Of a stretch of DNA of 64,000 nucleotides, positions 1 to 64,000 are shown piece by piece (positions within the stretch are counted from its first letter, which is position 1; each line of letters starts with the position of its first letter). The stretch lies in assembly GCF_003790525.1 (NCBI RefSeq), contig NZ_CP033635.1. The stretch is one strand, 5' to 3'. The position numbers and the translations under genes were made by a program. The stretch comes from Escherichia coli (GTDB lineage: Bacteria > Pseudomonadota > Gammaproteobacteria > Enterobacterales > Enterobacteriaceae). The notes under the pieces are model-generated. The model had not been told where the DNA came from and did no database searches. It saw nothing but the letters and a program-made list of their open reading frames with translations.

Positions 1-428
1 GCTCAATCATCCCTCCGTTTGGCATCACACTTTCGTTCTTACTGACACGGCATAAATACACCCGTGCGGAGCGCGAGGCGCTGAAAGCCGCGTTTCCGAT
101 GGGGATCTGCATGATCACTGAAGGAGTCATTCCGATCGCCGCGCGTGACCTGCTGCGAGTAGTGGGATCTTGTGTGGTGGCATCGGCGGTCGCGGGCGGC
201 TTAATCATGGTGTGGGGCGTGGAGAGTCCGGTTCCGCATGGCGGCATGTTTGTTGTGCCTCTGTTCACCCATCCTCTGCTGTTTTGCCTGGCGCTGGGTA
301 TAGGCACGGTGATTTGTGGCGTGATGCTTTCACTCTGGAAGAAACCGGTAACGGAACGCGACGAAGAGTTTGACGAACTGAGCGATCAAAAGCTGAAAGA
401 TGAAGAGATCACTTTCACCCTCGAATAA
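1..428 (+). CDS. PTS fructose-family EIIC component, C-terminal part (5' end lies outside window)
   Basis: Reading frame is open from position 3 with no stop before the first ATG at 99; hydrophobic TM-like segments and an ITEGVIPIA motif resembling the GITEPAIPFA motif of fructose-type EIIC; stop at 428. Confidence 0.55.
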   Translation, partial: SIIPPFGITLSFLLTRHKYTRAEREALKAAFPMGICMITEGVIPIAARDLLRVVGSCVVASAVAGGLIMVWGVESPVPHGGMFVVPLFTHPLLFCLALGIGTVICGVMLSLWKKPVTERDEEFDELSDQKLKDEEITFTLE

Positions 429-439
429 CCGGAGGCCCT

Positions 440-1291
440 ATGTTTGCCGATATGAAAAGTATGGTGATGAAAGCCTGGCATGAACATTACGCCTTACTGG
501 CGATCAACTGTATGAATCTGGAAAGTGCTCACGCAGCTATCCGCGTGGCGGAGAAGAATCGCGCTCCGATCATTCTCAATCTCTATCAGGGGCATCTGGC
601 GCATTTTCCAGCACCCGTCGCGGCGGCAGTGGTTAAAACGCTCGCGGAATCTGCCTCAGTACCGGTCGCTCTGGCGCTTGATCATGGCAAAAATCCGGAC
701 TGTATTCGTCAGGCGTTTCGTGCTGGTTTCAGCGGATTAATGATTGATGCTTCTGCTTTTCCCCTGGAGGAAAACGTGCGCCAGACCAGGGCGGTGGTGG
801 AACTCGCCGCCAGCGCGCAGCTCTGCGTGGAAGGCGAACTGGGCCATCTGGCAGATGCGCCGCGTTACGACCAGGCCGCCAATGCAGACCTGATGACGCA
901 ACCCACTGATGTGGAAACGTTTATCGCGCAGACAGGCATTGATCTACTGGCCGTCTCGGTAGGCACGGCGCACGGCATGTACGCGCCTGGTGTTGTACCT
1001 GCTATTGATTTTCAGCGTCTGGCGGAGATTTTCCACTGCTCGAGCGTGCCTCTGGCATTACATGGCGGTAGCGGTACGCCGTTCGATCAGCTCCAGCTCT
1101 GTACGACGCTGGGGGTAGCAAAAATCAACGTGGGGGCGGCCATTTTTGAACGGGGGAAATCCGCGCTCCTGCATACCCTCTGTCACGATATATCCATTGA
1201 ACTGGTGGACGCGCTGAAAGCTATGGAACTGGCCTTCGAAGAAGCGATTACACCGTATTTACAGGCGAGCGGCTCTATCGGCAAAGCCTGA
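440..1291 (+). CDS. class II ketose-bisphosphate aldolase family protein (GatY/KbaY-like, divergent paralog)
   Basis: 283 aa; motifs LALDHG, SVGTAHGMY, LALHGGSGTP and IDFQRLAEI match the Zn-dependent class II aldolase family; GGAGG RBS 5 bp upstream of ATG. Confidence 0.7.
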   Translation: MFADMKSMVMKAWHEHYALLAINCMNLESAHAAIRVAEKNRAPIILNLYQGHLAHFPAPVAAAVVKTLAESASVPVALALDHGKNPDCIRQAFRAGFSGLMIDASAFPLEENVRQTRAVVELAASAQLCVEGELGHLADAPRYDQAANADLMTQPTDVETFIAQTGIDLLAVSVGTAHGMYAPGVVPAIDFQRLAEIFHCSSVPLALHGGSGTPFDQLQLCTTLGVAKINVGAAIFERGKSALLHTLCHDISIELVDALKAMELAFEEAITPYLQASGSIGKA

Positions 1292-1371
1292 TTCATTTTC
1301 TGTCATGGCCTTTATGCCAGTGCAATAACGCACCGGCAGGGCGGACTACACGCTGAAACTGGAGATTTAAC

Positions 1372-2232
1372 ATGTTAGTTTCGATGAAAGAATTACTGCA
1401 ACCTACCCGCCAGCACGGCTTTGCCATTGGCGCATTTAATGTGGCGGATAACTGTTTCCTTCGCGCAGTCGTGGATGAAGCAGAAGCGACAAATACTCCG
1501 GCGATTATTGCCATCCATCCCAGCGAACATGATTTTGTGGGCGATGCCTTTTTCGCTCACGTTCGCGAAATTACCCAGCGTAGTCCGGTCCCGTTTGTAC
1601 TGCACCTCGATCATGGTGCCTCTGTAGAGCATGTTTTGCGTGCGATTCGCTGCGGATTTACCTCAGTAATGATCGACGGTTCGCTGCTGCCGTATGAAGA
1701 AAACGTGGCGCTGACCGCAGAAGTGGTTCGCCTCGCTCACGCGGTTGGAGTGTCGGTTGAGGGTGAACTGGGAACCATCGGACAAACAGGAACGTCGGTA
1801 GAAGGTGGTGTTTCACAAGTGACCTACACAGATCCGGCGCAGGCCGCCGATTTTATTGCTCGTACAGGTGCCGACACTCTGGCTGTGGCGATTGGTACAG
1901 CGCATGGCATCTATCCAAAAGGGATGCAGCCGAAGCTGCAAATGGACATTTTGCGCGACATTGCCGGACGTATTGATATTCCGCTGGTGCTACACGGTGG
2001 TTCGGCAAACCCGGACGCGGAGATTGCTGAATCAGTTACGCTCGGCGTCGGCAAAATCAATATCTCCAGCGATATGAAATACGCCTATTTCCAGAAAGTG
2101 CGTGAAATTCTCGCTAAAGAGAGCTGGTGGGACCCGAACGTCATCTATCCGGATGCGATTAACGCGGCGCGGGAAGTCATTCGCCAGAAAATGAAACTGT
2201 TCGGTTCGATCGGTAAAGCGTCACTGTACTAA
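1372..2232 (+). CDS. class II ketose-bisphosphate aldolase (GatY/KbaY/FbaA family)
   Basis: 286 aa; canonical LHLDHG, AIGTAHG, LVLHGGS motifs; same C-terminal GSIGKA as the upstream paralog. Confidence 0.75.
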   Translation: MLVSMKELLQPTRQHGFAIGAFNVADNCFLRAVVDEAEATNTPAIIAIHPSEHDFVGDAFFAHVREITQRSPVPFVLHLDHGASVEHVLRAIRCGFTSVMIDGSLLPYEENVALTAEVVRLAHAVGVSVEGELGTIGQTGTSVEGGVSQVTYTDPAQAADFIARTGADTLAVAIGTAHGIYPKGMQPKLQMDILRDIAGRIDIPLVLHGGSANPDAEIAESVTLGVGKINISSDMKYAYFQKVREILAKESWWDPNVIYPDAINAAREVIRQKMKLFGSIGKASLY

Positions 2233-2279
2233 GCCAGAAGGGCGGGGCAACCCGCCTTTTACGCAACAAGGAACGAGAT

Positions 2280-3212
2280 ATGCACTATCTGGGGTTGGAT
2301 ATTGGTGGGACCAAAATCGCCGCCGTCGTCATGGATGCGCATGGCTGGGAGATTCGCCGTTACCGCTGCCCGACGCAAAAGTCGACATATCAACAATTTG
2401 TCTCATGCGTTGTGGCGCTTATCGAGCAGATTAGGCGGGACGTTCAACGACCGATGCTGACAGGGATCGCCTTACCCGGCAGTATCTCGCCACTCACTGG
2501 CCTGATTAAAAACGCGAATATTCAGGTGATTAACGGTCATGCGTTACAGGCTGATTTGCAGCAATTGCTTGGGCAACCGGTGGTGATAGCCAATGATGGT
2601 AACTGTTTCGCGCTATCAGAAGCTTGCGACGGTGCCGGGCAAGATTATGACGTGGTATTTGGTATTACGCTTGGTTCGGGCTGCGGCGGTGGCATTGCCA
2701 TCAAGCAACGACCGTTTATAGGGGCCTGGGGAAATGCTGCCGAATGCGGTCATATCACGTTGCCAGGCTATATGGAGCAGGAAGATGGTCCATCAGTCAG
2801 TTGCTATTGCGGCAAACACAACTGCGTGGAGTCGTTTGTTTCCGGCAGCGGTTTTAGTGAACGCTATCAACAGATGACTGGTAACTTGCTCACTCCTGCG
2901 GCGATTGTCACCCTGGCACAACGTGGTGATGCTTGTGCCATGCAGCAGGTGGCACGTTTTCGCCAACAGCTTGCCCGCACGCTGGCAACCATCGTTAACG
3001 TTGTTGACCCTGGCGTGATTGTCATCGGCGGCGGGCTTTCGAATGTGGAACTGCTTATCGCCGATCTGAACACAGAAGTCGCTCCTCTGGTTTTCACCGA
3101 CCAATTCACCACCCCCATTGTAAAAGCACTGCACGGCGACAGTAGCGGAATGCGTGGCGCTGCCTGGCTTGCTATGCGCAACGGAGAAGCCAATGAAACG
3201 TTCACAAATTAA
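2280..3212 (+). CDS. ROK-family sugar kinase (NagK-like, no HTH domain)
   Basis: 310 aa; N-terminal LGLDIGGTK ATP-binding motif, ANDGNCFALSEA, and zinc motif CYCGKHNCVE typical of ROK kinases; architecture collinear with NagK. Confidence 0.75.
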   Translation: MHYLGLDIGGTKIAAVVMDAHGWEIRRYRCPTQKSTYQQFVSCVVALIEQIRRDVQRPMLTGIALPGSISPLTGLIKNANIQVINGHALQADLQQLLGQPVVIANDGNCFALSEACDGAGQDYDVVFGITLGSGCGGGIAIKQRPFIGAWGNAAECGHITLPGYMEQEDGPSVSCYCGKHNCVESFVSGSGFSERYQQMTGNLLTPAAIVTLAQRGDACAMQQVARFRQQLARTLATIVNVVDPGVIVIGGGLSNVELLIADLNTEVAPLVFTDQFTTPIVKALHGDSSGMRGAAWLAMRNGEANETFTN

Positions 3213-3873
3213 TTATGTTATTGATAAAGCACATGCCATTGCGCAGACCTTCCGCGTTTGTTTGCCAGAGTTCGCCTATTTTACGGTGGATGACTGGCTG
3301 CAGCTGGAACGGGATAACTGGCAAGAAGTGGTCGACTTACAGCTCGGTTGGGATATCACCGATTTTGGTCGTGGTGATTTCAACCAAACGGGACTAACAC
3401 TGCTAACGATGCGCAACGGCGCGCTGGGGGCGGCGGCATATCCAAAACCGTATGCTGAGAAAATGTTGCAGATCCAACAAGATCAGCAAACTCCCTGGCA
3501 TTTTCACACCCACAAAATGGAAGATATCCTCAATCGGGGCGGTGGAGACTTATGCATGCAGTTGGCCTGGGCCAACGAAGCCAATCTCTGTGATGATCAA
3601 CGAGTCATTACCGTGAGTGTTGATGGTCAGCGGCGTACCATGAAACCTGGTGAAACGCTGGTGCTAAAGCCGGGGCAGGGCATTTGCCTGCCGCCGCGTC
3701 TGTATCATCGCTTCTGGGCGGAAAAAGCGTTTGTTCTCGGCTGGGAAATCTCGATGGTAAATGATGACCAACACGATAACTATTTTCTTGAGCCGGGAGG
3801 ACGTTTTCCGGCGATAGAAGAAGATGAACCGGTGAAATGGTTATTGTGCAGTGAGTATGGAATTTTGCGCTAA
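3193..3873 (+). CDS. cupin-type D-lyxose/D-mannose isomerase family protein
   Basis: About 226 aa from ATG 3193 (ORF track frame opens at 3154); similarity by recall to the characterised E. coli O157 D-lyxose isomerase (Z5688) and B. subtilis YdaE; start overlaps the upstream kinase stop by 20 bp. Confidence 0.6.
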   Translation: MKRSQINYVIDKAHAIAQTFRVCLPEFAYFTVDDWLQLERDNWQEVVDLQLGWDITDFGRGDFNQTGLTLLTMRNGALGAAAYPKPYAEKMLQIQQDQQTPWHFHTHKMEDILNRGGGDLCMQLAWANEANLCDDQRVITVSVDGQRRTMKPGETLVLKPGQGICLPPRLYHRFWAEKAFVLGWEISMVNDDQHDNYFLEPGGRFPAIEEDEPVKWLLCSEYGILR

Positions 3874-3882
3874 TAACGGGGA

Positions 3883-3918
3883 ACGCTAGCGCTGATATCC
3901 GCTAGCGTCCTTATTTTT
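3883..3918 (+). terminator. Rho-independent terminator closing the sugar operon
   Basis: Perfect 9-bp inverted repeat ACGCTAGCG / CGCTAGCGT with 8-nt loop followed by CCTTATTTTT. Confidence 0.6.
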
Positions 3919-5626
3919 ACTGCACCGACTCCGTCGACGTAACTTCACCACTGGAAACTACGCCCGCATTCATGGTTTGAGTCACTTGCTGCTTTGCGGC
4001 ATTCACGGCATGCAATTGCCCGCTAACCGTAGGTTTCAGCGGGATATTGGCCTGAATATTGCCGCTGGCGGTAAGCTGAATATTGCCGTCGCCAGTCAAC
4101 GGTAATTCAGGCCATCCCCACTGTTGCAAAATATTCACCGGCACACCGCGTCCATTCAGGCTGATATGGGTCTGACGTTGTGGCGTTTGTGAAACACTGG
4201 CGGTGGCTTCCAGAATGCCTTTTTCAGTAAATGCACTCAGTTCGCTGATATTCACCGTGCTGCTGTTGGCGGTCAGCGCCAGCGATGGGCGACGAACATC
4301 AACACGATTGAATGTCGCGGCGGCGGCATTCAGATTCGCCGAACCACTCCAGACGCCCCATTTATGATCGGTAACCAGCGTCAGGTTGGCACCGTAACCA
4401 TCGAGCGCGGTGAGCTGCCACGGGAAGTCAGGGTCGATATCAATGATCAGATTGCGGCTGGCGCTAAATCTCTTCAGTTGCAGGCTGTTTAACCAACCGG
4501 GTGTCGTTTCCATCCACAACTGTTGCCAGTTTTTTGGCAAGGTATATTCCAGTCCGGCAATTGCCGCATCATCGAGGATCAACATTTTCCCGTCACGCAA
4601 CCAGTTCCCTGACGTTCTGACCATGCCCCCTTCCCAGCGGCTGGTGAACTGGCGCAGTGCTACGCCCTGCGGGGAAAATTCCGCGTTTATAATCGGATCA
4701 AATAAATGCAGCGAGCCATAAATAAACTCGCTGGCGTTCATCGACAGTTTACCTTCCTGTGTCTGCCAGTCATCTTTACTGAAGGTCATGTTGCGCAAGC
4801 TGAGATCGAGGTCGGTCACCGCCCAGTCCGGACCTTGCAAACGAGCGTCGATGACTTCCAGGCGACCAATCTGCAACGACGGGACAGAGCGTAATGGCGC
4901 AAAGAAGTCGGTTAGCGATTTTTCGCTTTGTAGACGGATATCCGCCATGCGCAGGTTTTCCACTTGCCAGCTGCCGTCAGCGTTACGCTGCGCGTTTCCG
5001 GTTAATGTCCCGCGGGCGATGTCGGCACCCAGGTTAGTCAGCGTAACGCGATCGTTATCAATACTGCCTTCAATCAGTACATTGGTGGCAGGAACATCAT
5101 TGAGCGAAAGCGATCCGGCACTAAACTGAATCTGCGCCTTCGTACCCAGCACTTTACCGGCTTCTGGTGACCAAGGAACCACGCCGCCATTTACCCGCTG
5201 CGCGCTCAGTTTCCATTCGCTATTCGGGCTATTAAACGCCATATCACGTAGTTGCAGACGATCGGCTTTGAACGGTAGCGGCGCGGTCTGGTCGGTGAGA
5301 TTCAGCGTCCCGTTTTCCAGCAGGATGGTATCGACATGGCGTGGTTCGGTCAGTTGCCGACTGCTTAGCGCAATGTCGACACTTTTTGCCACCAGGGTCG
5401 CGGGCTGGCCATCACGGCCAAACGTGACGTTCTCCAGCACGATATGAGATGGCGCGGAAAAACGGTGATCCATCGCCCCGAAGGCCAGATGATAGTCGCT
5501 ATTCTCGGAAACCCATGCGCTGATATGTTCTGCTCCCCAGCGAGTTTGCAGCAGAAAATAGAGGCCAGCGATCACCACTAACAGAGCGATGAGAATGTAG
5601 AGAAGCAGCTTCCCAATAAATTTCAT
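3917..5626 (-). CDS. yicH: AsmA-family outer membrane biogenesis protein YicH
   Basis: 569 aa from MKFIGKLLLYILIALLVV; N-terminal TM anchor; position next to xanP as in K-12. Confidence 0.8.
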   Translation of the reverse strand: MKFIGKLLLYILIALLVVIAGLYFLLQTRWGAEHISAWVSENSDYHLAFGAMDHRFSAPSHIVLENVTFGRDGQPATLVAKSVDIALSSRQLTEPRHVDTILLENGTLNLTDQTAPLPFKADRLQLRDMAFNSPNSEWKLSAQRVNGGVVPWSPEAGKVLGTKAQIQFSAGSLSLNDVPATNVLIEGSIDNDRVTLTNLGADIARGTLTGNAQRNADGSWQVENLRMADIRLQSEKSLTDFFAPLRSVPSLQIGRLEVIDARLQGPDWAVTDLDLSLRNMTFSKDDWQTQEGKLSMNASEFIYGSLHLFDPIINAEFSPQGVALRQFTSRWEGGMVRTSGNWLRDGKMLILDDAAIAGLEYTLPKNWQQLWMETTPGWLNSLQLKRFSASRNLIIDIDPDFPWQLTALDGYGANLTLVTDHKWGVWSGSANLNAAAATFNRVDVRRPSLALTANSSTVNISELSAFTEKGILEATASVSQTPQRQTHISLNGRGVPVNILQQWGWPELPLTGDGNIQLTASGNIQANIPLKPTVSGQLHAVNAAKQQVTQTMNAGVVSSGEVTSTESVQ

Positions 5627-5746
5627 GGTCTTCCATCCCGTGAAATGCACATAAGGGAGTTATGCACGATTTACGCGCAATCCTCAAGGCGGGAATGGTG
5701 AAAGAGGTGAGACTGCGGCGGTAATTATCTTACCGCCGCCAGTGAA

Positions 5747-7138
5747 TTACTGTTTTTCTGGTGGGAAAATCAGATTCAGCACGATGGCAGTAATACCGCC
5801 CGCGGCGATCCCGGAGGAGAGCAGGTTTTTCAGCCATTCAGGGGCAAACTGCAAAATCAGCGGCTGCTGAGACACGCCCAGACCAACCGCCAGCGACAGC
5901 GCGATAATCAGAATCGCCCGACGGTTCAGCGGCTCACGAGACACAATGCGCACACCGGAGGCAGCGATGGTGCCAAACATTACAAGCGTTGCGCCGCCCA
6001 GAACCGGTTCTGGAATGTGTTGCACAAAACCGCTCACTGCCGGGAACAGACCCAGCACGATCAACATCAGCGCGACGACAAAACCGACATAGCGGCTGGC
6101 AACACCGGTTAACTGGATCACCCCGTTGTTCTGCCCGAAGCAGGAGTTCGGGAAGGTATTAAATACCGCCGAGACAAACGAGTTCAGGCCGTTTGCCAGC
6201 ACGCCGCCTTTCAGGCGTTTCATGTACAGCGGACCGGAAACCGGCTGTTCGGAAACGTCAGAGGTCGCCGTGATATCGCCAATGGTTTCCAGCGAAGTGA
6301 TCATAAAGACCAGCATCAGCGGCAGCAGCAGACTCCATTCAATGCCAAGACCGTAATAGAGCGGCGTTGGCACCATAATCAGTTCTTGCGTCATCGGTTC
6401 GTTGCTTTCTGGCAACATGTCCATAAACCACGCCAGCGCATATCCGGCCGCCATCGCAATCACCAGTGAGGCCACGCGTAAGTAAGGGTTACGTTGACGG
6501 TTAAGCAGGATAATTAAGGCTAAGACCACGCCTGCCAGCAGCAGATTTTTCGGTGCGCCGAAGGTGTTATCGCTCATGGCTGCGTAACCGCCGCCAATGG
6601 AGGTCAGCCCCACCTGAATTAGCGACAGGCCGATAATCATCACCACAACGCCAGAAACCAGCGGCGTAATAATGCGGCGCGCCAGATGCAGAACGCGGGA
6701 GATCACCATCTCGGTACAACTTGCCAGCATCAACGTGCCGAACAAAGCCGCCATCATGGTAGGAACATCAGCACCACCGGTCTTCAGCGCTGTGCCGCCC
6801 ATAATCAGCGGAGCAACAAAGTTGAAGCTGGTGCCCTGAATAGACAACAACCCGGAGCCAACCGGACCCCAGGCCTTAATTTGAATAATCGATGCCACAC
6901 CGGAGGCAAACAGCGACATACTAATAATGTGTTGCGTGTCTTGTGCCGGTAAACCCAGCGCCTGGCAGATTAATAGCGCTGGCGTGATCACCGCAACGAA
7001 CATCGCCAGCAAATGCTGACATGCGGCAAACAGGGTTTGAGGAAGCGGCGGACGATCTTCAAGACGGTAAATCAGTTCGCTGTTTTGAGTCTGCGCAACC
7101 GGTTGCGCATTTTCTGACTCGAGGGTGGAAACAGACAT
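5747..7138 (-). CDS. xanP: xanthine:H+ symporter (NCS2 family)
   Basis: 463 aa from [14 protein letters not shown]; polytopic membrane protein; matches recalled XanP/YicE sequence. Confidence 0.85.
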
Positions 7139-7417
7139 CGAAAACAATCCCGTGGTAGCAAAGCGGGCATTTTAGCTGACCGAAAGAGAAAAGCAAACGT
7201 TTGCTACATCCTCGTTTAAATATTTAAATGAGATAAATGTACTTTTTTATATAACTTTTAGTTGTTTTCTGCTTAAAATCCATGCCATTTTTCTATTTTC
7301 AGCGAAGAATTCGAACCAGGAAAGCATGACTCGATACTCGTCATATTTCGCCTTACTGCAAATGCGCGATGAAGTATGACGAGTATGAAAGAGTGATGCG
7401 GACACAAAGGAGTAACT

Positions 7418-8623
7418 ATGTTTCATCTCGATACTTTAGCAACGCTTGTTGCCGCAACGCTGACGTTGCTGCTCGGGCGCAAGTTGGTCCATTCCGTCTC
7501 CTTTTTGAAGAAATACACCATACCGGAACCTGTTGCGGGTGGTTTATTAGTGGCGCTGGCGCTGCTGATACTGAAAAAAAGCATGGGCTGGGAAGTCAAC
7601 TTTGATATGTCCCTGCGCGATCCGTTGATGCTGGCTTTCTTCGCCACCATTGGCCTGAACGCCAACATTGCCAGTTTGCGTGCCGGTGGGCGTGTGGTTG
7701 GCATCTTCTTGATTGTGGTTGTTGGCCTGTTGGTGATGCAAAATGCCATTGGCATTGGTATGGCTAGCCTGTTAGGGCTTGATCCGCTGATGGGGCTGTT
7801 GGCCGGTTCTATTACGCTTTCCGGCGGTCACGGTACGGGAGCTGCATGGAGTAAATTGTTCATTGAACGTTATGGCTTCACCAATGCGACAGAAGTGGCG
7901 ATGGCCTGTGCAACGTTCGGTTTGGTGCTGGGCGGCTTGATTGGCGGTCCGGTGGCACGCTATCTGGTGAAACACTCCACCACACCGAACGGTATTCCGG
8001 ATGACCAGGAAGTTCCGACCGCGTTCGAAAAGCCGGATGTGGGCCGCATGATCACCTCGCTGGTGTTGATTGAAACTATCGCGCTGATTGCTATCTGCCT
8101 GACGGTGGGGAAAATTGTTGCGCAACTTTTGGCTGGTACTGCTTTTGAACTACCGACCTTCGTCTGTGTACTATTTGTTGGCGTGATTCTGAGCAACGGT
8201 CTGTCAATGATGGGCTTTTACCGCGTCTTTGAGCGAGCGGTATCCGTGCTGGGTAACGTAAGCCTGTCGTTGTTCCTGGCGATGGCGTTGATGGGGCTGA
8301 AACTGTGGGAGCTGGCTTCGCTGGCGCTGCCGATGCTGGCGATTCTGGTGGTACAGACCATCTTCATGGCGTTGTATGCCATCTTCGTTACCTGGCGCAT
8401 GATGGGCAAAAACTACGATGCGGCAGTGCTGGCTGCGGGTCACTGTGGCTTTGGCCTTGGCGCAACGCCAACAGCAATCGCCAACATGCAGGCGATCACT
8501 GAACGCTTTGGCCCGTCGCACATGGCGTTCCTGGTAGTGCCGATGGTCGGTGCGTTCTTTATCGATATCGTCAATGCGCTGGTGATTAAGCTGTATTTGA
8601 TGTTGCCGATTTTTGCCGGTTAA
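7418..8623 (+). CDS. gltS: sodium/glutamate symporter
   Basis: 401 aa polytopic membrane protein matching GltS; synteny xanP-gltS-recG. Confidence 0.85.
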   Translation: MFHLDTLATLVAATLTLLLGRKLVHSVSFLKKYTIPEPVAGGLLVALALLILKKSMGWEVNFDMSLRDPLMLAFFATIGLNANIASLRAGGRVVGIFLIVVVGLLVMQNAIGIGMASLLGLDPLMGLLAGSITLSGGHGTGAAWSKLFIERYGFTNATEVAMACATFGLVLGGLIGGPVARYLVKHSTTPNGIPDDQEVPTAFEKPDVGRMITSLVLIETIALIAICLTVGKIVAQLLAGTAFELPTFVCVLFVGVILSNGLSMMGFYRVFERAVSVLGNVSLSLFLAMALMGLKLWELASLALPMLAILVVQTIFMALYAIFVTWRMMGKNYDAAVLAAGHCGFGLGATPTAIANMQAITERFGPSHMAFLVVPMVGAFFIDIVNALVIKLYLMLPIFAG

Positions 8624-8631
8624 CCGATGAA

Positions 8632-8658
8632 GCGGCGGTATTCTCACCGCCGCCTTTT
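8632..8658. terminator. bidirectional Rho-independent terminator between convergent gltS and recG
   Basis: GCGGCGGT-attctc-ACCGCCGC hairpin followed by TTTTAC. Confidence 0.6.
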
Positions 8659-10738
8659 ACGCATTCGAGTAACGTTCCGTCTCCGGCATCCAGCGTTCTA
8701 TCAGGGCTTTTGCCTGTTGTGGGTAACGTTCGTGAATATGTCGCGCCAGGCGCTGAACTTCCGGGATCATCGCCTGATCGCGCAGTAAATCCGCCACTTT
8801 AAATTCAGCATTACCCGTCTGACGCGTACCTAACAGTTCACCCGGTCCGCGAATCTCTAAGTCTTTCTGTGCAATCACAAAACCGTCGTTGCTGTCGCGC
8901 AGCACTTGCAGCCGAATTTGCGCGGTTTTGGAGAGCGGCGTTTTGTAGAGCAGCACGCAGTGAGAAGCCACCGCACCACGACCTACACGCCCGCGAAGCT
9001 GGTGTAACTGCGCCAGACCCAGACGCTCCGGGTTTTCGATAATCATCAGACTGGCGTTAGGCACATCAACACCGACTTCAATAACGGTAGTGGCAACCAG
9101 CAGGTGTAGTTCACCTTGTTTAAACGACGCCATCACCGCCTGTTTATCGGCAGGTTTCATCCGCCCGTGTACCAGGCCGACGTTCAGTTCCGGCAACGCC
9201 AGTTTCAACTCTTCCCAGGTTGCTTCCGCCGCCTGCGCTTCCAGCAATTCCGACTCTTCAATCAACGTACAAACCCAGTATGCCTGACGACCTTCAGTTA
9301 TGCAGGCGTGGCGCACGCGGTCAATAATGTCGGTACGGCGGGTATCAGGAATAGCGACCGTAGTCACTGGCGTGCGTCCTGGCGGCAGCTCATCTATCAC
9401 CGAGGTATCGAGATCGGCATACGCAGTCATCGCCAGCGTGCGGGGGATGGGCGTGGCGGTCATGATCAACTGATGCGGATGGAAGCCCTGCTGCTGGCCT
9501 TTCTCCCATAACGCCAGACGCTGATGCACGCCAAAACGATGCTGTTCGTCGATAATCACCAGCGCCAGACCGTTAAACTGCACCTGTTCCTGGAAGATGG
9601 CGTGTGTTCCGACAATCATCTGCACCTGACCGCTGGCGATGGCTTCCTGCTGTGCCAGCCGCGCTTTACCTTTCTGCTTACCGGCGAGCCAGCCCACTTC
9701 GATACCGAGCGGTGCAAACCAGTTACGGAAGTTATTGGCGTGCTGTTCGGCGAGTAATTCGGTTGGTGCCATCAATGCCACCTGTTTGCCGTGGGCAATC
9801 GCACGCAGCGCGGCGAGGGCGGCGACCAGCGTTTTACCGGAACCTACATCGCCCTGTACCAGGCGCATCATCGGCACATCCAGCGCCATATCGCGCTCGA
9901 TCTCCGCCGCTACGCGTGCCTGTGCGCCCGTTGGCTTGAACGGTAAGGCGGCGAGGAGTTTATTTTTCAGCGCGTCATTGGCGCTCAGTGGCTGGGCATG
10001 AAAACGCTGTGCTCCGGCACGTAAGGCTAACATGCTGAGGTTGTGCGCCAGCAGTTCCTCCAGAATCAGACGGCGTTGTGCCGGATGCTGGCCGGTTTCC
10101 AGATCGCTAAGCTGTAGCGTCGGCGGCGGGCGGTGCAAAGTGCGCAACGCTTCCGGTAGCGTCATCATTCCTTGTGACAGTTCCGGCGGCAGGAGTTCTT
10201 CAATGGCGCAGGTGTCGAGCAGATCAAGCGCCTGGTCGGTTAATTTACGCAGCGTGGCCTGCTTTACGCCTTCGGTTGTTGGATAAACCGGCGTAAGCGT
10301 TTCCTGCAACTCTGGCGTACTGAGATCGCCCTGCACGCGGTATTCCGGGTGGATCATCTCCGCACCATATTTACCGCGCTTTGCTTCTCCATAGGCCAGC
10401 ACGCGGCGGCCCGTCGCCAGGCTATTTTTCATTGCCGCGTTGAAGTTGAAAAAGCGCATGGTGAGAATGCCGGAACCGTCGCTGATCTGGCAGGTCATCA
10501 TCCGCCGACCGCCGAAGGAGATATTGCAGTTCAGCACTTCGCCTTCCACCGTGGCATAAACGCCCGGTAGTAGTTCTCCGATGGGGTAGAGATGGGTGCG
10601 ATCTTCGTAGCGCAGGGGAAGGTGTAAGAGTAGATCCTGCACGGTATGCAGGTTGATTTTCGCCAGCTTGTTACTAAGCGCTGCGCCAACGCCCGTTAGG
10701 GAACTGAGCGGGACAGCATCTAACAGGCGACCTTTCAT
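8657..10738 (-). CDS. recG: ATP-dependent DNA helicase RecG
   Basis: 693 aa from MKGRLLDAVPLSSLTGVGA; helicase motifs GDVGSGKT, DEQHRFG; ORF-track start at 10771 is an upstream extension. Confidence 0.9.
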   Translation of the reverse strand: MKGRLLDAVPLSSLTGVGAALSNKLAKINLHTVQDLLLHLPLRYEDRTHLYPIGELLPGVYATVEGEVLNCNISFGGRRMMTCQISDGSGILTMRFFNFNAAMKNSLATGRRVLAYGEAKRGKYGAEMIHPEYRVQGDLSTPELQETLTPVYPTTEGVKQATLRKLTDQALDLLDTCAIEELLPPELSQGMMTLPEALRTLHRPPPTLQLSDLETGQHPAQRRLILEELLAHNLSMLALRAGAQRFHAQPLSANDALKNKLLAALPFKPTGAQARVAAEIERDMALDVPMMRLVQGDVGSGKTLVAALAALRAIAHGKQVALMAPTELLAEQHANNFRNWFAPLGIEVGWLAGKQKGKARLAQQEAIASGQVQMIVGTHAIFQEQVQFNGLALVIIDEQHRFGVHQRLALWEKGQQQGFHPHQLIMTATPIPRTLAMTAYADLDTSVIDELPPGRTPVTTVAIPDTRRTDIIDRVRHACITEGRQAYWVCTLIEESELLEAQAAEATWEELKLALPELNVGLVHGRMKPADKQAVMASFKQGELHLLVATTVIEVGVDVPNASLMIIENPERLGLAQLHQLRGRVGRGAVASHCVLLYKTPLSKTAQIRLQVLRDSNDGFVIAQKDLEIRGPGELLGTRQTGNAEFKVADLLRDQAMIPEVQRLARHIHERYPQQAKALIERWMPETERYSNA

Positions 10739-10743
10739 GGCAC

Positions 10744-11433
10744 TTATCCTGCAGCCTGCATGGTAGCCCACCAGTCGGCATCAGCTTCAATTTCGCCCTG
10801 CTGATTGACGTGGGGGTAAGGCAGGCCTTTGCGTTTTGCGACTTTCGCCAGCACCGGATAGCCGCCTTCAAACAACAGGCGTTGTTGCTCTGCTTCCGGC
10901 AACATGCTGTTTTCACGCAGGTACATGCCCGCATTTTGCCGCTGGCGCTGGGCTTCGTAAAGAATGAGGGCTGAGGCAACGGAAACATTCAGCGATTGCA
11001 CCATGCCAATCATCGGAATGATGATGTCCCGATCCGCCAGGGCCAACGCTTCCTGCGTGATGCCTGTTTTCTCCTGTCCCATCAAAATACAGGTCGGGCG
11101 AGTGTAATCAATTTCGCGGAAATCGACAGCGTTATCAGAAAGATGGGTTGCCAGAATCTGCATGCCCTGGCCTTTCAGATGAGCGACGGCATCGCCAATG
11201 GTGCGGTGCGTTTTCACCTGTACCCAGCTGTTACTACCCGCAGCTGCCGAAGCCATGGTGCGCATCCGGCTACCAGGCCAGACAGCATGAACTTCATGTA
11301 CACCAACGGCATCTGCGGTACGAATAATCGCAGAAACGTTATGAGGTTTGTGGACCTGCTCCATGCAGACGGTCAGATCAGGCTGCCGCCTGGCGAGCAT
11401 TTCGCAGATACGTGCATAACGTGTTGGGTTCAT
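10744..11433 (-). CDS. trmH: tRNA (Gm18) 2'-O-methyltransferase
   Basis: 229 aa SpoU-family protein; last gene of the spoT operon. Confidence 0.85.
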   Translation of the reverse strand: MNPTRYARICEMLARRQPDLTVCMEQVHKPHNVSAIIRTADAVGVHEVHAVWPGSRMRTMASAAAGSNSWVQVKTHRTIGDAVAHLKGQGMQILATHLSDNAVDFREIDYTRPTCILMGQEKTGITQEALALADRDIIIPMIGMVQSLNVSVASALILYEAQRQRQNAGMYLRENSMLPEAEQQRLLFEGGYPVLAKVAKRKGLPYPHVNQQGEIEADADWWATMQAAG

Positions 11434-11439
11434 AAAACA

Positions 11440-13548
11440 TTAATTTCGGTTTCGGGTGACTTTAATCACGTCTGGCATCACGCGGATTTTGCGCATGATA
11501 TTCGCCAGATGCACACGGTCACGGGCGGTCAGACGAATAAAGGCGCTGTAGACGCGACCATCTTTCTCTTCCGTATTCAAACTTTGAATATTCGAGGTCG
11601 TGGTGTTAATTGCCGCTGTCAGGTTTGCCAGCGCGCCCTGATGATTGAACATCTCCACCTTGATTTCGGTGATGAACTCCTGCGCCGTCTCTTTATCCCA
11701 TTCCACAGCCATAAACTTCTCTGGCTCTTTCTGGTAGCCACGGATGTTACGGCAGGATTCATGGTGGATCACCAGACCTTTACCGGGGCTCACGTGGGCG
11801 ATAATCGGGTCGCCAGGAATAGGGCGGCAGCATTTCGCAAAGGTGATCAGCACGCCATCGGCACCTTTAATGGGCAGATGTCCGTGACTTTGGGTTGCCG
11901 GTGGAATGGAGGCGTCCCCATGTTGCAGATTTTTCGCGACCACCACGCTCATTGCGTTACCAAGGCCGATTTCAGCCAGCAGATCGTCAAGCGTTGCCAG
12001 CTTCATGCGGTCCAGCTCGCGCTGAATATTTTCCTGCGGGATTTCATTGAGCTTACGGCTACCACCCAACGCATGGTTGAGCAGACGACGTCCCAGGCTT
12101 ACAGAATCATCACGCTTGAGGTTTTTCAGCAACTGACGAATTTTGGCGCGCGCTTTCGAGCTGACGACAAAGTTCAGCCACGCGGCATTCGGGCGAGCGC
12201 CCGGTGCGGTAATGATTTCAACGGTTTGACCGCTGGTAAGCGGCTGCGACAGCGGGTAAGGCTGACGGTCGACACGCGCGCCCACGCAGGCATGACCGAT
12301 ATCGGTATGCACCGCATAAGCGAAGTCGACGGGCGTTGCACCGGCAGGCAGTTCGACAATGCGCCCTTCCGGTGTGAAAACGTAAATCTCATCCGGGAAG
12401 AGATCGGATTTAACGCTCTCGATAAATTCAAACGAGCTACCGGCACTCTGTTGCAGCTCCAGCAGGCTTTGCATCCAGCGCTGGGCGCGGATTTGCGCGG
12501 TGGTGCTGGTTTCGCCGTGCTCTTTATAAGCCCAGTGCGCGGCAACACCCATCTCCGCCATCTGATCCATATCTTCGGTACGGATTTGGACCTCAACCGG
12601 CACGCCGTGCGGGCCAATCATCGAGGTGTGCAAAGACTGATAGCCGTTCGCTTTTGGAATGGCGATGTAGTCTTTCACGCGACCCGGACGCGGCTTGTAC
12701 AGGCTATGCATTTGCCCGAGCACGCGATAACAGGTGTCGGAATCATTGACGATCACGCGGAAAGCGTAGATGTCCATGATTGAGTGAAAACGCTGCTCTT
12801 TGAGCACCATTTTGCAGTAGATCGAATAAAGATGCTTCTCGCGACCACTGACGCGGCACGGTATTCCCGCTTCCTGCAAACGCCCTTCGATTTCAGAGAG
12901 GATTTTTTGGATCATCTCTTTACGGTTGCCGCGTGCGGCTTTCACCACTTCTTTGATTACGCGGTAACGGTTGGGATACAGCGCCTCAAAACCCAGCTCT
13001 TCGAGTTCGGTTTTAATGTGGTGGATACCTAAACGGTGCGCCAGCGGGCTGTAAATTTCGAGTGTTTCACGGGCGATGCGGCGACGTTTGTCCGGGCGAA
13101 GTGAGCCCAGCGTGCGCATGTTGTGGGTACGGTCGGCAAGTTTGATGAGAATGACGCGGATATCCTGCACCATCGCCATAATCATCTTGCGAAAGTTTTC
13201 GGCCTGCGCCTCTTTCTTATCGCGGAACTTGAGCTTATCAAGTTTCGACACCCCCTCTACCAGCTCGGCGACGCTTTTACCAAAAAGCTGTTCCATGTCC
13301 TGGTAGGTGGCGGGAGTATCTTCAATCACGTCATGCAGCAGCGCCGCCATCAGCGTTTCATAGTCGAGTTTCATCTCGGCCAGAATGCAGGCAACCGCCA
13401 CCGGGTGCGTGATATAGGGTTCACCGCTTGAACGTGTTTGCCCCTCGTGAGCATCACGTGCAACGAGATACGCCTGCCGCAGACGCTTGATTTGGTCTTC
13501 CGGCAGGTAGGTTTGAATCAGTTGATTCAGGCTTTCAAACAGATACAA
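11440..13548 (-). CDS. spoT: bifunctional (p)ppGpp synthetase/hydrolase SpoT
   Basis: 702 aa; HD domain (HDVIEDT), synthetase domain, TGS and ACT C-terminal regions. Confidence 0.92.
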   Translation of the reverse strand: MYLFESLNQLIQTYLPEDQIKRLRQAYLVARDAHEGQTRSSGEPYITHPVAVACILAEMKLDYETLMAALLHDVIEDTPATYQDMEQLFGKSVAELVEGVSKLDKLKFRDKKEAQAENFRKMIMAMVQDIRVILIKLADRTHNMRTLGSLRPDKRRRIARETLEIYSPLAHRLGIHHIKTELEELGFEALYPNRYRVIKEVVKAARGNRKEMIQKILSEIEGRLQEAGIPCRVSGREKHLYSIYCKMVLKEQRFHSIMDIYAFRVIVNDSDTCYRVLGQMHSLYKPRPGRVKDYIAIPKANGYQSLHTSMIGPHGVPVEVQIRTEDMDQMAEMGVAAHWAYKEHGETSTTAQIRAQRWMQSLLELQQSAGSSFEFIESVKSDLFPDEIYVFTPEGRIVELPAGATPVDFAYAVHTDIGHACVGARVDRQPYPLSQPLTSGQTVEIITAPGARPNAAWLNFVVSSKARAKIRQLLKNLKRDDSVSLGRRLLNHALGGSRKLNEIPQENIQRELDRMKLATLDDLLAEIGLGNAMSVVVAKNLQHGDASIPPATQSHGHLPIKGADGVLITFAKCCRPIPGDPIIAHVSPGKGLVIHHESCRNIRGYQKEPEKFMAVEWDKETAQEFITEIKVEMFNHQGALANLTAAINTTTSNIQSLNTEEKDGRVYSAFIRLTARDRVHLANIMRKIRVMPDVIKVTRNRN

Positions 13549-13566
13549 GGGCGACCCGCTTTGTGA

Positions 13567-13842
13567 TTAACGACGACCTTCAGCAATAGCGGTAACGGCT
13601 TGTAATTCAGCGGCTTCCTGCTCTTGCTGTTCCTGGCGTTCACGAACGTCGAGGATCTGGTTGTTGATCAGACCTTCTTCGATTTCGCGCAGCGCGATTA
13701 CAGTGGTTTTATCGTTTTCTTCCGGTACCAGCGGATCCTTTCCGCCTACCTGCATCTGACGAGCGCGACGCGCGGCGACCAGTACCAGGTCAAAACGGTT
13801 ACCAATTTTCTCTACAGCGTCCTGAACAGTTACGCGTGCCAT
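13567..13842 (-). CDS. rpoZ: RNA polymerase omega subunit
   Basis: 91 aa [29 protein letters not shown]. Confidence 0.92.
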
Positions 13843-13896
13843 ACTTAAAAAGCTCCACAGGTGAAGAAATGACTGGGCATGATACTGAAATCAGGT

Positions 13897-14684
<788 letters not shown>

Positions 14685-14685
14685 C

Positions 14686-17073
<2,388 letters not shown>

Positions 17074-17363
17074 GGTTCTCTCCCTAAAAATCTGTCTGGC
17101 AGGGTAGCGATTTGTGCGTATTGTCACGATTGAGATTTTTTAAGGTGAGAGGAAATTGATAACTTTTAGTTATGTGAAATCGCTATTTTCTGTAGCGTAG
17201 ATGTATTCTTCTGACTTCTTGTCTGAGAAAATGCATAAGAAAAAATAGGTTAAAATTGAGGGTGGAAAAGAAAGGTGCAATGTTTAGCCATTGTGTTCAC
17301 CGCACCTGGACTTTGGCTTACGCATCGGGTATCTCAATCAACAAAAAGAGTTTTTAGTTTCTG

Positions 17364-18188
17364 CTATTTCTTCTCTGTAATTTTTACACTGTTTTCCAAC
17401 TGCTTGATGCTGACCTGCGGGGTCGGCAACTCTTCAGGCATGGTTCCGCCAAGTTCCTGAATGGTTTGCCTCACCTTGCTACCCACGTCAAAGTGTGTGG
17501 TATTAGCTTGCTGTTTTGAATTCACGCCATCCCGCTTGAGTTTTTCTTCTGTTTGGGTAGCTCGAAAGAGATTAGCCGCCAGTTCTGTTGAACCCATATG
17601 ATCCAGGATCTTCTGACTCTTTTTCAGCCCCTTCCGCTGATGGATGGCTTTCTGATCTAATCCACCATACAGTCCCCGGTAACCATGATTCTGAAATATG
17701 GCGAAATCGGTAGCTGTCGCTACCCCAGCTTGCTGCGCTGCCTCAACTAATTGTTTGTTATGTTCTTTCAACTCATTTCTCAGAAAAAGACGCTTTTCGT
17801 CTTCACGAAGTTGCCTGAAAGCTTCATCGTCAGCCAGCTCCTGCCGTCGGGTCTGGATAGCAAAATAAGTTTGCCCTGCCGCAATAACCGGTTTCGCAGG
17901 GTCGCCGTTTTGTACTACCAGGTAACAGGCATAGCGGGAGAGATGAACATCTTCAAGTTCTCGTTGAGCCCCTGAACCTAATACAACCATTTTGGTGGTT
18001 TCAACGAAATGGTCAGATGCAGCTTGATTGCTGGCTTCGCACGCTTGAGTCGCGCGGGCCAGTACCTTTTGAAAATTGCGCCAGTCCCGATAATCCAGTA
18101 ACGGAGCCAATTCTCTCGCTGACCAAAATTCTTGCCCTTCAGTGCCATAATGCCGTATTTCTTCAAAAGGTTGATGATGTTCGTTCAT
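17364..18188 (-). CDS. dinD: DNA damage-inducible protein D
   Basis: 274 aa from MNEHHQPFEEIRHYG; LexA box immediately upstream. Confidence 0.8.
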   Translation of the reverse strand: MNEHHQPFEEIRHYGTEGQEFWSARELAPLLDYRDWRNFQKVLARATQACEASNQAASDHFVETTKMVVLGSGAQRELEDVHLSRYACYLVVQNGDPAKPVIAAGQTYFAIQTRRQELADDEAFRQLREDEKRLFLRNELKEHNKQLVEAAQQAGVATATDFAIFQNHGYRGLYGGLDQKAIHQRKGLKKSQKILDHMGSTELAANLFRATQTEEKLKRDGVNSKQQANTTHFDVGSKVRQTIQELGGTMPEELPTPQVSIKQLENSVKITEKK

Positions 18189-18233
18189 TGCCCACTCCAT
18201 GTGATATCGATTGCAAGGAAAGTAAGTTTACAA

Positions 18234-18249
18234 CTGTGTTTATATACAG
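18234..18249. promoter_or_regulatory. LexA (SOS) box upstream of dinD
   Basis: CTGTGTTTATATACAG matches the CTG-N10-CAG SOS box consensus, 46 bp upstream of the dinD start. Confidence 0.7.
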
Positions 18250-18409
18250 TTGTGAGTATCTCACGTTCTCACTGCGCTGGGCAAAAAAACATCGCAAAAT
18301 CTGGAGCAGGCACGCAAAACAGAATTGAATGTTGCGGGGAGGAAAAATGCCGCTCTGTTTGAGTGGGCGGCATTTGTGAAGGCTGAAAAGGAAGAATTGG
18401 CGTTACGAG

Positions 18410-19273
18410 TTATTCAATGTTCTGAATCTGCTCGCGCATCTGCTCAATCAACACTTTCAGCTCAATCGCGGAGTTTGTCACTTCGGCATTGATAGACTTC
18501 GAAGCAAGAGTGTTCGACTCGCGGTTGAACTCCTGCATCATAAAGTCCAGACGACGGCCAACCGCTTCTTTTTTCTTCAGAATGTTGTAGGTCTCTTTGA
18601 CATGCGCTTCGAGGCGATCCAGTTCTTCGGCAACGTCAATTCGTTGTGCCAGCAGAACCAACTCCTGCTCCAGACGGTTGTTTTCCAGTTGCACCTGAGC
18701 ATCTTCCAGCTTCGCGACCAGACGCTCACGCTGCCATTGCAGGATTTCCGGCATATGGGCGCGGACTTTGACCACTTCGGCGCTGACGCCTTCCAGACGC
18801 TGCTCAATCAACACTTTCAGCGCCTGACCTTCGGTTTCACGTGCGATGATAAAGTCGTCCAGCGTACCATCCAACGCCGCGAGAATTTCAGCGGCAATCG
18901 CGTCGAGATCCTGCTCCTGGGCTGCCATCACGCCCGGCCAGCGTAGAATATCAACCGGATTGATTTCCCCTTCGTCACTCTGCATTTTTACCCAGTTCGC
19001 GGCAGTTACCAGCTGTTTAGCCAGTTTTTCGTTGAGGATCAGCTCACCTTGCGCGCTAACATCTGGCTCATAGCGCAGGGTACATTCCACTTTACCGCGC
19101 GTCAGGCGAGAACGAATACGCTCACGAACGACAGGTTCAAGGCTACGGAACTGCTCCGGCAGACGAAAGTAAGTTTCCAGATAACGCTGGTTTACCGAGC
19201 GCATTTCCCAGGTTGCGCTCCCCCATTCACCCTTGATTTCACGCCGGGCGTAGGCGGTCATACTGCGGATCAT
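18410..19273 (-). CDS. yicC: YicC-family stress-induced protein (endoribonuclease-like)
   Basis: 287 aa MIRSMTAYARREIKGEWGSATWEMRSVNQRYLE. Confidence 0.85.
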   Translation of the reverse strand: MIRSMTAYARREIKGEWGSATWEMRSVNQRYLETYFRLPEQFRSLEPVVRERIRSRLTRGKVECTLRYEPDVSAQGELILNEKLAKQLVTAANWVKMQSDEGEINPVDILRWPGVMAAQEQDLDAIAAEILAALDGTLDDFIIARETEGQALKVLIEQRLEGVSAEVVKVRAHMPEILQWQRERLVAKLEDAQVQLENNRLEQELVLLAQRIDVAEELDRLEAHVKETYNILKKKEAVGRRLDFMMQEFNRESNTLASKSINAEVTNSAIELKVLIEQMREQIQNIE

Positions 19274-19399
19274 AGACGTTCCTGTTTATAAAAGGAGAGG
19301 TGGAAGGATTATAGCCATCGATGCCTTGTCAGGATAGGAATAACCGCCGGAAGTCCGTATAATGCGCAGCCACATTTGTTTCAAGCCGGAGATTTCAAT

Positions 19400-20116
19400 A
19401 TGCGTCCAGCAGGCCGTAGCAATAATCAGGTGCGTCCCGTTACCCTGACTCGTAACTATACAAAACATGCAGAAGGCTCGGTGCTGGTCGAATTTGGCGA
19501 TACCAAAGTATTGTGTACCGCCTCTATTGAAGAAGGCGTGCCGCGCTTCCTGAAAGGTCAGGGCCAGGGCTGGATCACCGCAGAGTACGGCATGCTGCCA
19601 CGTTCTACCCACACCCGTAACGCGCGTGAAGCAGCGAAAGGTAAGCAGGGTGGGCGCACAATGGAAATCCAGCGTCTGATCGCCCGTGCTCTTCGCGCAG
19701 CAGTAGATTTGAAAGCGCTGGGTGAGTTCACTATTACGCTGGACTGCGACGTGCTTCAGGCTGATGGTGGCACGCGTACCGCTTCGATTACGGGTGCCTG
19801 CGTGGCGCTGGCAGATGCGTTACAGAAGCTGGTGGAAAACGGCAAGCTGAAAACCAACCCGATGAAAGGGATGGTAGCCGCGGTTTCTGTCGGGATTGTG
19901 AACGGCGAAGCGGTTTGCGATCTGGAATACGTTGAAGACTCTGCCGCAGAGACCGACATGAACGTAGTGATGACCGAAGACGGGCGCATCATTGAAGTGC
20001 AGGGGACGGCAGAAGGCGAGCCGTTCACCCATGAAGAGCTGCTCACCTTGTTGGCGCTGGCCCGAGGGGGAATCGAATCCATTGTAGCGACGCAGAAGGC
20101 GGCGCTGGCAAACTGA
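19400..20116 (+). CDS. rph: ribonuclease PH (full-length form)
   Basis: 238 aa from [14 protein letters not shown] ending [12 protein letters not shown]-track start 19376 is an upstream extension. Confidence 0.9.
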
Positions 20117-20122
20117 TTTTTA

Positions 20123-20150
20123 AGGCGACTGATGAGTCGCCTTTTTTTTG
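20123..20150 (+). terminator. pyrE attenuator hairpin in the rph-pyrE intercistronic leader
   Basis: AGGCGACT-gatg-AGTCGCCT hairpin followed by TTTTTTTT, 30 bp upstream of pyrE. Confidence 0.7.
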
Positions 20151-20181
20151 TCTGTAGAAAAGTAAGATGAGGAGCGAAGGC

Positions 20182-20823
20182 ATGAAACTATATCAGCGCC
20201 AGTTTATTGAATTTGCGCTTAGCAAGCAGGTGTTAAAGTTTGGCGAGTTTACGCTGAAATCCGGGCGCAAAAGCCCCTATTTCTTCAACGCCGGGCTGTT
20301 TAATACCGGGCGCGATCTGGCACTGTTAGGCCGTTTTTACGCTGAAGCATTGGTGGATTCCGGCATTGAGTTCGATCTGCTGTTTGGCCCTGCTTACAAA
20401 GGGATCCCGATTGCCACCACAACTGCCGTGGCGATGGCGGAGCATCATGACCTGGACCTGCCGTACTGCTTTAACCGCAAAGAAGCAAAAGACCACGGTG
20501 AAGGCGGCAATCTGGTTGGTAGCGCGTTACAAGGACGCGTAATGCTGGTGGATGATGTGATCACCGCCGGAACGGCGATTCGCGAGTCGATGGAAATTAT
20601 TCAGGCCAATGGCGCGACGCTTGCTGGCGTATTGATTTCGCTCGATCGTCAGGAACGGGGGCGCGGCGAGATTTCGGCAATTCAGGAAGTTGAGCGTGAT
20701 TACAACTGCAAAGTGATCTCTATCATCACCCTGAAAGACCTGATTGCTTACCTCGAAGAGAAGCCAGAAATGGCGGAACATCTGGCGGCGGTTAAGGCCT
20801 ACCGCGAAGAGTTTGGCGTTTAA
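20182..20823 (+). CDS. pyrE: orotate phosphoribosyltransferase
   Basis: 213 aa from [36 protein letters not shown]. Confidence 0.9.
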
Positions 20824-20830
20824 AGAAACT

Positions 20831-20854
20831 CGCCGGATGAAAAGTCATCCGGCG
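20831..20854. terminator. bidirectional hairpin between convergent pyrE and slmA
   Basis: CGCCGGATGA-aaag-TCATCCGGCG perfect 10-bp stem. Confidence 0.55.
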
Positions 20855-20859
20855 TCATA

Positions 20860-21456
20860 TTACTGCAACTGTGCAGCAATTAGCGGCCAGCGGGCGTCAA
20901 AGTCATCCGTCGGGCGGTATTTAAACTCGCTGCGGACAAAGCGTGACAGCATACCTTCACAGAAGGCCAGGATCTGGCTTGCCAGCAGGGTTTCATCCGT
21001 CGCGTAGCCTTCGCCCTCACGCATTCTCTTTTCACGCAATACCTGACGCAACTGCGCTTCAATACGCTCGAATAGCTGGTTGATGCGCCCTTGCAGGCGA
21101 TCCTGTTCAAACATTAGTGCATGACCAGTGAGGATGCGGGTCAGGCCAGGATTACGCTCACCAAAACCGAGAAGCAGCAACACAATCAGACGCAGGCGCG
21201 CTGTGGTGTCTTTCTCATCTTTCAGAATCAGATTGATGCGAGTAATCAGGCTATCTTCGATAAACTCAATCAGGCTATCGAACATGCGGGTCTTACTGGG
21301 GAAGTGGCGATACAGTGCCGCTTCGGAAACGCCGACAGAGGCGGCCAGTTTTGCCGTCGTGATACGTTGGCTTCCATCGCTGGATTCCAGCATCAGCGCC
21401 AGAGACTGAAGTATTTCCTCGCGACGGTTCCTTTTCGCAGTTTGTTTTTCTGCCAT
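20860..21456 (-). CDS. slmA: nucleoid occlusion factor SlmA (TetR family)
   Basis: 198 aa from [24 protein letters not shown]. Confidence 0.85.
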
Positions 21457-21562
21457 GTTACAAAATACCCCTGAAAATAAGCACTTGCCAGGCGGCACCC
21501 ACGCTATGACCGCAAACGAAATGTTTGCGGCTATGTTATGACGTTATTCGGATGCGTATGTG

Positions 21563-22018
21563 TTACTGACGACCAGAGTGACCAAAGCCGCCTTCACCGC
21601 GGTCGGTGGCGTCGAAATCTTCCACCAGATTAAATTCAGCCTGTACTACCGGAACAAAAATCATCTGGGCGATGCGTTCGCCAGGTTGAATGGTGAAGCT
21701 GTCCTGACCACGGTTCCATACGGAAATCATCAACTGGCCCTGATAGTCAGAATCGATCAATCCTACCAGGTTACCAAGCACGATACCGTGCTTATGTCCC
21801 AATCCGGAGCGCGGCAGCATCATTGCCGCCAGTGAAGGATCGGCAATATGAATCGCCAGCCCGGTCGGAACCAGCGTAGTGTCACCCGGAGCCAGTTCTA
21901 CGGCGTCGTCGAGACAGGCACGCAGGTCAAGTCCGGCAGAGCCAGAGGTGGCATAAGTCGGGAGCGGAAATTCCTTCCCAACGCGCGGGTCCAGAATCTT
22001 AACGTCGATTTTTTTCAT
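21563..22018 (-). CDS. dut: dUTP diphosphatase
   Basis: About 151 aa [34 protein letters not shown]. Confidence 0.9.
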
Positions 22019-23219
22019 CATAACGGGTCACGATCTCGTCGAGTAATAATTGGCCAAGGAGCTCTTTGCGCTCAAGCGGTAAGACTTTATCTCCGTCCTG
22101 CCAGAAAAGGTGTAATGCGTTGTTGTCGCTGTTAAATCCTTGAGTTGGCTGGGAAACATCGTTCGCGCAGATCAGATCAAGGTTTTTACGGATACGTTTT
22201 TGCCGGGCGTATTCTTCCACATTATTTGTTTCGGCGGCAAATCCAACGACGTAGGGTCGATGGTCTTTTAGTGCGGCAACGCCTGCGACGATATCGGGGT
22301 TTTTAACCATTTTTATTGTTAATTCATCACCCTGCGTGGCCTGCTTTTTGATTTTTTCTGGGGCCACGGTAGCTGCGCGATAATCCGCCACGGCGGCGCA
22401 ACCGATAAAAATATTTTGCTGCTGTACAGAAGCATTCACGGCGGCTTCCATTTCCAGCGCGGTCATCACATCAACACGGTTAACAAACGGTGGCGTCGGT
22501 AGTGAAACCGGACCTGATACCAGCGTGACGTTCGCGCCACGACGGGCTGCGGCGGCGGCGATAGCAAAACCCATCTTGCCGGAGCTGTGATTAGAGATAT
22601 AACGCACGGGATCGAGCGGTTCACGCGTCGGACCGGCGGTAATCATAATGTTCAGATGTTTCAGGTCGTTGACGGGCGAAAAATGCGCTACCGCCATATC
22701 CACAATGGTTAACGGATCGAGCATTCGCCCTGGGCCGATATCACCACAAGCCTGACTGCCGCTGTCTGGCCCCCAGATGAGCAAACCACGCGAGGCAAGC
22801 ACCTCTAAATTATGCTGGGTGGCGGCGGCACGGTACATCTGCTGGTTCATGGCGGGGAGCACGGCTACAGGCGCAGGTGTAGCCAGACAAATCGTCGATA
22901 CCAGGTCATTCGCCATTCCGGCAGCAACACGGGCAATTAAATCTGCCGTGGCAGGGGCGAGAATCACTAAATCAGCCCATTTACCCAGCTCAATATGGCC
23001 CATAGCGGCTTCGGCTGCCGGGTCCAGCAGACTGTCGGAAACGGGATAACCAGAAACCGCCTGCAAGCTAAGTGGGGTGATAAAGGCTTTTGCCGCTTCG
23101 GTCATGGCTACGCGGACGTCGGCCCCGCGATCGCGCAAACGACGCACCAGTTCAGGGGTTTTATAGGCAGCAATACCGCCGCTGACGCCGAGAACGATTT
23201 TTTTACCGGCCAGGCTCAT
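21999..23219 (-). CDS. coaBC: bifunctional phosphopantothenoylcysteine decarboxylase / synthetase
   Basis: 406 aa from [28 protein letters not shown]; 3' end overlaps dut start. Confidence 0.9.
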
Positions 23220-23390
23220 GATGATTTTTCCTGTTGGGTGACACCAGAAGTTGGCGATTTTATCACAATACTTTTGTTGTCGTGCCTTCACCTGAGAATC
23301 ACTTTGCGAGGCGCTTTCCAGGATTGAAAACTGGCCGTCGATTTAACGGAACGGCTATGACAGGATGCGAGCACCACAAAGGAGGTGAAG

Positions 23391-24059
23391 GTGAAAAACA
23401 ATGCACAGCTGTTGATGCCGCGCGAAAAAATGCTGAAGTTTGGTATTAGCGCCTTAACGGATGTCGAGCTGCTGGCGCTATTTCTGCGTACCGGAACGCG
23501 CGGTAAAGATGTATTAACCCTGGCAAAAGAGATGCTGGAGAATTTCGGCTCTCTTTATGGCTTGTTAACCTCTGAATATGAACAGTTTAGTGGCGTTCAT
23601 GGAATTGGCGTGGCGAAATTCGCCCAGTTAAAGGGGATTGCCGAACTGGCGCGGCGTTACTACAACGTGCGGATGCGTGAAGAAAGCCCTTTACTCAGCC
23701 CGGAGATGACGCGGGAATTTTTACAAAGCCAGCTTACGGGCGAGGAGCGGGAGATCTTTATGGTGATCTTTCTCGACTCACAACACCGGGTTATAACGCA
23801 TAGCCGTCTTTTTTCCGGCACGCTAAACCATGTTGAAGTCCATCCTCGGGAAATTATCCGCGAAGCGATAAAAATAAATGCCTCGGCGCTGATCCTTGCA
23901 CATAATCACCCTTCGGGTTGTGCTGAACCCAGTAAAGCGGATAAACTCATTACTGAACGGATAATAAAGAGTTGTCAGTTCATGGATTTACGCGTGCTCG
24001 ACCATATCGTGATTGGGCGTGGAGAGTATGTTTCTTTTGCCGAACGCGGCTGGATTTAA
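23391..24059 (+). CDS. yicR: RadC-like JAB-domain protein (UPF0758)
   Basis: About 222 aa from [35 protein letters not shown] motif HNHPSG. Confidence 0.8.
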
Positions 24060-24254
24060 CCCGCTATGCGCGATCCTTCGGGATCTTTGTCTGTTCGGGA
24101 CTTGAGCACATCGCTGAGTCAGCGTATACTACGCCACCTTTGAGAATCTCGGGTTTGGCATTTGGGCCTGGCAATCGAGAGTTCACATAGAACTGCGATG
24201 ACCGGGCTGTAAAGCCTGACGAGGCGCCAATACCCCATACGAAGCTCGAGCTAA

Positions 24255-24512
<258 letters not shown>

Positions 24513-24529
24513 GTACTTAGAGGAAATAA

Positions 24530-24700
<171 letters not shown>

Positions 24701-24725
24701 TTTTTGCTTTGATGTAACGAAAAAC

Positions 24726-24746
24726 CTCGCCCCGGCGGGGTTTTTT
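24726..24746 (+). terminator. Rho-independent terminator after rpmG
   Basis: GC-rich CCCCGGCGGGG hairpin followed by TTTTTTG. Confidence 0.6.
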
Positions 24747-24797
24747 GTTATCTGCCTGCCCCCATATTGACTGCATCTGTTCATTCCTGGAGATGCT

Positions 24798-25607
24798 ATG
24801 CCTGAATTACCCGAAGTTGAAACCAGCCGCCGCGGCATAGAACCGCATCTCGTTGGTGCAACCATTCTTCATGCGGTGGTGCGCAACGGACGCTTGCGCT
24901 GGCCGGTTTCAGAAGAGATCTACCGTTTAAGCGACCAACCAGTGCTTAGCGTGCAGCGGCGGGCTAAATATCTGCTGCTGGAGCTGCCTGAGGGCTGGAT
25001 TATCATTCATTTGGGGATGTCTGGCAGCCTGCGCATCCTTCCAGAAGAACTTCCCCCTGAAAAGCATGACCATGTTGATTTGGTGATGAGCAACGGTAAA
25101 GTGCTGCGCTACACCGATCCGCGCCGCTTTGGTGCCTGGCTGTGGACCAAAGAGCTGGAAGGGCACAACGTGCTGGCCCATCTTGGACCGGAGCCGCTTA
25201 GCGACGATTTCAACGGTGAGTACCTGCATCAGAAGTGCGCGAAGAAAAAAACGGCGATTAAACCATGGCTGATGGATAACAAGCTGGTGGTAGGCGTAGG
25301 GAATATCTATGCCAGCGAATCTCTGTTTGCTGCGGGGATCCATCCGGATCGGCTGGCGTCATCACTGTCGCTGGCAGAGTGTGAATTGTTAGCTCGGGTG
25401 ATTAAAGCGGTGTTGCTGCGTTCGATTGAGCAGGGTGGTACAACGCTGAAAGATTTTCTGCAAAGTGATGGTAAACCGGGCTATTTCGCGCAGGAATTGC
25501 AGGTTTACGGGCGAAAAGGCGAGCCGTGTCGGGTGTGCGGTACGCCGATTGTGGCGACTAAACATGCGCAGCGGGCAACGTTTTATTGTCGGCAGTGCCA
25601 GAAGTAA
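24798..25607 (+). CDS. mutM: formamidopyrimidine-DNA glycosylase
   Basis: 269 aa [13 protein letters not shown] with C-terminal zinc finger CRVCGTP...CRQC. Confidence 0.92.
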
Positions 25608-25616
25608 TTGATGCGA

Positions 25617-25638
25617 GCCGGATGGCATACCATCCGGC
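25617..25638. terminator. hairpin between convergent mutM and coaD
   Basis: GCCGGATGG-cata-CCATCCGGC perfect stem. Confidence 0.5.
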
Positions 25639-25645
25639 ATAAACG

Positions 25646-27410
<1,765 letters not shown>

Positions 27411-27724
27411 AGTAAATAGCTGACTTATGGATGTGCTGGGGATTCTATGTATTTAGCTGTGGCTTTACCATTACTTTTCCCGTTTTTGACTTAAATAGCA
27501 ATTTACCCGCCAATTCTTGCTGAACATCTATACTTTTTTTGTATTTTTATGCGATTCATTGATTTCTGCAGTACGTGCAGGAAGGAATCGCAGAGCAACA
27601 GTAAAAGAATATGGTTGCTAATGATTTTATTTGATTGATTTCTTTATTGAAAATCAACAATGTGCTTAAAAATCATTCGGGTCGGATTGCCGCGAAAGAA
27701 GTGATACACTAGCGCGTCAATATC

Positions 27725-27773
27725 AGTGCGGTATCAGTATTCAGGTAGCTGTTGAGCCTGGGGCGGTAGCGTG
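27725..27773 (+). promoter_or_regulatory. JUMPstart element with ops (RfaH recruitment) site in the waaQ leader
   Basis: CAGTGCGGTATCAGTATTCAGGTAGCTGTTGAGCCTGGGGCGGTAGCGTG; ops core GGCGGTAGCGTG at 27762-27773. Confidence 0.75.
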
Positions 27774-27822
27774 CTTTTTCTGCTTCACCTTAATCGGATA
27801 ATCTCAACAAAAAGAGTTACTT

Positions 27823-28881
27823 GTGGATAAGCCATTTCGAAGAATTTTGCTCATTAAGATGCGTTTTCATGGGGATATGTTATTAACTACTCCCGTCATT
27901 AGTTCGCTGAAAAAAAATTACCCTGACGCAAAAATCGATGTGCTGCTTTATCAGGACACCATCCCGATCCTGTCTGAAAATCCAGAGATTAACGCGCTCT
28001 ACGGCATAAAAAATAAAAAAGCAAAAGCCTCAGAAAAAATTGCCAACTTTTTCCATCTCATCAAGATATTACGTGCCAATAAGTATGACCTTATCGTTAA
28101 TCTTACCGATCAATGGATGGTTGCTATACTGGTTCGCTTATTAAATGCCCGTGTGAAAATTTCCCAGGATTATCATCATCGGCAGTCTGCTTTTTGGCGT
28201 AATAGTTTCACTCATTTGGTGCCGTTGCAGGGTGGAAATGTGGTGGAAAGTAACTTATCCGTGCTGACGCCATTGGGACTTGAATCGTTGGTGAAGCAGA
28301 CAACCATGAGTTACCCGCCTGCAAGCTGGAAACGTATGCGTCGCGAACTTGATCACGCTGGTGTTGGACAAAATTATGTGGTTATCCAACCTACGGCGCG
28401 GCAAATCTTCAAATGCTGGGACAACGCCAAGTTTTCCGCTGTGATTGATGCCTTACATGCTCGTGGTTATGAAGTCGTTCTGACGTCCGGCCCAGATAAA
28501 GACGATCTGGCCTGCGTCAATGAAATTGCGCAGGGATGCCAGACGCCACCAGTAACGGCGCTGGCCGGAAAGGTGACCTTCCCGGAACTTGGTGCGTTAA
28601 TCGATCATGCGCAGCTGTTTATTGGCGTTGATTCCGCACCGGCGCATATTGCCGCTGCAGTTAATACGCCGCTGATATCGCTGTTTGGTGCGACAGACCA
28701 TATTTTCTGGCGTCCCTGGTCAAATAACATGATTCAATTCTGGGCGGGAGATTACCGGGAAATGCCAACGCGCGATCAGCGTGACCGAAATGAGATGTAT
28801 CTTTCGGTTATTCCGGCGGCAGATGTCATTGCAGCTGTCGATAAATTACTTCCCTCCTCCACGACAGGTACGTCGTTATGA
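27823..28881 (+). CDS. waaQ: LPS heptosyltransferase III (GT9)
   Basis: GT9 heptosyltransferase fold; first gene after JUMPstart; start codon uncertain (GTG 27823, internal TTG, or ATG 27859). Confidence 0.8.
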   Translation: MDKPFRRILLIKMRFHGDMLLTTPVISSLKKNYPDAKIDVLLYQDTIPILSENPEINALYGIKNKKAKASEKIANFFHLIKILRANKYDLIVNLTDQWMVAILVRLLNARVKISQDYHHRQSAFWRNSFTHLVPLQGGNVVESNLSVLTPLGLESLVKQTTMSYPPASWKRMRRELDHAGVGQNYVVIQPTARQIFKCWDNAKFSAVIDALHARGYEVVLTSGPDKDDLACVNEIAQGCQTPPVTALAGKVTFPELGALIDHAQLFIGVDSAPAHIAAAVNTPLISLFGATDHIFWRPWSNNMIQFWAGDYREMPTRDQRDRNEMYLSVIPAADVIAAVDKLLPSSTTGTSL

Positions 28882-30002
28882 TCGTTGCTTTTTGTTTATA
28901 TAAATATTTTCCCTTTGGCGGTTTGCAGCGCGATTTTATGCGTATTGCTCAGACAGTTGCCGCCCGAGGTCATCATGTTCGGGTTTATACCCAGTCGTGG
29001 GAAGGCGAATGCCCTGATGTATTTGAACTGATCAAAGTGCCGGTTAATTCGCATACCAATCACGGGCGCAATGCGGAATATTTTGCCTGGGTGCAAAAAC
29101 ATTTACGTGAACACCCCGTCGATAGAGTCGTTGGATTTAATAAAATGCCGGGGCTGGACGTTTATTATGCCGCTGATGTTTGTTATGCCGAGAAAGTAGC
29201 GCAGGAGAAAGGCTTTTTCTATCGCCTGACGTCACGTTATCGCCATTATGCCGCCTTTGAGCGGGCAACCTTCGAACAGGGCAAGCCGACACAGCTGCTG
29301 ATGCTGACAGATAAGCAAATCGCCGATTTCCAGAAACATTATCAGACTGAAGCGGAACGTTTTCATATTCTGCCACCGGGGATTTATCCTGATCGTAAAT
29401 ATAGCCAGCAACCAGCGAATAGCCGTGAAATCTTCCGTAAGAAGAATGGAATAACCGAACAACAATATTTATTGTTGCAGGTCGGTTCAGACTTCACGCG
29501 TAAAGGTGTCGATCGTTCCATTGAAGCACTTGCTTCGTTACCGGATTCGCTGCGCCACAACACATTACTATATGTTGTTGGGCAGGATAAACCGCGAAAA
29601 TTTGAGGCGCTGGCAGAAAAACGCGGCGTGCGCAGTAATGTTCACTTCTTCTCGGGGCGCAACGATGTCTCGGAATTAATGGCGGCGGCGGATTTATTAC
29701 TTCATCCTGCCTACCAGGAAGCGGCGGGAATTGTGTTGCTGGAAGCGATAACTGCAGGATTACCGGTACTAACAACAGCCGTTTGTGGCTATGCGCATTA
29801 TATTGTCGACGCCAATTGCGGCGAGGCTATTGCTGAGCCATTCCGCCAGGAAACATTGAATGAGATTTTACGCAAAGCGTTAACGCAATCTTCATTGCGC
29901 CAGGCCTGGGCGGAAAATGCGCGACATTATGCTGATACACAAGATTTATACAGTCTGCCAGAGAAAGCGGCGGACATCATAACGGGTGGTCTGGATGGTT
30001 GA
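28878..30002 (+). CDS. waaG: LPS glucosyltransferase I (GT4)
   Basis: 374 aa [25 protein letters not shown]; 4-bp overlap with waaQ. Confidence 0.9.
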
Positions 30003-30792
30003 ACTTAAAGAGCCGTTTGCCACGTTATGGCGCGGTAAAGATCCTTTTGAGGAAGTTAAAACCTTGCAGGGTGAGGTATTTCGTGAACTGGAAACTCGCC
30101 GCACTCTGCGCTTTGAAATGGCGGGCAAAAGCTATTTTCTCAAATGGCATCGCGGCACGACCCTGAAAGAGATAATCAAAAATTTACTCTCATTGCGGAT
30201 GCCAGTATTAGGCGCAGACCGCGAATGGAATGCGATTCATCGACTGCGGGATGTCGGCGTTGATACTATGTATGGGGTGGCATTCGGCGAAAAAGGCATT
30301 AATCCGCTGACCAGAACCTCGTTTATTATTACCGAAGATCTGACACCAACCATCAGTCTGGAAGATTACTGTGCTGACTGGGCGACCAACCCACCAGATG
30401 TTCGCGTAAAGCGTATGCTTATTAAGCGTGTCGCGACGATGGTGCGCGATATGCATGCTGCGGGCATTAACCACCGTGACTGTTATATCTGTCATTTCCT
30501 GCTGCACTTGCCTTTTTCCGGTAAGGAAGAGGAGTTAAAAATTTCAGTAATTGACCTGCACCGGGCGCAGCTTCGCACGCGCGTTCCATGTCGTTGGCGC
30601 GATAAAGATCTTATTGGACTTTATTTTTCTTCGATGAATATTGGCCTGACTCAACGGGATATCTGGCGGTTTATGAAAGTGTATTTTGTCGCCCCGCTTA
30701 AAGACATTCTCAAGCAGGAACAAGGGCTGCTGTCGCAAGCAGAAGAAAAAGCCACAAAAATCAGGGAAAGAACGATTCGAAAATCGTTGTAA
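29995..30792 (+). CDS. waaP: LPS core heptose(I) kinase
   Basis: 265 aa from [20 protein letters not shown]; kinase-like fold. Confidence 0.85.
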
Positions 30793-30807
30793 TTTCCGGA
30801 GAGAAAT

Positions 30808-31824
30808 ATGAGTGCCCACTATTTTAATCCACAAGAGATGATCAATAAGACAATCATCTTCGATGAAAGGCCAGAGGCGTCAGTGGCATCATCATTCCAT
30901 GTTGCTTATGGCATTGATCAGAACTTTCTTTTTGGTTGTGGTGTTTCAATCACGTCAGTTTTGTTACATAACAACGACGTGAGTTTTGTCTTCCACGTTT
31001 TTATTGATGATATCCCTGACGCCGATATCCAGCGTTTATCCCAATTGGCGAAAAGCTATCATACCTGTATCCAGATCCATCTGGTAAATTGTGAACGGCT
31101 TAAGGTATTACCGACGACCAAAAATTGGTCTATTGCCATGTATTTCCGTTTTGTAATTGCAGATTACTTTATTGATCAACAAGATAAGATCCTGTACCTG
31201 GATGCTGATATCGCCTGTCAGGGAACCTTAAAACCGCTGATAACAATGGATCTTGCCAATAACGTTGCTGCTGTTGTTACTGAACGCGATGCTAACTGGT
31301 GGTCGTTACGGGCTCAAAGTCTGCAGTGTAATGAACTTGAAAAGGGTTACTTTAATTCAGGTGTCCTGTTAATTAATACACCTGCGTGGGCGCAGGAGTC
31401 CGTTTCTGCTAAAGCGATGTCGATGCTTGCTGATAAAGCCGTCGTTTCCCGTTTAACCTATATGGATCAAGATATACTAAATCTTATCCTGTTAGGGAAA
31501 GTTAAATTCATTGATGCTAAATACAATACGCAATTTAGTTTAAATTATGAATTAAAAAAATCATTTATTTGTCCAATTAATGATGAAGCCGTATTAATTC
31601 ATTATGTCGGCCCGACAAAACCCTGGCATTACTGGGCCGGTTATCCAAGCGCGCAGCCATTTATCAAAGCCAAAGAAGCATCGCCCTGGAAAAATGAACA
31701 GTTAATGCGGCCAATTAACTCAAATTATGCTCGTTATTGCGCCAAGCATAATTTTAAACAAAATAAACCAATTAACGGGATAATGAATTATATTTATTAT
31801 TTTTATTTAAAGATAATAAAATGA
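30808..31824 (+). CDS. waaO: outer-core alpha-glycosyltransferase, GT8 family (R1-type WaaO-like by position)
   Basis: 338 aa; GT8 hallmarks (YLDADI DxD motif, HYVGPTKPW); the specific name is inferred from gene order QGP-O-T-Y-W-V-L. Confidence 0.6.
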   Translation: MSAHYFNPQEMINKTIIFDERPEASVASSFHVAYGIDQNFLFGCGVSITSVLLHNNDVSFVFHVFIDDIPDADIQRLSQLAKSYHTCIQIHLVNCERLKVLPTTKNWSIAMYFRFVIADYFIDQQDKILYLDADIACQGTLKPLITMDLANNVAAVVTERDANWWSLRAQSLQCNELEKGYFNSGVLLINTPAWAQESVSAKAMSMLADKAVVSRLTYMDQDILNLILLGKVKFIDAKYNTQFSLNYELKKSFICPINDEAVLIHYVGPTKPWHYWAGYPSAQPFIKAKEASPWKNEQLMRPINSNYARYCAKHNFKQNKPINGIMNYIYYFYLKIIK

Positions 31825-31840
31825 CATTGAGAAAAGTTAA

Positions 31841-32836
31841 ATGAATGAATTTATAAAAGAACGGTTTTCGTATTTAGCAGATAATAAAAAAGAAAACGTC
31901 CCAGAGCTAAATGTTTCCTACGGTATCGATAAGAATTTTTTGTATGGTGCTGGCGTTTCAATTTCTTCCGTTTTGATTAATAATTCAGATATTAATTTTG
32001 TCTTTCATGTTTTCACTGATTATGTGGATGATGATTATTTAAAGTCATTTAATGAAACAGCAAAACAATTTAATACCTCAATTATTGTATATTTAATTGA
32101 CCCAAAATACTTTGCTGATCTGCCGACGTCACAGTTTTGGTCGTACGCGACATACTTCAGGGTATTGTCCTTTGAATATCTGAGTGAAAGTATTTCCACA
32201 CTGCTGTATCTGGATGCCGATGTCGTTTGTAAAGGAAGTCTGAAACCTCTCACAAAAATTATATTTAAAGATGAGTTTGCTGCGGTTATTCCTGACAATG
32301 ATAGTACTCAGGCGGCATGTGCAAAACGTCTTAACATTCCCGAAATGAATGGACGTTATTTCAATGCAGGCGTTATCTATGTCAATCTTAAAAAATGGCA
32401 TGAAGCAAATTTGACACCGTATTTACTCACGCTTTTACGAGGGGAAACTAAATATGGCTCTCTTAAATATTTAGATCAGGATGCGTTGAATATCGCATTT
32501 AATATGAATAATATCTACCTCGCGAAGGATTTTGATACTATTTATACCCTGAAAAACGAACTTCATGATCGTAGTCATCGAAAGTATCAGCAAACCATTA
32601 CCGATAAAACAGTATTGATTCACTATACAGGGATAACTAAACCATGGCATAGCTGGGCTGGATATCCGTCTGCATCATACTTTAATATCGCGCGTGAACA
32701 ATCTCCCTGGAAGAAATATCCTCTTAAAGAGGCGCGGACTGTTGCAGAAATGCAGAAACAATATAAGCATCTGTTTGCCCATGGTGAGTATATAAAAGGC
32801 ATAACTTCATTAATTAAGTACAAGCTTAAGAAATAA
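31841..32836 (+). CDS. waaT: outer-core alpha-glycosyltransferase, GT8 family (WaaT-like by position)
   Basis: 331 aa; GT8 motifs YLDADVV, HYTGITKPW; AT-rich. Confidence 0.6.
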   Translation: MNEFIKERFSYLADNKKENVPELNVSYGIDKNFLYGAGVSISSVLINNSDINFVFHVFTDYVDDDYLKSFNETAKQFNTSIIVYLIDPKYFADLPTSQFWSYATYFRVLSFEYLSESISTLLYLDADVVCKGSLKPLTKIIFKDEFAAVIPDNDSTQAACAKRLNIPEMNGRYFNAGVIYVNLKKWHEANLTPYLLTLLRGETKYGSLKYLDQDALNIAFNMNNIYLAKDFDTIYTLKNELHDRSHRKYQQTITDKTVLIHYTGITKPWHSWAGYPSASYFNIAREQSPWKKYPLKEARTVAEMQKQYKHLFAHGEYIKGITSLIKYKLKK

Positions 32837-32845
32837 ATTACTCTT

Positions 32846-33538
32846 ATGATTACAAGTATACGTTACCGCGGCTTCTCATTTTATTACAAAAATAATGATA
32901 ATAAATATAAAGAAATCTTTGATGAAATACTGGCCTATAATTTCAAAACAGTAAAAGTATTACGTAATATTGATGATACCAAAGTATCGTTGATTGATAC
33001 GAAATATGGTCGCTATGTTTTTAAAGTCTTTGCTCCGAAAACGAAAAGGAATGAACGTTTTTTAAAATCTTTTGTAAAAGGTGACTACTATCAGAATTTG
33101 ATCGTTGAAACCGATCGTGTCAGAAGTGCAGGTCTTACTTTTCCTAATGATTTTTATTTTCTGGCTGAGCGTAAAATTTTCAATTATGCCAGTGTTTTTA
33201 TCATGCTTATCGAGTATGTCGAGGGCGTAGAGCTCAATGATATGCCGATTATTCCAGAAGATGTTAAAGCAGAAATTAAGGCTTCAATGGAAAAATTGCA
33301 TGCCTTAAATATGCTATCGGGCGACCCACACCGGGGTAACTTTATCGTTAGTAAAGATGGTGTCAGGATAATTGACCTATCCGGTAAAAGCTGTACGGCA
33401 GAGCGTAAAGCTCGTGATCGTCTGGCCATGGAACGTCACCTGGGTATTGCCAACGAAATAAAAGATTATGGCTACTATTCAGTAATCTACAGAACCAAAC
33501 TACGCAAATTTATTAAAAAATTAAAAGGCAAAGCGTAA
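32846..33538 (+). CDS. waaY: LPS core heptose(II) kinase
   Basis: 230 aa kinase-like protein placed between GT8 genes as WaaY is in known core loci. Confidence 0.75.
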   Translation: MITSIRYRGFSFYYKNNDNKYKEIFDEILAYNFKTVKVLRNIDDTKVSLIDTKYGRYVFKVFAPKTKRNERFLKSFVKGDYYQNLIVETDRVRSAGLTFPNDFYFLAERKIFNYASVFIMLIEYVEGVELNDMPIIPEDVKAEIKASMEKLHALNMLSGDPHRGNFIVSKDGVRIIDLSGKSCTAERKARDRLAMERHLGIANEIKDYGYYSVIYRTKLRKFIKKLKGKA

Positions 33539-33563
33539 ACCACACAGTCAAAACGGAACCAAC

Positions 33564-34592
33564 ATGGATTTATTAGCTGAGAGTATTACTGAAGTCGCTG
33601 TCTCTGGGGAAATTGCTAACACCGATCGTGTGTTAAATATCGCTTACGGTATTGACCGCAACTTTTTATTTGGTGCAGCAGTATCTATGCAATCAGTTGT
33701 TATGCATAACCCGGATCTTGCGGTTAAGTTTCATCTCTTTACTGACTACATTGATGAAGACTATCTACAACGTGTTAATGCTTTTACCAGCAAAAATGCT
33801 AACGTTGAAGTAAGAATTTATAAAGTATCCAGTGCCTTTATTGATATCTTCCCCAGCCTGAAACAGTGGTCTTATGCAACATTCTTCCGTTTAGTTGCGT
33901 TCCAGTATCTGAGTGAAACTATTGAAAATCTGTTATATATCGATGCTGATGTCATCTGTAAAGGCTCATTAGCTGGATTGCTTGATATTAATTTTGATGG
34001 CGATAAATTCGCAGCTGTTATTAAAGATGTGCCTTTTATGCAGGAAAAACCAGCGAAGCGTCTGGCTATAGAGGGGCTTCCAGGGAATTATTTCAACGCC
34101 GGTGTAGTATATCTGCAGCTTGAAGCGTGGGCGAAAAATGATTTTATGAATAAAGCCATTGCTATGCTGGCAAGTGACCCGCAGCACACGAAGTATAAAT
34201 GCCTTGATCAGGATATTTTAAATATTCTGTTCTTTGGTCATTGTATTTTTATTAGCGGCGATTATGATTGCTTTTATGGCATTGACTATGAGTTAAAAAA
34301 TAAAAGCGATGAAGATTATAAAAAGACCATTACCGATGATACTAAGCTGATTCATTATGTTGGCGTAACGAAGCCCTGGAACGACTGGACGAATTATCCC
34401 TGCCAGAAGTATTTTAATGAGGCTTATCAGGCTTCTTGCTGGAATGATGTGGCGTTTATTCCAGCCACGAATGAAAAGCAGTATCAAGTGAAATACCAAC
34501 ATGCAAAGAAAAATGGTGATACGTTTAACGCTTTTATTTACTTCATTAAATTCAAATTAAATAAGTATAAAAGAAAACTATTTAGGCAATAA
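33564..34592 (+). CDS. waaW: outer-core alpha-glycosyltransferase, GT8 family (WaaW-like by position)
   Basis: 342 aa; GT8 motifs YIDADVI, HYVGVTKPW. Confidence 0.6.
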   Translation: MDLLAESITEVAVSGEIANTDRVLNIAYGIDRNFLFGAAVSMQSVVMHNPDLAVKFHLFTDYIDEDYLQRVNAFTSKNANVEVRIYKVSSAFIDIFPSLKQWSYATFFRLVAFQYLSETIENLLYIDADVICKGSLAGLLDINFDGDKFAAVIKDVPFMQEKPAKRLAIEGLPGNYFNAGVVYLQLEAWAKNDFMNKAIAMLASDPQHTKYKCLDQDILNILFFGHCIFISGDYDCFYGIDYELKNKSDEDYKKTITDDTKLIHYVGVTKPWNDWTNYPCQKYFNEAYQASCWNDVAFIPATNEKQYQVKYQHAKKNGDTFNAFIYFIKFKLNKYKRKLFRQ

Positions 34593-34673
34593 TAAAAATT
34601 ATGGATGTCTAAGTTACAATAATAATTAAGGATGAGTCCTATCATATTTTATTAGTTCAGGCAAGAGAACACG

Positions 34674-35657
34674 ATGAGCAATGATTACCCTTTAGTATCC
34701 ATAATAATACCGACGTATAATTCATCTGATTACATTACTGAAACTCTAACGAAATTAGAAAAACAAACTTACCCAAATTTTGAAATTGTTATTGTTAATG
34801 ATGGTTCTAAAGATAACACATCAAATGTTTTGAGAGAGTATGGGTTAACCCACTCTCGATTAATTATTCTCAATAAAGAAAATGGCGGTGTTTCGTCTGC
34901 CAGGAATACAGGTATCCGCAAGGCGCAAGGACAGTTTATATGTTTTATGGATGATGATGATGAGATAGATCCTAACTATCTGCTGAAGATGTATTCCAGA
35001 CAACATGAGACGGGAGGGGATGCGATTTATTGTGGGCTTTATGGACATCATATAAAAAATGGTGTTACTTACTCACCTATAAATACAGATTTTAATGAAG
35101 GGTCTTTACTTTTCGATTTTTTTTATAAAAAGGTCAGATTCCATATAGGGTGCTTGTTTATAAGAAAACAACTCCTGGAAGATAATAATCTTTTTTTTGA
35201 TGAAGATTTACGACTAGGAGAAGATCTGGATTTTATCTATCGACTGCTAATTACATGCGATATGTATGCGGTTCCATATTATATGTATAAGCATAACTAT
35301 AGAGAAAATTCCCTAATGAACTCATGTAGAACCATCACTCATTATCGACATGAGTCATTTGCGCACGAAAGAATCTACTCTTCTGTGATGCAGTTATACA
35401 AAGGTAACCGGAAAGAAGAAATTCATACATTATTGAGTAAAAATAGAACTTATCATAAAACTCGTTATTTATGGAATGTTCTACTTAATGGCGATTTTGA
35501 ATTATTAAATCAATTAGTTGAAAGCAATGAAAAAGAATTGAAAGATTGTAATCTTCTTGGCAAGAGAGATAAGAGGCGAGCAAAAATATTAGCATCAAAA
35601 AACTATATTCTCTGGAGGATGGTAAGACTGGTAAATAGAAAAAAGAATAAACGTTAG
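34674..35657 (+). CDS. waaV: outer-core beta-glycosyltransferase, GT2 family (WaaV-like)
   Basis: 327 aa; GT2 motifs SIIIPTYN, VNDGSKDNT, DDDDE; a GT2 gene immediately before waaL is characteristic of the R1 core locus. Confidence 0.6.
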   Translation: MSNDYPLVSIIIPTYNSSDYITETLTKLEKQTYPNFEIVIVNDGSKDNTSNVLREYGLTHSRLIILNKENGGVSSARNTGIRKAQGQFICFMDDDDEIDPNYLLKMYSRQHETGGDAIYCGLYGHHIKNGVTYSPINTDFNEGSLLFDFFYKKVRFHIGCLFIRKQLLEDNNLFFDEDLRLGEDLDFIYRLLITCDMYAVPYYMYKHNYRENSLMNSCRTITHYRHESFAHERIYSSVMQLYKGNRKEEIHTLLSKNRTYHKTRYLWNVLLNGDFELLNQLVESNEKELKDCNLLGKRDKRRAKILASKNYILWRMVRLVNRKKNKR

Positions 35658-35702
35658 GTCTTGCATTAAATAACCCATCCTCGTAGCATAGGTTGAAATT
35701 AT

Positions 35703-36956
35703 ATGTCGTTTTGTTGGAAAGAAATTAACTCTGGTGTCAAGTCTTTAATTCTCATATTATGTATGTTGTCTTTAATGACTTTGTCTTTGTGGGATGATGT
35801 TGCAACAAAGTTTCTTCATGCAGCTGGAATTATATCTACATTATATTTTCTAGCGACAGCAAAAAAAACAATAACTAATAATCCTACTTTGTTAATTTTT
35901 ATCTCATTATGTCTTTTGGGTATCGTTAATATCATCTGGTATTCACATTATAAAGTTTCAGGCTCGGTTTATACCAATGCATATCGTGGCCCAATGGAAA
36001 CTGGAAAAATTGCCTTGTGTAGTGCTTTTATTTTCTTAGTTCTTTTTGCTAAAGATGAGATGAGAACAAAAATAAAATTTGGGAAACTAATTCTGTTCGC
36101 ATCCCTGGCAACGCAGTTACTTTTTTTTGCGCATGCCATGTGGCAACATTTCTATTTAAACGTAGACCGTGTTGCATTATCAGCTTCCCACGCTACAACA
36201 GCAGGCTACATCATCCTTTTCCCTTCTTTACTGGCATCAATTCTCATTTTAAAATGCGACTTTAGACATAAAACAACATTATATACAATTAACTTCATGC
36301 TTAGCTTATGTGCTGTCATAGTAACTGAAACGCGTGCAGCCATATTAGTGTTTCCATTCTTTGCGTTAATATTAATCGTAATGGATAGTTATATTAATAA
36401 GCGAATTAATTATAAGTTATATTGTTTTATTGCGATTGCATTATTAGCAGGTGTGTTTTCTTTTAAAGATACATTGCTTATGAGAATGAATGACTTAAAT
36501 AACGATTTAGTTAATTATTCGCATGATAACACCAGAACTTCAGTCGGTGCCCGTCTGGCAATGTATGAAGTTGGTTTAAAAACATATTCTCCAATAGGAC
36601 AATCACTGGAAAAACGCGCGGAAAAAATACATGAACTAGAAGAGAAAGAGCCTAGATTAAGTGGCGCTTTACCCTTTGTAGATTCTCATTTGCATAACGA
36701 TCTCATAGATACGTTATCAACGCGTGGTATTCCTGGAGTAGTATTAACAATTTTAGCCTTTTCAGCAATATTCATATATGCCTTAAGAACTGCTAAAGAA
36801 CCTTATATTTTAATCTTGCTTTTTTCACTACTGGTAGTAGGCCTAAGTGATGTAATACTCTTTTCTAAACCGGTTCCGACTGCTGTGTTTGTCACCATAA
36901 TATTGCTTTGTGCTTATTTTAAAGCACAATCGGACCAATGTTTATTAGATAAGTAA
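35703..36956 (+). CDS. waaL: O-antigen ligase
   Basis: 417 aa polytopic membrane protein with a large periplasmic loop; last gene of the waaQ operon. Confidence 0.75.
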   Translation: MSFCWKEINSGVKSLILILCMLSLMTLSLWDDVATKFLHAAGIISTLYFLATAKKTITNNPTLLIFISLCLLGIVNIIWYSHYKVSGSVYTNAYRGPMETGKIALCSAFIFLVLFAKDEMRTKIKFGKLILFASLATQLLFFAHAMWQHFYLNVDRVALSASHATTAGYIILFPSLLASILILKCDFRHKTTLYTINFMLSLCAVIVTETRAAILVFPFFALILIVMDSYINKRINYKLYCFIAIALLAGVFSFKDTLLMRMNDLNNDLVNYSHDNTRTSVGARLAMYEVGLKTYSPIGQSLEKRAEKIHELEEKEPRLSGALPFVDSHLHNDLIDTLSTRGIPGVVLTILAFSAIFIYALRTAKEPYILILLFSLLVVGLSDVILFSKPVPTAVFVTIILLCAYFKAQSDQCLLDK

Positions 36957-36970
36957 TGAATATGTGAAAT

Positions 36971-36994
36971 AAAATCAGCAAGGAAGCTGATTTT
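36971..36994. terminator. bidirectional terminator between convergent waaL and waaC
   Basis: AAAATCAGC-aaggaa-GCTGATTTT perfect hairpin with A/T flanks. Confidence 0.6.
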
Positions 36995-37025
36995 ATTTCA
37001 AAATTATCTATTAAAGAGTTGTAAT

Positions 37026-37997
37026 TTAAATCATGGCAGCGTTTTCTTCAATGAACCGCTTAACAGCATTTGCTGTCAATTGAGACAACTCATTCCCCGG
37101 AGCCCTACAAACCATCTGATTCTTCCCATACCCACCAATTAGTCCCGGATCGGTAGGTCCATAAACCGTGATATTGGGTCTATCCAGTGCCGCCGTTAAA
37201 TGGCTTAACCCCGTATCCACCGACACTACAAATTTAGCCCCAGCCAGTACGCGGGCAACGCCTTCCAGACTCATCTTCGGCAATACTTCAACATAAGCAA
37301 ATCCTTCCGCCAGTCGTTTCGCCCGTTCTTCCTCATGCGGCGCGCCCCACGGAAGTTTAATCCGTATTCCTGAATCAGCCAGTAAACCAATCAATTCTCG
37401 CCAGTGTTCTTCCGGCCAGTGTTTATCATCTCGGGTTGTTGCATGAAGAAATACGGCATATTCGCCAGCATCTGTAGGCAGGTTCGTCAGGAAATGCTGT
37501 GCGATAGCATAATCGCCCTGGGTTTGTGGTTTGCTATAGCCCAGACTTTTGGCAAACAGTTCGCGGGTGCGTTCTACGGCGTGCTGCTGTTTTGCAATAT
37601 GATGTTTACGATTGTAAAACAGGCTGGCTAACGGTTCGCGAGCGGTTTGCCAGTCCATTCCATGCTTTACGCCATGCGCCAGACGCGTCACCAGCGCTGC
37701 GCTTTTTACCAGCCCCTGAGCGTCGATAACTGCGTCATAATTCTCTGCTTGTAGCGTTTCACGAAACGCTTTGCGTTCAGCTTTTATGGGGGCCGAGAAC
37801 CAGGCTTTACGCCAGCGACGTATTGCCACAGGAATAACTCGCTCAACGGCGGCGTGCCAGGAAGGAATCTGTGTGAACCCTTCTTCCACCACCCAGTCAA
37901 ACTTAATCCCTGGGATTGCCTGCTGGGCATCAGTGAGTGCGGGCAGCGTATGGAGAACATCGCCCATCGACGATGTTTTAACGATCAGAACCCGCAT
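37026..37997 (-). CDS. waaC: LPS heptosyltransferase I (GT9)
   Basis: MRVLIVKTSSMGDVLHTLPALTDAQQAIPGIKFDWVVEE. Confidence 0.9.
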   Translation of the reverse strand: MRVLIVKTSSMGDVLHTLPALTDAQQAIPGIKFDWVVEEGFTQIPSWHAAVERVIPVAIRRWRKAWFSAPIKAERKAFRETLQAENYDAVIDAQGLVKSAALVTRLAHGVKHGMDWQTAREPLASLFYNRKHHIAKQQHAVERTRELFAKSLGYSKPQTQGDYAIAQHFLTNLPTDAGEYAVFLHATTRDDKHWPEEHWRELIGLLADSGIRIKLPWGAPHEEERAKRLAEGFAYVEVLPKMSLEGVARVLAGAKFVVSVDTGLSHLTAALDRPNITVYGPTDPGLIGGYGKNQMVCRAPGNELSQLTANAVKRFIEENAAMI

Positions 37998-38000
37998 CCG

Positions 38001-39047
38001 TCAGGCTTCCTCTTGTAACAATAGCGCGTTGAGTTCTTCCAGTACGCGCTGGGGAGTAATGTCGATCAAGCTCTGGTGATAACCCTCCGCTGCGTCACCT
38101 TTACGCACTTTGTGATAGCCGGTAATCAGGCGGATCACGCGTGCTTTATGGGATAGCGGCGGTGTGAAGTCCGGGCTACTCGGACCATACAAGGCAACCA
38201 GCGGACGATTGAGCGCCGCCGCAACGTGCATCAGGCCAGAATCGTTAGTGACAATGGCTTTACAGGCTGCAATCAGGATAACCGCTTGATCAAGCTGTGT
38301 TTCCCCTGCCAGGTTCCGGCACCATGCCTGCTGCTCAGTATTTAAAGCGGCAAGAATCTCATTGCCCGCTTCATGATCTTTCGCAGAGCCAAACAGAACC
38401 ACCTGATAACCTTCATCAATCAGCTGCTTTGCCAGCTCCGCATAGTGGTAGTGTGGCCAGCGTTTTGCCGGACCAAACTCCGCTCCGGGGCAAAAGCCAA
38501 TCATCGGACGTTCTGATGAGAGCGAAAATTGATTACAGGTATATGATTTTTCACCTTCGCTCACCTGCAACTGCGGCCATAACAATGGCTGCGGCAGATC
38601 TTGTGCTGTACGCATAATGCCTTTGTCATAGGCCAGCGCCACATAGCGTTCCACCATTAGCGGCCAGGCTTCTTTATCGAGCACGCGTACATCGTTAAGT
38701 AAACCGTAGCGCATCTCGCCGCGCCAGCCGGTGCGATGAGGAATACCCGCGAAGAAAGGCACTAATGCGGATTTGAAGGAGTTGGGTAAGACGTAGGCGC
38801 GGTCGTAGCGCTTTTCACGCAGACTATGACCCAGTTTGCGGCGTTCGCCGATTTCCAGCGCTCCGTGACCGAGAGGCATAGGGATCGCTTCGTTAACTTC
38901 CGGCATCCGCGATAATAATGGACGGCACCATGCCGGTGCCATCACGTCGATTATCGCCTGGGGATAGCGCGCCTGGAGCGTGCGATAGAGACTTTGCGAC
39001 ATCATCATGTCGCCAACCCAAGACGGGCCGATCACCAGTATTTTCAT
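38001..39047 (-). CDS. waaF: LPS heptosyltransferase II (GT9)
   Basis: 348 aa MKILVIGPSWVGDMMMSQSLYRTLQ. Confidence 0.9.
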   Translation of the reverse strand: MKILVIGPSWVGDMMMSQSLYRTLQARYPQAIIDVMAPAWCRPLLSRMPEVNEAIPMPLGHGALEIGERRKLGHSLREKRYDRAYVLPNSFKSALVPFFAGIPHRTGWRGEMRYGLLNDVRVLDKEAWPLMVERYVALAYDKGIMRTAQDLPQPLLWPQLQVSEGEKSYTCNQFSLSSERPMIGFCPGAEFGPAKRWPHYHYAELAKQLIDEGYQVVLFGSAKDHEAGNEILAALNTEQQAWCRNLAGETQLDQAVILIAACKAIVTNDSGLMHVAAALNRPLVALYGPSSPDFTPPLSHKARVIRLITGYHKVRKGDAAEGYHQSLIDITPQRVLEELNALLLQEEA

Positions 39048-39056
39048 GCAGAGCTC

Positions 39057-39989
39057 TTATGCGTCACGATTCAGCCAGGCCATGTATTCCGTTACGCCTT
39101 CGGCAACGGTTTTGAACGGTTTATCGTAACCCGCCGCGCGCAGATTCGTCAGATCTGCCTGCGTGAACGCCTGGTAGCGGCCTTTCAGTTTATCCGGGAA
39201 CGGAATGTATTCGATTTGGCCTTTCTTGTGATAAGCAAGTGTAGCATCTGCTACTGCCTGGAAGGATTCCGCACGACCGGTGCCGAGGTTGAAGATGCCG
39301 GAAACGCCATTTTCCAGGAACCACAGGTTTACATCTGCCACATCGCCCACATAGACGAAGTCACGTTTGAAGTTCTCGCTACCTTCGAACAGCTTCGGTG
39401 ATTCACCGTTATTAAGCTGGGTGTTGAGATGGAAAGCGACGCTCGCCATGCTGCCTTTATGGCCTTCACGCGGTCCATAAACGTTGAAATAACGGAAGCC
39501 AACAATCTGCGAGTTGGCTTCCGGCAGGATTTGGCGAACATATTCATCAAACAGGAACTTCGAATAACCGTAGACGTTAAGTGGTTTTTCGTACTCGCGG
39601 GATTCAATAAAGTCGGAAGTGCGTCCGCCGTAAGTGGCTGCAGAAGAAGCGTACAGCAACGGGATTTCGCGCTCCAGGCAGTAGTGCAGCAGCTCTTTGG
39701 AGTATTGATAGTTGTTATCCATCATATACTTGCCGTCCCACTCGGTGGTGGAAGAGCACGCGCCTTCGTGGAAAATCGCTTCGACATCGCCGAACTCTTC
39801 GCCAGCCATAATCTGGATCAGGAAGTCTTCCTTATCCATATAGTCCGCGATATCCAGATCCACCAGGTTCACAAACTTGGTGCCGTCTTTCAGGTTATCC
39901 ACCACCAGAATATCGGTGATGCCTTTGTCATTCAGGGCTTTAACGATGTTGCTGCCGATAAAGCCCGCGCCGCCGGTAACGATGATCAT
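39057..39989 (-). CDS. hldD: ADP-L-glycero-D-manno-heptose 6-epimerase
   Basis: 310 aa [23 protein letters not shown] (Rossmann NAD motif). Confidence 0.92.
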
Positions 39990-40202
39990 AACTGTAACCT
40001 TCGAATTATGGAGTCAGAGACAATCTCAGACACGAATGCTTCTATCATATCACTACACGGCGTTGGCTTCAGCCATTCGCCAAAAGTGAGATTGATGGAC
40101 GTTATTTATCCTGAATTTTGCAGAAGTGTTAATGCGTCATCTCGTCGCGACCTATAAGTTTGGGTAATATGTGCTGGAATTTGCCCTGTCTGGAGAATCG
40201 CA

Positions 40203-41399
40203 ATGCGTGGAGAATTTTATCAGCAGTTAACCAACGATCTGGAAACCGCACGGGCGGAAGGGTTGTTTAAAGAAGAGCGCATTATTACGTCTGCGCAGCA
40301 AGCAGATATCACTGTGGCTGATGGAAGCCACGTCATTAACTTTTGTGCCAATAACTATCTCGGACTGGCGAATCATCCGGATCTGATTGCGGCGGCAAAG
40401 GCGGGAATGGATTCTCACGGTTTCGGCATGGCTTCGGTGCGTTTTATTTGCGGCACTCAGGACAGTCATAAAGAGCTTGAACAAAAACTGGCGGCCTTCC
40501 TGGGGATGGAAGATGCGATTCTCTACTCTTCCTGCTTTGATGCTAACGGTGGCCTGTTCGAAACGCTGTTAGGCGCGGAAGACGCCATTATCTCCGACGC
40601 ACTGAACCACGCGTCTATTATTGATGGTGTGCGTCTGTGTAAAGCTAAACGCTATCGTTATGCCAACAACGATATGCAGGAGCTGGAAGCACGTCTGAAA
40701 GAAGCGCGTGAAGCCGGTGCGCGTCATGTGCTGATTGCCACCGATGGTGTGTTCTCGATGGACGGCGTGATTGCCAACCTGAAAGGTGTTTGCGATCTGG
40801 CAGATAAATACGATGCCCTGGTGATGGTAGACGACTCCCACGCGGTCGGTTTTGTCGGTGAAAACGGTCGTGGTTCCCATGAATACTGCGAAGTGATGGG
40901 CCGGGTCGATATTATCACCGGCACGCTCGGTAAAGCGCTGGGCGGGGCTTCTGGTGGTTATACCGCGGCGCGCAAAGAAGTGGTTGAGTGGCTGCGCCAG
41001 CGTTCTCGTCCGTACCTGTTCTCCAACTCGCTGGCACCGGCCATTGTTGCCGCTTCCATCAAAGTGCTGGAGATGGTTGAAGCGGGTAGCGAGCTGCGTG
41101 ACCGTCTGTGGGCGAACGCGCGTCAGTTCCGTGAGCAAATGTCGGCGGCGGGCTTTACCCTGGCGGGAGCCGATCACGCCATTATTCCGGTCATGCTTGG
41201 CGATGCGGTAGTAGCGCAGAAATTTGCTCGTGAGCTGCAAAAAGAGGGGATTTACGTCACCGGTTTCTTCTATCCGGTCGTTCCGAAAGGTCAGGCGCGT
41301 ATTCGTACCCAGATGTCTGCGGCGCATACCCCTGAGCAAATTACGCGTGCAGTAGAAGCATTCACGCGTATTGGTAAACAACTGGGCGTTATCGCCTGA
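40203..41399 (+). CDS. kbl: 2-amino-3-ketobutyrate CoA ligase (glycine C-acetyltransferase)
   Basis: 398 aa PLP enzyme [32 protein letters not shown]. Confidence 0.92.
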
Positions 41400-41408
41400 G
41401 GATGTGAG

Positions 41409-42434
41409 ATGAAAGCGTTATCCAAACTGAAAGCGGAAGAGGGCATCTGGATGACCGACGTTCCTGTACCAGAACTCGGGCATAACGATCTGCTGATTAA
41501 AATCCGTAAAACAGCCATCTGCGGGACTGACGTTCACATCTATAACTGGGATGAGTGGTCGCAAAAAACCATCCCGGTGCCGATGGTCGTGGGCCATGAA
41601 TATGTCGGTGAAGTGGTAGGTATTGGTCAGGAAGTGAAAGGCTTCAAGATTGGCGATCGCGTTTCTGGCGAAGGCCATATCACCTGCGGTCACTGTCGCA
41701 ACTGTCGTGGCGGTCGTACCCATCTGTGCCGCAACACGATCGGCGTCGGCGTTAACCGTCCGGGCTGCTTTGCCGAGTATCTGGTGATTCCGGCGTTCAA
41801 CGCTTTCAAAATCCCCGACAATATCTCCGATGATCTGGCTTCCATTTTTGATCCCTTCGGTAACGCCGTGCATACCGCGCTGTCGTTTGATCTGGTGGGC
41901 GAGGATGTGCTGGTCTCTGGTGCAGGCCCGATTGGTATTATGGCGGCGGCGGTGGCGAAACACGTTGGTGCACGTAACGTGGTGATTACTGATGTTAACG
42001 AATACCGCCTTGAGCTGGCGCGTAAAATGGGTATCACCCGTGCGGTTAACGTCGCGAAAGAAAACCTTAATGATGTGATGACAGAACTGGGCATGACCGA
42101 AGGCTTTGATGTCGGTCTGGAAATGTCCGGTGCGCCGCCAGCGTTTCGTACCATGCTCGACACCATGAACCACGGCGGTCGTATTGCGATGCTGGGTATT
42201 CCACCGTCCGATATGTCTATCGACTGGACCAAAGTAATCTTTAAAGGCTTGTTCATTAAAGGTATTTACGGTCGTGAGATGTTTGAAACCTGGTACAAGA
42301 TGGCGGCGCTGATTCAGTCTGGCCTCGATCTCTCGCCGATCATTACCCATCGTTTCTCTATCGATGATTTCCAGAAGGGCTTTGACGCTATGCGTTCGGG
42401 CCAGTCCGGGAAAGTTATTCTGAGCTGGGATTAA
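41409..42434 (+). CDS. tdh: L-threonine 3-dehydrogenase
   Basis: 341 aa zinc alcohol-dehydrogenase family; [16 protein letters not shown]. Confidence 0.92.
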
Positions 42435-42442
42435 CACGAACA

Positions 42443-42466
42443 AGGGCTGGTATTCCAGCCCTTTTG
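42443..42466 (+). terminator. Rho-independent terminator after tdh
   Basis: AGGGCTGG-tatt-CCAGCCCT followed by TTTG. Confidence 0.6.
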
Positions 42467-42672
42467 CCTGAGGAAAATCCGTTAAATATGTAAAATCCTG
42501 TCAGTGTAATCAAGATATCGTAATTGCGCTGATCTCTTATATAGCTGCTCTCATTATCTCTCTACCCTGAAGTGACTCTCTCACCGGTAAAAATAATATC
42601 TCACAGGCTTAATAGTTTCTTAATACAAAGCCTGTAAAACGTCAGGGTAACTTCAGAGATCGTTGGTAATTT

Positions 42673-43707
42673 ATGATGAACAGCACTAATAAACTAAGTG
42701 TTATTATCCCGTTATATAATGCGGGCGATGATTTCAGCGCTTGCATGGAATCTTTAATCGCGCAAACCTGGACTGCTCTGGAAATCATTATTATTAACGA
42801 TGGTTCAACGGATAATTCTGTTGAAATAGCAAAGCATTACGCAGAAAACTATCCGCACGTTCGTTTGTTGCATCAGGCGAATGCTGGCGCATCGGTGGCG
42901 CGTAATCGTGGGATCGAGGTGGCGACGGGCAAATATGTCGCTTTTGTCGATGCTGACGATGAGGTGTATCCCACCATGTACGAAACGCTGATGACCATGG
43001 CGTTAGAGGACGACCTCGACGTGGCGCAGTGCAACGCTGATTGGTGTTTTCGTGAAACGGGTGAAACCTGGCAATCCATCCCTACCGATCGCCTTCGCTC
43101 AACCGGTGTATTAACCGGTCCGGACTGGCTGCGGATGGGGCTTTCTTCCCGCCGTTGGACACACGTGGTCTGGATGGGGGTTTATCGCCGCGATGTTATT
43201 GTTAAAAATAACATTAAATTTATTGCCGGATTACATCATCAGGATATTGTCTGGACAACAGAATTTATGTTTAACGCGCTGCGTGCGCGATATACCGAGC
43301 AATCATTATATAAATATTATCTGCATAATACGTCAGTGAGTCGGTTGAACAGACAAGGGAACAAAAACCTTAATTATCAACGTCACTATATTAAGATTAC
43401 CCGCCTGCTGGAGAAATTAAATCGAAATTATGCCGACAAAATTACGATTTATCCGGAATTTCATCAGCAAATAACCTACGAAGCATTGCGTGTTTGCCAT
43501 GCGGTGCGCAAAGAGCCGGATATTATTACCCGCCAACGGATGATTGCCGAGATATTTACTTCCGGTATGTATAAGCGCCTGATTACCAATGTGCGCAGCG
43601 TGAAGGTGGGTTATCAGGCGTTACTGTGGTCTTTCCGCTTATGGCAATGGCGCGACAAAACGCGGTCGCACCATCGCATTACGCGTAGCGCCTTTAATTT
43701 GCGCTAG
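42673..43707 (+). CDS. waaH: GT2-family glycosyltransferase WaaH (YibD)
   Basis: 344 aa; GT2 motifs SVIIPLYN, INDGSTDNS, DADDE. Confidence 0.8.
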   Translation: MMNSTNKLSVIIPLYNAGDDFSACMESLIAQTWTALEIIIINDGSTDNSVEIAKHYAENYPHVRLLHQANAGASVARNRGIEVATGKYVAFVDADDEVYPTMYETLMTMALEDDLDVAQCNADWCFRETGETWQSIPTDRLRSTGVLTGPDWLRMGLSSRRWTHVVWMGVYRRDVIVKNNIKFIAGLHHQDIVWTTEFMFNALRARYTEQSLYKYYLHNTSVSRLNRQGNKNLNYQRHYIKITRLLEKLNRNYADKITIYPEFHQQITYEALRVCHAVRKEPDIITRQRMIAEIFTSGMYKRLITNVRSVKVGYQALLWSFRLWQWRDKTRSHHRITRSAFNLR

Positions 43708-44653
43708 CGTTAAGCTTCGCCGCTTGAGGCTGTTTGCCCCAGCCTTGCCACTGATGCTGGAAGTAAACGATCAGCGTGCTCTGGCTGATGCTTTCGCTTA
43801 ATACTTCAAAGAAGCGATTAGCATAAACAGGTTCCAGCGGCTTCTTCGGTTTGCACAGCTTCACGCCACGGAATGGATTACGCGGTGTGTCGGGCACAGT
43901 GTTTTTCGGCGGTGTAGACGTATCAACCTGCGGTTCATTCAACAAGCTGCTGGCTTTCACCAGCGTAATGTCTGGCGGCAGGTTATAAACCATCTGTTGT
44001 AGCACGCGTACCGTTGAAGGGTGAGGATGTCCAATGGCAATGGTTGAACCGTTGCGACGCGCCAGGTCAATTGCGCGATTGAATTGCACACGGATGTCCG
44101 CTTCATTTTGCGAATCGTCGAGGAACACCTTCCGTTTGATCACCTTCACGCCAGTGCCTTGCGCGGCGCGCATCGCCTGGGTATTACCGATGGTTACGCT
44201 GTCGAGGAAGTAAAGATTGTAACGCTCCAGCGCCTGCATCACTTTCTGCATACCAAACAGGTTAGAGGTCATCTTGCTGCCCATGTGGTTGTTGATCCCC
44301 ACGGCATAGGGCACGTTATTGACCGCACTACGAATAATGCGCTCAATTTCGTCGCTGCTCATCTCCGGGCGTAGCGTATTTTTCTCCAGCGGCTGTTTAC
44401 TCAGTGGTGCCATCGGTAGATGAATCAACACTTCGTGACCGCTGTTATGCGCTTTGGTCGCCATCTCTCTGGCGTGCGGTGAATCGGGTAATACAGCGAC
44501 GGAGATAGCGGAAGGCATCGCCAGCACCTGGTTTTCGTTGTGCGGGCGATACCCAAAATCATCAATGACGATGGCAAGTTTGCCAGCAATTACGGGGGAG
44601 GAGAGCGCCAACAGAGCGGCAAATGCAAGAACGTTACGACGAAATGGAAACAA
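43694..44653 (-). CDS. yibQ: divergent polysaccharide deacetylase family protein YibQ
   Basis: 319 aa with signal peptide; 3' end overlaps the waaH 3' end by 14 bp (convergent). Confidence 0.8.
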   Translation of the reverse strand: MFPFRRNVLAFAALLALSSPVIAGKLAIVIDDFGYRPHNENQVLAMPSAISVAVLPDSPHAREMATKAHNSGHEVLIHLPMAPLSKQPLEKNTLRPEMSSDEIERIIRSAVNNVPYAVGINNHMGSKMTSNLFGMQKVMQALERYNLYFLDSVTIGNTQAMRAAQGTGVKVIKRKVFLDDSQNEADIRVQFNRAIDLARRNGSTIAIGHPHPSTVRVLQQMVYNLPPDITLVKASSLLNEPQVDTSTPPKNTVPDTPRNPFRGVKLCKPKKPLEPVYANRFFEVLSESISQSTLIVYFQHQWQGWGKQPQAAKLNASAN

Positions 44654-44656
44654 AAC

Positions 44657-45916
44657 TTATCTTCCCAACCACGGCTGTGGATTGACCGCCTGACCCTGGC
44701 GGCGAATTTCGAAATAGAGTGAAGGCCGACCCTGACCGCCACTGCTGCCCACCAGTGCAATTGGCTGGCCCGCGCGAACCTGCGAACCAACGCTCACCAG
44801 TGCGCTCTGATTATAGCCGTAAAGACTCATGTCGCCTTTACCGTGCTCAACCACCACCACCAGACCGTAGCCTTGCAGCCAGTCAGCCAGAATCACCCGG
44901 CCGTCGGCAATCGCTTTAACTTCAGTACCTTCAGAGGCACCAATCACCATCCCTTTCCAGCGTAATTCACCCTGTAGCTGTTCGCCATAGCGATGCAGCG
45001 TTGGCCCGCGAACTGGCCAGAATGCCTGACCGCGCGGTGCGCCCAGACCACCGGTACGGGACATCAGCGATTTTTCGCTTTCGGTCGGCTTGTAGGTGGT
45101 GCCTTTGCGCGTCGCTTCTTTCTGGCGGTCGCGAACCGCCTGGGCTTCGCGCGCTTCACGTTCAGCACGCGCTTTCGCCGCAGCTTCCGCACGGGCAATG
45201 CTGTTACGCAGGCGGGATTCGTTGGCGCGCAGCTCGCTCAACTGTTGCTGACCTTGCTGGATGGAAGACTCCAGCCCTGCCAGCGTCTTTTTACGCTCGC
45301 TCAACGCCTGGGTCAGCTTCGCCTGTTGGGCGCGCTGCTCATATAAAAGCGTTTGTTGCTCGCTCTGTTTCTCTTCCAGTTCGGCACGCTGCATAGCGAC
45401 TTCTTCACGCGTTTGTTTCAACTGAGCAATGGTTTCTTGTCGCGCCTGGTTGAGATAGCCGAAATAAGCCTGTAACCGCTGCCCACGCTGGCTTTCTTCA
45501 CCGCTGAGAATCAGCTGAATACCGGTATGTTCACCCTGACGAAACGCGGCATCCAGTTGCGCGGCGAGGCTGCGCTCCTGGGCGGCTTTTTGCTGCTCCA
45601 GTTTGGCAATCGACGCGTTCATCTCATCAATCTGTTTATTCAGTTGATTAAGCGTGTTTTGCGTTTCGCGCAGTTTACGGGTGGCTTCAGAGATCGCTTC
45701 TTCCTGCTTTTTCAATTGTGCGAGCAGGCTTGCGCGTTGTTGTTGCTTTTGGCGTACCGCGCGCTCTTTCGCGGCGATGTCAGCCTGAATGGATTTGAGT
45801 TGGTCACGCTCATCCGCGTGGGCGGAAAAGGCGCACAACAATACGCCAGCGCTCAGAACGCTGGCGTAGATGATGGGCCTGATTGCAAACCTGCGCGGTT
45901 TCACGGCCCGTGTCAT
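44657..45916 (-). CDS. envC: murein hydrolase activator EnvC (coiled-coil plus LytM domain)
   Basis: 419 aa from MTRAVKPRRFAIRP; long Q/A/E-rich coiled coil then a degenerate LytM domain. Confidence 0.85.
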   Translation of the reverse strand: MTRAVKPRRFAIRPIIYASVLSAGVLLCAFSAHADERDQLKSIQADIAAKERAVRQKQQQRASLLAQLKKQEEAISEATRKLRETQNTLNQLNKQIDEMNASIAKLEQQKAAQERSLAAQLDAAFRQGEHTGIQLILSGEESQRGQRLQAYFGYLNQARQETIAQLKQTREEVAMQRAELEEKQSEQQTLLYEQRAQQAKLTQALSERKKTLAGLESSIQQGQQQLSELRANESRLRNSIARAEAAAKARAEREAREAQAVRDRQKEATRKGTTYKPTESEKSLMSRTGGLGAPRGQAFWPVRGPTLHRYGEQLQGELRWKGMVIGASEGTEVKAIADGRVILADWLQGYGLVVVVEHGKGDMSLYGYNQSALVSVGSQVRAGQPIALVGSSGGQGRPSLYFEIRRQGQAVNPQPWLGR

Positions 45917-45949
45917 GGTATTAATCGCCTTTCCCCTCATGGGGAGGGA

Positions 45950-47494
45950 TTATTCCACGATGAACAGCGGCTTACCAGTCATCTCTTGCGGGATTTCCAT
46001 ACCCATCAGCGACAACATGGTCGGCGCGATGTCAGAAAGTTTGCCGCCTTCAACCGCTTTCACGTTCTTATCACCAACGTAAATCAGCGGAACTGGCAGG
46101 TTGGTGTGTGCTGTGTGCGCCTGACCCGTTGCCGGATCGCGCATCTGTTCAGCGTTACCGTGGTCAGCGGTGATCAGCAGTTGTCCACCCACGGACTCAA
46201 CCGCTTTCGCGACTTCTTCCACGCAGTGATCCAGCGCTTCAACCGCTTTAACCGCCGCTTCCATCACCCCGGTGTGACCTACCATGTCGCCGTTCGGATA
46301 GTTACAGATAATGGTGTCGTATTTGCCGCTCTTGATTGCCGCAACCAGTTTTTCGGTCAGCTCTGCGGAGCTCATTTCCGGTTGCAGATCGTAGGTAGCC
46401 ACTTTCGGTGAGTTGATCAGAATGCGATCTTCGCCTTTGAACGACTCTTCTACGCCACCGTTGAAGAAGAAAGTAACGTGGGCATATTTTTCGGTTTCGG
46501 AAATACGCAGCTGAGTTTTGTCGTTTTTCGCCATCCACTCGCCGAAGGTGTTAACCAGGGAAGCGGGTGGGTAAGCAACCGCAGTTTTGATGTCGGCAGC
46601 GTATTCGGTCAGCATCACGAAATCGACGTTAACCACTTTCTTACGCGCGAAGCCGTCAAAATCGGCATTTACGAATGCACGAGTGATTTCACGCGCGCGG
46701 TCAGCACGGAAGTTCATGAAAATCAGCGCATCGCCGTCTTCCATTGCCGCATCTGGCTGACCTTCTGCACGAATAACGGTCGCTTTCACGAACTCGTCGT
46801 TTTCGTCGCGAGCATAAGCAGCCTGCAAACCGGCAACGGCGGTATCGGCCTGGAACTCACCTTGTGCCAGAGTCAGCAGGTCATAAGCTTTTTCAACGCG
46901 ATCCCAACGGTTATCGCGGTCCATCGCGTAGTAACGACCAATGATGGACGCTACGCGGCCTTTACCCAGCGCGGCAAATTTCTCTTCGAATTTTTTCAGC
47001 GAGGATTCAGCACTGCGCGGCGGAGTGTCGCGACCGTCAAGGAATGCGTGCAGGTAGATTTTTTCTGCGCCGCGTTCAGCGGCCAGTTCTACCATCGCCA
47101 TGATGTGATCTTCGTGGCTGTGTACGCCGCCTGCGGAGAGCAGACCCATAATGTGTACTGCTTTACCTGCGTTTTTCGCTTTATCTACCGCGCCAGTCAG
47201 CACTGGATTAGCAAAGAAAGCGCGATCTTTGATTTCAACGTCCAGACGAGTCAGGTCCTGATACACGATGCGGCCGGCACCCAGGTTAACGTGACCTACT
47301 TCGGAGTTACCCATCTGACGGTCAGGCAGACCGACTTCCAGACCGGAAGCGTCGATCAGGGTATGCGGACGATTGGCCCACAGTGCATCCATTACCGGGG
47401 TTTTAGCACTAAAAATGGCGTTATCCTGCTGTTCTTCGCGATAGCCATAGCCATCCAGAATCACCAGTACCATAGGTTTTTTAGAAACCGACAT
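45950..47494 (-). CDS. gpmM: 2,3-bisphosphoglycerate-independent phosphoglycerate mutase
   Basis: 514 aa from [24 protein letters not shown]-track start 47638 is an upstream extension. Confidence 0.9.
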
Positions 47495-47738
47495 TGCGAC
47501 AACCTCATACTCAAGAGTCAAAATTTGCGTAATTTTACTACAGCTGAATCGATAAAATAGCCTCTGAAGATCAAAATATACGACCGCTCGCGGCAAGCCG
47601 ATGCCAGATTTGCGCTTTTTTTTCGTCGCGCCCCGCAAAATTGCATTCCAGTTAACGCGCTGGCTGTATTTGCCGCACTGCGCAGGTATACTCCTTTCCT
47701 GGTTTTTTTAATCACTACGTCGGGAGTTGTTACCCCCC

Positions 47739-48170
47739 ATGCAAGAAATTATGCAATTTGTTGGCCGTCATCCCATACTGAGTATCGCCTGGATCGCGTT
47801 ACTGGTGGCGGTTCTTGTGACTACGTTTAAGAGCCTGACCTCGAAAGTGAAGGTGATTACTCGTGGTGAAGCTACGCGTCTGATCAACAAAGAAGACGCT
47901 GTGGTTGTGGATTTACGTCAGCGTGATGACTTCCGTAAAGGCCATATCGCAGGTTCTATCAACCTGTTGCCGAGCGAAATCAAAGCCAACAATGTTGGTG
48001 AGCTTGAGAAGCACAAAGACAAACCGGTTATCGTGGTAGATGGTTCTGGCATGCAGTGCCAGGAGCCTGCAAACGCGCTGACGAAAGCTGGTTTTGCGCA
48101 AGTATTCGTGCTGAAAGAGGGCGTTGCTGGCTGGGCTGGCGAAAACTTACCTCTGGTGCGCGGCAAATAA
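47739..48170 (+). CDS. yibN: rhodanese-domain protein YibN
   Basis: 143 aa from [16 protein letters not shown]-terminal TM segment plus rhodanese domain. Confidence 0.8.
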
Positions 48171-48311
48171 TTTACCTGTCGTCTTTCATGATGCAGGCCG
48201 TTAGCTGCAATTAGGCCCCCAGCGACTTATTGTTATAAGCTTCTGGGGACACTCCATTTTGCAGCCGCCCTGCAACAAGAAATTTCAGGGTAAAAAAACA
48301 GGAGCTAAGTT

Positions 48312-48563
48312 ATGGCCAATGTTGAAATCTATACCAAAGAAACCTGCCCGTATTGCCATCGTGCGAAAGCACTGCTGAGCAGCAAGGGCGTGAGTTTTCA
48401 GGAGTTGCCGATCGATGGCAACGCCGCTAAGCGTGAAGAGATGATCAAACGCAGTGGTCGCACCACGGTTCCACAGATTTTTATTGACGCACAGCACATT
48501 GGTGGCTGTGATGACTTGTATGCATTGGATGCACGTGGTGGACTGGATCCCCTGCTGAAATAA
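48312..48563 (+). CDS. grxC: glutaredoxin 3
   Basis: 83 aa with CPYC active site. Confidence 0.92.
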
Positions 48564-48625
48564 CGTGTGAACGTTGGCATTACATTGCGCAGTATTTAAG
48601 GACAACACTTAAGGGTTTTCTACAC

Positions 48626-49093
48626 ATGTCAGAACAAAACAACACCGAAATGACTTTCCAGATCCAACGTATTTATACCAAGGATATTTCTTTCGAAGCG
48701 CCGAACGCGCCGCACGTTTTCCAGAAAGATTGGCAGCCAGAAGTTAAACTTGATCTGGATACGGCATCTTCTCAACTGGCAGATGACGTTTACGAAGTGG
48801 TACTGCGTGTTACCGTAACGGCCTCCCTGGGCGAAGAAACCGCGTTCCTGTGTGAAGTTCAGCAGGGCGGTATTTTCTCCATTGCGGGTATCGAGGGCAC
48901 CCAGATGGCACATTGCCTGGGTGCATACTGCCCGAACATTCTGTTCCCGTATGCTCGTGAGTGCATCACCAGCATGGTATCCCGCGGTACATTCCCGCAA
49001 CTGAACCTTGCGCCGGTTAACTTCGATGCGCTGTTCATGAACTATTTGCAGCAGCAGGCTGGCGAAGGTACTGAAGAACATCAGGATGCCTGA
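48626..49093 (+). CDS. secB: protein-export chaperone SecB
   Basis: 155 aa [29 protein letters not shown]. Confidence 0.95.
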
Positions 49094-50112
49094 TGAACCA
49101 ACGTAATGCTTCAATGACTGTGATCGGTGCCGGCTCGTACGGCACCGCTCTTGCCATCACCCTGGCAAGAAATGGCCACGAGGTTGTCCTCTGGGGCCAT
49201 GACCCTGAACATATCGCAACGCTTGAACGCGACCGCTGTAACGCCGCGTTTCTCCCCGATGTGCCTTTTCCCGATACGCTCCATCTTGAAAGCGATCTCG
49301 CCACTGCGCTGGCAGCCAGCCGTAATATTCTCGTTGTCGTACCCAGCCATGTCTTTGGTGAAGTGCTGCGCCAGATTAAACCGCTGATGCGTCCTGATGC
49401 GCGTCTGGTGTGGGCGACCAAAGGGCTGGAAGCAGAAACCGGACGTCTGTTACAGGACGTGGCGCGTGAGGCCTTAGGCGATCAAATTCCGTTGGCGGTT
49501 ATCTCTGGCCCAACGTTTGCGAAAGAACTGGCGGCAGGTTTACCGACGGCCATTTCGCTGGCCTCGACGGACCAGACCTTTGCCGATGACCTCCAGCAAT
49601 TGCTGCACTGTGGCAAAAGTTTCCGCGTTTACAGCAATCCGGATTTCATTGGCGTGCAGCTTGGCGGCGCGGTGAAAAACGTCATTGCCATTGGCGCGGG
49701 GATGTCCGACGGTATCGGTTTTGGTGCGAATGCGCGTACGGCGCTGATCACCCGTGGACTGGCTGAAATGTCGCGTCTTGGCGCGGCGCTGGGTGCCGAT
49801 CCTGCCACCTTTATGGGCATGGCGGGGCTGGGCGATCTGGTGCTTACCTGTACCGACAACCAGTCGCGTAACCGCCGTTTTGGCATGATGCTCGGTCAGG
49901 GCATGGATGTACAAAGCGCGCAGGAGAAAATTGGTCAGGTGGTGGAAGGCTACCGCAATACGAAAGAAGTCCGCGAACTGGCGCATCGCTTCGGCGTTGA
50001 AATGCCAATAACCGAGGAAATTTATCAAGTATTATATTGCGGAAAAAACGCGCGCGAGGCAGCATTGACTTTACTAGGTCGTGCACGCAAGGACGAGCGC
50101 AGCAGCCACTAA
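49093..50112 (+). CDS. gpsA: NAD(P)H-dependent glycerol-3-phosphate dehydrogenase
   Basis: 339 aa; [11 protein letters not shown]ossmann motif; start overlaps the secB stop (TGATG). Confidence 0.92.
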
Positions 50113-50191
50113 ACCCAGGGAACCTTTGTTACCACTATGACCCGGCCCGCGCAGAACGGGTCGGTCATTATCTTATCGTGTGGAGTAAGCA

Positions 50192-51013
50192 ATGTCGTGT
50201 GAAGAACTGGAAATTGTCTGGAACAATATTAAAGCTGAAGCCAGAACGCTGGCGGACTGTGAGCCAATGCTGGCCAGTTTTTACCACGCGACGCTACTCA
50301 AGCACGAAAACCTTGGCAGTGCACTGAGCTACATGCTGGCGAACAAGCTGTCATCGCCCATTATGCCGGCTATTGCTATCCGTGAAGTGGTGGAAGAAGC
50401 CTACGCCGCCGACCCGGAAATGATCGCCTCTGCGGCCTGTGATATTCAGGCGGTGCGTACCCGTGACCCGGCGGTGGATAAATACTCAACCCCGTTGCTA
50501 TACCTGAAGGGTTTTCATGCTTTGCAGGCGTATCGCATCGGCCACTGGTTGTGGAATCAGGGCCGCCGCGCACTGGCAATCTTTCTGCAAAACCAGGTTT
50601 CTGTGACGTTCCAGGTTGATATTCACCCGGCAGCAAAAATTGGTCGCGGTATCATGCTTGACCACGCCACGGGCATCGTTGTGGGTGAAACGGCGGTGAT
50701 TGAAAACGACGTGTCGATTCTGCAATCTGTGACGCTTGGCGGTACGGGTAAATCTGGTGGCGACCGTCATCCGAAAATTCGTGAAGGTGTGATGATTGGC
50801 GCGGGCGCGAAAATTCTCGGCAATATTGAAGTTGGGCGCGGCGCGAAGATTGGCGCAGGTTCCGTGGTGCTGCAACCGGTGCCGCCGCATACCACCGCCG
50901 CTGGCGTTCCGGCACGCATTGTCGGCAAGCCGGATAGCGATAAACCGTCAATGGATATGGATCAGCATTTCAACGGTATTAACCATACGTTTGAATATGG
51001 GGATGGGATCTGA
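50192..51013 (+). CDS. cysE: serine O-acetyltransferase
   Basis: 273 aa MSCEELEIVWNNIKAEARTLADCEPMLASF; hexapeptide-repeat C-terminus. Confidence 0.92.
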   Translation: MSCEELEIVWNNIKAEARTLADCEPMLASFYHATLLKHENLGSALSYMLANKLSSPIMPAIAIREVVEEAYAADPEMIASAACDIQAVRTRDPAVDKYSTPLLYLKGFHALQAYRIGHWLWNQGRRALAIFLQNQVSVTFQVDIHPAAKIGRGIMLDHATGIVVGETAVIENDVSILQSVTLGGTGKSGGDRHPKIREGVMIGAGAKILGNIEVGRGAKIGAGSVVLQPVPPHTTAAGVPARIVGKPDSDKPSMDMDQHFNGINHTFEYGDGI

Positions 51014-51027
51014 CGTCCTGTGATCGT

Positions 51028-51060
51028 GCCGGATGCGATGTAATCATCTATCCGGCCTAC
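51028..51060. repeat. REP-like palindromic element
   Basis: GCCGGATGCGATGTAATCATCTATCCGGCCTAC in the intergenic space between convergent cysE and trmL. Confidence 0.5.
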
Positions 51061-51065
51061 AGTAA

Positions 51066-51539
51066 CTAATCTCTCAACACCGCTCCCGGATACCCCAACT
51101 GCCGCCAGGCTTCATACACCACGACCGACACCGCATTGGACAGATTCATGCTGCGGCTGTCCGGCACCATTGGAATACGAATTTTTTGTTCAGCGGGCAG
51201 GGCATCAAGAATGCTCGCTGGCAGGCCGCGTGTTTCCGGGCCGAACATCAGATAATCGCCATCCTGATAGCTTACGGCGCTGTGAGCAGGCGTACCTTTC
51301 GTGGTGAGGGCAAACAGGCGCTGGGGATTTTCTGCTTCGAGGAACGCGCGATAGTCATGATGACGCGTAACGGCGGTAAACTCGTGATAGTCCAGCCCCG
51401 CGCGGCGCAGGCGCTTATCGTCCCAGGCAAATCCCATCGGTTCGATGATATGCAGACGAAAGCCGGTATTAGCGCAAAGACGGATGATGTTGCCAGTATT
51501 TGGCGGAATTTCTGGTTCGTAAAGTACGATGTTTAGCAT
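51066..51539 (-). CDS. trmL: tRNA (Cm34/Um34) 2'-O-methyltransferase
   Basis: 157 aa SpoU-family [26 protein letters not shown]. Confidence 0.85.
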
Positions 51540-51586
51540 ACTGCCCCCTTAGTGCGGGGGCAGGATAGCAGATATTCATCTAACCC

Positions 51587-52777
51587 TTAAGCTGCATTCC
51601 CTTTCGCCATTGGAGCCAGCGCCGCCGCCGGCGCTTTACTCAGCTCTTGCACCAGCGAATCTTGCGTAATTTCGCTAATCGATTTCGCGCCAGTCAGCGT
51701 CATCGCCACTTTCATCTCTTTTTCGATCAGATTTAGCAGGTTAGCTACACCCGCCTGGCCCGCTGTTGCCAGCGCATACAGGAAAGCACGACCCAGCAGT
51801 ACGGTGTCGGCACCGAGCGCAATCATACGCACGACATCAAGCCCGTTACGTATTCCGCTATCCGCCAGAATGGCAATATCACCTTTCACCGCATCCGCAA
51901 TAGCGGGCAATGCACGAGCGGAAGAGAGTACACCGTCCAGCTGGCGGCCACCGTGGTTAGAAACCACAATCCCATCAGCACCAAAACGTACTGCATCGCG
52001 CGCATCTTCCGGATCGAGGATCCCTTTGATCACCATCGGGCCATCCCAGAAATCGCGGATCCACTCAAGGTCTTTCCATGAGATGGACGGATCGAAGTTA
52101 TTCCCCAGCCAGCCGATGTAATCTTCCAGTCCGGTCGGTTTGCCGAGGTAAGCCGAGATATTACCTAAATCATGCGGACGACCGTTCAGGCCCACATCCC
52201 ACGCCCATTGCGGATGCGTCACCGCCTGCAAGTAGCGGCGCATTGCCGCATTTGGGCCGCTCATCCCAGAATGCGCATCACGGTAACGTGCGCCCGGTGT
52301 CGGCATATCCACGGTGAAAACCAGTGTCGAACAACCCGCTGCTTTTGCTCGCTCCAGTGCGTTACGCATAAAGCCGCGATCGCGCAGCACATAAAGCTGG
52401 AACCACATCGGACGTTTGATAGCCGGAGCCACTTCTTCAATCGGGCAAACGGAAACCGTCGAGAGAGTAAACGGAATGCCATGCGCATCCGCTGCTTTGG
52501 CAGCCTGAACTTCGCCGCGTCGCGCATACATGCCACACAAACCCACCGGAGCCAGCGCCACCGGCATCGACAATTTCTCATTAAACAGCGTCGTTTCCAG
52601 GCTTAAGTCAGACATGTTTTTCAGAATACGCTGGCGCAGCGCCACTTCTGACAAATCTTCCACGTTGCGGCGCAGCGTGTATTCAGAATATGCACCCCCA
52701 TCCATATAGTGGAACAGGAACGGCGGCAGAATGCGTTGTGCTGCGGCGCGATAATCGCTGGCTGCGGAAATAATCAT
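51587..52777 (-). CDS. lldD: FMN-dependent L-lactate dehydrogenase
   Basis: 396 aa [32 protein letters not shown]. Confidence 0.92.
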
Positions 52778-53550
52778 GCGTTTTTCTCCCTCGAATGCTC
52801 ATTATGGTCACCAGGCAGGCGGGTAATGCGTGCATGGCGAGCTTGATCTTCATCGAATCGTTTCATGGTGGTGTGAACAAAGCTAAGGTGCGCCATCATT
52901 GCTTTACGCGCCCCGTCAGCATCACCGGCAAAAATGGCGTCAATGACTGCCTGATGTTGTTCGGTCAGCTGTGAAAAAACCGGGGGTACCAGATACATCC
53001 GCTGGCGGCTATGCTTCACGGAGGATTGCAGGACATCGAAGAAACCGCGCATGGTTTGCAGCAGCACGATGTTATGCGAGGCTTCGGCAATCGCCAGATG
53101 AAAACGAACGTCCGCTTGCGAAGCGAGGTCCGGGTCTTCGCTGAGCGTTGCTTCAAAACAAAGCTGAATCTTTTCTTTGTCGCCAGGTGTGGCGCGCATT
53201 GCCGCATGCCACGCGGTGCTGGCTTCAATGGCGTAGCGGGCTTCCAGAATATCGAAACTGTAATCCGGATCATCGGCCATCAGCGTTTTCAGCGGCTGGA
53301 CGATGTTTTGCTCCGACCATGTGTCATGACGCCAGCGAATAAACGTCCCGCCGCCACGTCGACTGAGCAGCACACCTTCGCTTACCAGTTTCGCCAGCGC
53401 CTCGCGCAGTGAATTTCTCGACACGCCGAGTTGCATCGCCAGTTGACGTTCAGCGGGCAACTTCATGCCCGCTTCCAGGTTTTTTTCATCAATCAGCGCC
53501 CGCACACGATCGGCAACCTCGTCTGACAGGCGTCTGGGTAAAACAATCAT
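52774..53550 (-). CDS. lldR: GntR-family L-lactate operon regulator
   Basis: 258 aa from [23 protein letters not shown]-track start 53565 is an upstream extension. Confidence 0.85.
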
Positions 53551-55205
53551 TAAGGAATCATCCACGTTAAGACATAGGCCTGAAGCGTGGTGATCACGCC
53601 CACCATACAGGTGAAGATCAGGCTGTGTTTGACAGTAAAGCGGAACAAATCAGACTCTTTGCCCACCAGGCCTACCGCCGCACAGGCGATAGCGATAGAT
53701 TGCGGGGAGATCATCTTACCGGTGACGCCACCGGTGGTATTGGCGGCAACCAACAACAGGTCAGAAACGCCAATTTGTTGTGCGGCGGTAGCCTGCAAAG
53801 CGGCAAACAAAGCATTAGATGACGTATCCGACCCGGTCAGGAATACCCCAAGCCAGCCGAGGAACGGCGAGAAGAAGGTGAATGCATGACCGGTGTGCGC
53901 CAGTGCCAGCGCCAGTGTTGATGACAAACCGGAATAGTTCGAGATAAAGGCGAATGCCAGCACCATACCGATGGAGTAGATGGGCAGAGCCAGTTCTTTC
54001 AGCGTGCTGCCGAAGGTGCTGATAGCGTCAGATGGTTTCATCTTCAGCCAGACAATCGAGAGCAGGGCAGCAAACAGAATGGCGGTACCGGTGGCAGAGA
54101 ACCAGTCAAACTTAAACACGGCGGCATACGCTGTCGCTTCGCTGACCACTGGCGGCATACGGGCAACCAGTTTATCGAGGTACGGCACCGGAATGTTGAT
54201 CACCCACTCATACAGCGCACCGCCTGAAGCGAACAGGGCTTTAAACGGCGGGATACTCCACAGCGTTACGGTGGCGGTCAGGAACAGGAACGGTGTCCAG
54301 GCGCGCAGCACCTGACCTGCCGTGTAACCTGTGTGAGCCAGCGTCATATCAACCTGTGACGCCCCTAAGTCACCGAAGCGGAATACGCGCACTGGTTGCC
54401 AGCGTTTGAGGAACAGCGTCAGGCAGAGCAGTGATACCAGCGAAGAGATAATGTCTGGCAGTTCCGGCCCAATGAAGTTAGAGCTGAGGTATTGAGCAAT
54501 GGCAAACGAACCACCTGCAACCACGACCGCAGGCCACGTCTCTTTGATACCGCGCCAACCGTCCATAATCGCCATGATCCAGAACAGCACGATAATGGTC
54601 ATAAACGGCAGCTGACGCCCCACCATCTGACCAATCTCAAAGCTGTCGATGCCTGTTACCTGCCCGGCGACCAGAATCGGAATACCCATCGCGCCAAATG
54701 CCACTGGTGCGGTGTTAACAATCAGGCACAGTCCGGCGGCGTAGAGTGGTTTAAAGCCCAGACCGACCAGCAATGCGGCGGTAATTGCTACCGGTGCGCC
54801 AAAGCCTGCGGCTCCTTCAAGGAAAGCGCCGAAACAGAAACCGACAATCAGCATTTGCAGGCGCTGGTCAGGGGTTATCGAAAGAATAGACGAGCGGATG
54901 ATGTCAAACTGCCCGGTTTTCACCGAGATCTTATAGACGAACACCGCTGCAATAATGATCCACGCGATGGGCCACAACCCGTAGAAGAAGCCATAAACCA
55001 CCGAGGCCAGCGCGTTAGCGACCGGCATTTTATAGAACAGCAAAGCCACGGCAAGGGCGATTGCCACCGTCCATGAGGCGGCGACGTATCCTTTCAGTTT
55101 GAGCTTAATCAGCGCAAAGAAGAAAAACAGGATGGGAAGCGATGCTATCAGGCTGGAAAGCCAGATATTCCCGGCGGGATCGTAGTTTTGTTGCCAGAGA
55201 TTCAT
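53550..55205 (-). CDS. lldP: L-lactate permease
   Basis: 551 aa from [22 protein letters not shown]; polytopic membrane protein. Confidence 0.88.
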
Positions 55206-55403
55206 TGCAGGTCTCCTGCAGTCCACACACGCCGTGTAATGAGTCTGTTGCTCATCTCCTTGTCACACGTTGTGTAAAAGTGGCACTGCCAATTGTGTTG
55301 TGTAGGGATAATGACAATGGATAGTTAACTAAATGTTATGCATTAGCAACATTGATGTGAGTTTTAATTGGGAAATTGTGAACCAGAGGTCAGATAAGCG
55401 AAG

Positions 55404-55420
55404 AATTGGTAGGGCCAATT
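55404..55420. promoter_or_regulatory. putative LldR/PdhR-type operator upstream of lldP
   Basis: AATTGGTAGGGCCAATT, an AATTGG...CCAATT inverted repeat typical of FadR-subfamily GntR operators, about 200 bp upstream of lldP. Confidence 0.45.
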
Positions 55421-55449
55421 CTTGGTGGAGGGAGATGTCTGGTAAAGAA

Positions 55450-55479
55450 AAGGGCAATCCTCATCAGAGAATTGCCCTT
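55450..55479 (-). terminator. putative terminator downstream of the adhesin gene
   Basis: AAGGGCAAT / ATTGCCCTT perfect 9-bp inverted repeat, 24 bp past the adhesin stop; weak T-tract. Confidence 0.45.
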
Positions 55480-55502
55480 AGTCACACTAAGTTAATGGAT
55501 CA

Positions 55503-58500
55503 TTACCACTGAATACCGGCACCGAGTGCGGCGGAGTATTCACCCTGGCTATTGGTACTACCTTGTAATTTGTAGACCCAACGACCATTGGCGCTCACCA
55601 TCGACACACCTAAAGCAACAGCCGATTCACCGTTGTAAGTACCACCACCAATAGAGGCCATGCTGGCTCCCGGCGTGTAAGCCTGCGGCAGACCGGTCAT
55701 TGCCATTGCGGAAGCGATACCACCGCTCAACTTGCTTTCGGTTTTGGACAGTTTGTTATCCATCTCAACCATGCGCTGATCGGTGTATTGCTTCGTTTCC
55801 TGCACACTTTGCTTCAGCTGCGCATAGTTCACCGCGTCGTTGTTGTTCACGCCAGCAGAAACGTTGCTGATGCGAGTCGTACCGCCATTTCCGCCACCGA
55901 GAGTGATGTTGCTGTAGTCGATAGAGCCATCAGCTTTGGTGTCGTAGCGAACGCCGCCTGCTTCAGAAGACTTCAGTTGTGAAACGTTAACCGCATCGGT
56001 GGCATTAACACCGGCAGCAACGTTGGTGATACGGCGCTGGTTGGTAGAAGAACCCACAGAGATGGTGTTTTCTTCGTTGGCCACGGAACCGGTACCCAGC
56101 GCGACGCTGTTGTCAGCGGCAGCAATGGAACCAGAACCAATTGCAACACTGTCTTTACCCTGCGCGTTGGCATCTACGCCATCGGTGTTGGTCTTGAAGT
56201 ATTTGGTGCTACCGGTGGTTACGATATCGCCAATGCCGTTTTCGATATTGGTCACGCGAGTATCCAGATTCGTCACCTGATTGTTCAGGTTAGTAATGCT
56301 CTGGGTATTCTGGGAAACCTGCGCGTCCGTTACTTTCAACTGACCCACGTTAACCGCATCGGTATCCGCTGAACCAGCCGCGACGTTGGTGATCTGACGT
56401 TGACCGTCTTCACTGCCGACAGAGAACTCACCCACAGAGTTCTGTGGTGCGTCCATGTTGTAGGCGCTGTAGTTGGTCTGCGCACCACGGGTAGTCTGAG
56501 AACCATTCCCCATTGCAATGCTGTTTGCATGGTTTGCACTTGCGTTGCTACCGATAGCAATACCATTGATCGCATCAGCCAGAACTAAAGTGTTCAGGCC
56601 GATACCAATACCCGCATTACCATTAACGATGGTTTTTGCGCCCATTGCCAGCGAGTCTTCACCGACTGCCAGTGAGTCTTCTGCCGTTGAGTTGGCGTGA
56701 TAGTACTTGGTTGGCGTAGTGGCGACCGCGCCAATAGCGTTTTGCAACTGGCGAACCGTAACGGCGTCATGGGCTTCGGAACCATCGGCTACGTTGATGA
56801 TTTGACGATATTTACCATCGTCACCGATCGACAATGCGCCAAGCAGTTCACCATCAGTTGTGTCATAACCAATCACAACACCTTCTTCCGACACGCTGGT
56901 GTCACGAGAACCTTTAACTATTAAACGGCTGGAAACGGAACTGCTACCCAGGGCGATACCCGTCTCAACTTCGCTGCGGCTGTCCTGACCAATGGCTACG
57001 CTGCTGGCTTTGGAAGCAACAGAGTTATAACCCACTGCTGTAGCGCCAACACCCTGTGCGCTGGCATCGGTGAAGGTTAAACCGGTGTCATTGGTACGCA
57101 CATAGTTAATACCTGCACCATTTTCTTCGATGTAGGTTTCACTGGTGTTACCAGCAAGCTGATTAATGACTTCGCTGTTCTGCTGGATCAGCATATTGGT
57201 GTTAAACAGCTGAGAACCGTTGATAGCATCGGTGCTGCCTTCCCCGATATTACCATCAGCGACATTAGTGATGATGCTGGCTTTGCCATCATGACTGGCG
57301 TTGTAAGCCCCTTCGCCGTTATTGGCTGTCGCATCCCACAGCAACGCGTTCTCATCAAGCGCATCCAGAGCTTCACCGACGTTGTTGTAATCGGTATTTG
57401 CAATGGTGTAAGTCGGCGCAGTGATAGTGCCGTCAGCGTTGACTTCTGCGTTACCGCCCAGCGCATCAGCGATGTACTTATTGGTGGTATAGAGTTGTGA
57501 GCCGTTAATCGCGTCGCTGCTGGTGGCAGAGATTGCACCATTTGCGACGTTAGTAATCTTACTGGCGGTGTTATCTACCCCGCGACCGGCGCTGAATGCA
57601 CCAGCACCGTCATTGGCTGTCGCATCCCAGAGCAGGGCATCACCGAGAGAATCACTAAATGAAGTGTTAATTGCGGCCAGAGCATCCCCGACGTTAGTGT
57701 AGTCAGTGCCGCCAATACTATAGGTTGGCCCGGTTAATACACCTGTATCGCTAATATCAGCACCACCACCCAGATAGGACGTGAATGAATCAGCCAAACC
57801 ATATAGTTGTGAGCCATTTATGGCGTCAGTGCTGTCAGAGGAGACTATGCCAGCTTGTACGTTGCTGATTTTGTTGGTGGCGTTAGTACCGTGTGCAGCG
57901 GTGAATGCGCCTGCGGCGTCGTCCCATTTCAGGGCGTCTTCACCGAGATTATTCACCGTATCAGTCAGGTTAGTGATATTGGTGGTGTTAGTGGCGATAT
58001 TGGTGGTGTTGGTCGCCACGTTATCGTTGGTGGTTTTCAGCTGGGAGCCGTTAACCGCGTCAGTGCTGCCAGCAGTCAGGTCGCCAGCGGTGACGTTGGT
58101 GATTTTGCTGGTGGCATCGGTGCCGTGCGCGGCGCTGAATGCGCCAGCCGCTTTGTTCCACAGCAGGGAATCATCACCAAGACTGTCAACAGCGTTAGTC
58201 AGGTTGGTGATATTGGTGGTGTTAGTGGCGATATTGGTGGTGTTGGTCGCCACGTTATCGTTGGTGGTTTTCAGCTGAGAACCGTTGACGGCGTCGGTGC
58301 TGCCAGCAGTCAGGTCGCCAGCGGTGACGTTGGTGATTTTGCTGGTGGCATCGGTGCCGTGCGCGGCGCTGAATGCGCCAGCCGCTTTGTTCCACAGCAG
58401 GGAATCATCACCGAGACTGTCAACAGCGTTAGTCAGGTTGGTGATATTGGTGGTGTTAGTGGCGATATTGGTGGTGTTGGTCGCCACGTTATCGTTGGTG

Positions 58501-64000: not shown

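Follow-up and report, generated by a model that had tools for sequence, protein, structure and literature searches.

A strain-variable sugar operon between yicI and yicH of Escherichia coli is almost certainly frz and was more likely lost than recently gained

The closest described system to the locus analysed here is the frz operon, which was reported from ExPEC/APEC by Rouquet et al. (2009, J Bacteriol 191:4427) and is placed at yicH..yicI in PMC12928451. In the avian ExPEC strain BEN2908, region GR27, 'yicH..yicI', is given as 3991916..3999198, or 7283 bp with a 7227-bp frz feature. The gene 'frz orf4', for the PTS fructose transporter subunit IIC, serves as a routine APEC diagnostic marker. 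Published phenotypes of frz comprise fitness when oxygen is restricted and in late stationary phase, together with a type 1 fimbria switch biased towards ON; they were recorded in LB and serum with no special sugar added. A 2021 APEC review still puts frz under 'unknown/not clearly known functions', and no paper naming a substrate or a defined pathway was found in the searchable literature; both agree with the initial annotation, which held that neither had been established.

Other described systems resemble frz in part. The strain-variable, B2-enriched D-tagatose cluster at accC-yhdT (Nissle 1917, phylogroup B2; PMC9720028) ends in a class II ketose-bisphosphate aldolase and sets a precedent for conversion of a free ketose to the 6-phosphate and the 1,6-bisphosphate followed by cleavage (a kinase, then Pfk, then the class II aldolase), but it lies at another locus, uses an ABC transporter and has no cupin isomerase, PTS or PRD regulator. 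In the galactitol and N-acetylgalactosamine pathways (GatY/GatZ, KbaY/KbaZ), PTS uptake is followed by the action of a class II aldolase on a ketose bisphosphate, and the Frz EIIABC proteins belong to one fructose PTS family with FruA of the K-12 FruBKA system. However, frz has a second PF01116 paralogue instead of a GatZ/KbaZ-type partner, lacks a FruK-type 1-phosphofructokinase, and differs from both groups in having, in addition, a ROK kinase and an isomerase for free sugars. The K-12 protein YdjI (PDB 6OFU) shares its Pfam family with the frz aldolases and is among the PDB matches of both, but it is only a distant homologue, its own substrate is a ketose 1-phosphate and not a bisphosphate, and its substrate and gene context are unrelated to frz. 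The O157:H7 enzyme Z5688/ECs5070 (PDB 3KMH, 3MPB) belongs to the same family as the frz cupin (PF07385, 'group 2' long-form), with the metal/catalytic residues conserved, and its island also carries a class II aldolase and a sugar kinase. There, in contrast to frz, an ABC transporter replaces the PTS and a PfkB kinase the ROK kinase, the regulator is different, and one aldolase, of the NF005284 type, is present instead of two.

Positions 1-3918 of the window (the whole 64,000-nucleotide stretch that was analysed) are almost certainly the distal half of frz. The locus was identified as frz because of a 100% match to E. coli SMS-3-5, the yicI-yicH position, the interval size (7281 bp filled by the operon, compared with 7283 bp in BEN2908) and the presence of EIIC as the fourth gene. 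It is absent from K-12, as is the BEN2908 operon, and nothing substantive differs between the BEN2908 and SMS-3-5 copies when these are compared by position, size and gene order. The operon has thus been published and named since 2009, contrary to the novelty implied initially. According to the RefSeq annotation of SMS-3-5, eight genes lie between yicI and yicH in the order PRD/Mga-type regulator, EIIA, EIIB, EIIC, two class II aldolases, ROK kinase and cupin isomerase, all with intact reading frames. The co-directional layout and gene content read from the window were confirmed, but what had been taken for a five-gene operon is an eight-gene one cut by the window; retrieval of the upstream sequence, which had been proposed as a way to complete the PTS genes and find a regulator, yielded the PRD/Mga-type regulator, EIIA, EIIB and the remainder of EIIC. 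Along the genes in the window the spacers are 11, 80 and 47 nt, followed by a 20-nt overlap of the isomerase gene with the kinase gene. The conserved flank outside the operon is yicH, encoding an AsmA-family protein (3917..5626, minus strand; RefSeq CDS L001 15917-17626), which also flanks the empty site of K-12.

The right end of the variable segment carries an intrinsic terminator (3883..3918, plus strand), in which a 9-bp stem with six G-C pairs and a loop of 8 occupies 3883-3908 and is followed by the tail CCTTATTTTT to 3918. Its predicted RNA fold of -19.3 kcal/mol (z = -3.6) was equalled by none of 200 shuffled sequences, in keeping with the strong terminator noted at first. The yicH stop codon (3917-3919, minus strand) and the T-run overlap. 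The terminator is absent from the K-12 empty site, and in MG1655 only 52 bp separate the yicI and yicH stop codons, so the operon is indeed missing there, as first noted. The supposed strain variability was also borne out: frz was found in 1605 of 5426 complete E. coli genomes and a K-12-like empty site in 3816, which together account for 5421 of the 5426.

The window begins within the EIIC gene ('frz orf4'), of which it holds the last 142 codons plus the stop (1..428, plus strand), corresponding to positions 232-346 of TIGR01427. The full gene encodes 363 aa (L001 11337-12428, WP_000662199.1) and starts 663 nt upstream of the window; its product scores 311.5 bits (cut-off 157.55), and the fructose-family domain cut-offs were passed by EIIA, EIIB and EIIC. 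The regulator, of 517 aa, contains HTH_11, Mga, two PRD domains and a PTS_IIB domain. Despite its RefSeq name of 'BglG family antiterminator', a domain search found no RNA-binding CAT domain in it. The protein resembles Mga/AtxA and MtlR/LicR-type activators in its N-terminal HTH and Mga domains, two PRDs, EIIB(Gat)-like domain and the location of its gene next to its own PTS, but it stops after the EIIB-like domain and lacks the EIIA(Mtl)-like domain of MtlR/LicR. Upstream of its gene are a conserved palindrome, TGTCCGG-N3-CGGACA, a conserved TGCGA-N6-TCACG site and a TATATT hexamer. The GC content of the regulator, EIIA and EIIB genes is 41-44%, compared with 50-56% in the other five.

The two aldolases are 33% identical to each other. 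Paralogue 1 (440..1291, plus strand; 283 aa) is a divergent class II (Zn) enzyme whose best NCBIfam match, TIGR01859 at 211 bits, leaves it under every curated cut-off, with class II FBP/TBP aldolases and YdjI as PDB matches (E about 1e-41 to 1e-38). It keeps the LDHG, EGELG, TAHG, LHGGSG and KIN motifs, the last as KINVGAA where aligned canonical chains have KINVNTE or KINTDTD. Paralogue 2 (1372..2232, plus strand; 286 aa) is of the ketose-bisphosphate type, scoring 525.6 bits with NF006042 (PRK08185; cut-off 405) and 261.3 bits with TIGR00167 (cut-off 215.6). Identity to the aldolases beside the cupin in the O157 and Salmonella clusters is 41-43% for paralogue 2 and 34-35% for paralogue 1, and dN/dS is 0.03-0.04 and 0.05-0.08, respectively. 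The 80-nt spacer between them holds an imperfect hairpin (1302..1346, plus strand) with no T-run after it; positions 1270-1390, covering the spacer plus both gene ends, show 87% mean column identity among E. coli, Citrobacter, Salmonella and two Klebsiella, but in the RNAalifold stem only three pairs have compensatory change and several are broken.

The kinase (2280..3212, plus strand; 310 aa) belongs to the Mak/NagK clade of ROK-family sugar kinases, with DIGGTK, NDGNC and CYCGKHNC motifs in its translation. The first description as 'NagK-like' was imprecise: NagK structures are the best PDB matches, whereas the Mak-type fructokinase model NF007108 scores higher (314.9 bits, cut-off 443) than the NagK model NF009835 (241 bits, cut-off 380), and no equivalog cut-off is reached. 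In Klebsiella sp. RHBSTW-00215 an otherwise identical operon lacks the kinase gene, which is therefore not indispensable. The cupin aldose-ketose isomerase (3193..3873, plus strand; 226 aa) falls in the D-lyxose/D-mannose isomerase family (PF07385) and scores 272.4 bits with NF051472, below the equivalog cut-off of 350. The gene begins with the ATG at 3193, in agreement with RefSeq; a GTG farther upstream, at 3154, was rejected on the basis of that annotation and of the orthologues, all of which begin with MKRS. The HFH..K.E metal/catalytic motif and the LYH motif are conserved, orthologues of 71-82% identity occur in Citrobacter, Klebsiella, Raoultella and Salmonella, and the sole PDB match is the E. 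coli O157 D-lyxose isomerase (3KMH/3MPB). The family has the characterised O157 member that the initial annotation cited, but the frz cupin should not be read as that enzyme, since its identity to Z5688/ECs5070 is only 49% and the latter belongs to another island, between yjcS and phnP. Because aldolase 1, the kinase and the cupin are all below the NCBIfam equivalog cut-offs, specificities cannot be transferred to them from named enzymes. Both O157 and Salmonella pair a cupin of this family with a class II aldolase and a PfkB kinase of the free-sugar type; the accompanying transporter is of the ABC type in O157 and of the MFS type in Salmonella, where a mutarotase and an ADH are also present. 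In a spirochaete, the cupin is flanked by a GH38 alpha-mannosidase on one side and a PfkB kinase on the other. A new observation here is that the set of isomerase, kinase and class II aldolase recurs elsewhere in combination with ABC or MFS uptake systems.

Judging from these features, the Frz PTS would take up and phosphorylate a sugar, and phosphorylation of the PRDs would report its presence to the activator, which would drive a weak-(-35) promoter from the palindrome, with a CRP-like site upstream; all eight genes would share a single transcript. We consider this regulatory logic reasonably probable. No single linear pathway is obvious, because the PTS yields a phosphorylated sugar, whereas Mak-type ROK kinases and the cupin family, whose characterised members isomerise free D-lyxose and D-mannose, use free sugars. 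In a free-sugar branch, the cupin may convert a free aldose of D-lyxose/D-mannose configuration into a ketose to be phosphorylated by the Mak-like kinase. The aldolases would then cleave a ketose phosphate to DHAP and an aldehyde phosphate or free aldehyde. Their substrate would be either a bisphosphate, to which a housekeeping kinase has added the second phosphate as on the D-tagatose route of E. coli, or, as with YdjI, a 1-phosphate. This specific catabolic order is offered only tentatively.

Utilisation of D-lyxose by the classical Aerobacter aerogenes pathway is a possible but doubtful alternative, in which the cupin would form D-xylulose, the ROK kinase or XylB would phosphorylate it, and the aldolases would either split xylulose 1-phosphate or act in a side branch. 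D-lyxose is preferred by characterised members of the cupin family, and K. aerogenes has the complete operon; its frz cupin, in a cluster containing WP_154105566.1, is the sequence used in the isomerase literature for the classical D-lyxose isomerase, a correspondence that is new here. However, the 1965 enzyme was never sequenced and is linked to this one by species only, a route from D-lyxose to xylulose 5-phosphate needs neither a fructose-family PTS nor two aldolases, and although D-lyxose appears among the Biolog phenotype-array carbon sources, no frz-linked D-lyxose phenotype was found in the searchable literature.

For the phenotypes seen in LB and serum, sensing is no worse an explanation than nutrition. 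Frz could be mainly a sensory PTS whose phosphorylation mirrors the carbon or energy state of the cell and, directly or via the regulator, influences stress fitness and the bias of the fim switch, with a negligible contribution to nutrition; we give this a modest chance. The published phenotypes are late stationary and oxygen-restricted survival in LB and an ON type 1 fimbria promoter, not growth on a named sugar, and the Mga/AtxA-like architecture of the regulator is typical of virulence regulators. On the other hand, the four catabolic enzyme genes are intact and subject to strong purifying selection across genera, and the enzyme module recurs with non-PTS transporters; a pure sensor would not need enzymes.

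It is unlikely that a ketohexose (D-tagatose, D-psicose, a sorbose or similar) enters through the PTS as the 1-phosphate, receives a second phosphate from a kinase and is cleaved as the 1,6-bisphosphate by the two aldolases, with the isomerase only feeding in the matching aldose, e.g. D-talose. Formation of 1-phosphates is established for FruA of the fructose-family PTS, aldolase 2 is above the ketose-bisphosphate aldolase subfamily cut-off, and the aldolase matches include KbaY and GatY types. But frz encodes no PfkB-type 1-phosphoketose kinase, no ROK kinase is known to act on sugar phosphates, and one Klebsiella lineage does without the kinase; D-tagatose use in B2 strains, moreover, runs via the accC-yhdT cluster, as shown by experiment in Nissle 1917.

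Purifying selection is strong on all eight genes, with dN/dS of 0.02-0.10 against Citrobacter, Salmonella and Klebsiella. The yicI-yicH interval holds the same operon in Citrobacter, K. aerogenes and a Klebsiella sp., an extra GH4/PTS locus standing alongside the Klebsiella copy. Values of dS resemble those of yicI and xanP in the flanks, although they exceed 1 and are saturated, which makes the argument for vertical inheritance only qualitative. Some lateral movement has occurred, as frz lies outside this context in Salmonella and Raoultella. Acquisition of frz as a recent ExPEC pathogenicity or fitness islet by horizontal transfer is nevertheless quite improbable. It would fit the virulence association (carriage by 5% of non-pathogenic avian strains and 75% of the most virulent group), the low GC of the first three genes, the location of the Salmonella operon beside an integrase fragment, on the opposite side of yicJI, and yet another context in Raoultella. 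Against it, no integrase, IS element or direct repeat was visible at the E. coli junctions, the interval is shared with Citrobacter and Klebsiella, protein and synonymous divergence are like those of the flanking core genes, and about 30% of all complete genomes are carriers. That frz is a cryptic, decaying PTS operon like K-12 frv, frw or fry, without current function, is very improbable: no substrate has been reported since the 2009 description, but the reading frames are all intact, the dN/dS values hold across genera, and deletion phenotypes have appeared in print.

Taken as a whole, frz identity, the proposed mechanism and ancestral loss form the best explanation of the locus, and one that we hold to be likely. 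The position shared with Citrobacter and Klebsiella, together with the strong purifying selection, makes loss from some lineages of E. coli more likely than recent gain, a view of frz that is new here. In E. coli, frz looks like an old enterobacterial locus that has been lost from about 70% of sequenced strains.

The window opens inside a row of five co-directional genes on the plus strand. In the ORF listing, the 3' end of the PTS EIIC gene occupies window positions 1-428 and is followed by two genes for class II aldolases (aldolase 1 at 440-1291 and aldolase 2 at 1372-2232), a ROK kinase gene (2280-3212) and a cupin isomerase gene (3193-3873), for which the ATG common to all orthologues was taken as the start, and which shares 20 nt at its 5' end with the kinase gene. 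A plus-strand hairpin with a T-run was located at the 3' end of the row (3883-3918) by pattern scan and RNA folding (-19.3 kcal/mol, z = -3.6), and its tail reaches into the stop codon of yicH, which is a convergent gene. The anatomy proposed in the initial annotation for positions 1-3918, five co-directional genes closed by a terminator, was thus borne out by the ORF listing and the pattern scans. The longest ORF of yicH itself has a GTG start at 5650 (577 aa) and the RefSeq and K-12 start lies at 5626 (569 aa), a trivial ambiguity.

The window matches E. coli SMS-3-5 at 100% identity, and the upstream region was taken from that genome. According to the SMS-3-5 annotation, eight genes occupy the interval delimited by the yicI and yicH stop codons, encoding an MgA-family activator, the fructose-PTS proteins EIIA, EIIB and EIIC, two class II aldolases, the ROK kinase and the cupin. 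The yicI-yicH interval is 7281 bp long in SMS-3-5 but only 52 bp in K-12, confirming the earlier suggestion that the operon is missing from the yicH neighbourhood of K-12. The gene list that Rouquet and colleagues gave for the frz operon in 2009 reportedly comprises the same eight genes. In the avian ExPEC strain BEN2908, region GR27 ('yicH..yicI', 3991916..3999198, 7283 bp) holds the frz operon that Rouquet et al. described in 2009, with a length of 7227 bp, and the frz copies of ExPEC and AIEC are more than 95% identical to each other (PMC12928451). The name 'frz orf4' is used in other papers for the PTS fructose transporter subunit IIC, in agreement with the position of EIIC as the fourth operon gene here. 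Window 1-3918 is part of frz. The initial interpretation as a strain-variable operon for a rare sugar was broadly right; it concerned an operon that had already been named and the phenotypes of which had already been studied.

The frz segment was found in 1605 of 5426 complete E. coli genomes, in one copy each and with 95-100% identity to the window copy. A query spanning the empty junction of K-12 was covered to at least 80% in 3816 genomes. Since frz-carrying and empty-site genomes together account for 5421 of the 5426, the yicI-yicH site shows a clean polymorphism of two states. At the E. coli frz junctions we found neither an integrase nor an IS element nor a direct repeat; a hairpin just 3' of yicI is kept at the left junction, and at the right junction the frz terminator abuts yicH. 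The sole 'plasmid' match in the genome search (H30; NZ_JBUBJV010000003.1, a 122-kb record of strain GPEC60-33-648) covered 31% of the query, comprising EIIC and aldolase 1, and is probably a chromosomal contig mislabelled as plasmid, or a truncated copy. Upstream of the window, the selC tRNA gene by yicJ in SMS-3-5 bears an island (1-4632 of L001, the SMS-3-5 region that covers the window start and its upstream flank) with genes for a tyrosine recombinase, a 906-aa SIR2-family protein and a phage polarity suppression protein, and this island resembles a P4-like satellite and may include a defence gene.

Orthologues of the cupin, 71-82% identical, were found in several genera. All eight frz genes occupy the yicI-yicH interval in Citrobacter, as in E. 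coli, and in K. aerogenes, where a GH4/PTS locus follows them. Klebsiella sp. RHBSTW-00215 has in the same interval an frz operon lacking exactly the ROK kinase gene, with a gap of 64 nt between aldolase 2 and the cupin (9936-10001 of the region L012 from this genome). The eight genes are also complete in Salmonella, on the other side of yicJI and beside an integrase fragment, and in Raoultella, in an unrelated context. The dN/dS values against Citrobacter, Salmonella and Klebsiella were 0.02-0.10 for all eight genes, and the dS of frz falls in the same saturated range as that of the flanking yicI and xanP. Because of the shared position, the comparable divergence and the lack of mobility genes, we favour the view that frz is an old locus which was lost from many E. 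coli lineages. This view is complicated by the low GC of the regulator, EIIA and EIIB genes and by the other location in Salmonella and Raoultella. The composition changes abruptly inside frz, from 41-44% GC (GC3 34-42%) at L001 8930-11312, the regulator, EIIA and EIIB, to 50-56% GC at L001 11337-15873, which holds EIIC and the four enzyme genes. As far as base composition can tell, this break suggests a mosaic origin, with a regulatory and soluble PTS part distinct from the catabolic part.

The EIIA, EIIB and EIIC proteins reached the cut-offs of fructose-family domain models (TIGR00848, 127 against 103.5; TIGR00829, 100 against 76.85; TIGR01427, 311.5 against 157.55), and none of the frz PTS proteins reached the equivalog cut-offs for FruA, FrwC, MngA or FrvB. 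The regulator is composed of N-terminal HTH_11 and Mga domains, two PRD domains and an EIIB-like domain. Antiterminators of the BglG/LicT type, which is the name given to this protein in RefSeq, start with a CAT RNA-binding domain at the N-terminus, carry two PRDs after it and measure about 280 aa. The frz regulator matches the GlcT and LicT models in its PRD part only; with HTH_11 and Mga domains at its N-terminus and a length of 517 aa, it does not fit the RefSeq name.

The 294-nt region 5' of the regulator gene contains blocks conserved across genera, within L001 8725-8867. They include a CRP-like site, TGCGA-N6-TCACG (L001 8725-8740), a perfect 17-nt palindrome, TGTCCGGATTACGGACA (L001 8809-8825), and, 32 nt 3' of it, a TATATT hexamer preceded by a poor -35. 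The palindrome together with a T-run was flagged as terminator-like by pattern scan. A strict sigma-70 scan 5' of the regulator gene found no promoter. The frz promoter proposed here, on the strength of the conservation across genera, has a weak -35 and looks activator-dependent. A PRD phosphorylation model applies to regulators of the MtlR, LicR and Mga types; by analogy, HPr and the Frz EIIA and EIIB would act as phosphate donors to the PRDs of the frz regulator, and in this way frz transcription would be coupled to the presence of the substrate.

A PDB search with the cupin gave a single match, the O157 D-lyxose isomerase Z5688/ECs5070 (3KMH/3MPB). The motifs HFH-x2-K-x-E and LYH align with the matching residues of 3KMH, so the metal ligands and the catalytic Lys and Glu are conserved, and a PF07385 match is on record in Pfam for the cupin cluster. 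The frz cupin shares 49% identity with ECs5070 and remained below the cut-off of the NCBIfam equivalog NF051472 (272.4 bits against 350). The ECs5070 island, unlike frz, lies between yjcS and phnP, with genes for an ABC transporter, a PfkB kinase and a single class II aldolase. The possibility that the frz cupin is Z5688 itself is ruled out by the identity value and the different locus. In O157 Sakai the island comprises ECs_5067-5073 (11701-18467 of the Sakai region L010), with a regulator gene in addition to the kinase, aldolase, cupin and transporter genes, and is flanked by yjcS on one side and, on the other, by a histidine kinase gene that neighbours phnP. The allose operon presumably takes this position in K-12.

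Aldolase 2 reached the cut-offs of both TIGR00167 (261.3 against 215.6) and NF006042 (525.6 against 405). Aldolase 1 scored 198.4 with TIGR00167 and was below the cut-off for all 20 models listed. The motifs LDHG, TAHG and LHGGS, which we take to be the Asp-His pair and the Zn-binding His residues of class II aldolases, are retained in both paralogues and in every orthologue. The NCBIfam models do not discriminate between bisphosphate and 1-phosphate specificity of the frz aldolases. The ROK kinase was below all equivalog cut-offs (Mak-type, 314.9 against 443; NagK, 241 against 380), and with the ROK glucokinase family model it scored 143.1 and did not reach the cut-off of 260.35. In a comparison of five enterobacterial genomes, the 80-nt spacer that separates the two aldolase genes proved unusually well conserved, and it can fold into an imperfect hairpin (window 1302-1346) with weak covariation and without a T-run. 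This hairpin might have a role in mRNA processing or stability; no structured RNA is claimed because of the little covariation.

More distant cupins were found in other gene sets. In a Salmonella clade with a cupin 62% identical to that of frz, the cupin gene is accompanied by genes for an MFS transporter, a mutarotase, a class II aldolase, a PfkB kinase, an ADH and a DeoR regulator, and in a spirochaete by genes for a GH38 alpha-mannosidase and a PfkB kinase. The PfkB kinases of the distant clusters look like ribokinase and IolC rather than FruK, and the aldolases of other cupin clusters share 41-43% identity with frz aldolase 2 against 34-35% with aldolase 1. Homologues with 52-53% identity, including those of Clostridiales, lie by themselves, with no kinase or aldolase gene alongside, and gave no clue to a pathway. 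The gene sets shared across the cupin neighbourhoods therefore define a recurring module of isomerase, kinase and class II aldolase, combined with three different uptake systems.

The comparative data narrow the candidate substrates to D-lyxose- or D-mannose-configured sugars and their ketoses. Characterised members of the cupin family use free D-lyxose and D-mannose, and L-ribose less well. The K. aerogenes frz cupin cluster includes WP_154105566.1, which is used in PMC8378251 as 'Klebsiella aerogenes LI', beside a citation of the D-lyxose isomerase that was purified in 1965 from Aerobacter aerogenes. D-Lyxose is a cheap first candidate, with a tie to the 1965 enzyme by species only, as the 1965 protein was never sequenced, and K. 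aerogenes is suggested as an easy organism for testing the frz substrate. D-Tagatose is unlikely since phylogroup B2 strains hold a separate cluster for this sugar at accC-yhdT, experimentally validated in strain Nissle 1917; that this cluster might be frz is ruled out by its locus and its ABC transporter.

The frz genes for the PTS and the four sugar enzymes are intact and selectively constrained, and we infer an order of reactions for their products. A PTS delivers a sugar phosphate, whereas the cupin and a Mak-like ROK kinase act on free sugars, and this presents a difficulty for the mechanism. We favour two entries that would converge on the frz aldolases. Through the PTS a ketose would enter as ketose phosphate, and through the free-sugar entry an aldose would be converted by the cupin to a ketose and then by the ROK kinase to a ketose phosphate. 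The aldolases may cleave a bisphosphate after a housekeeping Pfk step, by analogy with the tagatose route, or a 1-phosphate, by analogy with YdjI. The kinase loss in Klebsiella sp. RHBSTW-00215 agrees with a branch that is replaceable by a host kinase. A more specific proposal would combine an ancestral yicI-yicH locus predating the split of Escherichia, Citrobacter and Klebsiella, an 'ExPEC association' due to lineage-specific loss and not to the gain of a virulence islet, genes for the long-unassigned classical D-lyxose isomerase system of 'Aerobacter aerogenes', a substrate that is a sugar of D-lyxose or D-mannose configuration or the corresponding ketose, and a PTS-derived ketose 1-phosphate cleaved directly by YdjI-like class II aldolases; taken jointly, these points appear doubtful.

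In papers citing the original work, frz is described as a single transcript unit that aids late stationary phase survival under oxygen restriction, shifts the type 1 fimbria switch towards ON and acts as a fitness element in intestinal colonisation. Among avian strains, it is carried by 5% of the non-pathogenic ones against 75% of the most virulent group (PMC12928451). A routine APEC typing scheme includes frz orf4, and a 2021 APEC review classes frz under 'unknown/not clearly known functions'. The searchable literature, including that after the review, yielded no frz substrate, D-lyxose phenotype or metabolic-model entry. The finding of frz in the window adds nothing categorically new, and the comparative points are leads, not discoveries. 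[quoted passage not shown]

Follow-up and report, generated by a model that had tools for sequence, protein, structure and literature searches.

The xanP-gltS Locus and Its Inverted Repeat

The window analysed here is a stretch of 64,000 nucleotides from Escherichia coli SMS-3-5. Its gene order around gltS is yicH (minus strand), xanP (minus strand, start at 7138), a 279-bp spacer, gltS (plus strand, 7418-8623) and recG (minus strand). The product of gltS is a sodium/glutamate symporter that forms one of the E. coli glutamate uptake systems, and its regulation is poorly described. The spacer runs from 7139 to 7417 and is slightly longer than the 270 bp given in the initial annotation, since xanP is annotated to start at 7138. 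The features of the gltS leader that are used in this report are listed below, all of them on the plus strand.

7243-7286, plus strand: block conserved across genera, CTTTTTTATATAACTTTT...TTTTCTGCTTAAAATCCATGCC, the putative gltS promoter with a start near 7285 (conservation only)
7317-7323, plus strand: CAGGAAA, a conserved single-stranded flank directly 5' of the hairpin (cross-genus comparison)
7324-7399, plus strand: the whole predicted hairpin, 76 nt with 25 pairs (RNAfold)
7324-7327/7396-7399, plus strand: predicted basal helix, GCAU/AUGC (RNAfold)
7329-7332/7391-7394, plus strand: predicted middle helix, ACUC/GAGU (RNAfold)
7334-7350/7370-7386, plus strand: predicted inner helix, 17 contiguous pairs in the window allele (RNAfold)
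7334-7345, plus strand: ATACTCGTCATA, left arm of the 12-nt perfect repeat and 5' strand of the inner helix (repeat search)
7351-7369, plus strand: predicted apical loop, 19 nt, hypervariable between alleles and species (fold and allele comparison)
7375-7386, plus strand: right arm, TATGACGAGTAT, the 3' strand of the inner helix (repeat search)
7408-7412, plus strand: gltS Shine-Dalgarno sequence AGGAG, 5 nt before the ATG at 7418 (invariant in alignments)
7418-8623, plus strand: gltS coding sequence, sodium/glutamate symporter, the gene downstream of the leader (annotation)
7421-7437, plus strand: gltS codons 2-7, TTTCATCTCGATACTTT, able to pair with 7372-7390 in the right-arm region apart from two small bulges (local alignment)

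The two arms of the repeat are exact reverse complements with 29 nt between them (7346-7374), and the perfect 12-bp pair claimed by the initial annotation was found again at 7334-7345 and 7375-7386. A repeat finder lengthens the arms to 16 nt (7334-7349/7371-7386) with a single mismatch, which is a U.G wobble in RNA (7346/7374). The pair had also been called unlikely by chance, and the shuffles bear this out: a perfect 12-nt inverted repeat with a spacer of 3-60 nt arises in only 0.12% of dinucleotide-preserving shuffles of the xanP-gltS spacer (n = 20,000). Over the full 64 kb, 2 distinct loci with 12-nt perfect repeats are observed against a mean of 0.3 in whole-window shuffles. The 12-nt repeat is real and non-random for the xanP-gltS spacer. 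RefSeq carries no annotation over the element, and the literature searched contained no published description of a gltS leader hairpin.

Several other features of the window were recorded alongside the repeat. A near-perfect PurR box, AAGCAAACGTTTGCTA, lies upstream of xanP at 7191-7206. It corresponds to the K-12 PurR site at xanP, TGGCAAACGTTTGCTT, from which the window strain differs by one base at 7205 (PMC3159470). A perfect palindrome, TGCGCAACC/GGTTGCGCA, followed by TTTTCT (7092-7109) was flagged as terminator-like; it is located inside the xanP coding region near the 5' end, on the strand opposite to xanP. The spacer between gltS and recG measures 33 bp in the window (8624-8656) and 168 bp in K-12, where it includes a REP-like insertion (GCCGGATGCGA...) missing in the window strain. 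Further away, a perfect 15-nt inverted repeat with a 6-nt loop, TGAAATAAAATCAGC/GCTGATTTTATTTCA, occupies 36965-37000 between convergent open reading frames that end at 36956 and 37026, and it looks like a bidirectional intrinsic terminator.

Predicted Fold of the gltS Leader

Folding of the gltS leader RNA predicts a stem-loop at 7324-7399 with the repeat at its core, so the 12-nt repeat is the centre of a larger predicted hairpin of 76 nt, which corresponds to K-12 positions 3,828,684-3,828,759 on the minus strand. The 80-nt segment that contains it folds at -33.3 kcal/mol with a z-score of -5.55 (RNAfold), and none of 200 shuffles folds equally well. The base of the predicted hairpin is 8 nt from the Shine-Dalgarno sequence, and AGGAG is essentially unpaired in the predicted fold.

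Putative Transcription of the Leader

A -10-like TAAAAT (7274-7279) is found inside the conserved block at 7243-7286, upstream of the repeat. The block is also present in Salmonella and Citrobacter, and other genera have TAAAAT, TACAAT or TACACT at the equivalent place. It is the only promoter-like block conserved across genera. The repeat would fall within the 5' UTR because the block ends just after the predicted start at about 7285 (K-12 minus strand, about 3,828,797) and because no plausible promoter is seen between the repeat and the ATG. We therefore infer that the repeat belongs to the transcribed gltS leader, and this is the weakest link of the argument. A scan for sigma-70 consensus promoters returned nothing in the xanP-gltS spacer or in the Kluyvera and Pseudocitrobacter leaders, and the literature search found no experimental gltS transcription start. 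Published maps of 3' ends list no end in the gltS leader. Genomic SELEX has placed peaks of the sigma-32 and sigma-28 RNA polymerase holoenzymes in the gltS/yicE spacer (PMC5493296). The peaks are at K-12 U00096.2 positions 3826772 and 3826672 (window ~7336 and ~7436), a resolution too coarse for comparison with the hairpin.

Conservation Within the Genus Escherichia

A scan with one genome per species provided 80 gltS loci. The arms are present and the same fold is predicted in E. albertii, E. whittamii and three other Escherichia lineages, whose alleles fold at -30 to -38 kcal/mol (z -4.2 to -8.1). Together, nine Escherichia alleles have a common predicted architecture at -28 to -38 kcal/mol, with z-scores from -4.2 to -8.1. 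The right arm of E. albertii is identical to that of E. coli, and in E. whittamii an A>G change at 7385 turns one pair into U.G. The apical parts are very different between Escherichia species; E. albertii keeps the perfect core and adds an apical helix of its own. The fold is conserved among Escherichia while the unpaired parts diverge, which is the pattern expected of a 5' UTR stem-loop.

In the Escherichia alignment, 94.7% of the stem cells are paired, and the basal and middle helices are paired at 100%. Six pairs vary on one side with a standard pair kept, and all of these changes produce G.U or U.G on the gltS-sense strand. Four stem positions are mismatched in some Escherichia alleles. 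Within the same alignment there are no compensatory changes on both sides of a pair; at so low a divergence covariation is uninformative, as are the shuffle controls. The gltS-sense strand is more stable than the antisense strand in 9 of the 11 alleles, by up to 11 kcal/mol, because of the G.U pairs. Such a sense-strand bias is expected from selection on the gltS RNA, and neither a symmetric DNA site nor a cruciform would predict it.

Two Alleles Within E. coli

A sensitive blastn search finds the element exactly once, on the chromosome, in 5423 of 5426 complete E. coli genomes. The plasmid collection has five matches at 80-90% identity, four of them in megabase-sized records that are likely chromosomes and one in a 40.6-kb record. 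The element comes in two E. coli haplotypes, a window type and a K-12 type, that differ from each other at 12 of 83 positions. The window-type sequence of about 80-83 nt is identical in 1153 of the 5423 genomes (~21%), which include ST131, Nissle and O4:H5 strains, and near-identical in 72 more. The K-12-type sequence is identical in 3429 genomes and near-identical in 769 (~77% of E. coli genomes).

The K-12-type left arm, ATACcCGTCATA, matches the window arm at 11 of 12 positions, with T>C at 7338. In the K-12 left-arm region, ATACcCGTCATAgTTCAT, the inner helix has C.A and G.G mismatches and two additional pairs. The predicted K-12-type hairpin retains the same overall architecture at -28 kcal/mol (z -5.2); for the full K-12 leader, z is only -0.82. 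When conservation of the arms is followed within the species, the right arm is invariant in 12 of 12 E. coli genomes, while the left arm has the T>C change at 7338 in about 77%. The perfect 12/12 repeat is thus a minority state, and the predicted hairpin itself is universal in E. coli.

Differences between K-12 and the window are unevenly spread over the spacer. Between 7291 and 7362, 21 of 72 nt differ (~29%), as against 2-3 per 100 nt in the flanking genes, and there are no differences at all between 7363 and 7402. Inside the hyper-divergent segment lies a conserved island (7329-7345) in which 1 of 17 nt differs. The 19-nt apical loop holds 9 of the 29 spacer differences. Eight variant sites sampled within E. 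coli fall in the loop (four), in a bulge (one), in stem pairs that are preserved or created (two) and in a pair that is broken (one).

The hot spot at 7291-7362 has few intermediates between the window and K-12 types. The K-12-type allele also occurs in Escherichia sp. MOD1-EC7003, and the window allele resembles those of E. albertii and E. whittamii. The distribution suggests an old dimorphism or a short imported tract. One further variant was seen in E. coli BH212 (locus 3312-4642), where the hairpin and the ATG are separated by an inserted IS10-like element that is annotated as ISVsa5 family. The insertion corresponds to window positions 7403-7411, and the 9 bp duplicated at the target, TACAAAGGA, overlap the Shine-Dalgarno sequence; gltS is annotated as frameshifted in this strain.

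Leaders of Other Genera

The initial annotation proposed checking both arms for conservation across Enterobacteriaceae, and would have taken a lack of it in other E. coli or close relatives as a refutation. That outcome is seen by half: within E. coli the left arm varies and the right arm does not, and the whole element is absent outside Escherichia. The arms are missing from Citrobacter, Salmonella, Enterobacter, Kluyvera, Trabulsiella, Buttiauxella, Cedecea and others, and the leaders of these genera are about 50 nt shorter. As judged from these comparisons, the hairpin is conserved genus-wide and is specific to Escherichia.

A motif, CAGGA(A/T)A, is common to the leaders of Escherichia, Salmonella, Citrobacter, Enterobacter, Kluyvera, Trabulsiella and others. 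In most non-Escherichia Enterobacteriaceae, the slot between this motif and the Shine-Dalgarno sequence holds a GC-rich hairpin of 6-8 bp and about 21-27 nt. In the majority of the 60-odd other enterobacterial leaders, its 3' end is a few nt short of the Shine-Dalgarno sequence. Its arms are GCGUGUGU/ACACGCGC in Enterobacter, GCGUAUGA/UCAUGCGU in Kluyvera, GUGCGC/GCGCAC in Salmonella and UGCGCAC/GUGCGCA in Dryocola. This small hairpin, whose loop is often AUGGA or AUGAA, sits about 10-45 nt ahead of gltS and appears to be previously undescribed.

The small helix is 92% paired in a MAFFT alignment of 22 sequences, where two pairs change on both sides (8 cells), a modest signal, with that cell count reached by 22 of 500 shuffles. 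Individually the small hairpins are weak (mean z -0.9). When 62 non-Escherichia leaders were aligned with MAFFT, RNAalifold returned no consensus structure; helices that lie out of register probably account for this. A covariance model of the small hairpin detected Enterobacter, Kluyvera, Trabulsiella and Pseudocitrobacter, and did not detect Escherichia, Salmonella or Citrobacter. Since the model misses the Escherichia hairpin, homology at the nucleotide level is unproven. The two hairpins share the slot and have a similar distance from their 3' end to the Shine-Dalgarno sequence, but one has 6-8 bp in about 21-27 nt and the other 25 bp in 76 nt, and the arm sequences differ. The Escherichia hairpin reads as an enlarged occupant of an older leader-hairpin slot, an equivalence that is positional.

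RNA Hairpin or DNA Operator

The inverted repeat had been offered two readings, a stem-loop in the gltS 5' UTR and a regulator site with looping. The present evidence favours the stem-loop, because all Escherichia alleles retain the predicted fold around a divergent loop, because the sense strand is more stable in 9 of 11 alleles, because a smaller hairpin sits at the same position in other Enterobacteriaceae, and because the sole conserved promoter-like block is upstream of the repeat. The looping regulator site is neither favoured nor refuted.

In its DNA form, the repeat would supply inverted half-sites, 41 bp from centre to centre, to a dimeric or tetrameric repressor that works by roadblock or looping. 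The site could be the operator of the classical gltR/gltS(o) system, reportedly described by Marcus and Halpern and said never to have been cloned. Classical genetics proposed a gltS operator and repressor that, to our knowledge, have never been identified at the sequence level. Both arms are conserved in sequence across Escherichia, and the spacing would be near four helical turns, as such an operator would have it. The spacer also binds regulators in vivo, with a PtrR/YneJ ChIP-exo peak at gltS/xanP (PMC9068703), and RNA polymerase SELEX peaks are reported there. However, the published description places the PtrR site upstream of the promoter (PMC9068703), and the published 15-bp PtrR/YneJ motif has no match at up to 3 mismatches in the spacer. 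Neither transcription factor motifs nor binding data fall on the arms, and elsewhere in the 64-kb window the arm motif occurs only as chance-level near-matches. The conservation extends over the entire 3' half of the hairpin (7363-7402), beyond a 12-bp half-site, and at 7338 the symmetry is lost in the majority allele. The stem changes are compatible with wobble pairing on just one of the strands, and this asymmetry between sense and antisense argues for RNA. Finally, related genera with the same gene and the same promoter block lack the arms. We regard a DNA operator at the repeat as improbable, and the element is most likely a conventional, uncharacterised mRNA leader hairpin rather than a regulator-binding site.

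Resemblance to the gltS Start Region

The reverse complement of 7372-7390 resembles gltS codons 2-7 (TTTCAT-CTCG--ATACTT) over 16 nt with two indels. The alignment has a score of 22 (p ~0.004, 3000 shuffles), which is reached by 0.2% of genomic windows. The duplex between the right arm and the start region is predicted at -22 kcal/mol and is in the top 3.7% of genomic windows. The left arm (7330-7338) and gltS codons 4-6 (7427-7435) share a 9-nt direct repeat, CTCGATACT. At 7373-7390, within the right arm and directly beyond it, AGTATGAcg is followed by AGTATGAaa as a tandem 9-nt repeat. The similarity to the start region may be a trace of how the hairpin originated, or it may provide an alternative pairing.

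As a trace of origin, it would fit a neutral relic. A duplication, inversion or template switch could have placed a copy of the 5' end of gltS in the gene's leader in the Escherichia stem lineage. The copy would be harmless, and the complementarity of its arms would come from short divergence or from templated (quasipalindrome) correction and not from selection. The resemblance of the right-arm reverse complement to codons 2-7, the copy of CTCGATACT in the left arm and the 9-nt tandem repeat in the right-arm region all agree with such a history. So do the absence of the element from all other genera, with their leaders about 50 nt shorter, the lack of compensatory double changes within Escherichia and the two stem mismatches that the commonest E. 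coli allele tolerates. However, the arms are conserved while the loop and the 5' leader diverge by about 29%, and E. albertii has a perfect core beside a wholly different apical part with an extra helix. The stem changes are also biased to G.U on the sense strand, a bias that templated correction does not predict. We consider a neutral relic unlikely, though it is the alternative to which we give the most weight.

As an alternative pairing, the similarity would make the leader a three-part translational switch. The right arm would pair either with the left arm, in which case gltS is translated, or with codons 2-7, in which case translation is blocked. Anything that opens or cleaves the hairpin could be the trigger, and the candidates are translation of an upstream open reading frame (in the window allele), a nuclease, an sRNA and a protein. 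In favour of the switch, the right-arm region can pair with codons 2-7 along 16 nt if two bulges are allowed, and when the left arm is blocked, the predicted fold pairs 7370-7390 with 7420-7437. In the window allele, an ATG at 7326 that follows AGGAAAG opens a 17-codon frame spanning the left arm. The arrangement recalls the ermC and cat attenuators, which likewise have three segments (here left arm, right arm and initiation region) with mutually exclusive pairings and a short upstream open reading frame over segment 1. Unlike in those systems, the upstream frame of gltS is not conserved and has no known stalling signal, and the alternative pairing is weak. The K-12 type has ATA for ATG and an early TAG, the frame of Escherichia sp. 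E1V33 stops early, and that of E. albertii is shifted. The hairpin state is predicted to be about 17 kcal/mol more stable and would form first during transcription, and a duplex energy within the top 3.7% of genomic windows is not exceptional enough to help. A switch is therefore a very improbable account of the leader. The same slight credence is all that we give to its fuller form, a genus-specific switch for which the gltS start region was copied once directly and once in inverted form, so that the left arm would be a decoy that occupies the antisense right arm, and release of the right arm would shut off GltS synthesis. If it were true, the two E. coli haplotypes would differ in the control of glutamate uptake.

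Class of the Element and Its Proposed Role

Several known classes of element were compared with the leader hairpin and set aside. A scan of 6900-7700 on both strands against Rfam gave, up to E=10, a sole and spurious match to an lncRNA at 12.8 bits (gathering score 40). An intrinsic terminator or attenuator was rejected because no terminator-like site is found at the repeat and no U tract follows it; the sequence after 7399 is GGACACAAAGGAG. A leader-peptide attenuator based on the 17-codon frame at 7326 was rejected because neither its start codon nor its frame is conserved. REP/BIME elements are also imperfect palindromes in E. coli intergenic regions, but the gltS element has one copy per genome in 5423 genomes, which excludes a REP/BIME or MITE-like repeat, and it lies in a 5' leader and not at a 3' end. 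GGA motifs are present at 7319-7321, 7400-7402 and 7409-7411. A CsrA-regulated leader was nevertheless rejected, as the integrated CsrA data set contains no CsrA binding or effect on gltS (No/No/No/No, not significant; PMC5694010).

The closest likeness is to a well-known group of mRNA leaders. In E. coli, structured 5' UTR hairpins control mRNA decay or translation, among them the leaders of rnc, pnp and adhE that RNase III processes and hairpins that obstruct RNase E scanning. Like those hairpins, the predicted gltS hairpin belongs to the leader of one gene and is long and imperfect, with about 25 bp of duplex interrupted by small internal loops. It is near the ribosome-binding site but not over it, and it is single-copy and gene-specific. 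It differs from them in being genus-specific and dimorphic within E. coli, and it is known from its sequence and predicted fold.

We propose with moderate confidence that the element is a cis-acting structure in the gltS 5' UTR that affects mRNA stability or translation. The RNA of 7324-7399 would fold in vivo as predicted, with the inverted repeat as its double-stranded core. Such a stable fold, directly 5' of a ribosome-binding site that is left unpaired, would then set the lifetime of the mRNA and the efficiency of its translation. The hairpin may be an obstacle to 5'-end-dependent attack by RNase E. It may also insulate the ribosome-binding site, alone or alongside its role as an obstacle to decay. 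Moreover, a duplex of about 25 bp is a candidate substrate for RNase III: with 25 predicted pairs, 17 of them contiguous in the window allele, it is within the size range of about two helical turns, or at least 20 bp, of mostly continuous duplex. The literature searched contained no link between gltS and RNase III.

Implications for Glutamate Uptake

The feature is of an ordinary kind, a structured 5' UTR as far as the predicted fold goes, and its function is putative. As a stable and conserved leader hairpin, it is a concrete candidate for post-transcriptional control of glutamate uptake in E. coli. The element exists in two sharply different haplotypes within the species, and these could explain strain differences in gltS expression.

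Follow-up and report, generated by a model that had tools for sequence, protein, structure and literature searches.

An Escherichia coli sequence of non-K-12 type with a full-length rph gene and a pyrE attenuator identical to that of K-12

The closest described relative of the locus reported here is the Escherichia coli K-12 rph-pyrE operon, in which expression of pyrE is tied to translation of the gene ahead of it. Work by Bonekamp in 1984 and by Andersen, Poulsen and Jensen in 1992 is said to have shown experimentally, in K-12, both the attenuation between the two genes and their dicistronic mRNA. Studies by Bonekamp in 1984 and by Poulsen and Jensen in 1987 reportedly found that read-through of the K-12 attenuator goes up when the UTP pool goes down, with a dependence on translation at the rph 3' end. 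In the sections of PMC2784333 that treat this operon, attenuation is likewise described as tied to translation, and a stop codon moved nearer the loop restores regulation (PMC2784333, citing Bonekamp 1984 and Jensen 1993). The same sections state that a 1-bp deletion in rph-pyrE lowers OPRTase (PMC2784333, citing Bonekamp 1984 and Jensen 1993). EMG2, MG1655 and W3110 have the rph-1 allele in common, and WG1 is without it (PMC9997739).

We analyzed a 64-kb stretch of E. coli DNA (64,000 nucleotides, hereafter the window) that contains, between positions 19274 and 20860, two genes on the + strand, rph followed by pyrE. The divergent yicC gene lies upstream of the pair and the convergent slmA gene lies downstream. 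This region is almost certainly the wild-type, bicistronic rph-pyrE operon of a non-K-12 E. coli, with a UTP-sensitive attenuator between rph and pyrE. The coordinates of its features are collected in Table 1.

Table 1 Features of the rph-pyrE locus, in window coordinates
Feature	Position	Strand	Basis or remark
Perfect TATAAT, candidate -10 of the rph-pyrE operon promoter	19358..19363	+	36 nt upstream of rph ATG
GGAG ribosome-binding site of rph	19388..19391	+	8 nt before ATG, read from sequence
rph, full-length RNase PH, 238 aa + TGA (239 codons)	19400..20116	+	translation, family model
Direct repeat GCAGAAGGCG (10 bp), copy 1	20009..20018	+	
GGGGG run, rph-1 site	20066..20070	+	pairwise alignment; MG1655 has GGGG
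TAG, premature stop of rph-1 strains, out of frame in the window	20085..20087	+	34 nt before hairpin; MG1655 end ...ARGESNPL*
Direct repeat GCAGAAGGCG (10 bp), copy 2	20092..20101	+	
rph stop codon TGA	20114..20116	+	5 nt ahead of first hairpin-stem base
pyrE attenuator: 9-bp stem, GATG loop, T8	20122..20149	+	terminator scan, fold, identity with MG1655
GAGGAG ribosome-binding site of pyrE	20169..20174	+	7 nt before ATG, read from sequence
pyrE, orotate phosphoribosyltransferase, 213 aa	20182..20823	+	TIGR00336; annotated pyrE in SMS-3-5

The product of rph in the window is a complete RNase PH by comparison with both a family model and a solved structure. Against the NCBIfam equivalog model TIGR01966 (RNasePH; curated cut-off 141.5 bits), the protein scores 380.8 bits (E = 1.9e-114), its residues 2-236 covering the model end to end (positions 1-235 of 236). 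When Rph is aligned with the solved structure of RNase PH from Pseudomonas aeruginosa (PDB 1R6L), its residues 2-237 pair with residues 3-238 there, and the C-terminus is therefore normal. The corresponding protein in strain SMS-3-5 is annotated as WP_001247093.1. Upstream, the 126-nt spacer between yicC and rph is identical in the window and MG1655. The perfect TATAAT in this region is a candidate for the -10 element of the rph-pyrE promoter; the sigma-70 promoter scan upstream of rph called no promoter, because the best -35 candidate for this hexamer is weak, with a match at only 3 of 6 positions. Antisense open reading frames at 19286-19612 and 19756-20082, about 108 aa in length and wholly opposite rph, were set aside as chance frames.

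We compared this locus with that of MG1655 (NC_000913.3), in which rph is annotated as "truncated RNase PH". Over 921 aligned nucleotides, the sole length difference between the two sequences is one G that is absent from MG1655; across this site the window reads CCCGAGGGGGAATCG and MG1655 reads CCCGAGGGGAATCG. The one-G deletion seen in MG1655 is the rph-1 lesion of the literature. In MG1655, the frame shifts after ...LALARG and ends in ...ESNPL*, giving a protein of 228 aa, as against 238 aa in the window, that covers only positions 1-221 of the TIGR01966 model. The marks of rph-1 (one G:C lost, a 228-aa product and an early TAG) are all missing from the window, where the frame stays open to the TGA at 20114. 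An earlier note on this DNA had proposed that MG1655 and W3110 carry the truncating rph-1 frameshift and that the window does not belong to their lineage. Alignment of the rph 3' ends, the comparison on which that note had staked its proposal, agrees on both counts: the single-G deletion is present in MG1655, with W3110, BW25113, J53 and HMS174 all exact matches to the rph-1 sequence, and the fifth G is kept in the window. Apart from the G, the two genes of the window differ from those of MG1655 by 30 substitutions, 15 in each of rph and pyrE, of which two change the Rph protein (V138A and I216T, from MG1655 to the window).

After the rph TGA, the sequence continues with TTTTT, the hairpin AAGGCGACT-GATG-AGTCGCCTT (20122-20143, with 20122-20130 paired to 20135-20143) and a run of eight T at 20142-20149. 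The terminator scan calls an intrinsic terminator at this site, with 9 base pairs, 5 of them G-C. When the 34-nt element is folded alone, its energy is -14.7 kcal/mol compared with -3.5 +/- 1.8 kcal/mol for shuffled sequences (z = -6.16; none of the 200 shuffles is as good), and a wider fold of 82 nt (20100-20181) is unremarkable (z = -1.22), the signal being confined to the hairpin. The spacer between rph and pyrE is identical to that of MG1655, and thus to the characterized K-12 attenuator, at 65 of 65 positions. Across the species, 4557 of the 5424 complete genomes show at least 99% identity over the 113 nt that surround the attenuator. A permissive Rfam scan of 19200-20400 returned nothing at gathering score, and Rfam holds no pyrE attenuator family; the best hits, to RyhB (24.5 bits) and STnc240 (23.4 bits), each with a threshold of 55, were rejected, as both overlie the hairpin and match the hairpin alone. 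Taken with the open rph frame from the ATG at 19400 to the TGA ending at 20116, the terminator call, the fold and the spacer identity bear out what the earlier note had said of a full-length, 238-aa Rph followed by the attenuator hairpin and T-tract ahead of pyrE; the positions it gave, 19400 and 20182, are exact to the base and mark the A of the rph and pyrE start codons.

Variation at the attenuator is found in a few other genomes. Rare variants occur in AR_0114 and Z1324PEC0010 (L005, L006), one lacking a C from the hairpin's 3' arm and the other with T9 in place of T8. In strain 23CRST050 (NZ_AP045825.1, 2561-3304), an IS200/IS605 transposase gene has been inserted between the two genes of the operon, immediately behind the T-tract.

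The way in which this operon would operate can be proposed by combining the window's sequence, frames, geometry, hairpin stability and K-12 identity with UTP dependence, ribosome occlusion and polarity on pyrE taken from the literature, in which the regulatory behavior was characterized in K-12; the window strain is known from its sequence. Transcription from upstream of rph would reach pyrE only if the hairpin fails to form, and the hairpin would fail when a ribosome on the end of rph trails RNA polymerase closely. Following the K-12 work, low UTP would slow the polymerase, leaving the ribosome close behind it and permitting read-through into pyrE. The footprint of a ribosome extends some 12-15 nt downstream of the A-site codon. 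With just 5 nt between stop codon and stem, a ribosome at the TGA at 20114 would cover the 5' arm of the hairpin (20122-20130) and could block hairpin formation if it is near the polymerase. In rph-1 strains, the frameshift would free ribosomes 29 nt further upstream, so that the hairpin would always form, termination would be high and pyrE would be under-expressed, and such a cell would be partly starved for pyrimidine. As the frame is intact and the attenuator unaltered in the window, we expect translation to be coupled, and pyrE to be regulated, in the normal way in this strain.

The second gene of the operon matches NCBIfam TIGR00336 over the whole model (positions 1-173 of 173), with a score of 240.7 bits (E = 7.4e-72) against a curated cut-off of 106.8 bits. 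From MG1655 to the window, PyrE carries the substitutions P3L (window 20188-20190) and L85M (window 20434-20436). The first of these sits just behind the start codon: codon 3 is CTA (Leu) in the SMS-3-5 clade versus CCA (Pro) in MG1655. CTA is a rare leucine codon in E. coli. Most other genomes are one base different from the 113-nt query around the attenuator, and this base is presumably the C/T difference in pyrE codon 3. We think it very unlikely that the CTA of the SMS-3-5 clade alters translation initiation or early elongation of pyrE; if it did, OPRTase output could be reset downstream of an otherwise invariant attenuator.

To place the window among sequenced E. coli, we compared it with complete genomes. 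The 1601-nt rph-pyrE stretch is carried without change by 22 of them, namely SMS-3-5 plus 21 further isolates of human, chicken, dog and water origin, and is 95-99% identical in 5401 others. Over its full 64 kb, the window matches SMS-3-5 (NC_010498.1, 4009971-4073970, reverse strand) with 0 substitutions and one 1-nt gap. The exact rph-1 sequence, represented by a 71-nt probe from MG1655 that spans the deletion, is found in 168 of 5426 complete genomes, a count of the K-12-type rph-1 sequence, with independent frameshifts on other backgrounds outside the reach of the probe; matches of any kind were returned from 2989 genomes only, as megablast requires a 28-nt exact word. Among the 60 of these 168 exact matches that are listed, which include MG1655, W3110, BW25113, J53 and HMS174, all look like K-12 laboratory derivatives, the remainder by their size and source. 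Since exact rph-1 occurs in 168 of 5426 genomes and the listed examples are all laboratory strains, an intact rph is the norm for the species.

The non-exact matches to the rph-1 probe, as far as they are listed, each span 72 nt and thus carry the extra G, and K-12 DH10B is among them. In that genome (NC_010473.1, 3911464-3911535), the five-G, rph+ state is found within flanks that are otherwise of K-12 type. As DH10B is rph+, rph-1 is a marker for no more than a part of the K-12 pedigree, which agrees with what is reported of WG1 (PMC9997739). The existence of such rph+ branches means that the intact frame, taken by itself, rules out no more of K-12 than the MG1655/W3110 branch, the one that carries rph-1.

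A window from an rph+ K-12 strain has therefore to be weighed, whether a natural one (the DH10B, WG1 or NCM3722 branches) or a repaired or evolved derivative of MG1655. DH10B has the 72-nt state, WG1 is without rph-1 and true rph-1 revertants have been made (PMC5933015), so the frame itself is open to this reading. The pattern of substitutions relative to MG1655, 15 of them in rph and another 15 in pyrE, already refutes it, however. Also against it are the full identity of the rph-pyrE stretch to SMS-3-5 and 21 other non-laboratory isolates, compared with 95-99% for most E. coli, the 64-kb match to SMS-3-5 without mismatches, and the presence in the window of genes known from the SMS-3-5 annotation, a YadA-like adhesin and a sugar-isomerase/PTS cluster among them. 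We give a K-12 origin next to no chance. This sequence evidence places the window outside K-12, which as a whole is excluded by the substitutions and the 64-kb identity with SMS-3-5 rather than by the frame. An equally minute probability attaches to the idea that the run of five G is a homopolymer-length error of assembly and that the real strain is frameshifted in rph. The window does hold one homopolymer discrepancy elsewhere, in ligB (G5 versus G6), but five G are also found in the SMS-3-5 RefSeq sequence and in every non-exact probe match listed (the 72-nt spans), and the 15-residue Rph C-terminus that results can be followed to its last residues in the alignments with the RNase PH model and 1R6L.

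It is also conceivable that the hairpin is a plain terminator of rph, with pyrE expressed independently from its own promoter and the rph frame irrelevant to it. Judged by sequence alone, the element is an ordinary strong intrinsic terminator, and read-through is not something that a sequence makes visible. Only 32 nt separate the T-tract from the pyrE ATG, however, and the promoter scan found no promoter-like site between rph, or its T-tract, and pyrE. The spacer is moreover the same as that of K-12, where attenuation and a dicistronic mRNA were demonstrated. According to the portions of PMC2784333 and PMC5933015 that deal with compensatory mutations, those that recur in MG1655 map exactly to the rph-pyrE attenuator region. 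A plain terminator is thus very improbable, and we retain the attenuated, bicistronic operon as the reading of this locus, a reading that no feature of the sequence contradicts.

The rph-1 site is flanked by two copies of the direct repeat GCAGAAGGCG, which lie 83 nt apart in the window versus 82 nt in MG1655 because of the extra G. These copies are given, in the part of PMC2784333 on laboratory evolution, as the end points of an 82-bp rph-pyrE deletion that recurs under selection in MG1655. Repair of the rph-1 defect is seen again and again in evolved lines of MG1655, for example through the 82-bp deletion, which puts the stop codon back beside the loop, as described in the corresponding parts of PMC2784333 and PMC5933015. 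In the window, a deletion between the GCAGAAGGCG copies would take out 83 bp.

Several features outside the operon were recorded in the same window. The ligB gene (+ strand, 14772-16459) has five G at 15356-15360 versus six in NC_010498.1, which is the sole difference over the 64 kb. The change from G6 to G5 splits the 562-aa frame into open reading frames of 197 aa (14772-15365) and 355 aa (15392-16459), a lesion of the same kind as rph-1 in a different gene. None of the 5420 complete E. coli genomes that match this region has an exact match across the G5 site (best 99.7%, with one gap), and the 30 matches listed all have one extra base. The G5 run may reflect a true pseudogene, an error in sequencing the homopolymer or an edit. 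At 27735-27773 (+) lies a JUMPstart element (Rfam RF01707; 55.2 bits, with a gathering score of 35). It is upstream of rfaQ (waaQ) and shares its strand, rfaQ being the first gene of a same-strand run of lipopolysaccharide core genes. This placement, ahead of an RfaH-dependent operon as before rfaQ (waaQ), is what we take to be the usual position of the element. A tandem repeat at 57859-58691 (unit 234 bp, 3.6 copies, 88% match, with nested 21- and 42-bp repeats) sits in a gene of 4.65 kb whose product is a YadA-like family protein by the SMS-3-5 annotation.

The rph-pyrE state of the window is already known, ordinary and typical of the species, at a locus described between 1984 and 1993. Its intact form serves as a lineage marker, pointing to a natural non-K-12 E. 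coli with an RNase PH of active length, and it is MG1655 that is the exception. The window has the same gene order (yicC, rph-pyrE, slmA) as the wild-type E. coli operon described by Poulsen, Bonekamp, Andersen and Jensen (1984-1993). Both spacers, with the hairpin, the T8 run and both ribosome-binding sites, are those of K-12, and the distance from stop codon to hairpin is that of the wild-type operon, from which the window differs by synonymous or conservative polymorphisms only (A138 and T216 in Rph, L3 and M85 in PyrE). E. coli SMS-3-5 has rph and pyrE identical to those of the window and differs from it by one more G in ligB (window 15356-15360). The rph-1 allele of K-12 MG1655, W3110, EMG2 and BW25113 occupies the same locus with the same attenuator sequence; the window instead keeps the fifth G, and translation of rph stops 5 nt ahead of the hairpin, compared with 34 nt for rph-1.

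Follow-up and report, generated by a model that had tools for sequence, protein, structure and literature searches.

The divergently aligned genes waaA and waaQ of Escherichia coli are separated by a gap of 412 bp, and the question raised by this locus is which signal within the gap serves the long operon that starts with waaQ. We examined a window of 64 kb (the whole stretch of DNA analysed, 64,000 nucleotides), in which the original prediction had placed a JUMPstart sequence with the ops core in the leader of waaQ. The genes on both sides of the gap were identified as follows.

26133-27410, minus strand: waaA, encoding Kdo transferase and diverging from waaQ; identified by NF004385 with 905 bits (cut-off 590)
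27823-28881, plus strand: waaQ (rfaQ in RefSeq), which opens the operon and encodes heptosyltransferase III; identified by NF007742 with 712.7 bits (cut-off 467)
28878-36956, plus strand: the remaining eight genes of the operon, with short gaps or overlaps throughout

The GTG start codon of waaQ (27823-27825) agrees with the RefSeq annotation of the identical sequence. The genes after waaQ are arranged in the order waaG, waaP, waaO, a GT8 gene, waaY, a galactosyltransferase gene, a GT2 gene and the O-antigen ligase gene, and waaQ and these downstream genes, all on the plus strand, were confirmed as lipopolysaccharide (LPS) core genes, forming a nine-gene core operon at 27823-36956. The names waaG, waaP, waaO, waaY and O-antigen ligase are those of RefSeq or NCBIfam; waaT (GT8), waaW, waaV (GT2) and waaL are names that we assigned, and we take the gene order to be that of the R1 core type. 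Beyond the operon, waaC, waaF and hldD are located on the opposite strand. The outer-core part is 100% identical to that of E. coli SMS-3-5 and others, and the outer-core and ligase genes (31000-37000) contain 32-38% G+C as against 51-54% in the flanks, a low content that is consistent with horizontally exchanged DNA.

The record NZ_CP033850.1, in which the waaA-waaQ intergenic region is 100% identical to that of the window, carries a gene of the reverse transcriptase family (4445-5404 of the extracted locus) between pyrE and slmA, while in the window pyrE (20167-20823) is directly followed by slmA and this gene is absent (about 20823-20860). The same record carries a GT25 gene in place of the GT2 gene of the window, presumably indicating an R4 core there and an R1 core in the window.

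Within the waaA-waaQ gap, the JUMPstart family of Rfam (RF01707) was recognised with a score of 55.2 bits against the curated gathering score of 35 (E=4e-11). The alignment covers the full model (positions 1-38 of 38), and RF01707 is the sole Rfam family that reached its gathering score within the whole window. The JUMPstart element itself was reportedly described by Hobbs and Reeves in 1994. The site is composed of the following elements.

27735-27773, plus strand: JUMPstart element of 39 nt, as matched by RF01707
27762-27773, plus strand: ops element GGCGGTAGCGTG, matched exactly and with no other exact copy in the window; it is on the non-template strand
27772, plus strand: expected RNA polymerase pause at U11, before G12 (27773)

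The ops 12-mer was found without a single mismatch, even though mismatches in its core were what a careful alignment might have disclosed, and it conforms to the 12-nt consensus GGCGGTAGnnTG including both the RfaH-contacting core and the pause dinucleotide T11-G12. The exact 12-mer exists as a single copy on both strands of the window, for which dinucleotide shuffles predict 0.01 copies. Since all nine genes of the operon are on the plus strand, the ops element is on the non-template strand for their rightward transcription, as required, and the operon polarity that had been read from the site holds as well. The element lies downstream of the transcription start inferred at 27717 and upstream of these nine consecutive genes, that is, in the untranslated leader before the first gene of a polysaccharide cluster, the leader status being transferred by homology from the start site of K-12.

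The site had been placed 50-100 bp upstream of waaQ, and this is correct: the Rfam element starts 88 nt and the ops element ends 49 nt before the GTG codon, and position 27725, where the left boundary had been drawn, is 98 nt upstream of it. The right boundary at 27773 is likewise exact, but the left one is not, because the canonical 39-nt element begins at 27735. The sequence of 27725-27773 is CAGTGCGGTATCAGTATTCAGGTAGCTGTTGAGCCTGGGGCGGTAGCGTG, of which the extra 10 nt at 27725-27734 (CAGTGCGGTA) are due to a second CAGT start that is specific to the waaQ leader. The distance from JUMPstart to waaA is 350 bp. Another Rfam match within the gap, to MIR5284 at 27520-27622 (E=0.71; 21 bits, with the threshold at 93), was rejected as noise.

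Strings resembling ops occur elsewhere in the window. A second full match to the consensus GGCGGTAGnnTG, GGCGGTAGCCTG, is located at 53784-53795 on the plus strand, bringing the matches within the window to two, where 0.09 are expected. The gene lldP (53550-55226, minus strand) encloses this second match, which is on the antisense strand, could act only on an antisense transcript, and is probably a coincidence of the coding sequence. The window contains 7 copies of the 8-mer GGCGGTAG, where 1.5 are expected; the copies at 1064, 16861, 22688, 53672 and 63781 are without TG at positions 11-12, and all copies but that of waaQ are inside long open reading frames. The excess of the 8-mer is likely due to codon or dipeptide bias (Gly-Gly-Ser, Ala-Val), which dinucleotide shuffles do not model.

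Of the 5,426 complete E. coli genomes, 5,424 gave a match to a query of 55 nt covering the element. Identity was 100% in 4,423 records and 95-99% in another 1,003; K-12 differs by one base. With this query, the median number of JUMPstart-like places per complete E. coli genome is two. The waaA-waaQ intergenic region (27411-27822) was also found in 5,424 of the 5,426 genomes, as two alleles: 4,433 records are at least 99% identical to the window, and 935, K-12 included, are about 80% identical. The K-12 waaQ (rfaQ) JUMPstart is in the same position between waaA and waaQ, and its 39-nt element is identical, both copies scoring 55.2 bits. The differences from K-12 are that the window carries the R1-type allele of the intergenic region (about 80% identity overall), that its T-run after ops is one T shorter, and that its downstream operon encodes the R1 core instead of the K-12 core. 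When the two alleles were aligned, a block at 27667-27779 containing a promoter-like motif, JUMPstart and ops was found to be conserved. The alleles form a mosaic, with conservation at both ends and in an island at 27533-27561, and with divergence at equal length in 27500-27666; WaaQ of one allele type shares only about 72% identity with that of the other.

For a wider comparison, metagenome contigs were searched with a pattern consisting of ops with positions 9-10 left free and the HGDM motif of WaaQ. A total of 22 distinct waaQ leaders were obtained, including that of the window, with WaaQ proteins 67-99% identical to that of the window. Since the pattern prescribed ten of the twelve ops bases, these are invariant among the 22 leaders by construction; the two free positions were CG in 22 of 22. 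The 5' half of JUMPstart shows a mean column identity of 0.90 as against 0.73 for the untranslated region after ops, and JUMPstart, the extended -10, AAGAG and GTG are kept in all 22 leaders, GTG being invariant.

The same 39-nt family with the same ops is known from the leaders of rfb (O-antigen) and wca/wza (colanic acid). K-12 carries three JUMPstarts recognised by Rfam, before waaQ, rfbB and wza, and those of rfbB and wza score 60.0 and 57.3 bits, respectively. A scan of genome contigs that allowed 13-17 nt from GGTAGC to ops, the gap in waaQ being 12 nt, gave the wza-linked JUMPstarts of Citrobacter and Raoultella (48-51 bits) together with chance matches in GC-rich genomes. In the rfb and wza copies this spacing is 12-13 nt, the second pair of the stem is U-A instead of the A-U of the waaQ copy, and the leaders have neither a U-run after ops nor a 5' arm of the waaQ type. 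On the plasmid p21AR0133D of E. coli (NZ_JBSAOW010000005.1, 52 kb), an O-antigen cluster (wcaL-wcaM-galF-rfbBDA-flippase) carries a JUMPstart-like match before rfbB (4001-4030 of the extracted locus).

The overlap of the site with a known small RNA had been overlooked in the original prediction, whose reading of the site otherwise stands. In the RefSeq annotation of MG1655 (NC_000913.3), the 73-nt sRNA gene rirA (b4760) is located at 3808166-3808238 (minus strand), just upstream of waaQ, and we could align it end to end onto 27717-27788 of the window with 5 substitutions and 1 indel (one T fewer in the T-run). According to reviews by the discoverers of RirA (PMC8745692, PMC5736990, PMC6358824), RirA and the waaQ mRNA have one common start site, RirA includes JUMPstart and ops, and RirA was reported to bind RfaH and to damp RfaH activity. 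By this full-length homology the leader can be mapped as follows, with positions counted from the start of the transcript.

27702-27710, plus strand: putative extended -10, TGaTACACT, read from the sequence, 7 nt upstream of the inferred start
27717 (+1): transcription start, transferred from K-12 by homology
27717-27788, plus strand: equivalent of RirA (b4760), by homology to K-12 only; its 5' end is the start of the waaQ mRNA
27735-27773 (+19 to +57): JUMPstart, relative to the homology-inferred start
27762-27773 (+46 to +57): ops, likewise
27772 (+56): expected pause at U11, likewise
27812-27816, plus strand: weak Shine-Dalgarno-like AAGAG, 6 nt before GTG, with a mean column identity of 0.99 among the 22 leaders
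27823 (+107): GTG start codon, relative to the same start

Transcription of waaQ thus probably starts near 27717 from an extended -10 promoter. The extended -10 shows a mean column identity of 0.93 among the 22 waaQ leaders, 6 of its 9 columns being invariant. A scan for consensus promoters and terminators called neither this likely promoter nor any terminator; the extended -10 was missed owing to a poor -35 region (TCGGAT, 27682-27687). This hexamer, 17 nt upstream of the -10, agrees with the -35 consensus at 2 of 6 positions, yet its mean column identity among the 22 leaders is 0.88, and it may be the site of another factor. In strain E2 (NZ_CP104509.1), the IS4-like element ISVsa5 is inserted between waaA and waaQ at the equivalent of 27666/27667, which is the exact upstream edge of the conserved promoter and leader block and precedes the inferred start by about 50 bp; this insertion is a natural experiment on the length of upstream sequence required by the waaQ promoter. 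The reviews describe the RfaH-controlled operons as being without a ribosome-binding site, from which the conserved, albeit weak, AAGAG of the waaQ leader is a slight departure.

Taken together, we consider the site to be the JUMPstart/ops of the waaQ leader and the loading site for the NusG paralogue RfaH, with a probability of about 0.93. The sequence, position, strand, family membership and conservation were obtained here, and the steps of pausing, binding and anti-termination are taken from publications on E. coli K-12 and CFT073. RNA polymerase transcribing ops (27762-27773) would pause at U11 (27772). RfaH would then bind the paused polymerase, its C-terminal domain would refold, and RfaH would travel with the polymerase, excluding NusG and suppressing pausing, Rho-dependent termination and silencing by H-NS. 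It would also aid the recruitment of ribosomes at the weak start of waaQ (GTG after AAGAG). As an outcome, the AT-rich operon of about 9 kb, from waaQ to waaL, would be expressed to its end.

In the published work on ops, the non-template strand forms a small hairpin that is stabilised by C3:G8 and read by RfaH, with G4, G5, A7 and G8 being essential for RfaH and T11-G12 for the pause, and RfaH once loaded stays with the polymerase, suppressing pausing and termination (PMC5995543). The element of the window carries all of these bases on the non-template strand of a 5' leader, and no difference from the known ops (operon polarity suppressor) was detected. A DNA fold calculated for the 12-mer (-0.9 kcal/mol) was marginal and differed in register from the published C3:G8 loop, and was not used. 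Dependence of the waaQ operon on RfaH has been reported for E. coli K-12 (PMC6358824), and ChIP-seq of RfaH in CFT073 identified four loci including rfa, all of which are coated by H-NS-StpA (PMC9765446). The G+C content of 32-38% of the outer-core genes also argues for the loading of RfaH, since RfaH guards DNA of this type against silencing. Nothing in the sequence contradicts the JUMPstart/ops reading of the waaQ leader. The presence of rfaH, which is unlinked to waa and outside the window, in 5,425 of 5,426 complete E. coli genomes indicates that this genome very likely carries it as well.

Two other explanations deny the site a role in elongation. One is that an ops-like string arose by chance or from codon usage and has no regulatory role, as the excess of the 8-mer and the second consensus match inside lldP demonstrate that such strings arise without function. 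The copy at 27762 is, however, the only one outside an open reading frame and the sole exact 12-mer, it is embedded in a full-length JUMPstart match, and its position is kept across the 5,424 genomes and the 22 divergent leaders; chance occurrence was rejected on the grounds of uniqueness, JUMPstart match and conservation, and hardly any weight is left to it. The other takes the conserved block for a promoter of waaQ or waaA, or for a site at which a transcription factor acts on either gene, instead of an elongation signal. The divergent intergenic location would suit such a role, and the block at 27667-27779 does include the promoter-like TGaTACACT. JUMPstart is located at +19 to +57, however, downstream of the start that is given by homology to the 5' end of K-12 rirA and waaQ, the same element is present in the rfbB and wza leaders with unrelated promoters, and 350 bp separate it from waaA. 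On these grounds a role as promoter or operator is unlikely, and we give this alternative only a very small chance, slightly above that of a chance match.

A third explanation adds to the loading of RfaH and does not replace it: JUMPstart/ops would act also or mainly as RNA, in an attenuator whose hairpin and U-run release RirA unless RfaH is loaded, with RirA titrating RfaH. The RNA structures concerned are the following.

27742-27760, plus strand: short JUMPstart stem-loop, CAGGT (27742-27746) pairing with GCCTG (27756-27760), as in the Rfam consensus structure
27725-27775, plus strand: extended imperfect RNA hairpin, predicted and specific to the waaQ leader, in which the ops RNA has the 5' arm (27725-27738) as its partner
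27775-27779, plus strand: T-run, terminator-like, directly after the hairpin

The short stem has 5 standard pairs, with all cells paired in the 22 waaQ leaders, and its second pair appears as A-U, G-U or G-C among them; tests of covariation, for the 22 leaders and for the waaQ, rfb and wza copies, were not significant, the variation being too sparse. The 5' arm of the long hairpin is the stretch particular to waaQ that the original prediction had counted with the site. The long hairpin was obtained by RNAalifold on the 22 leaders and by folding of single sequences, so that the structure was derived from the very sequences used to assess it; 98% of its cells are paired, as compared with 30-58% when the partner is slid. 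Its topology was recovered in all 22 leaders folded singly, at least 8 of the 12 ops bases are paired upstream in 20 of 22, and at least 5 T are found within 8 nt after GCGTGC in 20 of 22. The RirA region of the window, like K-12 RirA, carries JUMPstart and ops and is predicted to form the same hairpin followed by TTTTT; among its 5 substitutions and 1-nt deletion relative to K-12, the replacement of T by G at 27731 introduces a bulge into the predicted stem. The JUMPstarts of rfbB and wza in K-12 have no U-run after ops, which also speaks for a device peculiar to waaQ.

The folding energies, however, are not clearly beyond those of shuffled sequences, the z-score being -0.66 for the RirA equivalent of the window and -1.25 on average over the 22 leaders, as against -2.29 for K-12 RirA; the 39-nt element (z +0.32) and the 131-nt leader (z -0.19) fold no better than shuffles. 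The variation consists almost entirely of one-sided transitions, with a single double compensatory change, the terminator scan found none here, the annotated 3' end of RirA is about 6 nt past the expected point of release, and ops is read as non-template DNA in the published work cited above. None of the papers searched links RirA to Term-seq data. A role of the RNA, additional or dominant, is therefore possible but doubtful. The more specific model, in which the ops RNA of waaQ leaders, unlike that of rfb and wza, is part of an RfaH-sensitive attenuator with RirA as the terminated product, is put forward tentatively and with somewhat less confidence still.

The site between waaA and waaQ is real, was correctly read, and is an ordinary textbook regulatory signal. 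The JUMPstart sequence and ops core claimed for the waaQ leader are borne out by the Rfam model, with a score well above threshold, and by the exact 12-mer; JUMPstart, ops, the RfaH dependence of waaQ and the sRNA RirA have all been published previously, and nothing in these is new. As the loading site for RfaH, the element explains how an AT-rich, partly horizontally acquired LPS-core operon of 9 kb escapes from the polarity caused by Rho and H-NS, and for annotation it settles in which direction the operon runs and where its 5' boundary is. The sole potentially new part is the hairpin with its U-run: if real, it would account for the origin of RirA in a simple manner and imply a negative feedback loop that can be tested, by which the LPS-core operon itself would hold its anti-terminator in check.

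Follow-up and report, generated by a model that had tools for sequence, protein, structure and literature searches.

The R1 core type has strain F470 as its prototype and is found also in E. coli C, in E. coli B (truncated), in Shigella sonnei and in many ExPEC strains. In the long waaQ operon, the JUMPstart/ops element is the recruitment site of the RfaH antiterminator. R1 is the commonest core type overall, with a published frequency of 35%, and is encountered in commensals and pathogens alike. Its defining gene is waaV, whose product is described in the published R1 work as adding a beta-Glc side branch, the site of O-antigen attachment. The choice of O-antigens for ligation and the adsorption of LPS-binding phages depend on the core type, as does the cross-reaction of anti-core antibodies or vaccines; a correct R1 call is therefore a useful strain annotation.

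The cluster described here lies in a 64,000-nucleotide stretch of E. coli DNA (contig NZ_CP033635.1, hereafter the window) and is almost certainly the canonical chromosomal R1 core-type waaQ operon, waaQ-G-P-O-T-Y-W-V-L. The analysis shows which genes are present, in what order and intact, as well as their core type, their place on the chromosome and how common the cluster is; nothing observed speaks directly against this reading. R1 loci, with their enzymes and their spread in the population, have been described before, and the present copy is a typical intact example without new biology.

Genes and leader of the waaQ operon

Flanking the waaQ operon are waaA on one side and the hldD-waaF-waaC operon on the other. 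Listed below are the features of the region with the evidence for each.

26133..27410, minus strand: waaA, Kdo transferase, conserved left flank (annotation; divergent from the waaQ operon; 99.5-100% identical across all types)
27735..27773, plus strand: JUMPstart element with ops GGCGGTAGCGTG (27762-27773), 50 nt upstream of waaQ
27823..28881, plus strand: waaQ (rfaQ), heptosyltransferase III, inner core (NCBIfam NF007742, 712.7 bits, cut-off 467; rfaQ in the SMS-3-5 annotation)
28878..30002, plus strand: waaG, GT4 glucosyltransferase I, GlcI onto HepII (annotation; 99% identical in R1/R3/R4 strains, 90.4% to K-12 WaaG)
29995..30792, plus strand: waaP (rfaP), heptose(I) kinase (NCBIfam NF011703, 479 bits, cut-off 170; annotated start 29995)
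30808..31824, plus strand: waaO, GT8, 338 aa (Pfam GT8 and GT8C; 95.9-96.7% identical to R1 strains, 51% to K-12 WaaO)
31841..32836, plus strand: waaT, GT8 UDP-galactose:(glucosyl)LPS alpha-1,2-galactosyltransferase, 331 aa (Pfam GT8; source names; 99.7% identical to ExPEC XM)
32846..33538, plus strand: waaY (rfaY), heptose(II) kinase, 230 aa (Pfam WaaY, E 3.8e-129; NCBIfam NF007684, 400.7 bits, cut-off 248)
33564..34592, plus strand: waaW, GT8, 342 aa (annotation; Pfam; 99% identical to R1 strains, 92% to R4)
34433..35274, no strand: R1 diagnostic amplicon, primer R1R4-R (waaW) to R1-F (waaV), 842 bp, the expected size
34522..37097, no strand: segment differing between R1 and R4, 2.6 kb (waaW 3' end, waaV, waaL, waaC 3' end)
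34674..35657, plus strand: waaV, GT2 beta-1,3-glucosyltransferase, 327 aa (Pfam GT2, E 8e-39; source name 'Beta1,3-glucosyltransferase')
35703..36956, plus strand: waaL, R1-specific O-antigen ligase, 417 aa (Pfam Wzy_C; closes the waaQ operon in the same orientation, as it does in R1 and R4)
36965..37000, no strand: palindrome with a perfect 15-bp stem between the convergent waaL and waaC, a terminator-like site read from the sequence
37026..37997, minus strand: waaC (rfaC), heptosyltransferase I, conserved right flank (annotation; C-terminal tail varies by core type)

All nine ORFs of the waaQ operon are full length and without stops. Six of them, intact, all on the plus strand and free of internal stops, make up positions 30808-36956 (the block). 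The original prediction, made from the sequence alone, had read GT8, GT8, WaaY kinase, GT8, GT2 and WaaL after waaQ-waaG-waaP, and the ORFs were found exactly where it had placed them. Their Pfam domains are, in order, Glyco_transf_8 with 8C, Glyco_transf_8 with 8C, WaaY, Glyco_transf_8 with 8C, Glycos_transf_2 and Wzy_C, with E-values given as 1e-80 to 3e-18 for the six ORFs and the WaaY match listed individually at 3.8e-129. The exact protein sequences are common alleles, because each is found on ~940 to more than 1000 contigs.

Of the six proteins, WaaO differs most from its counterparts in other R1 strains. In the published account of the R1 pathway it acts as the glucosyltransferase for the second hexose of the outer core (GlcII, alpha-1,3); PGAP/NCBIfam label it 'galactosyltransferase', in conflict with this role. 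WaaW is common to R1 and R4 save for its last ~32 residues, all divergence from R4 being at the C-terminus, and LgtC 1G9R aligns with it at the DxD motif. WaaV is 96.9-99.4% identical to the proteins of R1 strains and has no counterpart in the R4, R3 and K-12 loci. WaaL is 96.2-97.8% identical to that of R1 strains, 35% to that of R4 and 30% to that of K-12, while the R2 and R3 WaaL gave no match; an alignment with the solved WaaL (7TPG) takes in its TR and H-x-H-N-D stretches. The palindrome behind waaL is probably a bidirectional terminator.

The JUMPstart element was identified as Rfam RF01707 with 55.2 bits (gathering score 35, E 1.6e-10), and the match to the ops 12-mer is exact. With ops in its 5' leader, the waaQ operon is a putative RfaH-dependent operon. 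A generic promoter scan gave 36 sites, no excess over the 29.9 +/- 6.1 in shuffled sequence.

From published work on R1 strains we infer the following pathway, both its enzymatic steps and its expression in this strain. From a start upstream of waaQ, transcription would be carried through the long AT-rich operon by RfaH, which ops/JUMPstart would recruit. WaaG would put GlcI on HepII, after which WaaP would phosphorylate HepI, WaaQ would add HepIII and WaaY would phosphorylate HepII. GlcII would be added by WaaO, GalI by WaaT and GalII by WaaW; WaaV would place the beta-1,3-glucose branch on GlcII, and the R1-specific ligase WaaL would attach the O-antigen to this branch. Gene content and literature together predict an outer core of GlcI-GlcII(beta-Glc)-GalI-GalII, with the O-antigen on beta-Glc.

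Core type of the locus and alternative readings

Nine published core-typing primers were run in silico. Only the R1 pair matched the window, both primers exactly, giving the R1 product alone, with exactly the length expected; even with up to 3 mismatches allowed, none of the remaining seven primers found a site in the window, and the R2, R3, R4 and K-12 pairs were negative. Control loci were typed correctly by the same primers (R4, 380 bp; K-12, 1442 bp; R3, 1021 bp; R2, 610 bp). Protein comparison with the R1, R2, R3, R4 and K-12 loci likewise excluded the other four types. All six block proteins are 96-99.7% identical over their full length to those of two R1 strains, ExPEC XM and BL21(DE3), references whose type comes from PCR, in-silico typing or a published phenotype, used in place of the prototype F470; the R2, R3 and K-12 counterparts are at most 55% identical or missing. 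ExPEC XM is listed as R1 in a published typing table, and the waaT of BL21(DE3) is interrupted by IS1, as fits the truncated R1 core published for E. coli B.

Gene order is colinear with both reference strains, and positions 26808-40200 align in one piece to a standard R1 strain (98.2% identity), without rearrangement. Strain 2D, entered in the typing table as R1, phylogroup F and ST354, is 100% identical over 27800-37000. By tblastn, WaaX, WaaZ, WaaB, WaaS, WaaU, R2 WaaL and R3 WaaL have no match anywhere in the window. Most markers of K-12 (waaU, waaS, waaB, waaZ), R2 (waaK, waaZ, waaB) and R3 (the genes named waaJ and waaD in the typing paper, plus R3 waaL) also lack a tblastn match there, the rest hitting distant paralogues at 23-44% identity. 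The locus has waaV, lacks waaX and carries the R1-specific waaL allele as last gene of the waaQ operon; the features that define K-12, R2, R3 or R4 membership were not found in it. Every check called for with the original prediction thus bears out its reading of an R1 set rather than a K-12 one. The K-12 order it gave (waaS-B-O-J-Y-Z-U), together with an oppositely oriented waaL, agrees with the MG1655 annotation.

Since R4 has waaO-T-Y-W in common with R1, the locus might be taken for R4. An R4 strain matches it at 92-98.5% identity in WaaO, WaaT, WaaY and WaaW and, at the nucleotide level, at 98.3% up to 34521; about half of phylogroup F is R4. However, the R4-F primer fails even at 3 mismatches, the GT25 protein WaaX has no tblastn match in the window, the gene at the waaX position encodes a GT2 97-99% identical to R1 WaaV, and WaaL is merely 35% identical to its R4 namesake; R4 identity was refuted on these four points, and its probability is practically nil. 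It is exceedingly improbable that the locus is a hybrid or a novel sixth core type, such as an R1/R4 chimera like that of ECOR46 or an R2/K-12-style hybrid. Such hybrids occur in ~1% of genomes, and an allele at least 99% identical to the present one is found in only 118 of the matching genomes, but the colinear R1 alignment, the single waaL, the lack of waaX and the lack of any IS element in the window led to the rejection of both the R1/R4 hybrid and the novel type. The genome of SMS-3-5 has one matching place for the block, and no second copy of waaL or waaX is visible in the window or there.

A cluster that is R1 by sequence may still be non-functional in the strain, its core cut short like that of E. 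coli B; inactivated waa genes occur in laboratory and some natural strains, and expression cannot be read from sequence. This is very unlikely here, as the nine operon ORFs are uninterrupted and identical to alleles on hundreds to thousands of contigs, the GT8 DxD and WaaL Arg/His stretches align with solved relatives, and JUMPstart is intact. A truncated locus was rejected after testing, as was a recent island.

Base composition, distribution and lineage

The block is AT-rich, as had been noticed in the original prediction, with a GC content of 0.353 against 0.523 outside 27411-36956. The lowest-GC stretch of 6149 bp in the window starts at 30886; elsewhere in the window GC is 0.48-0.55, and every stretch of this length beyond the waa variable region has at least 0.484. 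Third codon positions agree: GC3 is 0.27-0.37 for the six block genes, against 0.45-0.62 for their neighbours. The outer-core regions of all five core types have a GC content of 0.33-0.35, and within R1 strains the block is 97-99.7% identical, the flanks 95-99%. With AT-richness equal across the five types and divergence of the R1 block no greater than that of the flanks, low GC is not proof of recent transfer. The suggestion of horizontal exchange therefore stands insofar as the composition fits a foreign origin of outer-core genes generally; it is not specific to R1 and carries no sign of recent transfer. Cassette exchange is shown instead by the sharp similarity boundaries between types and by the mixture of types within single phylogroups, as in F with 46% R1 and 51% R4.

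The compositional step, from 0.52 to 0.35, is sharp at either end, as would be seen in a genomic island newly acquired by the lineage of the source strain. The chance of this is nevertheless very slight: the block occupies one same site, waaP to waaC, in 1825 genomes, no integrase, tRNA or IS is annotated at the locus, divergence among R1 strains is equal in block and flanks, and AT-richness is equal in all five core types. A plasmid search with the R1-specific segment returned two records only, of 4.8 Mb and 1.0 Mb, apparently mislabelled chromosomes, and gave no sign of plasmid carriage.

The whole block was found at the same site in 33.6% of the complete genomes (1825 of 5426), which fits the published R1 frequency. 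The window is identical to E. coli SMS-3-5 (phylogroup F, ST354, an environmental water isolate with a non-pathogenic listing) save for one base. An extraintestinal or commensal lineage rather than K-12 had been proposed: the R1 type does exclude a strain with a K-12 core, but it is no indication of an extraintestinal one. The match is in fact to a water isolate, and R1 tells little of lineage because it is the commonest type in all lifestyles.

Comparison with the R4, K-12 and R1 operons

The R4 operon (waaQGPOTYWXL) is nearly identical from waaQ through most of waaW and, as here, has waaL last and co-oriented, with an outer-core GC of 0.346. It differs in having the GT25 gene waaX where the present locus has the GT2 gene waaV, in its dissimilar WaaL, and in other C-terminal tails of WaaW and WaaC. 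In blastn, an R4 locus aligns at 98.3% identity as far as 34521 and again at 97.2% from 37098 on; the segment between gives no alignment. The R1/R4 cassette has both junctions inside coding sequence, the left one within the final ~32 codons of waaW and the right one within the waaC 3' tail. As a result, the WaaW and WaaC C-terminal tails always move together with either waaV and the R1 waaL or waaX and the R4 waaL. It is very improbable that the tails are adapted in function to the side-branch transferase or the ligase and are not mere hitch-hikers of the recombination breakpoints. Membrane association or enzyme-enzyme contacts may be named as example routes of such matching.

The K-12 operon (waaQGPSBOJYZU) shares with the locus its chromosomal site, its flanks waaA, waaC/F and hldD, the use of GT8 enzymes and WaaY, and an AT-rich outer core (GC 0.332). 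Its waaS, waaB, waaZ and waaU are absent here, the GT8 and WaaY proteins are 38-52% identical, waaL lies on the other strand, in the opposite operon, and even WaaQ, WaaG and WaaP are just 73-90% identical.

E. coli B differs from the present locus, which is without its IS1. From R1 strains the differences are allelic only, as in WaaO, which is ~96% identical; relative to two other R1 strains the WaaC tail is 3 residues shorter. In gene content, order, orientation, chromosomal site, exact PCR product and the JUMPstart/ops element upstream, the locus is like the R1 operon, waaQGPOTYWVL.

Gene content and core type of the outer-core block

The block of outer-core genes (30808-36956) consists of six plus-strand ORFs with intergenic gaps of 9-81 nt, and internal stops are found in none of the six. 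ORF mapping and Pfam searches reproduced exactly the gene families and coordinates of the original prediction. Three further core genes lie upstream of the block.

27823-28881, RfaQ (waaQ)
28878-30002, GT4 gene annotated waaG
29995-30792, RfaP (waaP)
30808-31824, +, waaO, 338 aa, Pfam GT8 and GT8C
31841-32836, +, waaT, 331 aa, Pfam GT8 and GT8C
32846-33538, +, waaY, 230 aa, Pfam WaaY
33564-34592, +, waaW, 342 aa, Pfam GT8 and GT8C
34674-35657, +, waaV, 327 aa, Pfam GT2
35703-36956, +, waaL, 417 aa, Pfam Wzy_C (O-antigen ligase)

In E. coli SMS-3-5 (NC_010498.1), RefSeq annotates between waaA and rfaC-rfaF-rfaD the genes rfaQ, waaG, rfaP, waaO, a GT8 protein and rfaY, followed by a [quoted passage not shown], a GT2 protein and an O-antigen ligase family protein.

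The window proteins were compared by tblastn with reference loci of the five core types: R1 (ExPEC XM and BL21(DE3)), R2, R3, R4 and K-12. ExPEC XM is typed R1 in the table of PMC13293308, and waaT of BL21(DE3) is interrupted by IS1, which agrees with the truncated R1 core described for E. coli B.

Identity of the outer-core proteins to the reference loci
WaaO: R1 95.9-96.7%; R4 95.3%; R2, R3 and K-12 50-55%
WaaT: R1 99.4-99.7%; R4 98.5%; R2, R3 and K-12 43-45%
WaaY: R1 98.7-99.6%; R4 98.3%; R2, R3 and K-12 52-54%
WaaW: R1 98.8-99.1%; R4 92.4%; R2, R3 and K-12 37-38%
WaaV: R1 96.9-99.4%; R4, no counterpart
WaaL: R1 96.2-97.8%; R4 35%; K-12 30%; R2 and R3, no match

In the R4 locus the position of waaV is occupied by a GT25 gene. 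WaaV has no counterpart in the R2, R3 or K-12 core clusters; its sole match in the R2 locus (33.8% over the N-terminal 43%) coincides with the annotated waaH, which suggests that, of the GT2 paralogues in the region, WaaH is the closest to it. In the window, waaH (UDP-glucuronate:LPS(HepIII) glycosyltransferase) is located downstream of tdh at about 42673-43707 on the plus strand. Reverse searches of the whole 64 kb with WaaX, WaaZ, WaaB, WaaS, WaaU and the R2 and R3 WaaL proteins gave no match.

A set of nine primers published in 2025 types 99% of 4,549 genomes and was validated in vitro on reference strains (PMC13293308). In silico, R1R4-R matches exactly at 34433-34452 in waaW and R1-F at 35256-35274 in waaV, giving an 842-bp product, as published for R1; the remaining seven primers have no match in the window, even with 3 mismatches allowed. 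Control loci, one per type, gave the published products (R4 380 bp, K-12 1442 bp, R3 1021 bp, R2 610 bp). The original prediction was an R1 gene set and not the K-12 arrangement, and every test it proposed, including protein comparison and core-type PCR, returned R1.

Proposed operon control and core assembly

A JUMPstart element that includes an exact match to ops is located at 27735-27773, 50 nt upstream of waaQ, and would be expected to recruit RfaH to the long operon. Between the convergent waaL and waaC genes lies an AT-rich palindrome with a perfect 15-bp stem (36965-37000), probably a bidirectional terminator.

Following published work on R1 strains, GlcI would be added by WaaG, the heptoses decorated by WaaP, WaaQ and WaaY, and GlcII, GalI and GalII added successively by WaaO, WaaT and WaaW. 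WaaV would then form the R1-defining beta-1,3-Glc branch, the O-antigen carrier, and WaaL would perform ligation. WaaW aligns to the GT8 structure LgtC over the DxD stretch, GT2 structures match WaaV, and WaaL aligns to the solved ligase 7TPG, TR and H-x-H-N-D stretches included; these alignments support the prediction of intact enzymes. WaaO is named "lipopolysaccharide 3-alpha-galactosyltransferase" in NCBIfam NF011718 and PGAP; in the R1 literature it is the glucosyltransferase adding GlcII, and the galactosyl name was probably carried over from a homologue.

Cassette boundaries and base composition

Against R4, similarity of 98.3% extends through 34521 and resumes from 37098, and the R1/R4 difference is therefore a 2.6-kb cassette that runs from the final ~32 codons of waaW through waaV and waaL into the 3' end of waaC. 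Both breakpoints are intragenic (waaW 3' end, 34522-34592; waaC 3' end, 37026-37097), and the C-terminal ends of the two proteins (~32 residues in WaaW, the tail in WaaC) vary with core type. WaaC, at 323 aa, is 3 residues shorter than in two other R1 strains through an in-frame 9-nt difference (37026-37060), ending in ...ENA-AMI versus ...ENAEKAAMI or ...ENAENAAMI. Against R3, similarity stops at 30857, 50 nt inside waaO, and restarts at 37069, an interval almost exactly that originally predicted. Divergence from K-12 and R2 reaches further left (WaaQ 73%, WaaG 88-90%, WaaP 84%).

The reported AT-richness is real and well beyond local fluctuation. GC content is 0.353 in the block versus 0.523 in the window outside 27411-36956; the 6149-bp stretch of minimum GC in the 64 kb begins at 30886, and stretches of that length outside the waa variable region never fall below 0.484. 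The six genes have GC3 values of 0.27-0.37, compared with 0.45-0.62 for neighbouring genes. The original prediction read this composition as consistent with horizontal exchange of outer-core cassettes. Outer-core GC is 0.33-0.35 in all five core types, R1 strains from phylogroups F and B2 and from the B lineage are no less alike in the block (97-99.7% identity) than in the flanks (95-99%), and the annotation has no mobility genes at the block; low GC is thus an old shared trait of outer-core genes and does not mark them as recently imported by this strain. Within-species cassette exchange is better supported by the sharp junctions in conserved genes, and the mixture of types inside phylogroups (45.7% R1 and 51.4% R4 in phylogroup F) points the same way.

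Lineage, relatives and distribution

R1 and the adhesin were also taken to indicate an extraintestinal or commensal lineage. The adhesin gene is present, encoding a YadA-like trimeric autotransporter of 1549 aa (about 55503-60152, minus strand, between lldP and yibL); R1, being the commonest core type in pathogens and commensals alike, is not diagnostic of lineage, and the matching strain is an environmental member of phylogroup F. The adhesin site is empty in one phylogroup A strain. The gene has internal repeats at about 57805-58866, and immediately upstream are a DUF3251 gene and another patch of low GC (0.38-0.41, 60001-61250).

The matching strain, SMS-3-5 (O19:H34, phylogroup F, ST354), was isolated from water, is listed as non-pathogenic and is also described as an environmental multidrug-resistant isolate. 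The entire window aligns to it with no mismatches and one 1-base gap, in a G5 run at 15351-15355 within ligB (about 14777-16459, plus strand). The run is G6 in NC_010498.1 and in every one of the closest complete genomes, and the G5 version has an exact match in 0 of 5426 genomes. It breaks ligB into ORFs 14772-15365 and 15392-16459, and represents either a true frameshift or a homopolymer error introduced in sequencing or assembly. One paper ties alleles of mutM, ligB and recG, all within the window, to fluoroquinolone-resistant isolates resembling SMS-3-5.

SMS-3-5 and at least 14 further complete genomes share the region 27800-37000 with 100% identity. The PMC13293308 table lists strain 2D, whose locus has the same sequence as the window's, as R1, phylogroup F, ST354. 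Matches to the block all lie at one chromosomal place; the sole "plasmid" matches (PLSDB NZ_OL790696.1 and CP061233.1, 4.8 Mb and 1.0 Mb), both containing the chromosomal waa locus, appear to be chromosomal sequence that was labelled wrongly. The whole block is present in 1825 of 5426 complete genomes (33.6%), and about 700 more match its first 60% only, the pattern of an R4 locus, in agreement with published frequencies of 35.4% for R1 and 12.3% for R4. Overall, the block belongs to an intact R1 waa locus of the textbook kind, already known.

Follow-up and report, generated by a model that had tools for sequence, protein, structure and literature searches.

The convergent genes waaH and yibQ of Escherichia coli share the last bases of their coding sequences, and the question that this locus raises is whether such a tail-to-tail overlap serves as a regulatory device or is a by-product of the way in which the two genes are packed. 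The window analysed here is a stretch of 64,000 nucleotides from E. coli (contig NZ_CP033635.1 of assembly GCF_003790525.1). The initial annotation placed the waaH stop at 43707 and the yibQ stop at 43694, facing each other with 14 bp in common and no room for a terminator, and proposed that the transcripts of both genes read into each other, with scope for mutual antisense control or interference. The sequence, the ORF list and the RefSeq annotation of strains SMS-3-5 and K-12 agreed exactly with this geometry. The waaH ORF ends with the codons GCC TTT AAT TTG CGC TAG (stop 43705-43707) and the yibQ ORF with GCT AGC GCA AAT TAA (stop 43696-43694), the yibQ stop lying opposite the Phe-Asn codons (TTT AAT) of WaaH. 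In SMS-3-5 (NC_010498.1), which is 100% identical to the window, the RefSeq CDS ends of both genes match, and in K-12 MG1655 the same overlap is annotated between yibQ, 3788101..3789060 (+), and waaH, 3789047..3790081 (-). Of the 5426 complete E. coli genomes searched, 5419 carry the junction segment, and one natural strain, PKF8, is truncated by IS1 and is without the 5′ portion of waaH. The overlap is real, ordinary and already known, being present in the public annotation of E. coli genomes. The features of the region are listed in Table 1.

Table 1. Positions in the window of the genes, overlap, RNA structures and termination signals around the waaH/yibQ junction
Feature	Position	Strand	Basis or remark
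Bidirectional intrinsic terminator hairpin AAGGGCTGGTATTCCAGCCCTTTT, directly after tdh	42442..42467	both	consensus scan and homologous hairpins
waaH (yibD) CDS, 344 aa, UDP-glucuronate:LPS(HepIII) glycosyltransferase	42673..43707	+	ORF list, RefSeq, NCBIfam, Pfam
Published Rho-dependent termination region of yibQ-strand RNA, antisense to waaH	43330..43410 (approx.)	-	PMC7815308 and coordinate mapping
Candidate Rho loading region of yibQ read-through RNA, C>G	43530..43673	-	composition only
13-bp stem-loop in yibQ-sense RNA, within the waaH CDS	43644..43677	-	17-50 nt past the yibQ stop, no U-tract
Inverted repeat ACGC-G-TAGCGC ... GCGCTA-GCGT spanning the overlap	43681..43710	either	10-bp bulged hairpin, no U-tract after it
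14-bp tail-to-tail CDS overlap TTAATTTGCGCTAG	43694..43707	both	sequence and ORF list; codes (F)NLR-stop of WaaH and (A)SAN-stop of YibQ
yibQ (sddA) CDS, 319 aa, final gene of the gpmM-envC-yibQ operon	43694..44653	-	ORF list, RefSeq, PF04748
Part of the yibQ tail outside waaH, coding GKQPQAAKLN after QWQGW	43708..43738	-	poorly conserved, identity 0.26

Both genes are well supported at the protein level. WaaH matched NCBIfam NF007482 with 634 bits (cutoff 423) and Pfam PF00535 over residues 9-137, and its C-terminal A-[LFI]-N-L motif was conserved across genera. YibQ matched Pfam PF04748 over residues 28-238, and beyond this catalytic domain residues 239-319 make up a C-terminal tail that is disordered and in which the frame continues from a conserved QWQGW (residues 301-305), 14 codons ahead of the stop. 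Depending on which of its three possible frames the yibQ tail followed after QWQGW, the outcome would be an overlap of 14 nt, an overlap of 69 nt or a gap of 2 nt. The gene ends are not open to revision, since homology or conserved motifs fix both frames and the first in-frame stop closes each ORF. Neither ORF contains an earlier in-frame stop, and a re-annotation that would abolish the overlap was ruled out on these grounds. The overlap is that of a tail-to-tail pair of genuine genes on opposite strands, with both frames supported up to the overlap itself. The label of periplasmic deacetylase-like protein first given to YibQ is outdated: the protein is now named SddA, a septal denuded-glycan peptidoglycan deacetylase, of which the 319-aa full-length form was characterised experimentally, residues 24-238 being fully active and the C-terminus flexible (bioRxiv 10.1101/2025.02.18.638797). 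One mention of 'yibQ' in the literature is a typographical error for another gene.

The overlap is not statistically unusual. Nine convergent pairs are annotated in the window, two of which overlap (yibQ/waaH by 14 bp and yicG/ligB by 4 bp) and one of which has a gap of 10 bp. The yicG/ligB pair likewise consists of genuine opposite-strand genes, annotated in RefSeq, that share a few 3′-terminal bases, and in pairs of this kind the stop of one gene is the antisense of the last codons of the other via palindromic TTAA or CTAG motifs. The two pairs differ in the extent of the overlap, that of yicG/ligB being of the 4-bp TTAA/CTAG type which was also found in 5 waaH-bearing taxa. They also differ in what follows: a good hairpin ending in a T-rich tail lies inside ligB, 45 nt downstream of yicG, whereas yibQ has only a hairpin without a U-tract.

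The claim that the junction leaves no room for a terminator was borne out, as there is zero intergenic space and neither the consensus scan nor the hairpin/T-tract scan gave a credible candidate for an intrinsic terminator there or close by. A weak 6-bp hairpin (43770-43789) was all that the consensus scan returned, and terminator-like sites near the junction were no more numerous than in shuffles. The hairpin and T-tract scan detected no strong bidirectional hairpin at the waaH/yibQ junction, in contrast to most other convergent junctions in the window, where such hairpins were found (slmA/pyrE, recG/gltS, yicH and rfaC). No Rfam match at E ≤ 1 was obtained within 42300-45000. A terminator inside the opposing CDS was also considered and rejected: the T-rich run TTTAATTT in the overlap is preceded only by a loose multi-branch structure, and if it acted as a terminator waaH would end ahead of its own stop codon. 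In E. coli the stem-loop at 43644-43677 is strong (the 151-nt segment that holds it has z = -3.7), and it may protect the 3′ end in Escherichia only. As a conserved element it was rejected, since an alignment of 32 sequences (61.8% paired) showed no covariation, the score of 0.058, against 0.064 for shuffled alignments, exceeding neither the shuffled nor the slid controls.

Published K-12 data indicate where the yibQ transcript ends. A bicyclomycin (BCM)-sensitive Rho termination region, classed as antisense to waaH, was reported at K-12 3789384 (+) with a Rho score of 5.55 (p = 1.8e-15) and upstream/downstream reads of 106/28 without BCM and 187/274 with BCM (Adams et al. 2021, PMC7815308, Supplementary file 2). 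Its peak lies 324 nt beyond the yibQ stop, at window position ~43370, a position that is coarse because the score compares 800-nt windows. In the curated Term-seq list of the same study, the interval from 3786938 (+) to 3790287 (-) is free of 3′ ends on both strands. Taken together, the lack of a junction terminator, the Rho region within antisense waaH and the lack of a stable 3′ end support read-through of yibQ into antisense waaH, with Rho ending the transcript ~0.3 kb downstream. The yibQ-sense RNA has a modest C/G ratio of 1.3-1.5 over 20-160 nt past the stop, and in the waaH-sense RNA past its own stop the ratio is 0.54-1.1 over most of the first ~340 nt. The SMRT-Cappable-seq supplements contained no entry for waaH or yibQ.

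Of the mutual read-through first proposed, the half from yibQ into waaH therefore stands on the K-12 Rho region, and the half from waaH into yibQ is one that we infer. The K-12 data show the gpmM-envC-yibQ transcript entering antisense waaH and being ended there by Rho; in the arrangement that we propose, waaH RNA would extend into antisense yibQ before ending. The waaH RNA would be plentiful when phosphate is limiting and scarce in rich medium, in which Rho additionally ends transcription ~39 nt inside the ORF. Such overlap of transcripts is common: complementary 3′ ends were found at 276 of 370 convergent E. coli operons (~75%), with a mean overlap of 286 nt, most of these operons having intergenic terminators (Conway et al. 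2014, PMC4161252). The waaH/yibQ pair is like the cases of Conway et al. 2014 (PMC4161252) and Adams et al. 2021 (PMC7815308) in that the read-through RNA lies opposite the 3′ portion of the facing gene, as antisense; the extension of ~324 nt is near the mean of the former, and it is bicyclomycin-sensitive and of the 'antisense' class as in the latter. It differs from most published cases, which have a leaky intergenic terminator, in having none between the genes, because the coding sequences overlap.

A comparison with related genomes suggests how a pair without a terminator arose. In K-12 the primary Term-seq 3′ end of tdh, 3790287 (-), corresponds to window position ~42467, at the hairpin that follows tdh. 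Where yibQ faces tdh directly, the gap of 39-115 bp carries a textbook A-tract/hairpin/T-tract terminator, and in two such loci (L010 and L012) the hairpin, AAGGGCTGG...CCAGCCC, is the same as that beside tdh in the window. These taxa with an empty slot between yibQ and tdh have the same neighbourhood as E. coli (gpmM-envC-yibQ facing kbl-tdh) and the same hairpin family. The difference is that in E. coli waaH and its promoter region separate the yibQ stop from the hairpin, which stays by tdh, 1.25 kb away, and can serve yibQ as no more than a remote back-stop. The tdh-side hairpin is likely to be the ancestral terminator shared by yibQ and tdh, and to act as a back-stop for yibQ read-through 1.25 kb further on. 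The waaH gene sits directly against yibQ, with no spacer, and separates it from the terminator which in the empty-slot taxa serves both yibQ and tdh; this placement would be the reason why the waaH/yibQ pair has no terminator of its own. We infer the evolutionary direction (insertion of waaH versus its repeated loss) from 80 sampled genomes without a phylogeny.

The survey covered 80 Enterobacteriaceae loci, and waaH was found convergent to yibQ in 33. Among these 33 loci the 14-bp overlap was present in 13 taxa, including Escherichia, Salmonella, several Citrobacter, Leclercia, Silvania and Cedecea; the two genes abutted (0 bp) in 10 taxa and overlapped by 4 bp in 5 taxa. A 152-bp overlap was found in one taxon, and gaps of 6, 14, 72 and 113 bp in one taxon apiece. 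The slot between tdh and yibQ is occupied by a lineage-variable LPS glycosyltransferase gene, which is waaH in E. coli. In taxa lacking waaH, other GT2 genes were convergent to yibQ, with junctions mostly ranging from a 4-bp overlap to a gap of ~56 bp. As these other GT2 genes are tightly packed too, tight packing belongs to the slot and not to waaH. The YibQ tail, with 12 or 14 residues after QWQGW, carries in-frame indels of 6 nt, yet the exact 14-bp register persists from genus to genus.

The two proteins are conserved to different degrees at the junction. Within the 14-bp class the mean pairwise amino acid identity was 0.26 for the YibQ tail and 0.35 for its last 4 residues, versus 0.68 for the last 4 residues of WaaH and 0.81 for WaaH residues -34 to -15. 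Within the overlap, a number of nucleotide differences leave WaaH unchanged and alter YibQ. These sequence comparisons indicate that the overlap follows the frame of WaaH and that the last residues of YibQ are an evolutionary by-product. Translation of YibQ runs beyond QWQGW through the disordered, catalysis-dispensable tail (12-14 aa in the taxa with the 14-bp overlap) to the first in-frame stop, a TAA (TGA in Salmonella) formed opposite the conserved Leu/Phe/Ile-Asn codons of WaaH. Selection on WaaH would in this way fix the overlap at 14 bp, and the last four residues of YibQ would be whatever the antisense of waaH happens to encode. We consider that the 14-bp overlap is probably a passive structural by-product and not a device.

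Some points count against the by-product reading. The register persists in spite of indels in the tail of YibQ, a possible sign of selection on its frame or C-terminus. The rise of SddA in a Δprc background, together with a structural model that places the tail at Prc, means that residues encoded by the overlap might matter. The inverted repeat at the junction, too, shows pairing in 15 taxa that somewhat exceeds that of shuffled and slid controls. It could be argued that the overlap is maintained since YibQ/SddA needs an exact C-terminus (…NASAN) as a Prc recognition tail, the 14 bp then being constrained by dual coding. In Δprc cells SddA-FLAG variants accumulate and SddA levels are up, and an AlphaFold3 model predicts the C-terminal KFNASAN of SddA in the Prc active site (bioRxiv 10.1101/2025.02.18.638797). 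The yibQ frame and its stop at the same TTAA are retained in 13 taxa through in-frame indels, and a YibQ tail ending in ...INANAN persists in two Citrobacter genomes that lost waaH. However, SddA with a FLAG tag on its C-terminus is stabilised in Δprc as well, which makes the native terminus dispensable, and by the authors' own statement the Prc cleavage site(s) in SddA are unknown (bioRxiv 10.1101/2025.02.18.638797). The last four residues of YibQ also vary freely (ASAN, ANAD, ANPD, ATPG, ISEG, AKTD, VNPG and VNTD) while the same bases conserve WaaH, and YibQ ends one residue past QWQGW in 10 taxa and is extended by ~50 residues in one. A required recognition tail is on this evidence highly improbable. 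Collision-type bidirectional terminators, reportedly described by Ju et al. in 2019, offer another explanation. In such a model, which has a hairpin requirement (Wang et al. 2022, bioRxiv 10.1101/2022.10.23.513370), a hairpin at the junction would pause RNA polymerase, converging and trailing polymerases would dislodge each other, and both mRNAs would end inside or close to the overlap, with neither Rho nor a U-tract involved. The overlap does coincide exactly with an inverted repeat, TAGCGC/GCGCTA extended by ACGC/GCGT, and in 15 taxa of the 14-bp class 77% of cells were paired, versus 73.4 ± 1.2% in shuffles and 17-47% in slid controls, with a covariation score of 0.209 versus 0.157. This weak signal, however, rests on one compensatory event (G-C in Escherichia vs A-U elsewhere) in a structure derived from one aligned sequence, and 70-nt junction-centred windows from 27 loci were no stabler than shuffles (mean z +0.25, -0.27) or flanking coding windows; a conserved junction hairpin was therefore not adopted. 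Moreover, Term-seq gave no 3′ end near the junction on either strand in three growth conditions, the yibQ-strand transcript demonstrably continues with a downstream loss that is Rho-dependent, and the collision model needs both genes to be well expressed, whereas waaH is weak in rich medium. We regard a collision-type terminator at this junction as very unlikely.

There remains the possibility of cross-talk between the two genes. In the excludon or noncontiguous operon, as associated with Sesto et al. in 2013 and Sáenz-Lahoya et al. in 2019, antisense transcription is said to exert reciprocal control over opposite-strand neighbours. The waaH/yibQ pair has in common with these systems its opposite-strand genes, its necessarily overlapping transcripts and one strongly inducible gene, but differs from them in that it has no dedicated long antisense transcript and its architecture is unconserved across taxa; the excludon idea is mentioned by Conway et al. 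2014 (PMC4161252). An excludon-like, conditional interference or antisense control would mean that under low phosphate or PmrA/QseB polymerases from waaH run head-on into yibQ and envC, that collision or duplex RNA lowers SddA/EnvC, coupling LPS core modification to septal peptidoglycan processing, and that in the reverse direction antisense RNA from yibQ read-through dampens waaH in rich medium. The absence of a terminator between the genes and the reach of yibQ-strand RNA into waaH (~324 nt antisense) are consistent with this. So is the RNA 3′ of waaH, which is G-rich and a poor Rho substrate (C/G 0.54-1.1 for most of ~340 nt), so that read-through may be long. The waaH promoter has been described in outline as a strong phosphate-starvation promoter used in biotechnology, and under low phosphate the listed part of Table S1 of PMC10294691 gives ~12,700 normalised counts for waaH and ~2,260 for envC. 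In the same listed rows, waaH was 4.3-fold higher (log2 +2.1) in the wild type than in ΔphoB, and envC, the operon mate of yibQ, changed in the predicted direction. Despite the strong response of waaH, however, this change in envC (log2 -0.4) was not significant (q = 0.19), and yibQ is not among the most significant rows listed (PMC10294691, Table S1). Furthermore, 75% of convergent E. coli operons have overlapping 3′ transcripts, to no known effect, and the junction geometry is unconserved, with overlaps of 14, 4 and 0 bp, gaps of up to 113 bp and differing glycosyltransferase genes in the slot. A literature search found no paper tying waaH to yibQ or envC expression. The antisense control or interference suggested at the outset is thus unsupported, and we consider it unlikely in either direction. 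A terminator-less junction that acts as a conditional switch, in which starvation or PmrA/QseB would make waaH read far into the G-rich yibQ-envC antisense and lower SddA/EnvC, is quite unlikely; if true, it would couple glucuronylation of the LPS inner core to septal peptidoglycan deacetylation and daughter-cell separation. Cross-talk between waaH and yibQ is probably small, like transcript overlap at most E. coli convergent operons.

As it stands, the overlap is of little import. It reflects two well-documented generalities: overlaps of a few bases are frequent between convergent genes, and the transcripts of such genes overlap as a rule, the antisense portion being trimmed by Rho. What the present analysis adds is an account of why this pair is terminator-less and of how the frame of WaaH sets the overlap. 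This is relevant to studies of the recognition of the SddA C-terminus by Prc and to the design of scarless deletions or tags for waaH or yibQ, where caution is needed since a knockout or C-terminal tag of either gene alters the last codons or the 3′ UTR of its partner.

The window matches E. coli SMS-3-5 (NC_010498.1) at 100% identity; the RefSeq annotation of that genome places the ends of waaH and yibQ just where they lie here, and the sequence and ORFs confirmed exactly the 14-bp tail-to-tail overlap described in the initial annotation. K-12 RefSeq gives the same ends. Of 5426 complete E. coli genomes, 5419 match a 401-bp segment that spans the junction (at least 80% coverage), with both genes annotated beneath the match in all sampled rows. 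WaaH scored 634 bits against its NCBIfam equivalog (cutoff 423) and also matched PF00535; PF04748 covers YibQ residues 28-238, and the conserved QWQGW motif lies 14 codons upstream of the yibQ stop in the same frame. Revised gene ends had been named as what could remove the overlap; it stands, as both ORFs stop at the first in-frame stop and the family matches and QWQGW support the frames. The overlap is already annotated and ordinary.

Features discussed in the text, with positions in the window and in K-12
Feature	Window	Strand	K-12	Details
waaH ORF	42673..43707	+	3789047..3790081 (-)	3′ end ...TTT AAT TTG CGC TAG
yibQ ORF	43694..44653	-	3788101..3789060 (+)	3′ end ...GCT AGC GCA AAT TAA
Bases common to waaH and yibQ	43694-43707			14 bp, TTAATTTGCGCTAG
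Inverted repeat across overlap	43681-43710			E. coli, z = -2.3
13-bp stem, yibQ-sense RNA	43644-43677			E. coli, z = -3.7
Rho region antisense to waaH (peak)	~43370		3789384 (+)	324 nt past yibQ stop; Rho score 5.55, p = 1.8e-15
Rho region inside waaH	~42712	+	3790042 (-)	39 nt into gene; score 5.77, p = 7e-13, LB
Hairpin directly after tdh	42442-42463
Primary 3′ end of tdh	~42467		3790287 (-)	mapped in K-12
Published Term-seq 3′ end in envC	roughly 45816		3786938 (+)	~100 nt into 5′ part; score 1.04, not Rho-dependent
yicG/ligB overlap	16456-16459			4 bp

The waaH (yibD) product is the UDP-glucuronate:LPS(HepIII) glycosyltransferase, which is induced by phosphate limitation, direct PhoB action being disputed. 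The product of yibQ, a gene now renamed sddA that belongs to the gpmM-envC-yibQ operon, is a periplasmic enzyme that deacetylates denuded glycan strands of peptidoglycan.

The RefSeq annotation of the 64-kb window contains nine convergent pairs, two of which overlap (yibQ/waaH and yicG/ligB); one is separated by a 10-bp gap and the remainder by 33-69 bp. In K-12, 704 convergent pairs were counted in a recent preprint. Depending on which of the three frames yibQ follows after QWQGW, the two genes would overlap by 14 nt, overlap by 69 nt or lie 2 nt apart, so the junction is tight whichever frame is used. A 14-bp overlap here is therefore not unusual. The two overlapping pairs differ in that only yicG/ligB has an embedded strong hairpin with a T-rich tail (GCTGGGCAG...CTGCCCAGC, -17.4 kcal/mol), located within ligB ~45 nt past the yicG stop.

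A search with YibQ, taking one genome per species, yielded 80 Enterobacteriaceae loci; at 33 of them yibQ converges with a waaH homologue (64-97% identity). The 14-bp overlap occurs in 13 taxa, including E. coli, E. albertii, Salmonella enterica diarizonae, Citrobacter amalonaticus, C. sedlakii, C. youngae, Leclercia, an Enterobacter, Silvania and Cedecea colo; five taxa have a 4-bp overlap (TTAA/CTAG/TTAG), ten have abutting stops (0 bp; C. freundii complex, Kluyvera), and gaps of 6, 14, 72 and 113 bp occur in one taxon apiece. Every YibQ contains QWQGW, and its tail beyond the motif is 1-14 residues long. In Superficieibacter electus (L025, 3709-3860), the single taxon with a 152-bp overlap, yibQ extends far beyond its usual stop, 152 nt antisense into waaH, adding ~50 residues relative to the related locus L023; long extensions are thus tolerated at the C-terminus of SddA. 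E. coli PKF8 (NZ_CP156813.1, 2750-3692) has lost kbl, tdh and, except for its last 192 nt, waaH through an IS1 insertion or deletion, whereas yibQ and the overlap are intact; PKF8 is a natural strain without waaH transcription into yibQ.

In taxa lacking waaH, the tdh-yibQ slot is usually filled by another GT2-family gene convergent to yibQ, with junctions mostly from a 4-bp overlap to a ~56-bp gap. In five taxa yibQ directly faces tdh across 39-115 bp holding a textbook bidirectional terminator, e.g. AAAAAAAGCGCCTGAGGGCGCTTTTTTT. The hairpin in two Citrobacter loci (L010 and L012), AAGGGCTGG...CCAGCCCTTTT, is the one found directly after tdh in the window, and in K-12 it is the mapped primary 3′ end of tdh; waaH and its promoter region therefore separate yibQ from the terminator that other taxa share between yibQ and tdh. 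At these two loci (Citrobacter sp. Awk 4 and R56; ~4940-5080) waaH is absent, YibQ ends in ...INANAN*, encoded by the 14 nt that form the waaH 3′ end in relatives, and the ~25 nt next to the tdh terminator are similar to the spacer between tdh and waaH in E. coli. The retained waaH-derived 14 nt thus indicate secondary loss, and by sequence comparison this looks like a clean waaH deletion sparing the yibQ stop. Across loci L005-L084 the content of the slot (window 42464-43707) varies by lineage: waaH occurs there as two divergent types (74-97% and 64-71% identity), Klebsiella, Raoultella and Lelliottia have an unrelated GT2 gene of ~265 aa, and elsewhere the slot contains other GT2 genes or is empty. 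GC in parts of waaH is as low as 0.38-0.40, compared with ~0.52 for the genes around it, which would fit horizontal exchange beside the waa cluster. Nearby, htrL, located between kbl and rfaD in K-12 (3792826-3793683), is absent from the window, the SMS-3-5 kbl-rfaD interval (window ~39900-40200) being a 213-bp gap only.

Terminator scans gave no credible intrinsic terminator at or near the junction, in agreement with the initial annotation, which saw no room for one. Adams et al. 2021 (PMC7815308) reported a Rho termination region antisense to waaH, where read counts in 800-nt windows went from 106 upstream to 28 downstream in untreated cells and from 187 to 274 under bicyclomycin. In their curated Term-seq list, the interval bounded by 3786938 (+) and 3790287 (-) contains no 3′ ends on either strand. 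Because of this antisense Rho region and the lack of a Term-seq 3′ end, these published K-12 data show that the yibQ operon reads into waaH and that Rho ends the read-through. The proposed mutual read-through thus holds for yibQ into waaH; that of waaH into yibQ, like the fate of waaH transcripts past their stop, we only infer. The yibQ-sense RNA has a modest excess of C over G 20-160 nt past the stop (ratio 1.3-1.5), and waaH-sense RNA is G-rich for ~340 nt beyond its stop. The Rho region inside waaH suggests that in rich medium transcription of this gene is attenuated or ends prematurely, and the 3′ end in envC may be an attenuator or processing site inside the gpmM-envC-yibQ operon.

No Rfam family matched the junction. 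Covariation was absent from the 13-bp stem across 32 sequences, pairing of the junction hairpin was slightly above controls (15 taxa) with a single compensatory event behind it, and 70-nt junction-centred windows at 27 loci did not exceed shuffles or flanking windows in stability. The 13-bp stem was accordingly rejected as a conserved element and the junction hairpin not adopted as one, both structures being taken as lineage-specific and partly coding-driven. That the junction acts as a collision-type terminator appears improbable. Complementary overlapping 3′ ends occur at 276 of 370 convergent operons (mean 286 nt; Conway et al.), so transcript overlap is the norm. At low phosphate, wild-type cells have 4.3 times the waaH level of ΔphoB cells (~12,700 versus ~2,980 normalised counts); despite this, envC changes by log2 -0.4 (q = 0.19), which leaves the suggested mutual antisense or interference unsupported, and interference confined to certain conditions is unlikely, if somewhat less so than a collision-type terminator.

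Amino-acid comparisons among the taxa of the 14-bp class give a mean pairwise identity of 0.26 for YibQ tail residues -14 to -5 and 0.35 for its last four, against 0.68 for the last four WaaH residues and 0.81 for WaaH residues -34 to -15. Several differences in the overlap are WaaH-silent and YibQ-changing, and the yibQ stop (TAA; TGA in Salmonella) lies opposite conserved WaaH Leu/Phe/Ile-Asn codons. On these sequence grounds the WaaH frame appears to govern the overlap, the last YibQ residues being a by-product. YibQ accumulates in Δprc cells, and its residues 239-319 are disordered and dispensable for activity; a dual coding constraint through a Prc degron is the least probable reading. 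Nothing yet sets waaH/yibQ apart functionally from other convergent pairs, and the overlap is probably a passive by-product of glycosyltransferase-cassette placement beside an unconstrained YibQ tail, with Rho clearing the read-through RNA.

Follow-up and report, generated by a model that had tools for sequence, protein, structure and literature searches.

The closest described system is the lldPRD (lctPRD) promoter of Escherichia coli K-12. In the K-12 model found in the literature, LldR dimers bound at two operators, O1 and O2, loop the DNA and repress transcription; lactate frees O2, and O1-bound LldR activates. Aguilera et al. in 2008 reportedly mapped O1 to -105 to -89 and O2 to +22 to +38. 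The K-12 yibL/lldP spacer is the top LldR peak in gSELEX, and the 17 bp LldR box consensus is AAnTGGTCnGACCAnTT, to which O1 scores 12/14 and O2 10/14; the two boxes listed for this spacer, AATTGGCCCTACCAATT and AAGTGGCACTGCCAATT (PMC10272880, Table 1), agree with the pair of sites that Aguilera et al. had defined. The listed PdhR boxes also include O1, with 13/14 agreement to the consensus, and lldPRD mRNA is up 3.3-fold in a pdhR mutant (PMC7660256, Anzai et al. 2020). An ArcA operator and the -35 and -10 elements have been placed between O1 and O2 (PMC8689689).

A second described system, the sadBA/upaG/ehaG locus, adjoins lldP. This locus is reportedly also treated by Valle et al. in 2008 and Totsika et al. 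in 2012. In Salmonella, Escherichia and Shigella it consists of SadB and an ESPR-containing YadA-type autotransporter encoded between yibL and lldP; SadB and the sadBA operon have been described, with a gap of 44 bp between Salmonella sadB and sadA, and the deletion of the adhesin pair (~5 kb) from K-12 is already published (PMC3953254, Grin et al. 2014). Operators, regulators, adhesin locus and K-12 deletion had all been described beforehand, and nothing of substance in the locus reported here is new.

The window analysed here is a stretch of 64,000 nucleotides (64 kb) of E. coli DNA, with annotation taken from the RefSeq record of E. coli SMS-3-5 (NC_010498.1), to which 55000-55800 is 100% identical. 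The gene order is mtlD-mtlR-yibT-yibL-sadB-like-adhesin-lldPRD (RefSeq annotation), and yibL, the sadB-like gene, the adhesin gene, lldP, lldR and lldD are all on the - strand. Positions 55206-55502 constitute the whole 297-bp intergenic spacer from the adhesin stop codon (55505-55503) to the lldP ATG (55205-55203), and lldP, lldR and lldD are intact downstream of it (RefSeq, with matching ORFs in the window). The spacer is very probably the canonical lldPRD (L-lactate utilisation) control region, preceded by an insulating intrinsic terminator. The features of the region are as follows.

53550-55205, - strand: lldP (L-lactate permease), gene 1 of lldPRD (RefSeq; ATG at 55205-55203 checked).
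55278-55294, no strand assigned: LldR operator O2, AAGTGGCACTGCCAATT on the + strand, with one mismatch to AATTGG-N5-CCAATT and the same as in K-12.
55321-55349, - strand: putative lldPRD core promoter TTGCTA-N17-AACTAT, from which transcription would start near 55315.
55324-55338, + strand: ArcA-type box GTTAACTAAATGTTA, 14/15 to GTTAATTAAATGTTA, between O1 and O2.
55404-55420, no strand assigned: operator O1 of LldR, which doubles as a PdhR box; a perfect palindrome, AATTGGTAGGGCCAATT (exact match; equal to the published boxes).
55442-55479, - strand: predicted intrinsic terminator, a stem-loop at 55479-55450 plus a U-tract at 55449-55442 (fold, tail and conservation).
55482-61435, - strand: variable segment of 5954 bp holding the sadB-like and adhesin genes plus AT-rich upstream sequence; ~95 bp of REP remnant in K-12-type strains.
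55503-60152, - strand: trimeric autotransporter adhesin of 1549 aa, UpaG/EhaG/SadA locus (Pfam; RefSeq 'YadA-like family protein').
60196-60879, - strand: SadB ortholog, an inner-membrane lipoprotein export helper (PDB 4c47; RefSeq DUF3251).
61069-61098, - strand: promoter-like site TTGACA-N18-TAAAAT (11/12), candidate promoter of the adhesin operon (consensus scan only).
61437-61799, - strand: yibL (annotation); its stop codon is the other edge of the variable segment.

O1 and O2 are letter-identical to the two LldR boxes of the K-12 spacer (PMC10272880, Table 1). Both lie inside the single spacer with a centre-to-centre distance of 126 bp, and the interval between them has no indel relative to K-12; at ~12 helical turns, this spacing suits looping. 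O1 is centred 207 bp from the lldP ATG, and O2, whose complement reads AATTGGCAGTGCCACTT, sits 72 nt upstream of the ATG within the putative 5′ leader. Two boxes at the K-12 spacing, together with intact lldR, lldP and lldD, are the features of an LldR-regulated operator pair, and LldR would be expected to bind here, since binding and lactate induction are shown in the literature for the identical K-12 sequence. An exact copy of the 17-mer of O1 also precedes lldP in Citrobacter, Kosakonia, Klebsiella, Enterobacter and other Escherichia species, and it is conserved there across at least six genera in a survey of relatives made by scanning one genome per species for this 17-mer (tblastn LldP matches were used for position only).

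An earlier sequence-only reading had placed a palindromic operator-like site at 55404-55420, about 200 bp upstream of lldP; those coordinates are exact, and the distance agrees with the 207 bp measured. The weaker second site that it put at 55281-55297 exists, but the position is off by 3 nt, the true coordinates being 55278-55294. Its assignment of the palindromes as lldP operators is borne out by their sequence identity to the published K-12 LldR boxes (PMC10272880; PMC7660256), and its description of the lldP regulatory region as intact is likewise sound, with no K-12 difference falling within O1, O2, the ArcA-type box or the hairpin.

Natural operator variants occur upstream of lldP in E. 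coli GN02270, where O2 is AAGTGGTACTGCCAATT, nearer the GGT consensus, and O1 has a changed flank after the site and C as the final base of the palindrome.

ArcA recognises a direct-repeat box with the consensus GTTAATTAAATGTTA. The box at 55324-55338 is the only match in the window at ≤2 mismatches, where 0.17 are expected, and is invariant in six E. coli strains; as a direct-repeat box overlapping the putative promoter it is a putative ArcA-P operator. The putative core promoter is placed by position: the coordinates attributed to Aguilera et al. for O1 and O2, applied here, would both put the +1 site at ~55315. A sigma-70 consensus scan gave no strong core promoter match between O1 and O2, and a weak match is as expected for an activator-dependent promoter. 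Two K-12 differences, at 55341 and 55345, fall in or beside the putative -35 element, so promoter strength could differ slightly from that in K-12.

Regulation is expected to follow the K-12 work. LldR dimers would bind O1 and O2 and loop out the core promoter, resulting in repression; with lactate, repression at O2 would be lifted and LldR on O1 would activate. PdhR would additionally bind O1, and in anoxia ArcA-P would repress through the 55324-55338 box that overlaps the core promoter. The hairpin at 55450-55479 would stop transcription arriving from the upstream gene (sadB-like/adhesin here, yibL in K-12), and this terminator would leave lldPRD governed by its own promoter.

On the - strand the hairpin reads AAGGGCAAUUCUC-UGAU-GAGGAUUGCCCUU, then UUCUUUACC. 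It has a stem of 13 pairs (6 G-C, one G-U) and a 4-nt loop, folds at -20.4 kcal/mol alone, and is present in the minimum-energy fold of its context (z-score of -3.76 for the 81-nt context). The sequence after the stem on this strand is TTTTCTTT, and the terminator tail, counting from the last two stem bases, is UUUUCUUU; the U-tract has 7 U in 8 with one C interruption. AGTCACAC, the sequence after the stem on the + strand, holds no U-tract, so the terminator form exists on the - strand only. The hairpin begins 23 nt past the adhesin stop codon, ends 29 nt before O1, and is unchanged in K-12 and O157. In a small alignment of 7 rows (five Escherichia, Citrobacter youngae and the Salmonella family consensus, with two loops padded by hand), 96.7% of cells are paired and three inner pairs are changed on both sides (UCUC/GAGG versus GGCA/UGCC); the covariation score is reached by 0 of 500 shuffles, and all slid registers are far worse. 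These are the properties of a good intrinsic terminator, and efficient termination is predicted from them. The K-12 Term-seq supplements searched for measured 3′ ends (PMC7815308) have no yibL or lldP rows, and a literature search found no paper linking yibL, lldP and a terminator.

A terminator-like hairpin likewise lies between yibL and O1 in genera without the adhesin. In Citrobacter lacking the adhesin, CCGGGCAA...UUGCCCGG-UCUUUCC occupies the same position after yibL and has the GGGCAA/UUGCCC core in common, which suggests that the hairpin may have started out as the terminator of yibL, the adhesin pair having later come in between the two. The succession of upstream gene, terminator, O1, promoter, O2 and lldP is a general enterobacterial layout.

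Several further structures were noted around the hairpin. An imperfect inverted repeat (55410-55431/55459-55480; 22 nt, 73%) was considered as an alternative RNA structure and rejected as weak; it is 3′ of the terminator and therefore cannot act as an anti-terminator. It pairs the right half of O1 and its flank with the distal hairpin arm, and reflects the similarity of GGCCAATT and GGGCAATT, probably by chance. In E. whittamii (about 8250-8353 of its locus) only the promoter-proximal hairpin arm is left, joined to a 62-aa adhesin fragment, the result of an independent deletion that destroyed the terminator. Escherichia sp. E1V33 and MOD1-EC7003 have a different repeat (…GCCCCTCACCCTAACCCTCTCCCC…) beside O1 in place of the hairpin.

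The spacer had been described in the sequence-only reading as lying next to an adhesin insertion, the junction being put no more than some 30 bp from the lldP control region and the hairpin at 55450-55479 being taken as the 3′ hairpin of the adhesin gene. Alignment with K-12 (BLAST and global), which that reading had proposed, runs from within lldP to 55481 and resumes at 61436 beside the yibL stop codon. It fixes the presence/absence boundary at 55481/55482, 2 bp past the hairpin and 61 bp past the distal edge of O1; the junction is thus 61 bp from O1, and only the gap between hairpin and O1, at 29 bp, approaches the figure given. The hairpin coordinates are exact, but its attribution to the adhesin is not upheld: K-12, without the adhesin, aligns through 55481 and retains the hairpin, which thereby belongs to the conserved lldP-side flank. 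The word insertion also fails against K-12, which is the deleted form, as shown by the published deletion (PMC3953254), the REP remnant in K-12 and the adhesin-lldP adjacency in relatives. Relative to K-12, the stretch 55206-55481 carries nine substitutions and a single 1-bp indel, all outside the sites. The K-12 promoter therefore shares the O1 and O2 sequences, the 126-bp spacing, the ArcA-type box and the upstream hairpin; it differs by these changes, two of them near the putative -35, and in its upstream neighbour, which is yibL plus REP there and the adhesin operon here.

The K-12 junction is common to 1262 of 5426 complete E. coli genomes, and the adhesin 3′ flank is found in 4149 of the 5426 (~76%). 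In O157 (ehaG), Nissle (upaG) and two further strains the adhesin stop codon is set apart from the hairpin by one or two REP elements, 70-125 bp in all; K-12 retains the hairpin-proximal REP, and homology is lost inside that repeat cluster. At the other edge, the yibL stop codon is the precise point from which K-12, O157 and Nissle are again homologous. The adhesin adjoins O1 in E. albertii, in Escherichia sp. E1V33 (a cryptic lineage) and in C. youngae ATCC 29220, and in Salmonella STM3691 (sadA) and lldP are adjacent with a homologous spacer. The adhesin pair is thus an old resident of the yibL-lldP gap in Escherichia and Salmonella, ancestral to E. coli and lost from K-12-type strains. In Klebsiella, Kosakonia, Enterobacter and most Citrobacter, yibL is directly followed by a hairpin and then by O1; since these deep outgroups are without it, the sadBA-type pair was gained at some point in enterobacterial history. 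An insertion would hold only on this deep timescale, the pair having been gained once, long ago. For annotation of this strain the correction is that the species carried the adhesin ancestrally and that K-12 represents its deletion. Because the K-12 deletion and the allelic replacement in other strains both end just outside the terminator, strains that have the adhesin and strains that lack it share one lld control region, and the position of the terminator on the conserved side of 55481/55482 explains why equal regulation of lldPRD is expected in both.

It is vanishingly improbable that O1 and O2 are chance matches to a palindrome with no regulatory role. Such a reading could draw on the two-mismatch matches to AATTGG-N5-CCAATT, which are at chance level in the 64-kb window (7 versus 4.55 expected), but O1 is the sole zero-mismatch match there, the 2 matches at ≤1 mismatch compare with 0.30 expected and are reached by 4 of 100 shuffles, and the retention of the exact O1 17-mer upstream of lldP in at least six genera would be left unaccounted for. 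It is refuted outright by the published K-12 binding data, both sites being identical to sites bound experimentally by LldR. A different element is proposed by Rfam family RF02055, according to which 55379-55488 would encode a + strand antisense sRNA homologous to the Salmonella candidate STnc380. The full model (1-108) does match this interval on the + strand, with 28.9 bits and E 5e-4 to 1.5e-3; in Salmonella LT2 the candidate is listed for the corresponding STM3691/lldP spacer, and the family consensus contains both the O1 palindrome, modelled as a stem-loop, and this hairpin, which has an outer stem of GGGCAAU/AUUGCCC. However, 28.9 bits is far under the gathering score of 60, and what the model draws as two 'stems' corresponds to the O1 palindrome of LldR, accounted for as a DNA operator, and to the terminator hairpin, accounted for as a - strand terminator. 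The + strand hairpin runs into AGTCACAC and so lacks a U-tract, and a consensus scan of 55000-55700 finds no + strand promoter-like site. The Salmonella candidate, which is annotated as antisense to both flanking genes, is a computational prediction only, with 0 cDNA reads in both libraries of the source study and no northern probing in it. An sRNA at this position is extremely unlikely, and RF02055 is probably a model of an operator and a terminator read from the wrong strand, a caution for users of the STnc380 family.

With the terminator and operators retained as the preferred account of the spacer, there is still the proposal that the adhesin was inserted beside the lldP control region with a 3′ hairpin of its own, and that read-through couples expression of the adhesin and the lactate operon. 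The adhesin gene and lldP are co-directional and 297 bp apart, the single C in the U-tract could permit some leakage, as at any intrinsic terminator, and the deep outgroups in which yibL abuts the terminator and O1 indicate that the pair was once gained. Even so, the proposal is decidedly unlikely. The hairpin of K-12, which has no adhesin, cannot be adhesin-borne, and the difference between the two strains is a K-12 deletion; in K-12 the hairpin stands behind yibL, so the question of read-through is equally one about yibL there. The strong stem (-20.4 kcal/mol), the 7 U in 8 and the compensatory changes argue against substantial read-through, and most adhesin-bearing strains add 70-125 bp of REP between the adhesin stop codon and the hairpin. 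In addition, upaG and ehaG were reportedly found by Totsika et al. in 2012 to be silenced by H-NS, and with such silencing and a 35%-GC promoter region there would be little adhesin transcription able to read through. It is very unlikely, too, that once H-NS silencing is lifted (e.g. in the host) some adhesin-operon transcripts pass the terminator and give LldR-independent expression of lldPRD. If this did occur, read-through would tie surface adhesion to lactate uptake in adhesin-bearing lineages, a link that K-12-type strains would have lost.

The adhesin locus itself has the attributes of a sadBA-type operon, namely YadA-type architecture, SadB upstream and a position between the mtl and lld operons, and is assigned to that type from these. 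Pfam identifies YadA_anchor (4.9e-19), YadA_stalk (3.2e-127), YadA_head (7.5e-30) and ESPR (1.7e-16) in the adhesin, and the genes in this position carry the names upaG (Nissle) and ehaG (O157). The SMS-3-5 allele differs from the described ones in its length of 1549 aa. The sadB-like protein matches PDB 4c47 ('inner membrane lipoprotein') over residues 23-227 with E 7e-69; a Pfam search of this protein gave no family, and NCBIfam gave only a sub-threshold match. The sadB-like and adhesin genes are separated by 43 bp. Unlike most E. coli, SMS-3-5 has no REP between the adhesin stop codon and the terminator (55479-55503). The spacing between stop codon and hairpin in Salmonella is ~24 nt (from a primer sequence in PMC3953254), and E. 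albertii has a REP; the REP-free state of SMS-3-5 may be ancestral, as the Salmonella spacing suggests, or a secondary loss. O157 has an extra 70-bp block flanked by the direct repeat (T)TGCCCTTAG.

Upstream of the sadB-like gene, the SMS-3-5 sequence is of the UpaG type, matching Nissle and not O157. The 557-bp gap between yibL and the sadB-like gene (60880-61436), compared with the Nissle and O157 loci (L051 6400-6956 and L052 6992-7549), is near-identical between SMS-3-5 and Nissle and unalignable by eye with O157 (EhaG type). As the break in homology is exactly at the yibL stop codon, the segment from yibL to the terminator acts like an allelic cassette, of which there are two or more divergent forms in addition to the K-12 null. 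GC content is 35-42% over the sadB-like gene and its upstream region, with a drop to 35-36% in 60600-61400, upstream of and within that gene, and ~52% in the adhesin gene. The low GC content and the near-consensus promoter-like site at 61069-61098 would fit an H-NS-silenced promoter.

Two minor observations concern this segment. The sequence AATTGGTTGTGCGAATG at 60998-61014 (+ strand), located after the promoter-like site and ahead of the sadB-like start codon, combines a perfect left half-site for LldR/PdhR with a poor right half (2 mismatches); this is at chance level, but the site is kept in Nissle and its position near the lld operon is curious. A 9-kb contig assigned to an 'uncultured Oscillospiraceae' MAG (CALXDF010000207.1) carries E. 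coli-type yibL, sadB-like, adhesin and lldP genes and an exact O1, with YibL and the adhesin C-terminus each 100% identical, and almost certainly derives from E. coli, having been mis-binned into a Firmicutes MAG.
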